From Candidatus Nanosynbacter sp. BB002 (GTDB lineage Bacteria > Patescibacteriota > Saccharimonadia > Saccharimonadales > Saccharimonadaceae): a stretch of DNA of 32,000 bases. Within the stretch, counting starts at the first letter, position 1, and each line of letters starts with the position of its first letter. The stretch lies in assembly GCF_037013405.1 (NCBI RefSeq), contig NZ_CP146064.1, positions 300,001 through 332,000 on the forward strand. Direction: 5' to 3'. Shown in pieces: positions 1 through 32,000 of the stretch. Both the position numbers and the translations under genes were made by a program. The notes under the pieces were generated by a model. The model was not told where the DNA came from. It did not search any database and was given only the letters and a program-made list of their open reading frames with translations.

Positions 1-149
1 AGTGTCAACCAGCGCCAACGACTCCTACTCCTCCAACAACTCCTGAATTGCCACGGACTGGTACTGAGAACATGGTTGTTTCAGTACTGGGACTCGGTGG
101 ATTGACTACGGCAGCTGTCGCCTACGTCATCAGTCGCCGCCGCTTGTAG
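1..149 (+). CDS. C-terminal fragment of an LPXTG-type cell-wall-anchored surface protein (5' end outside window)
   Basis: The frame starting at nt 3 reads ...QPAPTTPTPPTTPE-LPRTG-TENMVVSVLGLGGLTTAAVAYVIS-RRRL-stop (TAG 147-149). This gives a Pro/Thr linker, a sortase motif, a hydrophobic helix and a basic tail. Confidence 0.75.
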   Translation, partial: CQPAPTTPTPPTTPELPRTGTENMVVSVLGLGGLTTAAVAYVISRRRL

Positions 150-162
150 ATAGTTGACGATG

Positions 163-195
163 AAAAATACCCGCTTGATATCGAGCGGGTATTTT
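163..195. terminator. Bidirectional intrinsic terminator between the surface-protein gene and topA
   Basis: Perfect 9-bp stem atacccgct (167-175) / agcgggtat (184-192) with an 8-nt loop. It is flanked by A5 upstream and T4 downstream and lies between two convergent stop codons. Confidence 0.7.
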
Positions 196-201
196 GATTA
201 G

Positions 202-2547
202 TTAGCTTTTCTTGCGAGCTGTGGGCTTTTTGGTGGAAGTTTTTGACTTGGTTGCGGTGCGGCCGCGGCGAGATGTTTTTGCGGGAGCGGCTTTGAGAAG
301 TTCTAGTGCCTGCTCGTGAGTGATGGTTTTTGGGTCGGTGTCTTTGGGAATTTTAGCGTTTTTAATGCCGTCGGTGATGTACGGGCCAAAGCGGCCGTTT
401 AGGACTTTGACGCCGTCACCAAAGTCAGCGATATTCTTCTCGGCTTCGGCCTGGAGTTTGGCGGCATAGAGCTCGCGGGCTGTTTCTAGGGTGATGGTGT
501 GTGGGTCTTCAGGTTTGATGGAGACGAAGAGTTTGCCAACTTGGATGTATGGGCCAAAGCGGCCAATGTTGGCCTTGATGTCTTGCCCGTCTTCGGTTTG
601 GCCAACGACGCGCGGCAACTTGAACATTTCTAGTGCTTGTTCTAAAGTGACGGTTTCAATTTTTGCACCTTTTGGCAGTGGCGCAAAGCGCGGTTTGTCC
701 TCGTCGTCAGTGGCGCCCAGCTGTAACATTGGGCCAAAGCGGCCAAAGCGCGCCAGGATTGGTTTGCCGGATTTCGGATCAATGCCGACTTCGCGGTTAG
801 CGCCGACTTTACTGCGGTCGATGCCGCCTGATTGTTCAATCAGTTTGTGAAACGGCGTGTAAAATCCCTGCAGCATGGCGCTTTTAGCCAGGTTAGCGGC
901 GGCGATTTTATCAAATTCAGTTTCGACATTGGCGGTGAAATTATAGTCAACGATTTGCGTGAAATGGTCGGTCAAAAAGTCGGCAATTAGTTCCCCGCTT
1001 GGTGTTGGGATGAGCTTGCCGCGAGTGGAACCGGTTTTTTCCTGGACGACGTCGCGGCTGACTTCTTCGCCGTTGTAACTGAGGACGATGACGTCGCGCG
1101 GTTGGCCTTCGCTGTCGCCTTTTTCGACGTAGCCGCGGGTTTGCACGGTGTCGATGATGGTGGCATAGGTGCTTGGTCGGCCAATGCCGAGGTCCTCGAG
1201 CTTCTTGACCAGTGAACCTTCGGTGTAGCGGGCTGGTGGTCGGGCGAAGGTTTGGCGGGCGGTGATGTCGTGGGTTTTAAGTGTGTCGCCGGTGTGGAGC
1301 TTTGGCAAGATTTCGTCTTTGCCGCCACCATAGACACGCAAGAAGCCGTCAAAGGTGATGACTTCGCCTTTGGCTTCAAAATGTAACTTGTCGTTTCCTT
1401 GGATATCTATGGAAATTGTCGTCTTCTCTAATTTGGCTGCCGACATTTGGGATGCCAGGGTGCGGCGGCGAATGAGGTCGTAGAGTTTTTGGTCGTACTC
1501 GTTGGAGGTGACGGTTTCGCGGGTGATATCGGTCGGGCGGATGGCTTCGTGGGCTTCTTGGGCGGAGGCGGATTTGGTCTTGAATTTGCGCACAGTGGAG
1601 TAATCCGGGCCGTACAGCCGCTTGATAAAGTCAGTCGCACTGGCGATGGCCTGCCCGCTCAAATTGACCGAGTCAGTACGCATGTAGGTTATCTTACCGT
1701 CTTGGTAGAGCCGCTGGGCTGAGGCCATGGTAGCTTTGGAACTGAAGCCGAGCTTGGCGTTAGCTTCCTGCTGCAAGGTTGACGTCGTAAACGGCGCGGC
1801 TGGGTTGCGCGTGCCAGGCGTTTTCGAGATATCGCTGACGGTGAATGTGGCTGGCTTGAGGCTGTTCAAGAATTCGTGAGCGGCTGCTTCAGAGTCAAAT
1901 TTTTGGTTGAGCTCGGCTTTGAATTCTTGATTGTCGTGGATGAATATGGCGGTCACCTTGAACTGTGAGCTGCCTGCAAATTTCATAATTTCTCGTTCGC
2001 GTTCGACCAGCAGCCGCACTGCCGGGCTCTGAACGCGGCCAGCCGATTTGCCGCCTGGCACTTTTTGCCAGACCACTGGGCTGAGCTCAAAGCCGACCAG
2101 CCGGTCGAGGATTTGCCGGGCTTGCTGTGCCTGCACCAGGTTCATGTCGACGGTGCGCGGGTTCTTGATAGCATTGGTGATTGCATCCTTGGTGATCTCG
2201 TGAAAAACGATGCGCTTGGTCGTCTCAACTGGCAAATCCAACACTTTACAGAGGTGCCAGGCGATAGCCTCCCCCTCGCGGTCTTCATCGGTGGCCAGCC
2301 AGACATTGTCTTTGCCGACGGTTTTGACATTTTTCTTCAGCTCAGTGATGACTTTCTTTTTCTCGGGATCAACTTCGTAGACGGCAAAAAAATCATTCGC
2401 CACATCAATCGGTGGTGTACCGTCCTTGGTTTTTTTGACAATTGAGCGAATATGTCCCACGCTTGATAAAACATGAAAATCCTTGCCCAAATATTTCTCA
2501 ATGGTTTTGGCTTTAGCTGGTGACTCGACGATGACGAGATTTTTCAT
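202..2547 (-). CDS. topA: DNA topoisomerase I
   Basis: 781-aa ORF with Toprim N-terminus MKNLVIVESPAKAKTIEKYLG, the DEDREGE motif and catalytic-Tyr region GKITYMRTDS. The C-terminus has three GRFGP(Y/M)-type repeats and a Lys-rich tail, with no Cys4 ribbons. Confidence 0.95.
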   Translation of the reverse strand: MKNLVIVESPAKAKTIEKYLGKDFHVLSSVGHIRSIVKKTKDGTPPIDVANDFFAVYEVDPEKKKVITELKKNVKTVGKDNVWLATDEDREGEAIAWHLCKVLDLPVETTKRIVFHEITKDAITNAIKNPRTVDMNLVQAQQARQILDRLVGFELSPVVWQKVPGGKSAGRVQSPAVRLLVEREREIMKFAGSSQFKVTAIFIHDNQEFKAELNQKFDSEAAAHEFLNSLKPATFTVSDISKTPGTRNPAAPFTTSTLQQEANAKLGFSSKATMASAQRLYQDGKITYMRTDSVNLSGQAIASATDFIKRLYGPDYSTVRKFKTKSASAQEAHEAIRPTDITRETVTSNEYDQKLYDLIRRRTLASQMSAAKLEKTTISIDIQGNDKLHFEAKGEVITFDGFLRVYGGGKDEILPKLHTGDTLKTHDITARQTFARPPARYTEGSLVKKLEDLGIGRPSTYATIIDTVQTRGYVEKGDSEGQPRDVIVLSYNGEEVSRDVVQEKTGSTRGKLIPTPSGELIADFLTDHFTQIVDYNFTANVETEFDKIAAANLAKSAMLQGFYTPFHKLIEQSGGIDRSKVGANREVGIDPKSGKPILARFGRFGPMLQLGATDDEDKPRFAPLPKGAKIETVTLEQALEMFKLPRVVGQTEDGQDIKANIGRFGPYIQVGKLFVSIKPEDPHTITLETARELYAAKLQAEAEKNIADFGDGVKVLNGRFGPYITDGIKNAKIPKDTDPKTITHEQALELLKAAPAKTSRRGRTATKSKTSTKKPTARKKS

Positions 2548-2555
2548 AGCTTTAT

Positions 2556-2564
2556 ATTATACCA
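2556..2564 (-). promoter_or_regulatory. Extended -10 promoter of topA (TGgTATAAT), 8 nt upstream of the ATG
   Basis: The minus strand reads tggtataat-ataaagct-ATG. There is no Shine-Dalgarno sequence in between. Confidence 0.5.
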
Positions 2565-2614
2565 TATCGGACGACCCATCAAATAATGGCCGTTTGAGCG
2601 TGGCGGTTTCTGCG

Positions 2615-3256
2615 CTATTTCTGGTTACTGTCCATCAGATCGCGGGCGCGCTTAACGTATTGTCCAGCCGCTACTCCTGCCACAGGAAGATAGCCTGCAA
2701 AGCTCAGTGTACCTAGCCCCTTCAGTGCCTTGGCGGTTTTCTGATAACCCAAGGACTCTGCTGACTTGCCGATGATGAGTAATGTCGTGGTTGCTGCGAG
2801 CAGTGCGCTGCTGACTCGTCCTGCTTGAGTTGGGCGAAGTGGCTCGCGTTCATCAGGGAGTTGCTTGTGTTTGTATTCGGCAACAGCGGTAGCAATGGCT
2901 TTTGTTGATTCTAGGCCAGCAATTGTCGCCACCATGGCTTTTGATGTGGGGTCCTCTTGTGATAACTTCAGTAGTGCTGCTGCTCCAACGATTTTATCCC
3001 TGATGGGGTCTAGCTTGATGCCTAATTTTGACTGTTGGTTAAGGGCCCTCGCCAGTGAACCATCGACTTTGTCTGACAACTCACCAGCAACTAGTGCTGC
3101 CATGCCCTTGAGGGAGTCGGCATGCTTGATACCGTATAGGCTGAGCATCGCACCTGCTACCGTCACACCGTTCGGTAGTGTTACTATGTCGTCTGAGACA
3201 GGTTGTTCTTCTGGGGACTTGGTGGGACGAAACTGTGGTTGATGTTCTGCATTCAT
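2615..3256 (-). CDS. CDP-alcohol phosphatidyltransferase family protein (PgsA-like)
   Basis: SDKVDGSLARALNQQSKLGIKLDPIRDK matches the signature D-x2-DG-x2-AR-x8-G-x3-D-x3-D exactly. I set the start at ATG 3256 (MNAEH...) because TGgTATGAT (3264-3272) lies 7 nt upstream. The longest ORF (TTG 3292) would begin upstream of that -10 box. Confidence 0.75.
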   Translation of the reverse strand: MNAEHQPQFRPTKSPEEQPVSDDIVTLPNGVTVAGAMLSLYGIKHADSLKGMAALVAGELSDKVDGSLARALNQQSKLGIKLDPIRDKIVGAAALLKLSQEDPTSKAMVATIAGLESTKAIATAVAEYKHKQLPDEREPLRPTQAGRVSSALLAATTTLLIIGKSAESLGYQKTAKALKGLGTLSFAGYLPVAGVAAGQYVKRARDLMDSNQK

Positions 3257-3301
3257 TGACAATATCATACCACTATGGTGAAGTATATTCAAGCATAGGC
3301 G

Positions 3302-4174
3302 TTATCGTAGCGTCCAGTTGTTTGCCCCGAGTGGCTTGATCACGCCATTAATCTCCAACATGGTGAGTGCGGTGGCAAAATCAGCTGCTGATAGCCCCGA
3401 CTGTTTCTGTAGCTCATCGCCGTTGCGTACACCATGTTTGATGAGCTTGGCGATGGTAATTTCGTCTGGTGTAGAACCAATCGGTAATGCGCATTGGGTG
3501 GGTTGGGTTGATTTCCAAGTTGGGGCAATGGCGTTCAATACGTCTTTGGCTGAGAGCGCTGGATTGGCGCCCTGAAGTAGTAGGTTATTACATCCTGCAG
3601 ATAACGGGCTGGTGATATTGCCAGGAACGACAAACACGTCGCGCCCTTGCTCCAGAGCGTATGCGGCGGTATTGAGTGTGCCGCTGCGTTCGGCAGCTTC
3701 AGTGATGATGATGGCATCCGCCAGACCGCTGACCAGACGATTTCTTTGCAAAAAGCTCCATTTGCGTATTTTCATGCCGTCGCCACGCATCCATTCTGAC
3801 AGGACTGCTCCGCCCTGTTTGATGATGTTTTCTGCTAACCCTCGGTTGCTGCGCGGCGCAATGTCTGGGAGTTCTGAGGTGACGACGCCAATGACCGTGC
3901 CGCCAGCGTTGAGGGCTGCGGTTTGGGCGATGCTGTCAACGCCAAGTGCCAGTCCGCTGATGATGACCACCCCGGCTTGCGCCAGGTCTGTCGCTAGCCG
4001 TTCGGTAACCTCGCGTCCATAGCTACTTGGCTTGCGTGTACCGACGATTGCGACTCGAGGAGCCTGGCTGTTTGGGAGTTTTCCCATAAAACATAACCTT
4101 TTTGGCGGCTTGGCAATATTGACCAACCTCTTGGTGAAAATATGCTCCTCTGGTAGTACTGTATTGATTTCCAT
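3302..4174 (-). CDS. dprA: DNA-processing protein DprA/Smf
   Basis: DprA Rossmann-like core VAIVGTRKPSSYGREVTERLATDLAQAGVVIISGLALGVDSIAQTAAL. ATG 4174 is preferred because the minus strand has TTGACA(4204-4209)-N17-GCAATA(4181-4186)-N6-ATG. GTG 4201 is the longer alternative. Confidence 0.85.
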   Translation of the reverse strand: MEINTVLPEEHIFTKRLVNIAKPPKRLCFMGKLPNSQAPRVAIVGTRKPSSYGREVTERLATDLAQAGVVIISGLALGVDSIAQTAALNAGGTVIGVVTSELPDIAPRSNRGLAENIIKQGGAVLSEWMRGDGMKIRKWSFLQRNRLVSGLADAIIITEAAERSGTLNTAAYALEQGRDVFVVPGNITSPLSAGCNNLLLQGANPALSAKDVLNAIAPTWKSTQPTQCALPIGSTPDEITIAKLIKHGVRNGDELQKQSGLSAADFATALTMLEINGVIKPLGANNWTLR

Positions 4175-4194
4175 GACTTTTATTGCAAAAAGTA

Positions 4195-4223
4195 TTGACA
4201 CTATGTCAAATCTTTGCTATAAT
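4195..4223 (+). promoter_or_regulatory. Perfect sigma70-type consensus promoter TTGACA-N17-TATAAT facing the ORF-free region
   Basis: ttgaca at 4195-4200, a 17-nt spacer, and tataat at 4218-4223. The predicted transcription start is about 4229-4231. Confidence 0.6.
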
Positions 4224-4229
4224 GATACA

Positions 4230-4546
4230 CGATTGGTTGATCAGCGAGTTCAACCAAATGCACCTTATACCCCCTATTCTAACTATATGTTAGGTTGCGC
4301 GCAATGGCATTAAGTATCTTACCCTCCACTTTTTGCGTTAAACGTTACGCGCATACTAACCCCTTTAACTGCCCTTTTGATTAAGGCGACCTCTGTTTCA
4401 TGGTGAGTACGCACTGTATTGACGATTCGTCAGGCGCCGGTCTTTTGGAGTTTTGACCGCAGACGCTTTGCCATGACATGGAAGCTCGGGTGGGTTGAAG
4501 GGTAACAAAGCGCCAGGTGATGCCCACCCTTACCTGGCGCTTTTTT
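4230..4546 (+). ncRNA. Candidate structured non-coding RNA of unknown class
   Basis: About 320 nt between a consensus promoter and a strong terminator, with no ORF above ~26 codons and no SD-led ORF. There is a 5' hairpin at 4233-4257 and several C-rich motifs (accccc 4269-4274, accctcc 4321-4327, cccc 4360-4363, ccc 4372-4374). I could not find tmRNA, RNase P or SRP signature motifs. Confidence 0.4.
4507..4546. terminator. Strong intrinsic terminator, serving the Fur-family gene on the minus strand and the candidate ncRNA on the plus strand
   Basis: Stem gcgccaggt (4510-4518) / acctggcgc (4532-4540) with a 13-nt loop. T6 follows on the plus strand (4541-4546); on the minus strand the hairpin is followed by tttgtt. 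Confidence 0.75.
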
Positions 4547-4556
4547 AGTTGGGAAA

Positions 4557-4976
4557 TTATTTTCTATGCTGTTTAGCTTGCTGGCAATTCTTACAAATCC
4601 CTTCCAGCTCAAAGTGGTGCTTGACAACGGTAAATTGGTGTTTGCGGCTGAGATAGCCAACAAGCTGTTCCAATTCTGGCGTCTGGATGGGTTCAGCGTT
4701 TTGGCAACGGATGCAATAGAGATGGTGATGATGCGGAATGAACGGCTCAGCGAGTTCGTAGTAGTTTTTCCAGCCAATGGCAACGGCACTAACGATGTGC
4801 AGTTGATCAAAGGTAACAAGTGTGCGGTAGACGCTGGCTCGGTCAACGTTTTTGCACTTCTTTGCAATATCACTAATGGTTAGTGGAACAGCTGACTGCT
4901 GTAATACCTCAAATACTTGCTGGCGCGGTTTAGTCAGACGCAAGTTGTGCTGTTTGAGCAATTCGTCTATCGTCAT
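4557..4976 (-). CDS. Fur-family metalloregulator, probably a zinc uptake regulator (Zur)
   Basis: 139 aa with an N-terminal winged-helix region (LRLTKPRQQVFEVL), then HHHHLYCIRC ... CKNC, a His cluster plus two CxxC pairs typical of Fur/Zur. It is divergent from a nicotianamine-synthase/COG0523 operon. TGaTATAAT (4986-4994) lies 9 nt from the ATG. Confidence 0.85.
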   Translation of the reverse strand: MTIDELLKQHNLRLTKPRQQVFEVLQQSAVPLTISDIAKKCKNVDRASVYRTLVTFDQLHIVSAVAIGWKNYYELAEPFIPHHHHLYCIRCQNAEPIQTPELEQLVGYLSRKHQFTVVKHHFELEGICKNCQQAKQHRK

Positions 4977-4982
4977 ATTGTT

Positions 4983-5018
4983 GCAATTATATCACTTATT
5001 GCGACAAATTTGCAATAA
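4983..5018. promoter_or_regulatory. Candidate Fur/Zur operator overlapping both divergent -10 boxes
   Basis: Three half-sites GCAAT (4983-4987), ATTGC (4998-5002) and GCAAT (5012-5016) form two inverted repeats, including TTATTGC-N9-GCAATAA (4996-5018). The outer sites overlap the fur-side -10 (4986-4991) and the plus-strand TGcAATAAT (5011-5019). Confidence 0.35.
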
Positions 5019-5046
5019 TTTGGAGGGTTTGGCATTATGAAAAGCT

Positions 5047-5814
5047 ATGGATATGGCAATTAAAACAGTGATGAATTTGCACGATTTTGTACCATCACCA
5101 GACGTCAATGCGGCTTTTTCTAGCTTGGTGGCGTCGGTTGTGCAGGCGACAGCGTTACCGACCTGGTGCAATGATGAAGTGTGCCGCGAGGTGCAACGCC
5201 GTTGTTCCCTATCAGAATCAGAGATGGAAATGTATTGGTCGCGGCGAATTACCGGCTCAGCTCGTCCGCAGCAGGAGCTGGAAACGTTTTGGTATATTGA
5301 CAATTATCGCGAGTTGGTGCGACGTGAGATTGGCCTAATGGGTGGCTCGGGTTTGATGTTGAGTAATAGTAGTCGCGTGGCGATGATCGGCAGCGGTCCC
5401 CTGCCTTTGACCGCTTGGTGTCTGTGGCATCAGACAGGCGCGGCGGTTGATTTGGTGGATGTGGCGCCGGTTGCTTTGACGCAGTCGCGCGAGCTGGCAC
5501 GGGCGATTGCTTGGCCAGTTGGCGAGTGTTTGTTGGCGGACGGAGCGGCGGTAGCTTTGCCGGATAGTGCTTACGACGTGATGTATGTGGCTGGACTGGC
5601 GGGCGATTCGGTTGAAGCCAAGCAGCAAATTATTGATAATATTTTGCCAGCGCTTCGGCCTGGCGGGCGGATCATTGTGCGCGGCGCCCATGGCGCGAAA
5701 ACGTTGTTATACCCAGCGTTTGACCCGAATAGTTTGCGGCGCGTACAGCTGCTGGTCGAGTATAACCCTGACGACGATATCATTAACTCAGTATATGTGT
5801 ACAAGAAAGGCTAA
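5047..5814 (+). CDS. Nicotianamine synthase family protein (CntL/NAS-like)
   Basis: Matches NAS-family blocks as I recall them: FWYIDNYRELVRRE, VAMIGSGPLPLTAW, YDVMYVAGLAG, LRPGGRIIVRGAHGAKTLLYPAFDP and INSVYVYKK. Confidence 0.85.
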   Translation: MDMAIKTVMNLHDFVPSPDVNAAFSSLVASVVQATALPTWCNDEVCREVQRRCSLSESEMEMYWSRRITGSARPQQELETFWYIDNYRELVRREIGLMGGSGLMLSNSSRVAMIGSGPLPLTAWCLWHQTGAAVDLVDVAPVALTQSRELARAIAWPVGECLLADGAAVALPDSAYDVMYVAGLAGDSVEAKQQIIDNILPALRPGGRIIVRGAHGAKTLLYPAFDPNSLRRVQLLVEYNPDDDIINSVYVYKKG

Positions 5815-5816
5815 TT

Positions 5817-6716
5817 ATGAACGATACAATTGCATTATATCTGGTGAACGGCGCGCTGGGTGCTGGCAAAACGACGCTGGTTGATTTTTTAGTGCAACAG
5901 CCTGAGTTTGCTGGCGCGCGAGTGGTTGAAAATGAGTTTGCGTCGGAAAGTATTGACAGTTGCACATTAGCACAGCGCGTTGATGAGCTGGCGACAATTG
6001 CTGGCGAGTGCATCTGCTGCAGTAGCGGCGAAGAGCTGATTGATATTTTGCACAATTTTGCAATAAGCGGAAAAGCACCGGTTATCATTGAGTCAACTGG
6101 CGTCGCTAACACTCTGCGGGTGGTCGAGAAATTGCTGGCTGGTGATATCTTTGAGCAGTATGATTTGAAACAGTCGTTGTATGTTGTGGATGGAGCTGAA
6201 GCTAGAGCTGATGGTTTGGCGGAGGCGTTGCTGGCGGAAGCTCAGGCAGCGGATACGGTACTAATCAGTAAGCTGGATTTGCTGGCTGAAAATGACCGTC
6301 AGCAGCTCATTGAGACACTGTCGCAACAAGGGCTGACTAATGTTATGAGGATGGATCACGGCAAATTTGATCTGGTCCAGCTTGGTGACAAGTCGCAGAT
6401 TTTGGATTATTTACTACTGCACGAGCCTGCGGAAAACGCGGCTGAGAATGCTTTAAATTATAGCGTGGTTGATGTGGCTGAGTTGGCTATTAGCGCTGAG
6501 AAGATTGAGAATATCTGGGCTAGTTTGCGAGATAAATATGCTTTGCGGCGCATGAAAGGCGCGGTTGCTGATGGTGACGAGATATTTCACATCGAAGCAA
6601 CGCCGCAGCAAGTACTGGTTACGCGCGGTGCCACTGGCGAGTCATTAAAATTAGTTATCATTGGCGAGCGGGCGCGTGAGATTACTCGCGCAGTAATTAT
6701 GAAGGAGTTGGGATGA
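5817..6716 (+). CDS. COG0523/CobW-family G3E GTPase (zinc metallochaperone-like), copy 1
   Basis: P-loop GALGAGKTT, metal-binding CxCC (GECICCSS), ESTG switch, SKLD base-specificity motif and a CobW_C-like C-terminal domain. It starts 2 nt after the NAS-like stop codon. Confidence 0.85.
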   Translation: MNDTIALYLVNGALGAGKTTLVDFLVQQPEFAGARVVENEFASESIDSCTLAQRVDELATIAGECICCSSGEELIDILHNFAISGKAPVIIESTGVANTLRVVEKLLAGDIFEQYDLKQSLYVVDGAEARADGLAEALLAEAQAADTVLISKLDLLAENDRQQLIETLSQQGLTNVMRMDHGKFDLVQLGDKSQILDYLLLHEPAENAAENALNYSVVDVAELAISAEKIENIWASLRDKYALRRMKGAVADGDEIFHIEATPQQVLVTRGATGESLKLVIIGERAREITRAVIMKELG

Positions 6717-7258
6717 TGGAAGGTACGAATAATGCGAGAGCGGCGGTTGATAGACTACTTGATATGTATGATGAGTATAAGACTTTGACAGTAAAGATTA
6801 CTGCTGCGGAGCGCCGTTTGGCGTTGGCGAAATTGAAGAATAGCGACGTCGAACAGATACGAATAGAGTTGGACGATCTGCGACATGAGCAGCAGCAACT
6901 GTCTGATGACATGACGTTTGATACGCCACTAGTTTGGGTGATGTACAAGTTTGAGGCCTACCAGGACGAGGCGCAGCCGATTCGAACCATGCACGATTTT
7001 CGCTTACACTGCTCGAAGCCCGGCTATATTTGCACCAAGCGCTTCACATTTTTAAATGCACACTTGTGCAATAATGGGCAATGTCTCCTGACGGACGACG
7101 AACGATACCCCGACAAAATGCTACTTAGTGAGATTTTTCCGCTCCTTGGTGAAATTGAACGAGATGAAGTTTTCGTATCCATTTGGCGTGCGCATGAGTA
7201 CTACCAGGAGGATGGAATTGTCAAAAAATGGCAGGACTATGTGGGCTGTGCGGCATAA
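6713..7258 (+). CDS. Hypothetical protein with a predicted coiled-coil N-terminus and a Cys/His-containing C-terminal half
   Basis: 181-aa ORF whose ATG overlaps the COG0523 stop (ATGA). It contains HCSKPGYIC ... HLCNNGQC. I recognise no family. Confidence 0.6.
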   Translation: MMEGTNNARAAVDRLLDMYDEYKTLTVKITAAERRLALAKLKNSDVEQIRIELDDLRHEQQQLSDDMTFDTPLVWVMYKFEAYQDEAQPIRTMHDFRLHCSKPGYICTKRFTFLNAHLCNNGQCLLTDDERYPDKMLLSEIFPLLGEIERDEVFVSIWRAHEYYQEDGIVKKWQDYVGCAA

Positions 7259-7317
7259 CTTATAACCTGCCAACTAAGTACAGATGATTCTATGTAGATA
7301 TGCTATACTAAAGCAAT

Positions 7318-8391
7318 ATGAAACATCTCTGGCGTTCACATCATCCATTTCGAATTTTTTGGTTTTCAACACTGTTGACGCTGATTTTGGGCAGCTTGAC
7401 GTTCATACACTTGGGTCTTGGTGGCCTCTGGCTATTTGCTATTTTGGTGGTGTTGGAAGTGACGTTTAGCTTTGACAACGCGGTGATTAACAGCAAAGTA
7501 TTGGCTGGTATGAGCTCGACGTGGCAAAAAGTATTTTTGACGGTTGGGATTTTTGTGGCGGTGTTTGTAGTGCGGTTTATTTTGCCAATTTTCATCGTTA
7601 TGGTGGCGAGTGGTCATGGTTTTACTGAGGTGGTCGACCTGGCTATTAATAAGCCGACTGAGTATGGTCACATCTTGCACGAGGCGTCACCAATGATTGA
7701 CGCGTTTGGTGGTGCGTTCTTGATCATGATCGGCCTGAGCTATTTCATCGATTATAACAAGCGTATCCACTGGGTCAGTCATGTTGAGCCGTGGCTGGCC
7801 AAGGCTGGGCGATTTGAAAACTTCAAAGTTTGTTTGATGTTGGCGGTGGCGACTATTTTGTATTTCACGGTGGAGCCAGCACATCAGTCGCTGATTTTGA
7901 TCTCATCTATCCTGGGGATTATGCTGCACATCGGGCTGGAATTGTTTGGATCCTTTTTCCACGAGGAAGATGCTCAATCTATCAAAATCAAGACTGGCTG
8001 GGCGGCATTTGCAAGTTTGTTGTACCTTGAAGTGTTGGACGCTAGCTTTAGTTTTGACGGTGTCATCGGTGCGTTTGCTATCACCAGTAGTGTCCTGTTG
8101 ATTGTGGCTGGGCTGGCGGCTGGCGCTGTTTGGGTACGGTCGCTGACAGTGTATCTGTTGCGCACGGGCGTACTCAGTAAATATAAGTATTTGGAAAATG
8201 GTGCACACTGGGCGATTACGGCGCTTGGTATGATGATGATTGCGAAGCTGTTTCATCTGGAGTTACCAGAATGGGCGACAGGCGGCCTGGGGTTGTTGTT
8301 TGTGAGCTTGGCGGTCGGCAGTAGTGTTTTGGAGGCACGATCTATCAGGCTGCGAGAAGCAGCAGCAAAAATCAAACGCCGAAAACGATAA
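7318..8391 (+). CDS. TerC/DUF475-family integral membrane protein
   Basis: Polytopic 357-aa ORF with a duplicated signature: LEVTFSFDNAVINS in the first half and LEVLDASFSFDGVIGA in the second. TGcTATACT (7301-7309) lies 8 nt upstream of the ATG. Confidence 0.75.
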   Translation: MKHLWRSHHPFRIFWFSTLLTLILGSLTFIHLGLGGLWLFAILVVLEVTFSFDNAVINSKVLAGMSSTWQKVFLTVGIFVAVFVVRFILPIFIVMVASGHGFTEVVDLAINKPTEYGHILHEASPMIDAFGGAFLIMIGLSYFIDYNKRIHWVSHVEPWLAKAGRFENFKVCLMLAVATILYFTVEPAHQSLILISSILGIMLHIGLELFGSFFHEEDAQSIKIKTGWAAFASLLYLEVLDASFSFDGVIGAFAITSSVLLIVAGLAAGAVWVRSLTVYLLRTGVLSKYKYLENGAHWAITALGMMMIAKLFHLELPEWATGGLGLLFVSLAVGSSVLEARSIRLREAAAKIKRRKR

Positions 8392-8396
8392 GCGTT

Positions 8397-8413
8397 TTGC
8401 AACGTTGTTGCAA
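8397..8413. terminator. Short hairpin in the 22-nt gap between convergent genes
   Basis: ttgcaac-gtt-gttgcaa, a 7-bp perfect stem with a 3-nt loop. It is AT-rich and weak. Confidence 0.3.
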
Positions 8414-8974
8414 TTAGAGTCTGACGCTTAGAGGCTCAATGCTACCATCAAGAAATGCGCTAACTAGCTTGATTGACTCAGGGATCGTCCAATCGCGGAG
8501 AATTGTTCGTTCGTCGGCGTTGAATTTACTGAGGACAAAGTCGACATCACCGATTTGCCGGCGTAGCAAGTTGTCGGTGCCGATGCGGATGTGCCAAAAC
8601 TCACTGCCAACGTGTCGATGCAGTGATTTCAAACCGTTATTGCCAGCACTTTCGCCCCCCTTGCGGACGCGAATTTTACCAAAGTCAAGCGCTGTATCGT
8701 CGTGAATAATCAGTAAATCATCAAGCGTCAGCTTATAAAAATCCATGAGCGCTCGCGCTGCGATGCCAACTTCGTTGTAGTATGTTGTCGGTTTGACGAG
8801 TAGAATCTTCTCTCCAGATATGTTCAATTCGGTAATATCAGCCGAGAATTTTGGCTTATTGCTAAATTGTGCACTTTGCTCCGCCGCTAACTGGTCGACC
8901 ACCAAAAAGCCAGCGTTATGCCGCGTGTACGTGTATTTGTCGCCAGGATTACCGAGGGCTAGAATGACTTTCAT
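8414..8974 (-). CDS. pth: Peptidyl-tRNA hydrolase
   Basis: MKVILALGNPGDKYTYTRHNAGFLVVD and the overall 186-aa length are classic Pth. TGaTATACT (8981-8989) lies 6 nt upstream of the ATG. Confidence 0.95.
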   Translation of the reverse strand: MKVILALGNPGDKYTYTRHNAGFLVVDQLAAEQSAQFSNKPKFSADITELNISGEKILLVKPTTYYNEVGIAARALMDFYKLTLDDLLIIHDDTALDFGKIRVRKGGESAGNNGLKSLHRHVGSEFWHIRIGTDNLLRRQIGDVDFVLSKFNADERTILRDWTIPESIKLVSAFLDGSIEPLSVRL

Positions 8975-9018
8975 GTCTTCAGTATATCACCTCGGACGTG
9001 ATGGCGTATAATAGCTAT

Positions 9019-9990
9019 ATGGCAAAGCGCGATGATGATTTGGAATTTAGTATCAATGCAGCGTTTGATGAGACGCGGACGATTGTTGATAAAGTACCGC
9101 TGTATCTGGTGAATGGCTCGCTGGGCGTTGGTAAGACGAGCGTGCTGGAATTCTTATTGCAACAACGTGACTTTACGGGCGCGCGAGTGATTGAAAATGA
9201 ATATGCCAACGAAAATGTCGATGGCTACCGGTTGGAGGGCTTGGCAGACATGGTGACGACCTTGGCTGGCGACTGTGTTTGCTGTGGCTCGGAGGATGCA
9301 CTGACCAAGATGCTGATGGATTTTAGTTGCTATTCCCCTGCACCAGTGTTCATCGAGGCGACGGGCGTGGCACGGACGATGAATTTGGTGGAGCGATTGA
9401 TCAGCGCTAAGATGTTTGCTAAGTACGAGCTGATGCAGAGTTTTTACGTGATCGATGCGCATGAGATTTTACGCGGTGTCGAGCCGGCGCATGAAATTGA
9501 GCTACAAGCGGCAGATGTGATTTTGGTGACCAAGGAAGATCTATTGAAGGATAATGAACGAGCTGAATACGAGGCCAAGCGCCGCGCCCTGCCCTATGCC
9601 AAGGTGCTGAGCGCCCCACACGGCCAGTTTGACCTCAGTAAAATCACCACGCCGTCGGGGCTGCTGGCATTTTTCGACCAGTATGATGGCGAGCTCGCGG
9701 TGCCGGACAATCCAACCTATAGCGTGGTTGATTTATCGGCCGTCACTGTCAGTGAAGCGGTGTTTGAAAAGCTGTGGCCAGAGCTGTTTGCGGCATATGG
9801 TCTCAGGCGGCTGAAAGGTTGTTTTATAAACGACCGTGGTGAGAGGCGGCACATTGAGGCGACGCAGTATCAAATTGAGATTCGTCATGCACGCTCAGAT
9901 GAGGCAGTAAAAATTGTGCTGATCGGTGAGCGAGCAGATGAAATTACACGCGATATTTTGCAAGCGCACATTCTCATGTATGGTGGATGA
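9019..9990 (+). CDS. COG0523/CobW-family G3E GTPase, copy 2 (paralog of 5817-6716)
   Basis: GSLGVGKTS P-loop, GDCVCCGS CxCC, EATG, TKED and a CobW_C-like end. A 23-nt stretch (9178-9200) differs at one base from 5913-5935. The start is set at ATG 9019 because TATAAT (9007-9012) lies 6 nt upstream; the longest ORF starts at 8998. Confidence 0.8.
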   Translation: MAKRDDDLEFSINAAFDETRTIVDKVPLYLVNGSLGVGKTSVLEFLLQQRDFTGARVIENEYANENVDGYRLEGLADMVTTLAGDCVCCGSEDALTKMLMDFSCYSPAPVFIEATGVARTMNLVERLISAKMFAKYELMQSFYVIDAHEILRGVEPAHEIELQAADVILVTKEDLLKDNERAEYEAKRRALPYAKVLSAPHGQFDLSKITTPSGLLAFFDQYDGELAVPDNPTYSVVDLSAVTVSEAVFEKLWPELFAAYGLRRLKGCFINDRGERRHIEATQYQIEIRHARSDEAVKIVLIGERADEITRDILQAHILMYGG

Positions 9991-10644
9991 TTAGCTTTTT
10001 CCTGCGGTGTCTGGGCTATCGACAGTGATGGTTTGGTATGATTTACCTTTTTTTGTTTTATCTATCTCAGCAGGCTTCACAGTAAGAGTAAAACCTTCCT
10101 GTAGTTCGGAAAATGGTCCAAGTAATCCGTAGGCTGCAACCTCTCCAACTGCTCGCATGAAGTTCTCGGCAGCTTGTTCTCGTTCAGCTAGTTCTGCTGG
10201 ACTTTCACCTGCTACTCCTGGTATCTCAACACCAGTAATAACTTCACTAAAGTTGGGGTACTCGGCGTCACCTGGCTCTGCTGTCACAGACATGCTTGCA
10301 CTTGTGCAACCAGTAGCTTTGGGCATGTCAAAGATGGATGATTTTTTACCAGCACGGTCAAGTAGTGGTTGGTGGTTACCAGTGTCTCCAGCAATGAGAG
10401 TAACTCCTACTATAGTCTCCTCACTCGTTGTGTTTTCGTCATATTGCGGTAGTACTTGGATATCATCGACTGAGCCGATACGCATGGAATATTCGTCTGC
10501 CTTTTTGCTAAAAAAAGATTTAACGGTGACCTCAAAGATAGTATGCTTAGGGTCTATGGTATCAATAGGTGGCGTTTGATCGGGGCGTACAATGGTATGA
10601 GAGGTTGCCTGTTCAGAGTGTGTAGAGTTTGTCAAGTTTTCCAT
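9991..10644 (-). CDS. Hypothetical acidic protein with no recognisable domain or signal peptide
   Basis: ORF with TGgTATAAT (10654-10662) 9 nt upstream of ATG 10644 (MENLTNSTH...). The longer ORF to 10710 would start upstream of its own -10 box. G+C is lower than in the neighbours. Confidence 0.55.
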   Translation of the reverse strand: MENLTNSTHSEQATSHTIVRPDQTPPIDTIDPKHTIFEVTVKSFFSKKADEYSMRIGSVDDIQVLPQYDENTTSEETIVGVTLIAGDTGNHQPLLDRAGKKSSIFDMPKATGCTSASMSVTAEPGDAEYPNFSEVITGVEIPGVAGESPAELAEREQAAENFMRAVGEVAAYGLLGPFSELQEGFTLTVKPAEIDKTKKGKSYQTITVDSPDTAGKS

Positions 10645-10747
10645 ATATGTTGTATTATACCACAACAGCTCATATTTGTAAATAGTGTATTGATCATGAA
10701 AATAGCCCACCCAAAGAGGCTTAAGCCGAGGTGTGAATTATCAAAGG

Positions 10748-12181
10748 CTATATGCCCTTTTCGGCGTTTTTGGCTTGTTTGTAGGCTTTGGTGACGGGCG
10801 CCAGGCCGCGGGCGACGCGTTCGCGGTTGGCTTTGAGCTGCTTTTCGTCGCGGAAGGATAGTTTAATGGGCGTGCCGGCAAAGTTGAAGGCTTCACGCAG
10901 GGTGCGCTCCAAGTAGCGTTTATAGCTCCAGTGGACGAATTTGAGGTTGCTGCCGTAGATGACGAACCATGGCGGGGCCGTATCGGTCTGGACGATGTAG
11001 CGGAGTTTTGGATGCGAGTTCTTTAGGCCGGCTGGTGGATGAGCGGCGACGGCTTTTTGCAAGAGGTCGTTGAGGATGCGGGTTTTACACTCTTGGTGGC
11101 GGCGCTTGTAAATGTCGAGGGCTAGGTCGAACAATTTGGCGACGTTTTGGCCAGTGACTGATGAGGTGAAGATCAGTGGCGCGTAGGGTGTGAATTTAAA
11201 ATGATAACTAATTTGCGGTGCTAGCTCGTCGTGGGTGTAGGCGTCTTTGCCTTCGACGGAGTCCCATTTGCTGACGACTAGGACGAGCCCCTTGCCTGCT
11301 TCATCGATGATGCCCGCCAGTCGTTGGTCTAGCCCAACGTTTAATTCATTGACGTCCATCAGCAGAAAACAGATGTCGGCTTCGTTGATGGCTTGCATGG
11401 TGCGCAGGACCGAGAACTTTTCGATGCCGGTCTCTTGCTTGCCTTGGCGGCGAATGCCGGCGGTGTCGAGTAGCTCGATGGTCTGGCCATGGTAGCGGAC
11501 TTGGACACGGTTGACGTCGCGGGTGGTGCCGGCGACATTGGCGACGATGGCTTGCTGCTTGCCTGCTAGGGTGTTGAACAGGTTGCTTTTGCCGACATTT
11601 GGCCGGCCGATGAGGGCGACGCGAATGATGTCGTCAGCTTCGGTTTGAGTGGCTGGCGGGATGAGATCGGCAATGTCGTCGAGCAGCTCGGAGATGCCGA
11701 TGTTGTGCTCGGCAGAGGTTTTGATGATGGTTTTGATGCCGAGACGCTTGAATTCGTCGGTGTGGAGCGAGCCTTTGAGGTCGGCTTTGTTGGCGATGAG
11801 GAGGACGGGCTTGCCACTTTTGAGGGCTTTTTTAGCCAGTTGGCGATCGGCATCTGATGGATAGACGGTGGAATCGACCACGACGAGGATGACGTCGGCC
11901 GCGGCAGAGGCATCAGCGATTTGGTCTTGGATGGTGGCTTCGAATTCGTCTTCGGCGGGCTTGAGGCCGGCGGTGTCGATGAGCCAGAACTCAGCCTGGC
12001 TTGCCTCGTCAGGAGATGAGGCGCGGCGCTTATACGAAACTTTGCCAACAACGTTGTCGCGGGTGGTGCCGGCTTCGCGGGCGACGATGGCGGTGCGGGC
12101 GCGCGTCAAGCGATTGAACAATGAACTTTTGCCAACGTTAGCTTGGCCGATGATGGCGACGGTGGGTAATTTATGAGACAT
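10748..12181 (-). CDS. der: Ribosome-assembly GTPase Der/EngA
   Basis: Two tandem G domains (GQANVGKSSLFN and GRPNVGKSNLFN, each with DTAG and NKxD/SKWD motifs) plus a KH-like C-terminus. TGgTATAAT (12192-12200) lies 10 nt upstream of the ATG. Confidence 0.95.
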   Translation of the reverse strand: MSHKLPTVAIIGQANVGKSSLFNRLTRARTAIVAREAGTTRDNVVGKVSYKRRASSPDEASQAEFWLIDTAGLKPAEDEFEATIQDQIADASAAADVILVVVDSTVYPSDADRQLAKKALKSGKPVLLIANKADLKGSLHTDEFKRLGIKTIIKTSAEHNIGISELLDDIADLIPPATQTEADDIIRVALIGRPNVGKSNLFNTLAGKQQAIVANVAGTTRDVNRVQVRYHGQTIELLDTAGIRRQGKQETGIEKFSVLRTMQAINEADICFLLMDVNELNVGLDQRLAGIIDEAGKGLVLVVSKWDSVEGKDAYTHDELAPQISYHFKFTPYAPLIFTSSVTGQNVAKLFDLALDIYKRRHQECKTRILNDLLQKAVAAHPPAGLKNSHPKLRYIVQTDTAPPWFVIYGSNLKFVHWSYKRYLERTLREAFNFAGTPIKLSFRDEKQLKANRERVARGLAPVTKAYKQAKNAEKGI

Positions 12182-12250
12182 AATTACGCCTATTATACCA
12201 GAGGCGCGGCGATTTGGCGAGGATAAGCGGTATGCGAAATGGGGCTAGCC

Positions 12251-12679
12251 TTAGCCTGCCGGAGTGGGTGTTGCCGTAGCAACTGGTGTTGGGCTACTTT
12301 CTGGTGCTTGTGAAGCGGTGCATTCGGGACTGTTAGGAACTGCTGTAATGCCGCCTTGCCCGTTGTAGCTGTAATATTTGTATAGTAGCGTGGTACCATC
12401 ACAACCTTTCTCTACGGATGATATTGCACGCTTGCAGTCAGGTTCATCAAGACAGTTCTGGTCAACAGTCTGCCAATCGATATTGGACTGGTTGGTTGAG
12501 TCTAGCTCCGAGCTGATTGTAGATCCTTCTGTAGTTGCCGTTGGTGCTGTTTCTGTTATTGGCGCACCACAGCCTGATAAAGCCAGTGCAGCGCTGGCTA
12601 CTGTGCCGAGCACGACTCCTACTTTTTTCTGCAATGACTCGACATTAGTTTCGATTGAAAATCTGTTACCTTCTCGCAT
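12251..12679 (-). CDS. Small secreted lipoprotein (unknown function)
   Basis: Signal peptide ending in the lipobox LALSGC, four further Cys in the mature part, and GGAGG 6 nt upstream of the ATG. Confidence 0.65.
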   Translation of the reverse strand: MREGNRFSIETNVESLQKKVGVVLGTVASAALALSGCGAPITETAPTATTEGSTISSELDSTNQSNIDWQTVDQNCLDEPDCKRAISSVEKGCDGTTLLYKYYSYNGQGGITAVPNSPECTASQAPESSPTPVATATPTPAG

Positions 12680-12713
12680 GGTATGTCCTCCTAATATCTA
12701 TACGATATACCAA

Positions 12714-13430
12714 TTATTGATCTGCTGTCAAATTACTTTCTTGGAATTCCCCGCGTTTGATGTTACCAAGGGTGTAATTGCCAAAGTCTGTGCGATGGAG
12801 TTTGGTGACGGTGTAGCCGAGAGCGGCAAAGGTGCGGCGGATTTGGCGGTTGCGGCCTTCGCTCATCTGGACGATCCAGCGGTGGTTGTCGCCGTCGTGC
12901 TGGCGTTCCAGTGTCAAGCGACTGGGCCCGTCAGGTAGTTGCACGCCAAAGTCATTGATCATTTGCCGGTGGAGCGGCTGCAGCGGCTGGTCGAGCGTCA
13001 CGAGATAGCGCTTGATTTTATAAAACGATGGGTGTGTCATTTGATGGGCAAAATCCCCGTCGTTGGTGAGGAGGATGAGCCCAGAACTGTCTTTGTCGAG
13101 GCGACCGACGGGCTTGAGGTGATGGAGGTCTTTCGGTAATAATTCGTAAATAGTCGGTACGCCGCCCTGCGAGGCGCGCGAACAGAGGTAACCGACAGGT
13201 TTATGGAGGAGGATGAGTTGGTGGGTTTGAGCGGTGAGTGGTTTGTTGTCGTAGCGAATGATGTCGGCTGTGGTGATGCGTTGGCCGAGCTGGGCGGGCT
13301 GGTCGTTCACGGTGACCGTGCCCTGCTCAATCAGCTCGTCAGCCTGGCGGCGCGATACACCAAGCGCCAGCGCCACGAATTTGTTGAGGCGCTGAGTGGG
13401 TTCATGAGTCGGTGTGGTATTGTCTGGCAT
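12714..13430 (-). CDS. rRNA pseudouridine synthase, RsuA/RluB family
   Basis: N-terminal S4-like domain (RLNKFVALALGVSRRQADELI) and the catalytic motif GRLDKDSSGLILLTNDG. Confidence 0.9.
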   Translation of the reverse strand: MPDNTTPTHEPTQRLNKFVALALGVSRRQADELIEQGTVTVNDQPAQLGQRITTADIIRYDNKPLTAQTHQLILLHKPVGYLCSRASQGGVPTIYELLPKDLHHLKPVGRLDKDSSGLILLTNDGDFAHQMTHPSFYKIKRYLVTLDQPLQPLHRQMINDFGVQLPDGPSRLTLERQHDGDNHRWIVQMSEGRNRQIRRTFAALGYTVTKLHRTDFGNYTLGNIKRGEFQESNLTADQ

Positions 13431-14480
13431 TTATGCTTGTGGTTGTGCTGGTGGAGGAGTTTGCGGCGGTTGTGGCGGCTGAGACGGAAGCGGATGCAGG
13501 ACTGGAGCTGGTGGCGTATGAATCGGCGCAGCGTTTGTTGGCGCTTGCGGAGCTGGACTGATTACCGGTGCTGCTGGAATGGTTGGAGCTGGCTGCTCTG
13601 GAGCGGTGATGCTTTGTAGGTTCTGTGGAGTTTGAGGCGCTGGTGTCGTCACGGGAATGTGAGTAGGCTCTGCTGGAGTTTCAAGAGCTGGGACAGCTGT
13701 CAACGTTGGAATGGTCTCTTCTGGAGTTTTATCAGTTTGCGGAGCTGGTGCTGTTTCCTCTGGAGTGTTGTCAGGTGTGGCTGACTGTGGTTTAAGATTT
13801 GGAATACCCTCTAATTCTTGTTCCATGAGTTTGGCAACATCTTCTGTCGGTGTCAGGCTGGCACCTTCAAGCGGGCGGATGACACGTTCACCCAGGTTGG
13901 CAGGACGTGGCGCCGAAGATGAGAAAGGCGCAGTTGGTTGTGGCAAGGTAGCTGGCGCTGGTGCGGCAGCTTGCAATGTTGGCTGCGGTGACAATGCTGA
14001 GACATCAGGTCGGACCGGCGGCATTTGCGGTGACTGTGGCATAGCTGGCGCTGGCTGAGGTGCTGCTGGCTGTGCGGCTGGTTGTGGTTGCGGCGCTGGC
14101 GTAAGTCCCGGAACATCACCCAAAACTTCGTGGACGGTGCGTACGACGTCTTCGATACCGACTTGGGATTTCACAAGGTATCGGTCAGCTCCTAGCTGTT
14201 CGCCGCGGGCTCGTTGGTCTTCTGAAGACAAAGCAGTCATGATGATCACTTTGATGTCTTTGGTTTCGGTGGCAGAACGCAAAATGTCCAGCATGTCAAA
14301 GCCAGAAATTTTCGGCATCATCACGTCACTCAGGATGAGCGCTGGGCGTTCTTTGATGGCCATGGCGAGCGCTTCTTCGCCATCACCTGCGGACACGATG
14401 TCGTATCCCTCTGCTAATAATCGTACGCCATAGATTTCGCGTAAACTTTTGTCATCTTCAACGAGTAAAATTTTTGTCAT
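13431..14480 (-). CDS. Response regulator: receiver domain fused to a ~230-aa Pro/Gln-rich low-complexity tail, with no DNA-binding domain
   Basis: REC domain MTKILLVEDD...SDVMMPKISGFD...KVIIMTAL...YLVKS, followed by PAPQPQP-type sequence to the stop. One non-repetitive island, ANLGERVIRPLEGASLTPTEDVAKLMEQELEGIPNL, interrupts the tail. Confidence 0.85.
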   Translation of the reverse strand: MTKILLVEDDKSLREIYGVRLLAEGYDIVSAGDGEEALAMAIKERPALILSDVMMPKISGFDMLDILRSATETKDIKVIIMTALSSEDQRARGEQLGADRYLVKSQVGIEDVVRTVHEVLGDVPGLTPAPQPQPAAQPAAPQPAPAMPQSPQMPPVRPDVSALSPQPTLQAAAPAPATLPQPTAPFSSSAPRPANLGERVIRPLEGASLTPTEDVAKLMEQELEGIPNLKPQSATPDNTPEETAPAPQTDKTPEETIPTLTAVPALETPAEPTHIPVTTPAPQTPQNLQSITAPEQPAPTIPAAPVISPAPQAPTNAAPIHTPPAPVLHPLPSQPPQPPQTPPPAQPQA

Positions 14481-14534
14481 ATCTACTACCTACTATACGA
14501 TATTATTATTAAAATTGCTATCATTCTTATGCTT

Positions 14535-16514
14535 TTATGAATTATTGGTTCTCCGCGGTATGCTGATGGCGCGGCGGCTGGTCTCTAAATGATGTTCGAT
14601 GTCGGCAAGCGTGGCGTGTTCTGGGCTGGTTGGTGTTGGCTGCGGCTGTGGTGGTTGGTTGGGCTGGACAGACGGCTCAGTGACTAGGGCAGGTTCGGTT
14701 AGCTGCTGAGGCTGTTCTATTGGTTGCTGAGGCTGAGGCGTCACTGGCGGCTCAGCGGGTGTGACGACAGAAGCTACTGGAGTTTGCGGTTGATGGTACT
14801 GAACTGGTACTGGCTGCAAGGATGCTTCTTTGTGAGCGGCTTCTTCTTTGGAGATTCGCGGTATTTCCAAAAAGAAAGTGCTTCCCTTGCCATACTCGCT
14901 CTCGACACGTAAATCGCCCGACATGCTTTCGGCGAGTCGGCGAGACAGATACAATCCCAAGCCAGTACCACCGATTTCGCGAGTGGCTGAATTGTCAACC
15001 CGATAAAACTTTTGGAAAAGATGCGGCACGTCTTCTGCGGGGATGCCTAGGCCAGAGTCCATCACACTGACAACCACCTTTGACGAGTCGCCAGTGACGT
15101 CAACCACCACCTCGCCTTCTTTGGTGTATTTGATGGCGTTTTCTATGAGGTTGGCGGTAATTTCCCGGAAATGGTCGGGGTCGACAAAGGCGTAATAAAT
15201 GGGCTGCAAATGCTGATCAGCGGAGTCTTTGGCTAGTGCGTGCGGCCGAAACGAATAGAGCAGATTTTTCTCGGCGGCTTTGTGCGCCAGACCTTCAAAG
15301 ATGTCTGCCACAAAATCAGTTACGTTAAATAGCTTTGGCTCATCTTTGAGGCGCCCGTCCTCGGCTCTACTGATATCCAGCAAGTCTTGAAATAACCGGC
15401 CCAGGTGTTGAGCGGAGGCATGCGCTTTGGTGATGAAGTCGCGTGCTTTGTCGTCAATTTGGGCAGTGGCTGGGTTGAGCGCTAGGCCCAGATACCCCTC
15501 GATGGAAGCCACGGGCGTGCGCATTTCGTGGCTGGCAGTGGAGATAAACTCGGCCTGCTCTCGCTCTTCGGCGCGTTCTTTGGAAATGTCGCGGAACACG
15601 ATGATGACACCTTCCTTTTGTGGGCCTATGGGAGAACTAACGATGGTGATCGGTAGTCGTTTGTCTGAAGAGGTTTTGAGAAATAGGTTATCGCTGTGGG
15701 TGGGCTGGTTTGAAGACAATGCTTGAGCAACGGGATGTTTGCCCTCTGGGATGTCAGATCCGTCCTTGAGCACTAGTTTGAGGACGCTCTGCCAACTCAA
15801 CCCCAAAGCGTCGCCTTTGTCCCAGCCAATCATCTGTTGCGCAGCTGGATTGATGAGCTCAATGATACCGTCATTGGAAATAGCCATCACGCCGTCGTCA
15901 ATGGTATTGATGACAACATCAGATTTACCCTCGGCGGAGGTTAGCCTATTTTCCAGTTCAGTAAATCGATCGTCGAGTTTTTTCTGTGGTTGGTATCGCC
16001 ATAGAACAATGCTCAGGACGAGTGGCATGATGCCAAGCACTGCGCTGATGGTTATCTGTTCTAGTGTCAGTGGTGTTTCGAAATGAATCATGGCGATGTG
16101 CGCCACGACTAACAAGATGATGCCACCAGTCAGCCACAGCCCAAATACTGCAGCAAAGATAGTCACCATGAGCCAGAGGCTGGTAAATGGAGAATAGATG
16201 CCGCCGCTGGTGGCGATGAGTGCGGCGATGGTGATGATGAGCGACGCATAGGTGGCGCATGCCAGGTAGGCGCGTTGTTTTTTGGGCGTCCAAACACAGA
16301 GACCAAGCGCCCAAACTGCGGACAATACGCTGATAGCGGCGGCCAAGTCAGTCACTGAATCGCCAATAGTAAAGCGATAATTGCCAGGCAAAAAACGAGC
16401 TGATGCGTATGTGAGGAGAATGAAGAGATTGACTAGTAGCGAGGCTTTACTGAGACGGCGCAGCCAAAATTTGGAAAATGTTCTGTCAGACTGCCCCACC
16501 CTCGATTCTTTCAT
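14535..16514 (-). CDS. Membrane sensor histidine kinase (multi-TM, PAS, HisKA, HATPase) with a Pro/Gln-rich C-terminal tail
   Basis: About six N-terminal hydrophobic helices, a PAS-like segment (DDGVMAISNDGIIELINPAAQQMIGW), H-box STASHEMRTPVASIEGY, and N/G boxes (NLIENAIKYT, DSGLGIP, GTGLGL). The tail is QPVPVQYHQPQTP...PPQPQPTPTSP. TATACT (16522-16527) lies 7 nt upstream of the ATG. Confidence 0.9.
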   Translation of the reverse strand: MKESRVGQSDRTFSKFWLRRLSKASLLVNLFILLTYASARFLPGNYRFTIGDSVTDLAAAISVLSAVWALGLCVWTPKKQRAYLACATYASLIITIAALIATSGGIYSPFTSLWLMVTIFAAVFGLWLTGGIILLVVAHIAMIHFETPLTLEQITISAVLGIMPLVLSIVLWRYQPQKKLDDRFTELENRLTSAEGKSDVVINTIDDGVMAISNDGIIELINPAAQQMIGWDKGDALGLSWQSVLKLVLKDGSDIPEGKHPVAQALSSNQPTHSDNLFLKTSSDKRLPITIVSSPIGPQKEGVIIVFRDISKERAEEREQAEFISTASHEMRTPVASIEGYLGLALNPATAQIDDKARDFITKAHASAQHLGRLFQDLLDISRAEDGRLKDEPKLFNVTDFVADIFEGLAHKAAEKNLLYSFRPHALAKDSADQHLQPIYYAFVDPDHFREITANLIENAIKYTKEGEVVVDVTGDSSKVVVSVMDSGLGIPAEDVPHLFQKFYRVDNSATREIGGTGLGLYLSRRLAESMSGDLRVESEYGKGSTFFLEIPRISKEEAAHKEASLQPVPVQYHQPQTPVASVVTPAEPPVTPQPQQPIEQPQQLTEPALVTEPSVQPNQPPQPQPTPTSPEHATLADIEHHLETSRRAISIPRRTNNS

Positions 16515-16580
16515 GATATTAAGTATAGCGTCAAACTGTGGTAAAACGCAAGCGCGTCTCTGTTGGCTGGCGCGGCGGTA

Positions 16581-16610
16581 TAGACAAAAGCGGCTGCGTC
16601 ATGGTATGAT
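16581..16610 (+). promoter_or_regulatory. Promoter of tRNA-Glu (TAGACA-N18-TGgTATGAT)
   Basis: tagaca at 16581-16586 and tatgat at 16605-16610, preceded by tgg. The -10 box ends 10 nt before the mature tRNA 5' end. Confidence 0.5.
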
Positions 16611-16620
16611 GCTTAGTGTT

Positions 16621-16695
16621 GGCCTCATCGTCTAGCGGTTAGGACACCGGGTTCTCATCCCGGCAACCGGGGTTCGATTCCCCGTGAGGTCACCA
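16621..16695 (+). tRNA. tRNA-Glu (anticodon CUC), CCA encoded
   Basis: Hand-folded cloverleaf: acceptor ggcctca/tgaggtc, D stem gtct/ggac, anticodon stem ccggg/cccgg with loop ttCTCat, T stem cgggg/ccccg with loop ttcgatt, discriminator A, then CCA. Confidence 0.9.
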
Positions 16696-16711
16696 TAGAG
16701 AAATTATCAGC

Positions 16712-16737
16712 ACTGCCCTCTTGGGCAGTTCTTTTTT
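16712..16737 (+). terminator. Intrinsic terminator after tRNA-Glu
   Basis: Stem actgccc (16712-16718) / gggcagt (16723-16729) with loop tctt, followed by tcttttttag. Confidence 0.7.
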
Positions 16738-16776
16738 AGTATTGTAATGATTTGTTTTGAAAGCCGTGTTCTTGTG

Positions 16777-17154
16777 CTAGTCGCCTAGCTGTTCGATCAC
16801 CTCCAGTAGCTTCCGAGGTGTGATGTCAGCTTTGATGAGGTAGCCGTCGATTCTGGGCAGTAGCTGCGACTTGGATTGGTCGTCTTGCTCAAAATTGGTC
16901 ATGATGAGAATCTTGCTGTTAGGCACTAGATCGGTTTCGCCGTTTCTGAGGGCGTCCAAGATCTGGTCGCCGCGCTGTTCTGGCAACATCAAGTCCAAAA
17001 TGATCAAATCGTACGGCTGATTACGCGCCGCCACCAAACCGTCATTGCCGTCCACCATCCAGGTGACGGTGTAGCCGGCACGCTCCAGGCTGCGCACGTA
17101 CATTTCGCCGATAAATCTGTCGTCTTCGATGCATAAAATTGTTTTGATCGCCAT
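16777..17154 (-). CDS. Single-domain (CheY-like) response regulator
   Basis: 125 aa consisting of a receiver domain only (ILCIEDDRFI ... LIILDLMLPEQRGD ... ILIMTNF ... YLIKA). GGGAG SD; it starts 2 nt after the kinase stop. Confidence 0.9.
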   Translation of the reverse strand: MAIKTILCIEDDRFIGEMYVRSLERAGYTVTWMVDGNDGLVAARNQPYDLIILDLMLPEQRGDQILDALRNGETDLVPNSKILIMTNFEQDDQSKSQLLPRIDGYLIKADITPRKLLEVIEQLGD

Positions 17155-17156
17155 GA

Positions 17157-18683
17157 TTACTCCCTATACATTTTGTGATTTTTTATCCACCCGCCGTCAG
17201 TGCGAATGAGCCGATTGTTTAGCTGGCCGTCTTCTAATAATTTTTCTTTCACCGAGGCGTAGACAGGAATGGTGAAGGAAAAAATTGAACCCTGGTTCTC
17301 CTGGCTGCGTGCGGAGATGCTGCCGCCGTGTGACTCGACAAAGGCTTTACAGATGTATAGGCCGATGCCGGTGCCTGCCACTGTTTCGCGTGATCGGTGT
17401 GAGCGGTAAAATTTGCGAAAGAGGTTTTTGATCACGCCAGCTGGCATACCGACGCCGTTGTCTGAGACGGAAACTTCTACAAATTCGCCTTTTTGCACGG
17501 CAGAAACTTGGACAACTCCGCCTTCGAAGCTGTATTTGATAGCATTGTCGATGAGATTGGAAATCACTTCCCCGATGCTACCACGGTCGGCTGCTACGGT
17601 CGGCAAGTTGCTGGGGATGGATACATTCAACATGCGGTGCTGAGCCGAGGCGCGCAGTTGCATGTCGTCAGCGATGGTAGCGTAAATGGCTTCCAATGTG
17701 TCCTCGCGCAGATGCACGTACAGGTGGTGCCGATCGAACTTTGAAACATTGAGGATGTTATTGATATAGCTGGACAAGCGGTTGGCAGAAACGGTCAGAC
17801 GATTGAACAATTGCGGTTCATCGTCCCGCAGGCGGTCGTGAAGCTCTTGCTCCAAGATGTCCAAGTAGCCGCGAATGACTGTAATGGGTCCACGGAGTTC
17901 GTGCGCTGCAAAGGCGATGAAATTGAGATCCTCTTCTTCGGGTAAGTATTTGGCTGAGCGATCAAAGAGGATGATGACCGTTTCGCCAGCTGCACCTTTT
18001 TCGTAGGAAGCGCTGACGTCATAGAACTTTTGTGGCGCGGAGGTTTTGGATTGAGCTGGTACGCGTGTCCACTGGTGGTGAGCGGTGATGTTGTCTTTGG
18101 CGACTTCTTGGATCCACTCATTGATGGAAATTTCATCAATAAAATCTAGCCCCAACGTTAGCACGCCGTCCATGTTGGAGACCACAGGCGCGGTTTCATT
18201 GGCAAAGATGATGTTTTTTTGGTGGTCCAATACGACGATGCCACACGGCGTGTGATTGAACGACTGAATGATGGCGTCAAGTTGAGACGAAGCTTTTTGG
18301 GCAGTTGGTTTGGCGGGCGCACCGTTGGTATAGATGGCCTCAAGCACGGTTTGGAAACCAGTGCGTGCGTGTGCTGGCGAGTTGATCTTGGCTGGCTTTT
18401 CGGCGGTTAGCTCCCCCGTTTTGTAGGCTGTGGCGTAGAGGACGTCACGCATCGGTTTGCTAATGAATGGTGTGATGGTGATGGCGCCGATGATGCCTCC
18501 GACTGCGCCGAGCAGGATGATGATGTACCAATTAACTTCAACGGCGGCCAGGTTCGTCAATATGAGATGAGTGATGGTCGCAAAAGCAGCAGCGACGCCG
18601 ACAGGCAGCAGCAATAGCAATACCGACCGACGCATGTAATATCGATTGTAGTCGCGAATCGATCGGCGACGGGTTACTGCCAT
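17157..18683 (-). CDS. Sensor histidine kinase (2 TM, PAS-like, HisKA, HATPase)
   Basis: H-box FIAFAAHELRGPITVIRGY, NLIDNAIKYS, DNGVGMP, GTGIGLYICKAFVESHGG. The start is set at ATG 18683 (MAVTRRRS...), which overlaps the upstream gene's stop in ATGGCAGTAA. The longest ORF reaches 18722. Confidence 0.9.
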   Translation of the reverse strand: MAVTRRRSIRDYNRYYMRRSVLLLLLPVGVAAAFATITHLILTNLAAVEVNWYIIILLGAVGGIIGAITITPFISKPMRDVLYATAYKTGELTAEKPAKINSPAHARTGFQTVLEAIYTNGAPAKPTAQKASSQLDAIIQSFNHTPCGIVVLDHQKNIIFANETAPVVSNMDGVLTLGLDFIDEISINEWIQEVAKDNITAHHQWTRVPAQSKTSAPQKFYDVSASYEKGAAGETVIILFDRSAKYLPEEEDLNFIAFAAHELRGPITVIRGYLDILEQELHDRLRDDEPQLFNRLTVSANRLSSYINNILNVSKFDRHHLYVHLREDTLEAIYATIADDMQLRASAQHRMLNVSIPSNLPTVAADRGSIGEVISNLIDNAIKYSFEGGVVQVSAVQKGEFVEVSVSDNGVGMPAGVIKNLFRKFYRSHRSRETVAGTGIGLYICKAFVESHGGSISARSQENQGSIFSFTIPVYASVKEKLLEDGQLNNRLIRTDGGWIKNHKMYRE

Positions 18684-19771
18684 GCAATACTTCCTCGCCC
18701 CGGTGTAAAGGCGGCGATCCACGTCTGGCCGCGGTTCAACGCGATGTCTTTGCCGGCGGCGTCGACCAATTTCAATTCGGCGTTTTCATTGTCACGCTTC
18801 CAGGTGGCTTGAGCTACGACGCCATTTTGGAAAATATACGCTTTGCCAGTGCCAACAGTGATGACATCCTCGTACCCTTCGCGGCTGCCTGGGCGATGTT
18901 CGACGTTCACCTCCAGTGCCACGATGCTGTTTGGCGCAATCTGCCCAGCCTCGGCGTCATTGTGTGGCTGCCCTGCTAGTGTGCGAGCGTAGGTATTAGA
19001 CTCTTTGTTGTAGGTGTAATTGGTGTTAAATAGTGGACCACTGAAATTGATGGCAATCTGAGTTGCATTTGGTGTTTCAGCAGGCTTGCCATCGGCACGC
19101 TTGAACCCAGTGAATACTGATTCAGTGTGTCCTTTGGCAGTGTTGGTTTGATCAATCTTCTCACCTGAGGTGTAGGCATTGTGTGGCGCGCGTCGATCAT
19201 TGGCCCGCCAGTATGAGTTGCCATTGCTGAACTCGTCGATATCGTGATATTTGCCGTTACGAACTGTGCTGAGGGCGTTGGCGCTACCGCCAACATGGAA
19301 AATTGAGGCCTTGTACGGCGTTGACCACTGTAAATAGTACAGGCGCAAGCTGCGCACTGGACCAATTTTGGCTGGCTTATTTCCCTGGTACAACGCGAAG
19401 AAACGAGTGATACCACCCTCAGCGACAGCTTCGTAAACGATGCCGGCTTTTGATAGTCCAGACTGTGGTCGGGCGTTAGGGCTGTTTTCGACAATTACAC
19501 CAGCGACGGGAGCTTTGACCGCATTGGCATCAGCCACCTCCAGACCGGTCAGTGCCGAATAGAACTTCTCTTTTGGCTTTTTGCTGCCAGCGAAAAATGG
19601 CGAACCACTGTCTGATTGGACGGAATACATGGCGATGATGAAGATAATCGCAACAACCGCCGCGCCTACGACAAGTGCCAGTGCCAAATGGTGTTTGTGG
19701 ACCCACTGAGTGAACGCTTTGAATTTAGAGTGATTGATGAGTTTATCCTGAGGAATTCGAGGCTTTTCCAT
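18674..19771 (-). CDS. DUF3048-family (YerB-like) membrane-anchored exported protein
   Basis: N-terminal TM anchor, then VENSPNARPQSGLSKAGIVYEAVAEGGITRFFALY...IGPVRSLRLYY, which matches the DUF3048 core as I recall it. TGcTATACT (19778-19786) lies 6 nt upstream of the ATG. Confidence 0.8.
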   Translation of the reverse strand: MEKPRIPQDKLINHSKFKAFTQWVHKHHLALALVVGAAVVAIIFIIAMYSVQSDSGSPFFAGSKKPKEKFYSALTGLEVADANAVKAPVAGVIVENSPNARPQSGLSKAGIVYEAVAEGGITRFFALYQGNKPAKIGPVRSLRLYYLQWSTPYKASIFHVGGSANALSTVRNGKYHDIDEFSNGNSYWRANDRRAPHNAYTSGEKIDQTNTAKGHTESVFTGFKRADGKPAETPNATQIAINFSGPLFNTNYTYNKESNTYARTLAGQPHNDAEAGQIAPNSIVALEVNVEHRPGSREGYEDVITVGTGKAYIFQNGVVAQATWKRDNENAELKLVDAAGKDIALNRGQTWIAAFTPGRGSIAWQ

Positions 19772-19806
19772 ATGATTAGTATAGCATGTCGCTTATGCTA
19801 ATAAAA

Positions 19807-20427
19807 CTAAGACAAGGTGCGTCGGCCTTCAAGCGCATGCGACAACGTGATCTGATCAGCGTATTCTAGGTCGACCCCCACAGGGATGCCGCGAGCCAGT
19901 CGCGAAACAGTCAGCGTCAACCCGGCTTCTTGGATATATCGTTGCAGAAACAGCGCGGTCGATTCACCTTCTACTGAAGCGTTAGTGGCGATGATGATCT
20001 CGGTGACGCTGTCGTTCTTGATGCGCTCAATCAGCTCAGGAATGTGTAGCTGCTCTGGTCCAATACCGTCGATTGGTGAAATCGCTCCACCCAGTACGTG
20101 GTAGGTGCCATCAAACTGGCCAGTGCGTTCCAGTGCCATGATATCTAACGGTTCTTCGACGACGCAGATGAGCTGGCGATTGCGGCGGCTGTCAGTATAA
20201 AGCGGCGATACGTCATCGCCATCGTCAATTAGCGCAAAGGTTACCGGACACGTTTTGACGCGTTGATGCAACTCATTTAGAGCTTGAGCTAACCTTTTGG
20301 ATTGTCCTGGCTCGCGCCGCAAAGCAGCATAAGCGTAGCGTTCGGCAGTTCGCGGACCAACTCCCGGCAGACTACCAAATTCATCAATCAACGTTATCAG
20401 CGCTTTTGGTAAAATATGAGCACTCAT
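19807..20427 (-). CDS. recR: Recombination protein RecR (zinc-finger cysteines largely substituted)
   Basis: HhH motif LPGVGPRTAERYAY and Toprim region ICVVEEPLDIMALERTGQFDGTYHVLGGAISPIDGIGPE. The usual CxxC...CxxC is CPVT...SPLY here. Confidence 0.95.
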   Translation of the reverse strand: MSAHILPKALITLIDEFGSLPGVGPRTAERYAYAALRREPGQSKRLAQALNELHQRVKTCPVTFALIDDGDDVSPLYTDSRRNRQLICVVEEPLDIMALERTGQFDGTYHVLGGAISPIDGIGPEQLHIPELIERIKNDSVTEIIIATNASVEGESTALFLQRYIQEAGLTLTVSRLARGIPVGVDLEYADQITLSHALEGRRTLS

Positions 20428-20435
20428 CGCTAAGA

Positions 20436-20726
20436 TTAGATGCCCAGATTGCCCAAGCCGCCCATCAGTGGCTTCATCGTTTCAGCAGCAACTTCTTGAG
20501 CTTTTGCCAAGCCATCACGCACCGCAATTTGAATCCAGTGCTCAAGCTGCTCAATATTGTCCAAATCTACCATGTCAGGGTTGATCTTGACTGATTTGAT
20601 TTTTAATTCACCAGTGATCTGAACGATGACCGCGCCATCACCAGCCTCTACTTCAATGATTTCTTTACCGAGTTGTTTTTGTGCTTTACGTAGCTGTTGC
20701 AGCATTTTCACCTGATCAAAAGCCAT
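20436..20726 (-). CDS. ybaB: YbaB/EbfC-family nucleoid-associated protein
   Basis: 96 aa with LQQLRKAQKQLGKE...EVEAGDGAVIVQITGELKIKSVKINPD. GGAGG SD and a TATAAT at 20754-20759. Confidence 0.9.
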   Translation of the reverse strand: MAFDQVKMLQQLRKAQKQLGKEIIEVEAGDGAVIVQITGELKIKSVKINPDMVDLDNIEQLEHWIQIAVRDGLAKAQEVAAETMKPLMGGLGNLGI

Positions 20727-20764
20727 AATGTTCCTCCTTCAATTAACTCACTTATTATACCGCA

Positions 20765-22237
20765 TTATTCACTAAGTTTGTAGACATAAAACCGATCGCC
20801 CGCCTCAGCCCAATCATTGGTAATGACGCGCGTGATAGTTCCTGGGATGCCAGTGATATTTTGGCGAGCAGCGCGCGTGACGACTACTTCTTCTTGAGCA
20901 CCCTCTGCTGGCAAGCCATCGCTGATGGATATTGCCCTATTATGCTTATTCATGTGGCTGGACAAGGCGTCGTACAGCGGTTTTTCGGCAGCTGCCACGA
21001 CGAATATATATTTCTTGTTTGCGGTGTCGCGCAGTAGTGTGTCACGCACAAGACTCAAATCTTTGGAATGTTCGCGCACGGCGTCGGGTAGATCGTGGTA
21101 ACTGTGGACGTATCGATTGACACCACTCAGGGTCATGACACCGACCAAGATGATCATCAGTACGAGTCCAGTGCCGCGCGCGTATGGGTTCTTTGGGAAT
21201 AATCGATACCACTCGTACAGCAGTCGTTCTACGCCAGTAGCCAGCAAAATGAACATTGGCACAGAGATGATCATATTGACTTGAGGCGCCAGGGCGAGTA
21301 GCGGCAATGACAAAAATAGCCAAATGTTGACCACGTAGGACCGAGCGGTGTGCCAGTTGCGGAAAGTGATGATCATGCCAAGGAACATCAACGCTACGGT
21401 GCTGACGTCGATAGCTGGCAGCACTTGTCCGTTGGAAATGTACGGCACTGGCCAGAGATAGGTTCGAACGATGATTTTGAGGTTTGCTAATATATCAAAG
21501 TTGAGTGACGACCAGCCTGACACGTCCAGCAAGAAGCCATGATTTTTCAGGCAGAAATACACCAGCGGCGCACTCACTAGCAGAAAGACGATGAATGCTG
21601 GCGTCCAGCTGGCGCGATATTTTCGTGAAACGAGAATGTAGCGTGTGTATGGGTGTAATAACGCTACTAAGATGAGACCAAGGTTGAGGTACCAGAAAAA
21701 TGGCGTGTATAAGCTGGCAGCCATGACGGCGGCGAGGAGGATTTTCCAGAGTTGGGCGAATTTGGCTTTTTGGATGATGAGGCTGGCGAACAGCAAAATC
21801 AATGACGCCGTGGTGATGTAGATGATGCCAGGCGTGAAGCTTTGTGCTAGGTAGATAAATTGACCAGTGGCGATCATGAGAGAAAGAGACAATACCGCAA
21901 TGCCCGGTTTGAACCAGTGCCTGAGGAGGAAAAAGAGTGCCAGCGCCGCTAAACACATCAGTGTGACGGCTGGTAGCTTGATGGTGAGTGTACTGACGCC
22001 AAATAGCAAGAACAGCGCCGCCTGGAATGCGTGTAGTGGCAGATTGACGATGGACCAATTACCTTCCATAAGCAAGTTGGTTCGTGCGACCATGTTGATC
22101 TCTGACTGGCTGATACCGCCTGGCGCGTACAACAACGCCACGCTGATGACCGCGGAAAATATCAATATCAAAGCACTGTAGCCCCAAAGATAGCGCCAAC
22201 GGTAAAGGAACAGATGAGAGAGAGTTTTCTTTTTCAC
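20765..22237 (-). CDS. Polytopic membrane protein, GT-C-like glycosyltransferase candidate (ArnT/PMT-like architecture)
   Basis: 490 aa with about 11-12 hydrophobic helices followed by a soluble ~110-aa C-terminal domain. The family call rests on architecture only. GTG start with TGcTATAAT (22246-22254) 8 nt upstream. Confidence 0.55.
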   Translation of the reverse strand: MKKKTLSHLFLYRWRYLWGYSALILIFSAVISVALLYAPGGISQSEINMVARTNLLMEGNWSIVNLPLHAFQAALFLLFGVSTLTIKLPAVTLMCLAALALFFLLRHWFKPGIAVLSLSLMIATGQFIYLAQSFTPGIIYITTASLILLFASLIIQKAKFAQLWKILLAAVMAASLYTPFFWYLNLGLILVALLHPYTRYILVSRKYRASWTPAFIVFLLVSAPLVYFCLKNHGFLLDVSGWSSLNFDILANLKIIVRTYLWPVPYISNGQVLPAIDVSTVALMFLGMIITFRNWHTARSYVVNIWLFLSLPLLALAPQVNMIISVPMFILLATGVERLLYEWYRLFPKNPYARGTGLVLMIILVGVMTLSGVNRYVHSYHDLPDAVREHSKDLSLVRDTLLRDTANKKYIFVVAAAEKPLYDALSSHMNKHNRAISISDGLPAEGAQEEVVVTRAARQNITGIPGTITRVITNDWAEAGDRFYVYKLSE

Positions 22238-22261
22238 TGCGGTTTATTATAGCATGTTTCG

Positions 22262-23617
22262 TTAATCGTGTCGTCTGTCCAGACTCATGAAGCGGAGGCG
22301 TTCTGGGTGGAAGTATAATTGGACTTTACCGACCGGACCGTTACGGTGCTTGGCGATGATTAGATCGGTGATATTTTGGACTTCTGGATTGTCTGGTTCG
22401 TAGTAACCTGGGCGGTAAATAAAGCTGACGATGTCGGCGTCCTGCTCGATGGAGCCGGACTCACGCAGGTCGGCTAGCTGTGGAATTGGTGGCGTGCGCG
22501 ACTCGACGGAACGACTCAGCTGACTCAGGGCGATCAGCGGCACGTTAAGCTCACGGGCAATTAACTTCAGGCCGCGGGAAATTTCTGACACTTCCTGGAC
22601 GCGGTTACCGTTGTGATTGTTGGTGGCCTGCATCAGCTGCAAGTAGTCGACGATGATCAGGCCAATTTCGCCTTCATGTGCCAAACGGCGAGCTTTGGTG
22701 CGCATTTCCAGAATGCTGAGGCCCGGCGTGTCATCAATGTAAATTGGCGCTTCTGCCATCTCGCCCATGGCCTCGGACAGCTTAGCAAAATCATTATCAC
22801 TCAAGTTTCCGGTGCGAATATTCCAGCTGTCAACACCTGAGGCGTCTGCCAACATACGATCAACCAATTGCTCTTTGCTCATCTCCAGGCTGAAAAACAG
22901 CACTGGCTTTTTCTCGATGGTCGCCACGTTGTACGCCAAATTGGTCACCAGCGTGGTCTTACCCATGGCTGGACGAGCGGCCAGAATGATCAGGTCGGAG
23001 CGCTGCAAACCAGCGGTCATATTGTCGAGGTCGCGGTAGCCAGTGCGAATGCCACGGAGCGTGTCTTTGTTACGGTGCAATTCTTCAATTCGGTCAAAAC
23101 TATCAGTCAGAATATTTTCCAGGCTGATCAAGTCTTGTTTGAGCGATTGGTCGGAGACGCTAAATAGTTCAGCTTCAGCCTTCTCCAATAACTCCTGAGT
23201 TGTTGTCGATTCGTCATAGCCAAGTTCGGTGATGTCAGCACTGGCTTTGATGAGTCGGCGCCGTACGGCTTTTTGTGCCACCATCTCGGCGTATGCTTCA
23301 GCGTGCGCAGCGGTCGGCACATAGTTGGTGAGCTCTGTCAGATATGCCGAGCCGCCAATGAGTTCTAATTCATCCTTACGCTTCAGTTCATCAGTTAAAG
23401 TCAAGAGATCGACTGGCTTGTGCTTTTCAAACAGCCGCATCATGCCCGCAAAAATTAGTCCATGATTTTTATCATAAAAATCAGTAGGATGCACGTGTTC
23501 GGTCGCATCTGCCAAAACTTCTTCGTCGATCAATATCGCGCCCAGTAAACTCTTTTCGGCATCCAAATTTTGCGGGGGCAGTTTGCCTGATGATGTATGT
23601 TGACTTGCTTCGCTCAC
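22262..23617 (-). CDS. dnaB: Replicative DNA helicase DnaB
   Basis: PPQNLDAEKSLLGAIL N-terminal motif, Walker A ARPAMGKTT, Walker B IIVDYLQLM, and RELNVPLIALSQLSR. The GTG start directly abuts the dnaX TAA, with GGAGG 8 nt upstream. Confidence 0.95.
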   Translation of the reverse strand: MSEASQHTSSGKLPPQNLDAEKSLLGAILIDEEVLADATEHVHPTDFYDKNHGLIFAGMMRLFEKHKPVDLLTLTDELKRKDELELIGGSAYLTELTNYVPTAAHAEAYAEMVAQKAVRRRLIKASADITELGYDESTTTQELLEKAEAELFSVSDQSLKQDLISLENILTDSFDRIEELHRNKDTLRGIRTGYRDLDNMTAGLQRSDLIILAARPAMGKTTLVTNLAYNVATIEKKPVLFFSLEMSKEQLVDRMLADASGVDSWNIRTGNLSDNDFAKLSEAMGEMAEAPIYIDDTPGLSILEMRTKARRLAHEGEIGLIIVDYLQLMQATNNHNGNRVQEVSEISRGLKLIARELNVPLIALSQLSRSVESRTPPIPQLADLRESGSIEQDADIVSFIYRPGYYEPDNPEVQNITDLIIAKHRNGPVGKVQLYFHPERLRFMSLDRRHD

Positions 23618-25093
23618 TTATAATTCCTCCAAATTCACTTCTTCGCCACCGCCCATCATAGCAGCGATTTCTGCCAATTTTTCGTCTTCAGGTGGTTTCT
23701 TCTCTCCAATTATATCAACTTCCAGTTCCATTCCCGTCTCTGCGGTGATGATTTCTGCCAGCAATGGTCGATTTTTTGCATCATCCAGCTTTTTCTTGTA
23801 AAACGCACTACCAGCAAAAATAGTTAGTTTATCTCCGTCAAACGCCCACTGACTTTTTTGGAGCAGTGACGACAGGCCGACTGATTTTTCCTTGGCCTGC
23901 TCGATTACCTTTTGCCAGTCCAGCTCTAGTGGCGCACCAGATTTACGTGATTTTGTAGGCGATTTTTTGGTTGATTGGGCTGGTTTGGCGTCTTGGTTTT
24001 CGGACGTTTTTTTCACTGGCTCAGTTGGTTTGGTGCTCTGGCTTTTTGGTGGCTTTTCTGCTGACGACGCTGGCTTGGCTGGTGTCGAAATGACGGTTGG
24101 CGTTACTGTGACAGCTTGGGCAACTGTCTTCTTCGGCCTGTCTGGCTGAGTGTGATGTTGCATGAAAATAGTCAATAATTTCAGGTCTGGGTGCGGGTGG
24201 CGATCAACCTCGATGAGCTGCTGGATGAGTTCAACAAGGCTTGGGTTTGTGCGCAGTCTGGCGCGAGCGATTGACAATAATTGATGTGATACCACAGTTG
24301 GACTGATACCACTTTGTTCCAACTCTTGCAGAATATTAAGGATATCAGCGCTGTCCTCTGATTGATATAAATCAAGCAGCTTCTCCAGCGTGGCTGCGTC
24401 GCTTAAGCCTAAGTATTCAGTAACCATGGCGACGGTCAGTGGCTGGTCGGGCGTGGCCAAAATTGATAATTGATCGAGCATGCTGATGCTGTCGCGGAAC
24501 CCACCGTGCGAGCGCTCAGCGATTAGCCGAGCAGCGTCCGCCTCGATGGCAAAGCCCTCTTTCTCGGCGATAGTCATCAGCTGGCGCGCCATGACGTCAA
24601 CTGAGATGGGGTGAAAGAAAAATTGCTGGACGCGGCTGAGAATGGTGGCAGGCAGCTTGTCGGCGTCGGTGGTGGCGAGGATGAATACTACGTGTGCTGG
24701 CGGCTCCTCCAGCGTCTTTAACAGTGCGTTGAAGGCAGGTTTGGACAGCATGTGGACTTCGTCGATGATGTAGATTTTTTTCGGCGCGGAAACCGGCGCG
24801 ACTTGCGCTTTTTCGCGTAATGCCCGAATATCGTCGACACCGTTATTGCTGGCGGCATCAATCTCAATGATATCCAGGTGTGAGGCTTCCTTGTCGTATG
24901 GCAACTGATTGATCTCATGCGCCAAAATGCGCGCTACGCTGGTTTTGCCCACGCCGCGCGGACCCGTCAGCAAATACGCATGGGCGATTTTCCCCTGCTC
25001 CAGCGCTCGGCGCAAAATGTTGGTCACGTGATCTTGCCCCAACACCTCGTCCAAGCTACGACTGCGATATTTGCGGTACAGTGCCTGACTCAT
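23618..25093 (-). CDS. dnaX: DNA polymerase III subunit tau/gamma (DnaX), lacking the Cys4 zinc module
   Basis: YRKYRSRSLDEVLGQDHV, GPRGVGKTS, IIDEVHMLS, LKTLEEPP and SRV sensor. The segment between the P-loop helix and IEIDAAS is short (HEINQLPYDKEASHLD) and has no Cys. TATAAT (25103-25108) lies 9 nt upstream of the ATG. Confidence 0.95.
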   Translation of the reverse strand: MSQALYRKYRSRSLDEVLGQDHVTNILRRALEQGKIAHAYLLTGPRGVGKTSVARILAHEINQLPYDKEASHLDIIEIDAASNNGVDDIRALREKAQVAPVSAPKKIYIIDEVHMLSKPAFNALLKTLEEPPAHVVFILATTDADKLPATILSRVQQFFFHPISVDVMARQLMTIAEKEGFAIEADAARLIAERSHGGFRDSISMLDQLSILATPDQPLTVAMVTEYLGLSDAATLEKLLDLYQSEDSADILNILQELEQSGISPTVVSHQLLSIARARLRTNPSLVELIQQLIEVDRHPHPDLKLLTIFMQHHTQPDRPKKTVAQAVTVTPTVISTPAKPASSAEKPPKSQSTKPTEPVKKTSENQDAKPAQSTKKSPTKSRKSGAPLELDWQKVIEQAKEKSVGLSSLLQKSQWAFDGDKLTIFAGSAFYKKKLDDAKNRPLLAEIITAETGMELEVDIIGEKKPPEDEKLAEIAAMMGGGEEVNLEEL

Positions 25094-25135
25094 TACTTAT
25101 GTATTATAGCGCAAAGTGCAGGATTAGTAAGCTCT

Positions 25136-25886
25136 TTAGCGGTCAGAAATGGGAACTTCTTCGCCGCTTTCTAAAATCATGGTCTTTCTTGGCCAGAGTT
25201 CTATTGGTCTGTCAACATACGGCAAGTCAGTCGCTTCTGCAATGGCTCGCATGGCCATGTCTATCGGTGCACGTAGAGCCTGACGTCGAGATTCGTGGTC
25301 TGTCGAAGCGGTATAATCTCTATACGCTGCTACATAGTCAACGGGGTCACACAGAGTAACGTGGATTTGCTCATCTTGCGGTATGTATGCATCCAGATCA
25401 GTAGGCCACGGCTTGTAGTGAATTCCTACTGGCAATAGGTTGGGTTTCACCCCCCCCTATGCTTGCTCCAAATAAAATTCGCGATGCGCCCGTTCGGCCT
25501 TTGGTAACTTGAGCATCACCGGTATATGCGCCCTCTGGAAAGATGAGTAGTGAGCGTCCGTCAAGCAATGCTTGTCTGGCCATTTTGAGTCCGACTTCTA
25601 AATATTCTTTGCCACCGTGCACCTCGAGCGGTATGGTGTGTAGTGCTTTTTCTATTACTAGTCGCCGCACTGCCGTGCCCACAGAGCTATTTTTATACGC
25701 CAATCGCGAACTAATGACAACGTCACAATCCTCCGGTAGGCTTGCTGGTATAGCAAAGATATCACGCATGCAAGCATGATTTGCTACGAATACATTCGGG
25801 CCTTCTGGTATGTCGTCAAAGCCGTGAGTGGTAATGGCCATTTCCCGACCTATAGTCTGTAAGAGCGGTTTCTTTCCCCTGCTCAT
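25136..25886 (-). pseudogene. PlsC/AGPAT-type acyltransferase split into two overlapping ORFs by a frameshift in a G8 tract
   Basis: The upstream ORF carries motif I NHACMRD and motif III FPEGAYTG. The downstream ORF continues in the +1 frame with the expected motif IV-like NLLPVGIHY. With G7 instead of G8 the sequence would read ...GASIGGVKPNLLPVGIHY... as one ~250-aa protein. Confidence 0.65.
25450..25457 (-). repeat. Homopolymeric G8 (C8 on the plus strand) at the frameshift point
   Basis: Direct reading: tttca-cccccccc-tatg. Confidence 0.9.
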
Positions 25887-26476
25887 GCCTGCCTCGCTTT
25901 CAAAGCTTGCTTAACAGCGCGCGCCACTAAGCGATGCCCTTTTGCTGAAAAATGAATACCATCAGATAGTGGTATGAACGGCAGCTCAATGTACTCACCA
26001 AGCGAATCTTTATCTCTCAAGATTTCTTGTCGTATTTCTTCTGATTGTTCCGTAAACTCTGGGCCAGAGTCTTCACCAGTTGAAAATGCTGGCGGCAAGA
26101 GGTATATGACGTCGGCGCTGTCAGCCAGTTTTTGATAATCCGTCAAATCGTGAATGATAGCTTGCGCCGTCCTACCGTATTGCTGTTGTAAATCGTTAGT
26201 GCCAAGGGCGATGATGACGATGTCCACATTGCTCGCCTGTTGCAAAGCTTCTGCAAACGTATGTTTACCATTTTTGTACGGCTTTGCCTTACAAAAATCT
26301 CCCGCTACGCGACCTGACAGCCCGTCGGCGATGATATGCACTTTGCCTCGCAGTTCTCGCTTCAGGCGGTTAACCCACCGGTCACTGTATCGCACTCGTG
26401 ATCCAACGAAACTGTCTCCCCAAACATTAGAATCGCCATAAATAAAAACCCTTTTGCTTGCGTGGTTGCTACTCAT
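25883..26476 (-). CDS. SGNH/GDSL-family hydrolase
   Basis: Block I FIYGDSNVWGD, block III GTNDL and block V DGIHFS. Its stop overlaps the acyltransferase start (ATGA). GGAG SD and TGgTATAAT at 26497-26505. Confidence 0.85.
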   Translation of the reverse strand: MSSNHASKRVFIYGDSNVWGDSFVGSRVRYSDRWVNRLKRELRGKVHIIADGLSGRVAGDFCKAKPYKNGKHTFAEALQQASNVDIVIIALGTNDLQQQYGRTAQAIIHDLTDYQKLADSADVIYLLPPAFSTGEDSGPEFTEQSEEIRQEILRDKDSLGEYIELPFIPLSDGIHFSAKGHRLVARAVKQALKARQA

Positions 26477-26512
26477 ACATAAACTCCGTTTTTCATATTA
26501 TACCATGTTTTG

Positions 26513-27385
26513 TCAAAATAGCGTCAGTTGCGTGTTAGGTATCTCAAGGTCAACCGTACCTTGCGCTGTTTGTGCCCGATGCCCGATGCACTTTTTCAGG
26601 CTATACGCCAGTAGTTGCCCGTCATATTCAGTGATGAGCACTGAGCCAATGACGCTAACAACCGTGCCAGCCAAAACCTTATTCCCTGTCATATCAATCA
26701 CACTGCTGAAGTCTCGACCCTCAGTATGAAAATAATCGTCGCACATAATGAGCGTTCGGCTTGGAAAATCCAGCCCCAGCTTTTGTTGGATACGCACCAA
26801 TGCGTCAGCTAGGGCTTGTTCCGCCGTTGCAGTATCGAGCGGCTGCTTGATCAGCCCCAGTTTTTTGCTGGCAGCCACCGTCTCCATGATGCCATTCAGA
26901 CTGGCAATTTTCGCCTCATATTGCCGGGCGATCAACGCCGAAGCGAACGTCTCCAGTTTCAATGCCACGCGTGCCCCCTGTTCTAGCGGCCGCCGAATAC
27001 CGCGCGCTTCCTGCGAAATGCCGACCTTGATCACCTCTGGTGAAAAATACGCCAAATACAAAAAATGTGGATTTTGATTAATCTTTTCCTGCTGTGCCGA
27101 CACTGAATCAGCGTGGTAAAACGCTGGATTGAAACCGGTGCGATTGCGACACTTCAAACAATTTTCATATTTCTCATCAACCGTGGCGCCGTCAGGACAA
27201 GCCTGGCTGCAGTGATTGGCAAAATCCAGCCAGCCGGTGCAATATTTGGTGGAAAAGTCAAACTCCAGTGACAACTCCTGCCCCAAAACATCACCACGCT
27301 CAGCCCTACCATCAACCTGCCATTCCAGAAACGGCCGATTTTCAGCGTCAAAGCTGGCGTAGCTTAGTAAGAACTCCTCAGGCAT
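26513..27385 (-). CDS. Cys-cluster protein, DUF2797-like (function unknown)
   Basis: 290 aa with YCTGW...HCSQACP...CLKC, then FLYLAYFSPEVIKVGIS...RRPLEQGA. The family assignment is from memory and tentative. TGaTATAAT (27392-27400) lies 6 nt upstream of the ATG. Confidence 0.55.
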   Translation of the reverse strand: MPEEFLLSYASFDAENRPFLEWQVDGRAERGDVLGQELSLEFDFSTKYCTGWLDFANHCSQACPDGATVDEKYENCLKCRNRTGFNPAFYHADSVSAQQEKINQNPHFLYLAYFSPEVIKVGISQEARGIRRPLEQGARVALKLETFASALIARQYEAKIASLNGIMETVAASKKLGLIKQPLDTATAEQALADALVRIQQKLGLDFPSRTLIMCDDYFHTEGRDFSSVIDMTGNKVLAGTVVSVIGSVLITEYDGQLLAYSLKKCIGHRAQTAQGTVDLEIPNTQLTLF

Positions 27386-27399
27386 AGCACAATTATATC

Positions 27400-27427
27400 A
27401 AAAACCGCCCGGCAACTGCGCGGACGG
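27400..27427 (-). terminator. Intrinsic terminator after the 27448-27963 gene
   Basis: Imperfect GC-rich hairpin ccgcccggc/gcgcggacgg (27405-27427), followed on the minus strand by T5. Confidence 0.45.
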
Positions 27428-27447
27428 TTTCAAATGTCAAAAATGTT

Positions 27448-27963
27448 TTACAGTGCTGCTTCAACAGCTGCCCACGTAGCGTCAGGATTGTCCTCTGGCA
27501 CAATGATGGTGACTTGGTCTCCAATGTTGATGCGGAAGAACGTGACGCTGGCGAGTAAAATGCGATACTCGCGGCCGTTAGCCTCGACGTAGTAGACGCC
27601 GTCGTGTTGCACCAGTGTACCGATGACTTGCTTGCGCGCCACTGGGCCGATTTGCTTGTAGATGAAGCTGCCGTCATCAGCAATGGTTAATTTCAAAATA
27701 TCGCCTTCAACAAGCTTTGATTTTGAAGCGTAGTTGGCTGGGATTGGGTAGTTCTTGCCGTCTGGGCCGAGCATGGTCTGACCGTCAAACACACCTTCGA
27801 CAACCTTGCCGGTTACGTCTTCGGTGGAAGTTTTTGGCGTGACAACTTGACCGTCATCACCGATGATACTGATCAATAGCTCTTTTGCTGCTGCCAAATT
27901 GGTTTCTGCCTCTTGTATCAATGAGCGAAGCCGCTTTACTTGTTTTTCTGGTAATTCAGACAT
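27448..27963 (-). CDS. Hypothetical protein (N-terminal helix plus two beta-rich segments)
   Basis: ORF with the ATG at 27963 (MSELPEKQVKRL...). The TTG at 28038 is the longest alternative. A TTGACC-N17-TATATA promoter-like element lies upstream. No recognised domain. Confidence 0.55.
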   Translation of the reverse strand: MSELPEKQVKRLRSLIQEAETNLAAAKELLISIIGDDGQVVTPKTSTEDVTGKVVEGVFDGQTMLGPDGKNYPIPANYASKSKLVEGDILKLTIADDGSFIYKQIGPVARKQVIGTLVQHDGVYYVEANGREYRILLASVTFFRINIGDQVTIIVPEDNPDATWAAVEAAL

Positions 27964-28120
27964 AGTGATTCTCGCATTTCCCTGTCTATTTTTGATAGTT
28001 CTCGTTCTATATATAGCATAGGAAAAAGGTTCGGTCAAGGCTTACATAAGCAAGTTATTTCAGATTTCCACAGCATTTTAAGGGGTACTTGCAAAACTGT
28101 TGCAAATTTTACCCTTGCAA

Positions 28121-28150
28121 TCAAAATACCGCCCATGGTATAGGGCGGCA
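28121..28150 (-). terminator. Intrinsic terminator after rplL
   Basis: Stem ccgccc (28129-28134) / gggcgg (28143-28148), followed on the minus strand by tattttgatt. Confidence 0.6.
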
Positions 28151-28192
28151 TAATGATTTCGAAAACAAATTGGCGTCATGTTCAGAATGAAA

Positions 28193-28570
28193 TTAGCTGA
28201 GCTCAACGCTAGCGCCAGCGTCTTCCAAAGTCTTCTTTGCAGCTTCAGCTTCGTCTTTTGAAACTTTTTCTTTGACTGGTGCTGGTGCGCCGTCAACGAT
28301 AGCTTTAGCTTCACCCAGACCCAAGCCGGTGATTTCTTTAACAGCCTTGATGACTGCAACTTTCTGAGCACCTGCGTCTTTCAAGGTGACGGTGAACTCA
28401 GTTTTTTCGTCAGCCGCAGCAGCGTCACCGCCAGCAGCTGGACCAGCAACAGCGACAGCTGCAGCAGCTGGCTCGATGCCGTATTCTTCTTTCAAGTGAT
28501 TTTTCAATTCGTTAACTTCCAGAACTGTCAACTTGGTCAGTTCTTCAGCCAATTTCTTAATATCAGCCAT
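28193..28570 (-). CDS. rplL: 50S ribosomal protein L7/L12
   Basis: [23 protein letters not shown], an Ala/Gly hinge, and [34 protein letters not shown]. Confidence 0.97.
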
Positions 28571-28606
28571 GATATATCTCCTTAGATTATTAATTGATTG
28601 CTAAAC

Positions 28607-29131
28607 TTAAGCCGTAGCTTTGGCTTCGATGCCGTCCAAAAGACCATGCAAATTGCCGCCCAGCGCGCCCACGGTGTCGTGGACTGGTGAGAGCAATTGT
28701 GCCACCACTTCGGCGACAAGCTGGTCTTTGCTTGGTAGACCCGCCAATGCTTTGATGTCAGCTTCATTGATGCTGAGGCCTTCACCTGAGAAACCACCAG
28801 CCAACTGCAGTGCTGGATGCGTCTTTGCAAACGTGTCCAAAACTTTCGCTGGCATGACCTCGTCTTCGGCACTGATGGCGTAGACCAATTGGCCAACCAG
28901 GAGGTCGGTATCGGTTTCTTTGTAGGTGTCGACGCCCTCTAGTGCTACGCGCACCAAGCGGTTTTTAACCACCTTGATGACGACGTTTGCCTCGCGAGCA
29001 GCCTTGCGCAGCTCTTGTAGTTCAGCCACGCTCAGACCCTGGTACCGCGCAAATGCCGTACCTTTGGCGTCTTTTAGAAGCTCTGTTAGTTCAGCAACCA
29101 AAGTTTGTTTTTTATCGCGTGAAATTGCCAT
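28607..29131 (-). CDS. rplJ: 50S ribosomal protein L10
   Basis: MAISRDKKQTLVAELTELLKDAKGTAFARYQGLSVAELQELRK is typical L10, and the gene lies immediately upstream of rplL. Confidence 0.95.
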   Translation of the reverse strand: MAISRDKKQTLVAELTELLKDAKGTAFARYQGLSVAELQELRKAAREANVVIKVVKNRLVRVALEGVDTYKETDTDLLVGQLVYAISAEDEVMPAKVLDTFAKTHPALQLAGGFSGEGLSINEADIKALAGLPSKDQLVAEVVAQLLSPVHDTVGALGGNLHGLLDGIEAKATA

Positions 29132-29373
29132 AAAAATCCTTTCTTTGATTGAGTTAATTTCATTCTTTTCGCCAATTTGTTAACGTGCGGTAATGGAGAA
29201 TCAAAAAGACGTCTTTGATTCTCGCACTACCAAAGACGTCAAATAAAACTGTTCGTTTCATCCCTCGGCGGCATGTTTACATCTGTTTGTTATGCAGATC
29301 GCCGCTGTCTTTGGTAATGTTCCTTACCATTGTAGCAGAAATGACAACGAAATGCAACAGGTATATTATATCA
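29132..29373 (-). promoter_or_regulatory. rplJ promoter (TGaTATAAT at 29365-29373) plus a ~225-nt structured leader (L10-leader candidate)
   Basis: A long untranslated leader contains a near-perfect hairpin at 29196-29223, a second copy of caaagacgtc at 29231-29240 and a hairpin ggtaa-ggaaca-ttacc. The position matches the known L10(L12)4 autoregulatory leader. Confidence 0.5.
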
Positions 29374-29409
29374 AACCAAAGAGAAAGCCCGCTCCGTGGT
29401 GGAGCGGGC
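29374..29409 (-). terminator. Intrinsic terminator (second of two) downstream of the adhesin gene
   Basis: Stem gcccgctcc (29387-29395) / ggagcgggc (29401-29409) with loop gtggt, followed on the minus strand by tttctctttggtt. Confidence 0.65.
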
Positions 29410-29444
29410 GGCGAACCTCCCTTCTCTCTGTATCTCATTCTCCT

Positions 29445-29485
29445 CACCGAGGGATGCTAGCCATGATGACTAGCATCCCTCGGTG
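29445..29485 (-). terminator. 16-bp perfect hairpin 5 nt after the adhesin stop codon, with no U-tract
   Basis: caccgagggatgctag (29445-29460) / ctagcatccctcggtg (29470-29485) with a 9-nt loop. Confidence 0.55.
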
Positions 29486-29490
29486 GTATG

Positions 29491-30930
29491 TCACTCCTCG
29501 CGCGAGGAGCGACGCCGCCGGGCTTCGACGAAACCGCCAAAGCCCAGTCCTACGATAACCAGACCTGCTGATAGTTTAATCAGCAGGTCACCGTTGGTGC
29601 CGGTGTGCGCCAGTCCCCCACCTGGCCGCCCGTGCGGCGGCTGGGCGGGGGGCGCGACGACCTCCTGGCCCCTTGTTGGGGTCGGGGAGGCGGCCGGCGC
29701 AGTCGCCGAAGGCGTGGCCTTCGGTGTCGGCGTGACCGTTGCTGACGCGCTGGGCGTCGGCGACGGTTCCGGCGTTGCACTTGGCGACGGTTCCGGAGTC
29801 GGGCTCGGCTCCGGGGTCGGTGTTGTGCTCGGTGATGGCGTCGGCTCCGGTGACGGCGTCACCGACGGAGTCGGGCTCGGGGTCGGCGTCGGAGTTGACT
29901 CCGGTGTCGGCGACGGTGACGGCTCCGGCTTCAGGAGGTAGCTTGCGCCACCTCCTGATTCTGCCCTCCGCACGGTGGCGGAGGCATCCCAGGAGCGATC
30001 CTGGGATGTGATAGTCGCACTGTCTGTCCACGGACCGGGGTCCGTGGGGTCAACGTGGAGATAGAACTCCACGCGTGCCTTCTCACCCTCGTTTAGAGTG
30101 AGTTTCATCGTCAATACAGTGGAGGAGCACTCCATTGTATCGACTGTCGTGCGATGAGTGTATAGGGGTCTACCCCATACACTCGCTTCTCTGTAAGTTC
30201 CTGCTTGCGACAGCACGGTGTTGCTGTCGCAAGAGAAAACTTGGCCCTGAGACGTGAGTTCATCCCTCAGGATGAACTCTTGGGCGTCCGTGGTAGCGGT
30301 CGGGGTTACTAACGTAACCTCGACCAATGAGGGGTCATTCGGGTGAACGACACCCCATTTCGAGGCTCCAGGCCCGGGCTGGCTGCAGCCCGGACACTCC
30401 CCCACGTGGATCTCAGTCCGGCGGGTTTGACCGCCGATCTCCCACAGGAGGTCCCGGGTTTCCCCGGGAACGAGCGTGTCGTCAATGTCGACGCGCCACC
30501 AGCCATACGCCTCGAAGGCGTAATGGTTGGCCACCTCAACGGCATCGGTCAGTGTGATACTGACCTTACCGCCTTTGTAGACGGCGTGAGCGATAATCTC
30601 GCCATTTTCGGTGGCGAGATTGATGGGGGTACCGTAATCCCCCAGTTCCGCCGGTGGTGTGAAGGTGATGCTATCACCTTCACAATGACCCTCCTCGAGG
30701 GCCAAGCCAAACCCGAATTCCACGGACTTGTAGGCCGCGAAATCTTTACCGTCCATGGTGCGGATGTACTCCGCGCTGATTTCCCCCGCCGAGATCGGCC
30801 GGGGAGTGCACGACGACGTTGCTGCCGTCGTGTCGGGGCTCTCGGGGACAGCAGCTGCCACCCCCGAGAACCCGAAGACCATAGCTAGCAGCGCAAACAG
30901 CGCTGCTAGCCCACGTTTCTTCATGGGCAT
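29491..30930 (-). CDS. LAxTG-anchored surface protein, probable Ig-fold (MSCRAMM/Cna-like) adhesin, encoded by a high-GC gene
   Basis: AGGAG sits 8 nt before ATG 30930. Signal peptide MPMKKRGLAALFALLAMVFGFSGVAAA; a ~300-aa beta-rich region (GDSITFTPPAEL...GEIIAHAVYKGGKVSITLTD); a ~95-aa PSPTP-type linker; LAHTG, a hydrophobic segment and RRRR at the C-terminus. The 35 codons upstream of ATG 30930 in the tracked ORF are rejected. Confidence 0.85.
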   Translation of the reverse strand: MPMKKRGLAALFALLAMVFGFSGVAAAVPESPDTTAATSSCTPRPISAGEISAEYIRTMDGKDFAAYKSVEFGFGLALEEGHCEGDSITFTPPAELGDYGTPINLATENGEIIAHAVYKGGKVSITLTDAVEVANHYAFEAYGWWRVDIDDTLVPGETRDLLWEIGGQTRRTEIHVGECPGCSQPGPGASKWGVVHPNDPSLVEVTLVTPTATTDAQEFILRDELTSQGQVFSCDSNTVLSQAGTYREASVWGRPLYTHRTTVDTMECSSTVLTMKLTLNEGEKARVEFYLHVDPTDPGPWTDSATITSQDRSWDASATVRRAESGGGASYLLKPEPSPSPTPESTPTPTPSPTPSVTPSPEPTPSPSTTPTPEPSPTPEPSPSATPEPSPTPSASATVTPTPKATPSATAPAASPTPTRGQEVVAPPAQPPHGRPGGGLAHTGTNGDLLIKLSAGLVIVGLGFGGFVEARRRRSSREE

Positions 30931-31059
30931 GGGAAATCTCCTATGATAGGGAGTTGGAATGGATACAGATGTTAAAGTACATTTCGGTTCGCGTCCAGCT
31001 GGGCTGGAACAGCGAATCAAAAATGACTCTAGCACATCCGTATCCCACTGGGCTTTACT

Positions 31060-31088
31060 ATTCTAGCATAAAATACAGAAAAATGCAA
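31060..31088 (-). promoter_or_regulatory. Promoter of the adhesin gene (TTGCAT-N17-TGcTAGAAT)
   Basis: On the minus strand: ttgcat (31083-31088), a 17-nt spacer, and tagaat (31060-31065) preceded by tgc. This leaves a ~125-nt AT-normal leader. Confidence 0.5.
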
Positions 31089-31120
31089 TACTCCCACGGC
31101 TATCTCGGCGACGTCACCCC

Positions 31121-31151
31121 AGTAAAAATCCCGCCATGATCGGCGGGATTT
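31121..31151 (-). terminator. Intrinsic terminator after rplA
   Basis: Stem aaatcccgcc (31126-31135) / ggcgggattt (31142-31151) with loop atgatc, followed by a T-run on the minus strand. Confidence 0.7.
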
Positions 31152-31180
31152 GATGGGTTAAACTGCGAGATTAACTATGT

Positions 31181-31990
31181 CTAGAGGTTGTTTTCAACTT
31201 TGATACTAGGACCCATGGTAGTAGTCACGGCAACACTTTTGACGTAGGCGCCTTTGAGGCTGCTTGGTTTTTGGGCGTTTAGGCTGCTCAAAAATGCGCG
31301 GGCGTTGTCTTGTAGTTTTTCTGTACCAAACGACACCTTACCGACGCTCAAGTGAACGATGGCTTGTTTGTCGACACGGTACTCCACCTTACCAGCTTTG
31401 GCTTCGGTGACGGCAGTCGCCACGTCTGTTGCTACGGTGCCAGACTTTGGATTTGGCATCAAACCACGTGGACCGAGCAAGCGAGCGTATTTACCAAGTT
31501 TTGGCATGTACTGTGGCGTTGCTACCAAGATGTCAAAGTTCAGCTCTTCTTTGTCCAGCTGCTTCAAGAACTCTTCATCACCAATGATGTCGGCGCCAGC
31601 CTTTTTGGCAGCGGCGTGCTCTTCTTCTGGTGCAAATACTGCGACGCGTACCTCTTTACCGGTACCGTGAGGCAGTGACACGGTTGAGCGAATGTTCTGG
31701 TCTGCCTGGCGTGGGTCAACACCGAGCCGAACGTGCAGCTCCACTGATGCGTCAAATTTGACTGGACTGGTCTCGGTCGCCAGCTTCAAAGCTTCTTCCA
31801 GGGTGTACACTTTGTCTTTCTCGATCTTTTTGGCAGCTTCTTGGTATTTTTTGCCGCGGCGCTCTAGGCGTGGTCGGGTGACTGGCTTTGGACCTTTTTT
31901 GATGTGTGCTTCAGCGTCTTCGTCTTGCGGAGTGGTGTCGCCTGCTTCTTTGCGAGCTTCCTTCTCTGCTTTAGCTTCAGCTTCGTCCAA
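31181..31990 (-). CDS. rplA: 50S ribosomal protein L1 with a charged N-terminal extension (5' end uncertain, may lie outside the window)
   Basis: GKKYQEAAKKIEKDKVYTLEEALKL..., VELHVRLGVDPRQADQNIRSTVSLPHGTGK and LGPRGLMPNPKSGTV are classic L1. There is no in-frame ATG upstream of the conserved core. The only candidate start in the window is TTG 31990, and the frame stays open to nt 32000. Confidence 0.9.
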   Translation of the reverse strand: MDEAEAKAEKEARKEAGDTTPQDEDAEAHIKKGPKPVTRPRLERRGKKYQEAAKKIEKDKVYTLEEALKLATETSPVKFDASVELHVRLGVDPRQADQNIRSTVSLPHGTGKEVRVAVFAPEEEHAAAKKAGADIIGDEEFLKQLDKEELNFDILVATPQYMPKLGKYARLLGPRGLMPNPKSGTVATDVATAVTEAKAGKVEYRVDKQAIVHLSVGKVSFGTEKLQDNARAFLSSLNAQKPSSLKGAYVKSVAVTTTMGPSIKVENNL

Positions 31991-32000
31991 AGCTTTTTGG

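Follow-up and report, generated by a model that had tools for sequence, protein, structure and literature searches.

The unit at 4557–7258 consists of a Fur-family regulator gene divergent from an operon for a nicotianamine synthase (NAS)-type enzyme, a COG0523 GTPase and a 181-aa protein. With a probability of about 0.55, we read this unit as a metal-starvation module of CPR bacteria and not as an opine operon of the cnt type. The trio of a NAS-type enzyme, a metal-chaperone GTPase and a domain without matches recurs, often fused, in other uncultured bacteria, which suggests that a small molecule that binds metal is made or handled in a way not yet described. Our literature search found no paper on a NAS operon with COG0523 and a Pfam-less helical domain under a Fur-family operator. 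The window, that is the whole 32-kb stretch of DNA analyzed, came from an oral Saccharibacterium (TM7) similar to Candidatus Nanosynbacter sp. BB002. Every gene described by the initial annotation between 4557 and 9990 was present where it had been placed. Its observations were real, its interpretation stood in part, and the focus of interest has shifted. The features are as follows.

4557..4976, minus strand: Fur-family metalloregulator, 139 aa (Pfam FUR, E 8e-19)
4986..5015, minus strand: fur promoter, −35 TTGCAA (5015–5010), 18-nt spacer, extended −10 TG..TATAAT (4991–4986)
4996..5018, no strand: operator, 23-bp palindrome TTATTGCGACAAATTTGCAATAA with a core 6-5-6 box
5010..5038, plus strand: putative operon promoter, −35 TTGCAA (5010–5015, in the operator), 17-nt spacer, −10 CATTAT (5033–5038)
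5047..5814, plus strand: NAS-family enzyme, 255 aa (Pfam NAS PF03059, E 1e-41)
5817..6716, plus strand: COG0523/G3E GTPase, 299 aa (Pfam cobW PF02492, E 7e-25)
6713..7258, plus strand: 181-aa protein of a Pfam-less domain family (AF2 model, residue conservation, fusions)
7318..8391, plus strand: DUF475/TerC-family membrane protein (Pfam DUF475, E 5.5e-87; TerC)
8397..8413, no strand: second 6-5-6 box, perfect, TTGCAA-CGTTG-TTGCAA, in the 22-nt gap between the DUF475 and pth 3′ ends
8414–8974, minus strand: pth, between DUF475 and the second COG0523 gene
8998..9990, plus strand: second COG0523 GTPase, CVCC motif (Pfam cobW, E 5e-24)

The product of 5047–5814 scored 143.6 bits against Pfam NAS (cutoff 27.1) and is predicted to be a SAM-dependent aminobutyrate (3-amino-3-carboxypropyl) transferase. 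Against MtNAS (3FPE), the single sequence gave E 4.5e-11 and the profile E 3e-23 over positions 58–252. The profile matched CntL at E 8e-6 in the SAM-binding core only, and the CntL equivalog model gave 17 bits (cutoff 350). An alignment of 17 sequences, the most distant at 43% identity, showed no change at E61, Y87, the G115-S-G-P-L-P motif, and D138. E61 and Y87 align to E81 and Y107 of MtNAS, and the importance of the catalytic Glu and Tyr was shown by mutagenesis of E77 and Y106 in AtNAS1 (PMC10248798). The proposed membership of the NAS family was upheld, as the catalytic and SAM-binding residues were intact on alignment. By sequence, this is a true NAS-type enzyme of the archaeal/eukaryotic kind, far nearer to archaeal MtNAS than to CntL. 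The initial annotation had seen no CntM, CntK, ABC importer, or MFS/EamA exporter here, and this held for the entire 32-kb window. CntM homologues have been reported from just four phyla, CPR not among these (PMC7438024), so it is plausible that the product forms with no opine dehydrogenase involved.

The operator core (TTGCGA-N5-TTGCAA, 4999–5015) lies between the two divergent genes, with an extra half-site TTGCAAT beside the operator at 4981–4987. The window contains a single exact copy of the 23-bp palindrome. In 80 of 88 loci the palindrome was exact and identically placed, and it was kept while the flanking DNA diverged, including loci with NAS only 45–51% identical. A conserved operator, common to the divergent Fur-family gene, precedes the operon. 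Box sites with at most one mismatch numbered five in the window against 0.64 expected, a count reached by none of 100 shuffles; three sites were perfect, every one of them intergenic. The GCAAT/ATTGC/GCAAT repeats noted before are real and, with 80 of 88 loci exact, far beyond chance. Contrary to the initial annotation, their overlap is not with both −10 boxes but with the −35 TTGCAA (5010–5015) that the divergent promoters share; the fur −10 (4986–4991) is flanked by them. The Nur box is a 6-5-6 element (tTGCaa-N5-ttGCAA), and the boxes of Fur, Zur, and PerR are n-1-n, with one base at the center (PMC2691836). The operator core fits the Nur consensus at 11 of 12 positions; many relatives have TTGCAA-CAAAT-TTGCAA, a fit at all 12. 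The TGCAA-N5-TTGCA core recurred between regulator and cassette in the distant loci L089, L090, and L092; in L091 it lay shortly before the cassette.

In a consensus scan, the fur promoter showed 10 of 12 consensus matches plus the upstream TG, and its −10 is TATAAT, TATACT, or TACAAT in relatives. The fur ATG lies only 9 nt past the −10, so this transcript is probably leaderless. The Fur-family gene probably controls its own expression. The operon promoter scored below the threshold of the scan and was called from sequence; the NAS ATG lies 8 nt downstream of the putative −10 CATTAT. A CAT(T/A/G)(A/C)T hexamer 8 nt 5′ of the ATG was kept in the divergent loci L068, L070–L078, and L084, and the NAS transcript is probably leaderless as well. 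A GGAGGG with an ATG at 5037 was rejected as ribosome site and start, as the former probably falls in the spacer and the latter in the −10 of the putative operon promoter.

The regulator translation contains HHHH and two CxxC pairs, CIRC and CKNC. In Saccharibacteria, 72 of 77 informative loci had the regulator gene next to NAS. In the sequence search its nearest solved structures were C. jejuni Fur and H. pylori Fur; Zur structures scored about equal to Fur or lower, and Nur and PerR scored lower. The label Zur given to it initially was not upheld: Fur scored as high, the operator is of the 6-5-6 Nur type, and a distant cassette has NikR. Zinc is the most likely metal, and nickel or cobalt is a serious, still tentative alternative, in which a Nur-like regulator would control a nickelophore or cobaltophore and the GTPase and helical domain would traffic Ni/Co. 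Traffic of Ni/Co by GTPases is familiar from HypB, UreG, and CobW. Nicotianamine and staphylopine are strong Ni and Co ligands, the earliest description of cnt was that of a cobalt/nickel transporter, and Nur was characterized in an actinobacterium, Streptomyces. The 6-5-6 operator, a type described for Nur among characterized Fur-family proteins (PMC2691836), is consistent with such a metal. So are the pairing of the distant L088 cassette with NikR (NikR_C domain, E 1.3e-8) and a NAS on a Micrococcales contig that keeps a perfect 6-5-6 box with no fur gene adjoining. However, the regulator has no HxH before HHHH, where Nur has its nickel-specific His70 and His72, and its scores with Fur and Zur structures exceeded those with Nur. 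Moreover, CxCC COG0523 proteins are mostly zinc-linked, and a ZIP transporter flanks the L093 cassette. The 32-kb window contained no nickel enzyme genes, and we know of no nickel enzyme in Nanosynbacter.

The first COG0523 protein showed a Walker A motif (GAGKT) and CICC. NCBIfam equivalogs were far under cutoff (ZigA 45 vs 600; PRK11537 75 vs 361), and no CobW_C domain was detected by Pfam. Its fused relatives have long linkers rich in His, a kind of stretch that typically binds metal. The gene lies directly 3′ of NAS in 63 of 77 informative loci, and the order NAS–COG0523–181-aa protein was likewise found in 63 of the 77 from Saccharibacteria. The ATGA overlap with the 181-aa gene (6713–6716), described initially together with translational coupling, was confirmed. 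The same applies to the 22 of 23 nt identical between 9178–9200 and 5913–5935, which results from a conserved GARV(I/V)ENE stretch shared by both COG0523 paralogues.

The 181-aa protein is the most novel part of the locus. Its sequence had no match in Pfam, NCBIfam, or PDB, and Foldseek with its model gave nothing below E 0.5 against PDB. A search of 1.84 billion proteins yielded 156 cluster representatives of the family. The AF2 model built with an MSA (pLDDT 96.1, pTM 0.89) was all-helical, with an N-terminal antiparallel helical hairpin, a C-terminal helical bundle, and one conserved polar/aromatic surface. The invariant residues W75, K79, H99, R110, W158, and E162 sit on single faces of four helices in this model. 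The earlier description as a Cys/His protein did not hold, as there is no Cys/His metal ribbon. Of the Cys and His positions, conservation is limited to H99, which is invariant, and C107, at 90% or more, so no classical metal site is apparent.

The N-terminal hairpin is similar to the arm of SerRS; Pfam Seryl_tRNA_N matched one family member (E 7e-5), and the weak Foldseek matches were SerRS. This resemblance would suit a very improbable reading in which no chelator is made. The NAS-fold enzyme would then transfer the aminocarboxypropyl group to a protein, RNA, or another small molecule, the helical domain, through its SerRS-like arm, would be a specificity factor, and the fused methyltransferase, GNAT, and aminotransferase would be further modifiers of the target. 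The methyltransferases in the fusions belong to the PrmA/MTS type, usually acting on proteins or rRNA, and the conserved residues of the domain are basic/aromatic, unlike typical metal ligands. Yet a metal regulator was observed in every context examined, and most contexts have COG0523 and metal-type transporters (ZIP, MerC-like, ArsP_1, DUF1980). The enzyme also kept the NAS-specific catalytic Glu and Tyr, and the NAS model gave 144 bits.

The metal-starvation module is further supported by its neighborhoods, counted in Saccharibacteria mostly with one genome per species. Outside Nanosynbacter, a metal regulator stood beside the cassette in nine of nine contexts (FUR in eight, NikR in one); L087 was too short for judging context.

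L089, L090: FUR, divergent from cobW and NAS fused to the domain
L091: cobW fused to the domain, NAS, ArsP_1, DUF1980, on a single strand
L092: FUR, divergent from NAS fused to GNAT, cobW, and the domain fused to a methyltransferase
P0248 locus: FUR, divergent from NAS, cobW, and the domain
L093: ZIP, then FUR, divergent from NAS and the domain
L094: FUR, divergent from a MerC-like gene, NAS, cobW, and the domain
L088: NikR, divergent from cobW and an aminotransferase fused to the domain

COG0523 was fused to the domain in about 22 cluster representatives from other uncultured genomes. NAS was fused to it in five cases (P0287, P0303, P0315, P0357, P0363), two further fusions joined the domain to a methyltransferase, and one joined an aminotransferase to the domain. 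Twelve TM7x-like species kept NAS and the operator, and the first COG0523 and 181-aa genes were absent from the locus. COG0523 is missing from L093, which has NAS and the domain; L088 has COG0523 and the domain but no NAS. The three parts can hence occur apart, and NAS cannot depend on the domain as an obligatory subunit.

An ArsP_1 and DUF1980 permease pair was found within the examined stretch in at least 47 of 86 Saccharibacteria loci. In most related species the pair is convergent and inside the locus; ArsP_1 carries a CEC motif and DUF1980 a CC motif. The initial finding of no transporter is thus correct for the BB002-lineage locus but not for these relatives. No box was present in the promoter region of the pair in relatives, and the only one lay within the coding sequence of the pair, some 175 nt in, so co-regulation with the operon is not supported in Saccharibacteria. 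The pair also bears on the stripped-down system of the initial annotation, read as the rather unlikely case of a purely intracellular zinc economy in the BB002 lineage. The NAS product would then not be exported but would buffer or shuttle cytosolic metal, redistributed by the GTPase and domain. Neither an exporter nor an importer was found in the operon or the 32-kb window, there are two COG0523 paralogues, and archaeal MtNAS is likewise not known to be tied to dedicated transporters. Against this, the pair in at least 47 related loci, and in one operon with NAS in L091, argues that membrane transport was part of the ancestral system.

The initial annotation had also counted the DUF475/TerC protein and the second COG0523 protein as part of the system. 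Nothing was found that ties either one to the operon. Neither has a promoter box, and both are far more conserved than NAS (about 75–87% identity against about 50%). DUF475 was 85–87% identical in lineages where NAS was about 50%, and it was absent from the locus in L068, L080–L082, and L084. It has its own extended −10, TGCTATACT, at 7301–7309, and the 59-bp gap upstream contained no operator. The second COG0523 gene is divergent from pth, with no operator in the upstream intergenic sequence. Its product was 41% identical to the first paralogue and 66–87% identical across lineages, and it appears to be the conserved 'core' paralogue of Saccharibacteria. Both genes also adjoin NAS loci without the first COG0523 and 181-aa genes, and each appears to be driven by its own promoter. 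The second box (8397..8413) may be an operator, a terminator hairpin, or both; at the homologous site, 15 related loci showed a 12-bp-stem palindrome, GCTTATTGCGAC-ATT-GTTGCAATAAGC, followed by a T-run. The wider reading of 4557–9990 as a single system, with the TerC-like protein moving the product, is improbable. It could draw on this perfect box directly after DUF475, on the adjacency of DUF475 and the second COG0523 gene in many Nanosynbacter genomes, and on the Mn handling of B. subtilis TerC-family proteins. Besides the promoters and conservation levels, which are unlike those of the operon, the housekeeping gene pth separates the two genes. Both occur with and without the operon genes, and neither stood beside the cassette in the nine non-Nanosynbacter contexts.

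For the metal-starvation module we propose the following mechanism. The Fur-family repressor would bind the 6-5-6 palindrome over the −35 common to the back-to-back promoters. With the sensed metal plentiful, it would silence its own gene and the three-gene operon, and with the metal scarce the operon would be on. The NAS-type enzyme would use SAM to make an aminobutyrate-containing, nicotianamine-like chelator without an opine dehydrogenase. The GTPase and the helical protein of 181 aa may form a pair acting with the NAS enzyme or its product. We would guess that a pocket of conserved Trp, Tyr, Lys, Arg, His, and Glu residues in the helical domain binds the chelator, either free or complexed with metal. 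The domain would then pass metal to or from the CxCC site of the GTPase, from which it would go to client proteins. The membrane step in most related species would likely be the convergent ArsP_1 and DUF1980 pair, which is absent from the BB002-lineage locus. Against this mechanism, a reduced, host-dependent epibiont might not spend the several SAM that each chelator molecule would take.

Compared with MtNAS of Methanothermobacter (PDB 3FPE/3O31) and the plant and fungal core-NAS enzymes, the window enzyme shares PF03059 and the class-I SAM fold, the conserved catalytic Glu and Tyr, and the core-NAS size without an extension at the C terminus; like them, it needs no opine dehydrogenase as a partner. 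It differs from MtNAS in the weak single-sequence match (E 4.5e-11) and in its operon with a COG0523 GTPase and a Pfam-less helical domain under a Fur-family operator. The Cnt systems (staphylopine, pseudopaline, yersinopine, bacillopaline) combine CntK/L/M with an exporter and importer under Zur. They resemble the window unit in having a NAS-fold enzyme from a metal-regulated operon, often with COG0523 in the regulon, and in the expected role of metal scavenging in a host-associated niche. In contrast, the window enzyme is not CntL, CntM, CntK, ABC importer, and MFS/EamA genes are missing from the window, and the operator is a 6-5-6 box and not a Zur box. With the Zur-regulated COG0523 metallochaperones (ZigA, ZagA/YciC, YeiR, YjiA, Zng1) the first GTPase shares the G3E class, Walker A and CxCC, expression tied to a Fur-family regulator, and, in its relatives, His-rich stretches; its partner, however, is a match-less and often fused helical domain and not a known client like HutH, FolE, or MetAP. 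The regulon of Nur, the nickel-responsive Fur homologue of Streptomyces coelicolor, has the same operator architecture and a similar sequence, with the site overlapping the promoter of the repressed genes. Unlike Nur, the window regulator has no HxH of the nickel site and is no closer to Nur than to Fur/Zur. Its target is a NAS cassette instead of the nik transporters and sodF, and the bacteria that carry it belong to the CPR.

The reading frames of the metal-linked locus were translated and searched against Pfam and NCBIfam. For every one of them, the coordinates and domains claimed in the initial annotation were recovered.

Features of the locus in window coordinates
4557-4976, minus strand: Fur-family gene (PF01475, E 8e-19)
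5047-5814, plus strand: nicotianamine synthase (NAS) gene (PF03059)
5817-6716, plus strand: cobW/COG0523 gene, first paralogue (PF02492, E 7e-25)
6713-7258, plus strand: 181-aa reading frame without any match (Pfam, NCBIfam and PDB all empty)
7318-8391, plus strand: DUF475/TerC gene (DUF475 E 5.5e-87, TerC E 6.5e-17)
8414-8974, minus strand: pth
8998-9990, plus strand: cobW gene, second paralogue (PF02492, E 5e-24)

The ATGA overlap of the first COG0523 gene with the 181-aa gene and the 22 of 23 nt shared by the two COG0523 genes were also borne out in the sequence. The remaining Pfam-scanned reading frames of the window were housekeeping genes or had no obvious metal link. A riboswitch 5' of the TerC-family gene was considered and rejected: neither yybP-ykoY nor any other was found, and the Rfam matches of the window were limited to its sole tRNA, tRNA-Glu(CTC) (16621-16695), and a ribosomal protein L10 leader (29194-29332, RF00557, 50 bits) upstream of rplJ-rplL. 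Directly after the second COG0523 gene lies a 239-aa reading frame (9991-10710, minus strand) with no Pfam or NCBIfam match. It showed 82-84% identity in strains whose adjoining genes reach 95-100%, its called length ranged from 216 to 238 aa across near-identical contigs, and it appears to be fast-evolving.

The NAS protein (255 aa) is 100% identical to the NAS-family protein of Candidatus Nanosynbacter sp. BB002 and was present on many near-identical contigs from oral metagenomes, one with a length of 1.1 Mb. It matched the Pfam NAS family over residues 6-254 with 143.6 bits (cutoff 27.1). Its E61 and Y87 aligned with E81 and Y107 of the archaeal thermonicotianamine synthase MtNAS, whose equivalents in Arabidopsis NAS1, E77 and Y106, are essential by mutagenesis (PMC10248798). 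Both residues were invariant among 17 homologues, as were the SAM motif G115-S-G117-P-L-P and D138, which aligned to the GGGPLP and VNVVEI stretches of MtNAS. The proposed NAS family membership was thus upheld by the HMM score and the intact catalytic and SAM residues; no catalytic or SAM-binding residue was lost on alignment. The profile of the 17 homologues matched MtNAS over nearly the whole catalytic region (E 3e-23) and S. aureus CntL in the PDB over the SAM core only (E 8e-6), and the NCBIfam CntL model NF033601 stayed at 17.1 bits (cutoff 350). Judged from its sequence, the enzyme is NAS-type and not CntL-type, and it would make a nicotianamine-like chelator without CntM.

The first COG0523 protein showed Walker A GAGKT and metal motif CICC, the second GVGKT and CVCC, and the two were 41% identical to each other. 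CobW_C (PF07683) was not reported by Pfam for either window protein. Conservation between the two extends through their C-terminal 130 residues, and a relative from locus L092 of another genome has a faint CobW_C in precomputed annotation. Both GTPases are COG0523 members outside any named subfamily.

The 181-aa protein had no relative in Pfam, NCBIfam or the PDB, either as a single sequence or when 78 family members were scanned individually. HMMER over 1.84 billion cluster representatives gave just 156 relatives, which stand approximately for clusters at 50% identity. At least 230 residues were present in 39 of the 156, and about 30 were fusions. About 22 of these had a cobW GTPase in front of the domain, several with long His-rich linkers; NAS was in front in 5, a class I/II aminotransferase in 1, and a PrmA/MTS-type methyltransferase followed the domain in 2. 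The AlphaFold2 model built on a 78-sequence alignment (pLDDT 96.1, pTM 0.89) comprised a long antiparallel helical hairpin (2-66), a five-helix bundle (72-162) and a short hairpin; in a single-sequence run the C-terminal domain had a pLDDT of 48. Foldseek of the model against the PDB gave nothing below E 0.5, only coiled-coil noise.

W75, K79, H99, R110, W158 and E162 were invariant in this family, and Y78, A82, Y83, I106, C107, K172 and W173 were at least 90% conserved. Spaced at i, i+3/4, they fall on a single face in each of four helices. These residues probably form a single pocket that resembles a ligand or active site rather than a Cys/His metal ribbon. The earlier description as a Cys/His protein was therefore dropped, as the conserved residue pattern fits a ligand pocket better. 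Most NAS fusions hold the C-terminal bundle alone, so that bundle is the core domain. NAS, COG0523 and the domain are each found without another in some genomes, which argues for a partner and not an obligatory subunit. For most COG0523 proteins neither clients nor mechanism are known, and a partner fused covalently to such a GTPase offers rare access to its role. Repeated fusion ties the domain family firmly to nicotianamine synthases and COG0523 metallochaperones, both of wide interest.

One scan of species-representative genomes gave 80 loci, all from Saccharibacteria or relatives by label, except L082 ('uncultured bacterium') and L079 (Micrococcales). The window proteins were then mapped onto 86 loci, 77 of which were informative. 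NAS was directly followed by the COG0523 and 181-aa genes in 63 of the 77, down to 45% NAS identity, and among these informative loci 12 TM7x-like species had NAS without the first COG0523 and 181-aa genes. Convergent ArsP_1 (PF03773, CEC motif) and DUF1980 (CC motif) genes lay between the operon (NAS, first COG0523 and 181-aa genes) and the next gene in 47 of the 86 loci. The 32-kb window had no trace of this pair, and a 59-bp gap occupied its usual place. The earlier statement that the locus has no transporter holds for the window lineage and fails for the 47 loci with the pair. Distant lineages keep ArsP_1/DUF1980 (L068, L070-L078, L084), so its absence from the window lineage is most simply a loss. 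With 40 members read per cluster, of up to 1,707, no ArsP_1/DUF1980 member was traceable to BB002 or to the 1.1-Mb scaffold, and a literature search on the pair (YcgQ/YcgR, SMU_746c/747c) with metals found nothing useful.

DUF475 and the second COG0523 gene showed 66-87% identity where NAS showed about 50%. They occurred both with and without the operon genes, and DUF475 was missing from several loci. Their conservation level and presence differ from those of the operon, which speaks against the single system into which the initial annotation had placed them.

The 70-bp divergent region between the Fur-family gene and NAS is a clear phylogenetic footprint. The pattern TTGCAAnTATAnnAnnTTATTGCrACAAAnTTGCAATAA stays intact over NAS identities from 100% to 45%, and the DNA just downstream was free to vary. 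The 23-bp palindrome (4996-5018) was exact in 80 of 88 loci. Its core (4999-5015), TTGCGA-CAAAT-TTGCAA, is an inverted repeat with 6-bp arms and a 5-bp spacer (6-5-6), and many relatives have TTGCAA-CAAAT-TTGCAA. The Nur box of Streptomyces coelicolor is tTGCaa-N5-ttGCAA, and Fur, Zur and PerR boxes have single-base spacing (PMC2691836). The window core matched the Nur consensus and, with its 6-bp arms and 5-bp gap, differed from the n-1-n box of Zur. With up to one mismatch, the 6-5-6 pattern occurred at 5 sites in the window against 0.64 expected, and 0 of 100 shuffles reached 5. The three perfect sites (4999-5015, 8397-8413 and 28089-28105) were all intergenic.

The regulator itself has a structural Cys4 site of two CxxC motifs (C87/C90 and C127/C130), invariant in its alignment. 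None of the NCBIfam Zur, PerR and Fur models passed its cutoff; Zur scored lowest (25.5 bits, cutoff 167), followed by PerR (56) and Fur (65). Its profile matched CjFur (5e-29), MtZur (9e-28) and EcZur (4e-13) in the PDB. Fur, Zur, PerR and Nur all matched at similar levels, and Nur (3EYY) ranked below the top matches. The nickel site of Nur is His70/His72/His126; no HxH pair is visible in the S1-S2 region (LHIVSAVAIGWKNYYEL) of the window regulator. The 'Zur' label was not borne out: the Cys4 site is present, but Zur-specific similarity and an n-1-n box are not. As far as sequence goes, the protein is a Fur-family regulator with a Nur-type operator, with no subfamily (Nur or Zur) established. 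Finding a Nur-type box beyond the Actinobacteria would add something new to Fur-family DNA recognition.

The fur promoter (minus strand) was rated strong, with a -35 TTGCAA at 5010-5015, 18 nt and TG-TATAAT. On the plus strand, the operon promoter would use the same TTGCAA as its -35 (17 nt, CATTAT). The distance from -10 to ATG is 8-9 nt on both sides, which makes leaderless fur and operon transcripts probable. A -10-like hexamer 8-9 nt before the ATG, with no Shine-Dalgarno sequence between, was seen at fur (4977-4991), NAS (5033-5049) and DUF475 (7301-7320), and the ArsP_1 gene of relatives had the same layout (L083:11962-12007). This suggests that leaderless transcripts may be widespread in this organism. 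Two readings of GGAGGG (5023-5028) with ATG 5037 were rejected, one as the true ribosome site with its start codon, the other as part of a leader peptide. That ATG is out of frame (MKSYGYGN*), and the stretch is variable in relatives, which keep the -10-like hexamer 8 nt upstream of the annotated start.

DUF475 and pth converge, and in the gap between their 3' ends a site at 8392-8416 resembled the operator at 20 of 23 nt. Its reading as a 'decayed' operator was discarded, as the 3 mismatches are to an over-long 23-bp pattern and the site is perfect as 6-5-6. In 15 related loci (e.g. L083:13165-13205, L071:11834-11875), it is a palindrome with a 12-bp stem and a T-run behind it; it may act as a terminator, as another binding site or in both roles. 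Immediately beyond the rplL terminator hairpin, 28089-28120 reads TTGCAA-N9-TTGCAA-N5-TTGCAA on the minus strand. These hexamers sit upstream of a reading frame (27448-28038, minus strand, no Pfam match), after which come a Cys-rich DUF2797 gene and a GDSL lipase. The same regulator may have another target here. The ArsP_1 coding sequence itself contains a further 6-5-6 box, TGCAA-CAATG-TTGCA (L083:11780-11794, with an equivalent in about 20 more loci). It is centred on the ATG of Met59, where some callers start (290-aa vs 349-aa products), and could reflect a regulated start within the gene or arise by coincidence from the coding sequence.

Cassettes of NAS, cobW and domain genes were also found outside Nanosynbacter, in the arrangements below.

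Arrangements outside Nanosynbacter (double colon, fusion; double arrow, divergent)
L089 and L090: FUR <-> cobW - NAS::domain
L091: cobW::domain - NAS - ArsP_1 - DUF1980 - two unknowns, on one strand
L092: FUR <-> NAS::GNAT - cobW - domain::methyltransferase
Locus of family member P0248: FUR <-> NAS - cobW - domain
L093: ZIP - FUR <-> NAS - domain
L094: FUR <-> MerC-like - NAS - cobW - domain
L088: NikR <-> cobW - aminotransferase::domain

Between regulator and cassette, the TGCAA-N5-TTGCA core occurs twice in L089 and also in L090 and L092; in L091 two copies lie just upstream of the cassette. The tailoring-type enzymes fused to the cassette are as expected for a small-molecule pathway. Domain-family members P0299, P0309, P0293 and P0284 showed Trp at conserved Gly positions, e.g. 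'TWPLGSGKT' in Walker A; this points to code-25 genomes with UGA as Gly (Gracilibacteria or Absconditabacteria), translated in the wrong code. With such members among the relatives, the cassette spans several CPR lineages. Uncultured bacteria, largely from the CPR, carry it time and again as a unit under metal regulation.

Two unrelated contigs, L089 (3512-4705) and the P0248 locus, have a YibE/F-like membrane protein (PF07907) beside the cassette, a further candidate transport partner. In L088 (5960-9755), a 514-aa cobW and the aminotransferase fusion are transcribed divergently from NikR (NikR_C, E 1.3e-8), with no NAS close by; the aminotransferase is reminiscent of plant nicotianamine aminotransferase. 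L079 (7946-8789; PDSI01000084.1, 'Micrococcales bacterium', dolphin oral metagenome) has a Saccharibacteria-type NAS, 47% identical, alone, with no fur, COG0523 or helical-domain gene close by. Its flanks have 66-72% GC and rsgA-, aroA- and PFOR-like reading frames (read from translations), and the NAS gene itself about 60-64% GC. A perfect 13-1-13 palindrome, CCTTATTGCGACT-C-AGTCGCAATAAGG, precedes it, and its arms are those of the Saccharibacteria operator. The arrangement suggests that NAS moved together with its box between an epibiont and an actinobacterium of the host type.

The unit of Fur-family gene, operator and NAS is conserved; NAS, COG0523 and the domain are tightly linked, both genomically and covalently, and the cassette is frequently linked to metal-type membrane proteins. 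In the mechanism we propose, the Fur-family repressor would act on the operon in a metal-dependent manner, and the helical domain would bind the chelator or its complex and so couple it to the GTPase. On a bolder reading, the domain and a dedicated COG0523 GTPase would make up a GTP-driven machine that loads or unloads metal on a nicotianamine-like chelator, or frees tightly bound product from the synthase. The metal may be zinc, in keeping with the two COG0523 paralogues and the ZIP gene of L093. Nickel or cobalt would fit the Nur-type box, the NikR of L088 and the box-bearing NAS of the actinobacterial contig L079.

We give a tentative probability of about 0.35 to this bolder reading in full, in which the domain is the missing NAS partner in CPR and forms this metal-(un)loading or product-release machine with COG0523. 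If true, a Fur-family repressor independently took up Nur-type 6-5-6 DNA recognition, and ultrasmall epibionts obtain zinc or nickel in this way against the competition of bacterial and human hosts. Metal acquisition by Saccharibacteria and other ultrasmall epibionts is an unanswered question, and the locus is a compact candidate of three genes, a regulator and a 17-bp box. The TM7x transcriptome paper notes the lack of an obvious annotated iron transporter, and neither its text nor that of a second paper on these bacteria contains zinc or CobW. Nicotianamine was not mentioned in the Saccharibacteria/CPR literature found by search, and no paper was found in the literature searched tying nicotianamine synthase to Saccharibacteria/CPR or to a COG0523 cassette. 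NAS-type, CntM-independent chemistry would reach bacteria of the human mouth, with a bearing on nutritional immunity and epibiont-host exchange.

In cnt systems CntM is adjacent, whereas the window locus and the other Pfam-scanned reading frames have no opine dehydrogenase domain; none of the inspected related loci had a CntM domain either. CntM homologues are reported from four phyla only (PMC7438024). The MFS/EamA exporter and the ABC or FecCD-type importer of cnt systems are likewise absent from the window, and in relatives the ArsP_1/DUF1980 pair takes their place. The lack of CntM, ABC importer and MFS/EamA exporter noted initially was thus confirmed among the Pfam-scanned window frames, and the locus is not a cnt system. 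On the bolder reading it would join plant/archaeal NAS and bacterial CntLM as a third type of metal system based on nicotianamine. Nicotianamine-based metal homeostasis is known; the partners and the control element are new.

What the first reader, a model, noticed from the sequence alone, without database searches (positions are those of the whole stretch)
29374..31088. High-GC LAxTG adhesin gene between rplA and rplJ: probable horizontal acquisition from an actinobacterium
**Position.** The rplA terminator (31121-31151) and the rplJ promoter/leader (29132-29373) are separated by a ~1.6 kb insert that carries one gene (29491-30930).

**Composition.** The gene differs from the rest of the window. 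Hand counts of 60-nt lines give 46/60 G+C (29581-29640) and 44/60 (30361-30420). A neighbouring gene gives about 30/60 (27481-27540). Third codon positions in the insert are mostly G/C.

**Protein.**
- Signal peptide.
- A ~300-aa beta-rich region with a GDSITFTPPAEL...GEIIAHAVYKGGKVSITLTD pattern, reminiscent of MSCRAMM/Cna-type ligand-binding Ig folds.
- A PSPTP-type linker encoded by imperfect DNA repeats: ggcgacggttccgg at 29759 and 29783, and ggagtcgggctcgg at 29795 and 29867.
- The sorting signal LAHTG. LAxTG is the class E sortase signal typical of Actinobacteria.

**Flanks.**
- The 3' end has a 16-bp perfect hairpin without a U-tract, an actinobacterial style, followed by a second U-tract terminator.
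- The 5' end has an AT-normal, native-looking TTGCAT-N17-TGcTAGAAT promoter.
- I saw no integrase, transposase or target-site duplication.

**Inference.** This looks like a single-gene transfer from a high-GC actinobacterium that is now expressed from a local promoter. If this genome belongs to an epibiont of Actinomyces/Schaalia-type hosts, a host-derived adhesin could serve attachment or surface mimicry. The repeat-encoded linker could also vary in length.
Basis: partly seen in the sequence, partly recalled or inferred. Interest (0 to 1): 0.85.

Follow-up and report, generated by a model that had tools for sequence, protein, structure and literature searches.

The report
Swappable wall-anchored adhesin gene in Saccharibacteria
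An oral epibiont, Nanosynbacter sp. BB002 or a near-identical strain, carries between two ribosomal-protein operons a swappable gene for a staphylococcal-type (MSCRAMM-fold) wall-anchored adhesin of old actinobacterial ancestry; it is a good, testable candidate for attachment to its Actinomyces host, not a recent one-off gene transfer.

Summary
A 479-aa gene (29491-30930, minus strand) lies between the rplA terminator and the rplJ promoter and L10 leader. It has 63% G+C against about 51% for the window.

**What it encodes.** Signal peptide, two IgG-like domains with the MSCRAMM N2N3 fold (as in SdrG, SdrE, ClfA and CNA), a Pro/Thr stalk, and an LAHTG sorting signal.

**Source.** Two other window proteins match Nanosynbacter sp. 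BB002 exactly. BB002 is an oral Saccharibacterium grown on Actinomyces.

- The wider family does sit in 68-71% G+C actinobacteria, where it is compositionally native.
- The best named actinobacterial relative is only 39% identical.
- The gene occupies the same site in more than 40 independent Saccharibacteria assemblies, so a chimeric assembly is excluded.
- More than half of the G+C excess comes from amino-acid composition. Its GC3 is matched by housekeeping genes in the same window.

**New result.** The rplA-rplJ spacer is a variable hotspot. Among close relatives it is empty (about 335 bp), or holds a WhiB gene, other LAxTG proteins, or this adhesin. Adhesin alleles are mosaic. Their synonymous divergence is 4-5 times that of the flanks, which indicates exchange by recombination.

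The ligand and the sortase are untested.

The parts
31181..31990 (-). rplA (ribosomal protein L1), 3' part. The gene start lies beyond the window end.
   Evidence: Pfam Ribosomal_L1, E 7e-62. It lies upstream of the adhesin in all related loci.
31121..31151 (-). rplA intrinsic terminator (10-bp hairpin plus U-tract). This is the left edge of the variable spacer.
   Evidence: Read from the sequence and from the fold. It aligns with the terminator of empty-site locus L046.
31060..31088 (-). Putative adhesin promoter: TTGCAT (31088-31083), 17-nt spacer, TGcTAGAAT (-10 hexamer at 31065-31060).
   Evidence: Conserved 95-97 nt after the end of the rplA match in every BB002-like locus listed (about 20). 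It is 76% identical over 34 nt to the rplJ promoter (repeat family D3). The consensus scan did not flag it. There is no transcript evidence.
30961..31045 (-). Long hairpin in the adhesin 5' UTR; function unknown.
   Evidence: The 136-nt stretch 30925-31060 folds at -47.2 kcal/mol, z = -5.6. The hairpin is kept in 11 distinct sequences, with little covariation.
29491..30930 (-). Adhesin gene, 479 aa plus stop codon. RBS AGGAG at 30942-30938.
   Evidence: There are 1399 homologues. dN/dS is 0.18-0.31, so the gene is under purifying selection.
30850..30930 (-). Signal peptide (residues 1-27, MPMKKRGLAALFALLAMVFGFSGVAAA).
   Evidence: Read from the sequence. Conserved in homologues. Not run through a dedicated predictor.
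29929..30849 (-). Ligand-binding region: two IgG-like beta-sandwich domains (MSCRAMM N2N3-like), residues 28-334. It has six invariant cysteines and a TLTDAVE motif.
   Evidence: Pfam Big_8, 24.1 bits against a cut-off of 22.9. Profile against PDB hits SdrE at E 3e-5, with the motif aligned to YTFTDYVD. AF2 model pLDDT 83. Foldseek against Cnm, CNA, SdrE, SdrG, Bbp and ClfA gives E 6e-17 to 5e-15 and TM up to 0.69.
29614..29928 (-). Pro/Thr/Ser-rich stalk (residues 335-439), encoded by imperfect 6/12/18/24-nt repeats. 74% G+C.
   Evidence: Linker length is 55-200 aa among 117 homologues.
29494..29613 (-). Cell-wall sorting signal: LAHTG (29613-29599), a hydrophobic segment, and an RRRRSSREE tail.
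   Evidence: The LAxTG positions are invariant. Counts are LAHTG 77, LAVTG 28, LAKTG 11 and LATTG 1.
29377..29485 (-). Two tandem 3' hairpins: a 19-bp perfect stem (29485-29445), then a 9-bp GC-rich stem with a U-rich tail (29409-29377).
   Evidence: Fold of -68.9 kcal/mol, z = -8.2. The terminator scan hits 29409-29387.
29329..29357 (-). rplJ promoter: TTGCAT (29357-29352), 17-nt spacer, TACAAT (29334-29329). This is the right edge of the variable spacer.
   Evidence: Conserved 221-256 nt upstream of rplJ in nearly all close-relative loci, filled or empty.
29194..29332 (-). Ribosomal protein L10 leader RNA.
   Evidence: Rfam RF00557, 50.1 bits against a gathering score of 44, E 3e-6.
28193..29131 (-). 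rplJ (28607-29131) and rplL (28193-28570).
   Evidence: Precomputed Pfam Ribosomal_L10 and Ribosomal_L12 hits on the orthologues in loci L001-L006. Protein identity to the window proteins is 97-100% in the BB002-like clade.

Best explanation
The gene encodes a sortase-anchored surface adhesin of the MSCRAMM structural class.

**Proposed mechanism.**
- After Sec export, two tandem IgG-like domains (residues about 28-334) form a ligand-binding cleft. By analogy with SdrG, ClfA and CNA, the cleft would clamp a peptide or extended polymer (dock-lock-latch or collagen hug).
- Six invariant cysteines probably form disulfides.
- A Pro/Thr stalk of about 105 residues holds the domains away from the wall.
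- The LAHTG signal is cleaved by a sortase and the protein is linked to peptidoglycan.

**Genomic setting.**
- The gene is an accessory cassette with its own promoter and terminators.
- It occupies a variable hotspot between the rplKA terminator and the rplJL promoter and L10 leader of oral Nanosynbacter.
- The family descends from high-G+C actinobacterial surface proteins, through an old transfer into Saccharibacteria.
- It now circulates within Saccharibacteria. Alleles and modules are exchanged by homologous recombination, most plausibly after natural transformation, with the conserved ribosomal genes serving as homology arms.

**Most likely role.** Close-range attachment of the epibiont to the surface of its Actinomyces host, with allele diversity reflecting host-strain specificity or evasion.

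**Shown:** gene anatomy, fold class, shared site, presence/absence polymorphism, mosaic alleles, and the phylogenetic and compositional pattern.

**Inferred:** anchoring, disulfides, binding mechanism, ligand, transfer direction and exchange mechanism.
For: **Fold and family.**
- Pfam Big_8.
- The profile hits SdrE, Bbp, SdrG and ClfA in PDB, with the TLTDAVE motif aligned to YTFTDYVD.
- The AF2 model has pLDDT 83 and two beta-sandwich domains.
- The top 50 Foldseek PDB hits are almost all MSCRAMM A-regions or the fungal Als adhesins.

**Sorting signal.** LAxTG is invariant. Kantor et al. report sortases and sorted proteins for a TM7 (Saccharibacteria) genome (PMC3812714), and Meheust et al. 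report a sortase family in more than half of CPR genomes (PMC6744442). A sortase lies 5 kb from the homologue in L034.

**Source.** TopA and DnaB are exact matches to Nanosynbacter sp. BB002. BB002 was grown on Actinomyces sp. F0337 (PMC11737083).

**Same site.** The order rplA, adhesin, rplJ holds in every L001-L030 locus where both flanks lie on the contig.

**Hotspot.** Of 48 contigs picked through RplL and carrying both flanks, 18 hold the adhesin. Among the 37 close relatives, 8 are empty (333-342 bp), 7 hold only WhiB, 3 hold other LAxTG proteins and 2 hold other cargo.

**Recombination.**
- Flanks are 94-98% identical at the nucleotide level.
- The N2N3 region is either 91-97% or 67-71% identical, and the C-terminal module assorts independently.
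- Between allele classes dS is 0.87-1.05, against 0.17-0.26 for rplA and rplJ in the same genome pairs.

**Ancestry.**
- The Saccharibacteria clade has bootstrap 200/200, and its sister relation to the Janibacter group has 198/200.
- Homologues in 68-71% G+C contigs have GC3 of 0.84-0.94, close to that of their neighbours.
- In Saccharibacteria, GC3 is 0.59-0.74 against 0.40-0.55 for neighbours. One lineage is fully ameliorated at 0.515.

**Functionality.** dN/dS is 0.18-0.31.
Against: - No ligand, expression or localisation data exist.
- No sortase was examined in BB002 itself. The one sortase seen in a relative fits no NCBIfam class: class C scores 85 bits and class E 47 bits, against cut-offs of 160.
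- Sequence similarity to solved MSCRAMMs is weak (E about 3e-5, 13-15% identity).
- Latch docking could not be inspected.
- The tree is neighbour-joining with midpoint rooting. Only two non-Saccharibacteria genera are named, and four further contigs are assigned by composition and gene context.
- Synonymous G+C of the gene lies inside the range of native genes in the window, so composition does not prove foreign origin.
- Tn-seq work on a related Saccharibacterium highlighted type IV pili and other adhesins, and the passages I searched do not mention this family. The adhesin may therefore be dispensable or bind something other than the bacterial host.
- Nearly half of the close relatives lack it.
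Confidence: 0.7

Rival explanations
1. One reading: a recent single-gene transfer from a high-G+C actinobacterium, possibly the Actinomyces or Schaalia host, into this genome, not yet ameliorated.
For: - The gene has higher G+C than its neighbours.
- The sorting signal is LAxTG.
- The wider family is actinobacterial.
- The organism lives on Actinomyces.
Against: - The best named actinobacterial relative is 39% identical.
- An exhaustive profile search of 1.84 billion cluster representatives found nothing closer outside Saccharibacteria.
- The gene sits at the same site in all 23 species-level genome loci returned and in 18 more metagenome contigs, and has diverged to 46-48% identity within them.
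- GC3 is 0.69. That is far below the 0.84-0.94 of actinobacterial homologues and is matched by native genes in the window.
Confidence: 0.04
2. Assembly artefact: host Actinomyces DNA, co-sequenced with BB002, was mis-joined into the epibiont genome.
For: BB002 and its host were sequenced together from short reads (PMC11737083). The insert is G+C-rich.
Against: - The same arrangement, with the same junctions, promoter and terminators, recurs in dozens of independent assemblies from different studies.
- The intergenic junctions are 87-100% conserved.
- The G+C (63%) and GC3 (0.69) are not Actinomyces-like.
Confidence: 0.01
3. There was no transfer from Actinobacteria. The family is old in Saccharibacteria, or moved from Saccharibacteria to Actinobacteria. 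On this view the G+C excess reflects Pro/Thr/Ala/Gly-rich amino-acid content plus GC-biased gene conversion at a locus that recombines often.
For: - About 58% of the G+C excess is explained by amino-acid composition.
- The locus clearly recombines.
- The G+C offset is roughly constant in clades with 46% and 51% G+C.
- The tree root is not established.
- Two Saccharibacteria lineages carry the family at different loci.
Against: - Most of the family's diversity (over 100 of 136 clusters at 50% identity) lies outside the Saccharibacteria clade. These sequences have actinobacterial-type composition and LAxTG or LPxTG signals.
- All four sampled contigs are high-G+C actinobacterial contexts.
- Within Saccharibacteria the gene is patchy and accessory.
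- A WhiB gene, from another family regarded as typically actinobacterial, uses the same site.
Confidence: 0.15
4. The protein is the same, but its target differs. It binds a human or salivary ligand (fibrinogen, collagen, pellicle proteins) or another oral bacterium, or acts mainly as a variable antigen, rather than binding the Actinomyces host.
For: - The structural neighbours bind fibrinogen, complement factor H, bone sialoprotein and collagen.
- Published work assigns initial host binding in the related strain TM7x to type IV pili (PMC11623550).
- The gene is absent from nearly half of close relatives.
Against: - Nothing direct.
- Actinobacterial homologues occur in non-host-associated genera such as Janibacter and Micropruina, so the fold is not tied to animal ligands.
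- The same paper proposes additional close-proximity surface adhesins for direct bonding to the host.
Confidence: 0.3

Closest known systems
Clf-Sdr MSCRAMMs of staphylococci (SdrG, SdrE, Bbp, ClfA, ClfB)
   Same: - Overall plan: signal peptide, two tandem IgG-like domains, a low-complexity stalk, then a sortase signal.
- Pfam Big_8 matches the first domain.
- The TLTDAVE motif aligns with YTFTDYVD.
- A Gly-rich segment (ESGGGASY) follows the second domain, at the position where I recall the latch sequence of the staphylococcal proteins; the latch was not compared here.
- Foldseek gives TM 0.66-0.69 to the ligand-bound forms.
   Different: - Only 13-15% identity.
- Six invariant cysteines. As far as I recall, staphylococcal A-regions lack cysteine; this was not checked here.
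- Pro/Thr stalk instead of Ser-Asp repeats or B repeats.
- LAxTG instead of LPxTG.
- No N1 region.
- Ligand unknown.
- The host organism is a CPR epibiont.
Collagen-binding MSCRAMMs (CNA, Cnm, Ace, RspB)
   Same: These give the best Foldseek E-values (6e-17 to 1e-16) over the whole two-domain region.
   Different: - TM-scores are lower (0.59-0.63) and rmsd higher than for the Sdr proteins.
- No Cna-B repeats.
- No sequence-level match.
Actinobacterial 'SDR-like Ig domain-containing' LAxTG/LPxTG proteins (for example Janibacter alkaliphilus WP_179462428 and its paralogue, and a Micropruina sp. protein)
   Same: - True homologues: 39% identity over 314 aa.
- They share the GHCAGDS, TLTDxVE, CPxC, KWG, TSxGQ and GPWTD motifs and the conserved cysteines.
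- The same domain, linker and sorting-signal plan is present in most members.
   Different: - They lie in 68-71% G+C genomes and are compositionally native there, at unrelated loci.
- None has been characterised experimentally, as far as I could find.
Homologues in other Saccharibacteria at the pyrH/smpB to xth locus (P0122, P0125, P0128, P0130)
   Same: - They are the closest relatives outside the syntenic clade (52% identity for P0122).
- The joint clade has bootstrap 200/200.
- P0122, P0125 and P0130 carry LAxTG signals.
   Different: - They sit at a different chromosomal site.
- They carry extra Ig-like domains after N2N3.
- P0128 has native G+C (GC3 0.515) and no recognisable sorting motif.

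Membership tests
MSCRAMM adhesins (Clf-Sdr/Cna type) | Two adjacent IgG-like (DEv-IgG) subdomains forming the ligand-binding A region | tested here: met
   The AF2 model (pLDDT 83.2, pTM 0.69) shows two beta-sandwich domains. Foldseek PDB top hits are MSCRAMM N2N3 regions, E 6e-17 to 1e-11, TM up to 0.69.
MSCRAMM adhesins (Clf-Sdr/Cna type) | Sequence homology to the N2 domain, including the TYTFTDYVD-type motif | tested here: met
   Pfam Big_8 scores 24.1 bits, just above the 22.9 cut-off. The profile against PDB hits SdrE at E 3.3e-5, with 'vsvtLTDaVE' aligned to 'ITYTFTDYVD'. The match is weak but consistent.
MSCRAMM adhesins (Clf-Sdr/Cna type) | Ligand capture by dock-lock-latch or collagen hug, with a C-terminal latch strand inserting into N2 | not testable with these tools
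   A conserved Gly-rich segment (ESGGGASY, or GGGSGDG in actinobacterial homologues) follows N3. Model coordinates could not be inspected and no ligand is known.
MSCRAMM adhesins (Clf-Sdr/Cna type) | Covalent cell-wall anchoring through a C-terminal sorting signal | tested here: inconclusive
   The tripartite signal (LAHTG, hydrophobic segment, RRRR) is present and invariant. Anchoring itself, and a sortase in this genome, were not examined.
Class E sortase substrates (LAxTG) | LAxTG motif in place of LPxTG | tested here: met
   All 117 scored homologues carry LAxTG: LAHTG 77, LAVTG 28, LAKTG 11, LATTG 1.
Class E sortase substrates (LAxTG) | A class E sortase encoded in the same genome | tested here: inconclusive
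   There is no sortase in the 32-kb window. The sortase 5 kb from the homologue in Saccharibacterium L034 scores 47 bits for class E and 85 bits for class C, both below the 160-bit cut-offs.
Horizontally acquired gene / genomic islet | Presence/absence polymorphism at a fixed site among close relatives | tested here: met
   The spacer is 333-342 bp (empty) in 8 close relatives and 2.0-2.7 kb (3.4 kb in one locus with extra cargo) where the adhesin is present. Alternative cargo also occurs. The junctions were mapped against the empty site.
Horizontally acquired gene / genomic islet | Phylogeny nested within a donor group | tested here: inconclusive
   The neighbour-joining tree puts a monophyletic Saccharibacteria clade (200/200) as sister to the Janibacter group (198/200), among high-G+C sequences. 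Rooting is by midpoint only and few taxa are named.
Horizontally acquired gene / genomic islet | Composition outside the range of native genes | tested here: not met
   Overall G+C is the highest in the window, but 58% of the excess is due to amino-acid composition. Observed minus expected GC3 is +0.147, about 2 SD above the mean, and is matched by der at +0.154. Across genomes the gene is consistently about 0.17-0.2 above its neighbours in GC3.
Horizontally acquired gene / genomic islet | Mobility genes or target-site duplication | tested here: not met
   There is no integrase or transposase in the spacer or its flanks. The only flanking direct repeat is the 34-nt promoter-like pair at 76% identity, which could simply reflect a shared promoter consensus.

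The most novel reading that the evidence does not exclude
The rplA-rplJ spacer of oral Nanosynbacter may be a dedicated exchange site for surface and host-interaction genes.

- Cassettes of actinobacterial ancestry (MSCRAMM-like adhesins in deeply diverged allele classes, other LAxTG proteins, WhiB regulators) would be swapped between strains by natural transformation.
- The near-invariant ribosomal-protein genes would serve as homology arms.
- The resident adhesin allele would determine which Actinomyces or Schaalia strains the epibiont can attach to. The locus would then act as a host-range switch for a CPR parasite.
Probability: 0.25. Interest if true: 0.8.

Novelty: new member of a known kind. 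Interest (0 to 1): 0.55.

Why it matters
How ultrasmall Saccharibacteria recognise and hold on to particular Actinomyces or Schaalia hosts is an open question. Published work points to type IV pili for first contact and to unidentified close-range adhesins for the direct bond (PMC11623550).

This gene is a concrete candidate for several reasons:
- It encodes a wall-anchored adhesin of the MSCRAMM fold.
- It is hypervariable.
- It is present or absent among close strains.
- It occurs in a cultured strain, or a near-identical relative, whose host is known.

Natural competence has been used for genetic manipulation of other cultured Saccharibacteria (PMC10633639). Deletion and allele-swap tests may therefore be feasible if BB002 is equally transformable.

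The locus also illustrates how a genome-reduced epibiont keeps a flexible gene slot inside an otherwise frozen ribosomal gene cluster. Together with the WhiB genes at the same site, it adds a case of actinobacterial-type genes living on in Saccharibacteria.

Tried and rejected
- **AlphaFold-database fold search.** The afdb50 library was not available, so no organism-labelled structural neighbours were obtained.
- **Naming distant relatives.** Two cluster look-ups returned almost no names. The third word-indexed search, with an actinobacterial profile, returned only 5 proteins. Taxonomy of the distant relatives therefore rests on two named genera, Janibacter and Micropruina, plus the G+C and gene context of four contigs.
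- **Bootstrap tree.** The first Biopython run timed out. It was redone with a numpy distance and neighbour-joining bootstrap. No maximum-likelihood tree was possible.
- **Promoter scan.** It did not call the adhesin promoter. I keep the site as putative because it is conserved.
- **Promoter duplication as an insertion scar.** I considered this for the 34-nt pair (D3). I rejected it as unproven, because unrelated rplJ promoters share the same TTTTATGCTAxAAT-type consensus.
- **L10-leader fragment at the stop codon.** A 16/18 match (D7) is borderline by chance and is left unexplained.
- **Weak Rfam hits.** Matches inside the gene (naRNA4 at 29.8 bits, Plant_SRP at 16.9 bits) are far below their gathering scores and treated as chance.
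- **Other ORFs.** Overlapping ORFs on both strands of the G+C-rich region are treated as spurious.
- **Alternative cargo protein.** The 440-aa protein of L045 and L063 shows no detectable homology to this family (hhalign probability 0.4%).
- **Literature.** Searches for Saccharibacteria or TM7 with sortase, LPXTG, MSCRAMM, adhesin, horizontal gene transfer or surface protein found no description of this gene.

Full report
**1. What is in the sequence**

Coordinates 29374-31088 lie inside a spacer of about 2.05 kb between rplA (31181-31990, cut by the window end) and rplJ (28607-29131). All genes here are on the minus strand. Reading 5' to 3' on that strand, the spacer holds:

- The rplA terminator hairpin with a U-tract, 31151-31121.
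- A promoter-like site, TTGCAT-N17-TGcTAGAAT, 31088-31060.
- A 5' UTR that folds into a long hairpin. The stretch 30925-31060 folds at -47.2 kcal/mol, z = -5.6.
- AGGAG, then 7 nt, then the ATG at 30930.
- A 479-codon ORF ending at 29491.
- A 19-bp perfect hairpin and a second hairpin with a U-rich tail. Together they fold at -68.9 kcal/mol, z = -8.2.
- The rplJ promoter, TTGCAT-N17-TACAAT, 29357-29329.
- The Rfam L10 leader, 29194-29332, at 50.1 bits against a gathering score of 44.

The linker DNA consists of imperfect 6/12/18/24-nt periodic repeats.

**2. Composition**

- The gene has 63.1% G+C against 51.2% for the window. The linker has 74% and the domain region 59.6%.
- I recoded the protein with the pooled codon usage of 30 other window genes. 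This gives an expected G+C of 0.580, so about 58% of the excess is amino-acid composition (GC2 is 0.588 against about 0.39).
- GC3 is 0.695 against an expected 0.548. This difference of +0.147 is about 2 SD above the window mean. The der GTPase equals it at +0.154 (GC3 0.704), and a response-regulator gene has GC3 of 0.710.
- Within this window, therefore, composition is suggestive but not diagnostic.
- Across related genomes the offset is consistent. In the 51% G+C clade, GC3 is 0.65-0.74 against a neighbour mean of about 0.52. In the 46% G+C clade it is 0.59-0.63 against 0.40-0.47.

**3. The protein**

- Pfam finds only Big_8, the N2-type bacterial Ig domain, just above its threshold.
- A profile of the domain region hits SdrE, Bbp, SdrG and ClfA among solved structures. 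The family motif (K/T)V(S/T)(I/V)TLTDAVE aligns with the staphylococcal YTFTDYVD motif.
- An AlphaFold2 model of residues 28-334 (pLDDT 83, pTM 0.69) consists of two beta-sandwich domains.
- Its best matches in the PDB are the ligand-binding regions of Cnm, CNA, SdrE, SdrG, Bbp and ClfA, with E from 6e-17 to 5e-15 and TM up to 0.69 against ligand-bound forms.
- Downstream come a conserved Gly-rich segment (ESGGGASY), a Pro/Thr/Ser stalk, LAHTG, a hydrophobic segment and RRRR.
- Six cysteines are invariant across the family. As far as I recall, staphylococcal MSCRAMMs lack such cysteines. They fit the oxidative protein folding described for Actinomyces, whose MdbA/VKOR-like components are reported in CPR genomes (PMC6744442).

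**4. Whose genome**

- The window's TopA and DnaB are identical to proteins of Candidatus Nanosynbacter sp. BB002. The adhesin's exact sequence was not found in that collection, so the window is BB002 or a near-identical strain.
- BB002 is a human subgingival Saccharibacterium cultured on Actinomyces sp. HMT-171 F0337. Its genome is 804 kb with 47.9% G+C, and it was sequenced together with its host (PMC11737083).

**5. Distribution and site**

- The protein has 1399 homologues. The best 120 are 47-99% identical, unnamed, and often on contigs of 0.2-0.8 Mb.
- All 23 species-level genome loci that the adhesin profile scan returned are Saccharibacteria MAGs.
- In every L001-L030 locus where both flanks lie on the contig, the homologue sits between rplA and rplJ-rplL.
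- This excludes a chimeric BB002 assembly.

**6. A variable hotspot**

I fetched 80 metagenome loci through RplL, a probe that is blind to the adhesin. Of these, 48 carry both rplA and rplJ.

| Group | Loci | Content of the rplA-rplJ spacer |
|---|---|---|
| BB002-like clade | 3 | All 3 have the adhesin |
| Two sister clades (RplJ 89-98% identical to the window, RplA 79-91%) | 34 | 14 adhesin; 8 empty (333-342 bp); 7 a WhiB-family gene only (Pfam E 2e-23); 3 a different Cys-containing secreted protein, in two of them with a short PT-rich LAKTG protein as well; 1 a PadR-HAAS-DUF4097 trio; 1 an unknown gene |
| More distant genomes | 11 | 1 has the adhesin |

Alignment with empty site L046 maps the window's insert to about 29365-31117. 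That is exactly between the rplA terminator and the rplJ promoter. No integrase, transposase or clear target duplication is present. The adhesin promoter resembles the rplJ promoter (26 of 34 positions), but this may only reflect a shared promoter consensus.

**7. Allelic mosaicism**

I compared 17 complete loci of the BB002-like clade (the window plus 16).

- Flanking genes and the L10 leader are 94-100% identical at the nucleotide level.
- The N2N3 region falls into two classes, 91-97% or 67-71% identical to the window.
- The C-terminal anchor module is either about 60% or 89-97% identical, in different combinations with the N2N3 class. For example, L010 has N2N3 at 97% and the C-terminus at 60%, whereas L013 has N2N3 at 68% and the C-terminus at 97%.
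- Between allele classes, dS of N2N3 is 0.87-1.05. In the same genome pairs, dS is 0.17-0.26 for rplA and rplJ and lower still for rplL.
- Within a class, dS matches the flanks.
- dN/dS is 0.18-0.31, so selection is purifying but relaxed relative to the ribosomal proteins.

The alleles are therefore older than the genomes that carry them. This is the signature of import and shuffling by recombination, or of long-term balancing selection. It is not simply fast protein evolution.

**8. Ancestry**

- An exhaustive HMM search of 1.84 billion cluster representatives found only 136 clusters at E up to 1e-3.
- The closest relatives outside the syntenic clade are P0122, P0125, P0128 and P0130. They lie on contigs with about 50% G+C, next to pyrH, smpB, glycosyltransferase, hydrolase and xth genes.
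- The protein cluster of one flanking gene (the hydrolase next to P0125) includes a named Saccharibacteria MAG protein. These contigs are therefore most likely other Saccharibacteria that carry the family at a second locus.
- Next come P0124 and a cluster containing two adjacent Janibacter alkaliphilus proteins, 39% identical to the window protein. After them come many sequences with actinobacterial-type composition and LAxTG or LPxTG signals, one of them from Micropruina.
- Four sampled contigs (L035, L036, L118, L119) have 68-71% G+C and typical actinobacterial neighbours. There the homologue has GC3 of 0.84-0.94, close to that of its neighbours.
- In a neighbour-joining bootstrap tree, all Saccharibacteria sequences form one clade (200/200), which is sister to the Janibacter group (198/200).
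- Within Saccharibacteria, GC3 ranges from 0.74 down to a fully native 0.515 in P0128.
- This fits one old transfer from Actinomycetota followed by partial amelioration. The root, however, is by midpoint only.
- GC-biased gene conversion at a recombining locus is a viable alternative or additional cause of the raised GC3.

**9. Anchoring**

- LAxTG is invariant in 117 homologues.
- Sortases and predicted sorted proteins are documented for TM7 and other CPR genomes (PMC3812714; PMC6744442).
- A sortase lies 5 kb downstream of the homologue in L034, but it fits no NCBIfam class at the curated cut-offs (class C 85 bits, class E 47 bits, cut-offs 160).
- The class E sortase inference is therefore not confirmed.
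- No sortase is encoded in the window.

**10. Verdict**

- The gene encodes an MSCRAMM-fold, LAxTG-anchored adhesin of old actinobacterial ancestry. It resides as an exchangeable cassette in a hotspot between two ribosomal-protein operons of oral Nanosynbacter.
- It is a new member of a known kind of protein.
- Its interest lies in the hotspot and allele biology, and in being a directly testable candidate for epibiont-host attachment in a cultured system.
- I found no prior description of it.
- Ligand, anchoring, expression and transfer direction remain inferences.

Noticed in passing
Loci L042, L050, L052, L053, L079, L081, L089 (rplA-rplJ spacer); also L057 and L063: WhiB-family transcription-factor genes (Pfam PF02467, E 2e-23 and 3e-15 for the two tested; the others recognised by a Cys-motif pattern) occupy the same spacer in sister Nanosynbacter-like contigs. 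WhiB is usually regarded as an actinobacterial and actinophage family. I found no paper describing it in Saccharibacteria.
   Followed up: partly
Loci L045, L049, L063, L069 (rplA-rplJ spacer): Alternative G+C-rich (about 0.60) surface cargo at the same site. One is a Cys-containing secreted protein of about 440 aa with a GGTDGDG motif and a PT linker; it shows no detectable homology to the MSCRAMM-like family (hhalign probability 0.4%). The other is a PT-rich LAKTG-anchored protein of 220-250 aa.
   Followed up: partly
window 30961-31045 (minus strand): The adhesin 5' UTR forms a hairpin of about 85 nt. The stretch 30925-31060 folds at -47.2 kcal/mol, z = -5.6. The hairpin is conserved in 11 distinct sequences of the clade, with one compensatory pair and hardly any broken pairs. 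Its function is unknown.
   Followed up: partly
window 29474-29491 versus 29259-29276: An 18-nt stretch overlapping the adhesin stop codon matches a segment of the L10 leader at 16 of 18 positions, and it forms one arm of the 19-bp 3' hairpin. It could be a relic of recombination within the leader, or chance (family D7).
   Followed up: no
window 4557-9990: A cluster that looks like metal homeostasis: Fur, a nicotianamine-synthase-like protein (PF03059, E 1e-41), two CobW-type GTPases, an unannotated 181-aa ORF and a TerC/DUF475 membrane protein, with peptidyl-tRNA hydrolase between the last two of these genes.
   Followed up: no
window 20765-22237 (minus strand); L035 9524-11131: A PMT_2-type glycosyltransferase lies about 7 kb from the adhesin (weak hit, 26.6 bits). 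In an actinobacterial locus a PMT gene is directly adjacent to the adhesin homologue. This raises the possibility that the Pro/Thr stalk is O-glycosylated.
   Followed up: no
L034 16273-17610: A 445-aa sortase with a long N-terminal extension, in a contig most likely from a Saccharibacterium, falls below the curated cut-offs of every NCBIfam sortase class. This suggests a divergent CPR sortase type.
   Followed up: partly
L036 3459-4259: In one 70% G+C contig, a tyrosine-recombinase (phage-integrase family) gene lies about 650 bp downstream of the adhesin homologue. This hints that the family can also be mobile within Actinobacteria.
   Followed up: no
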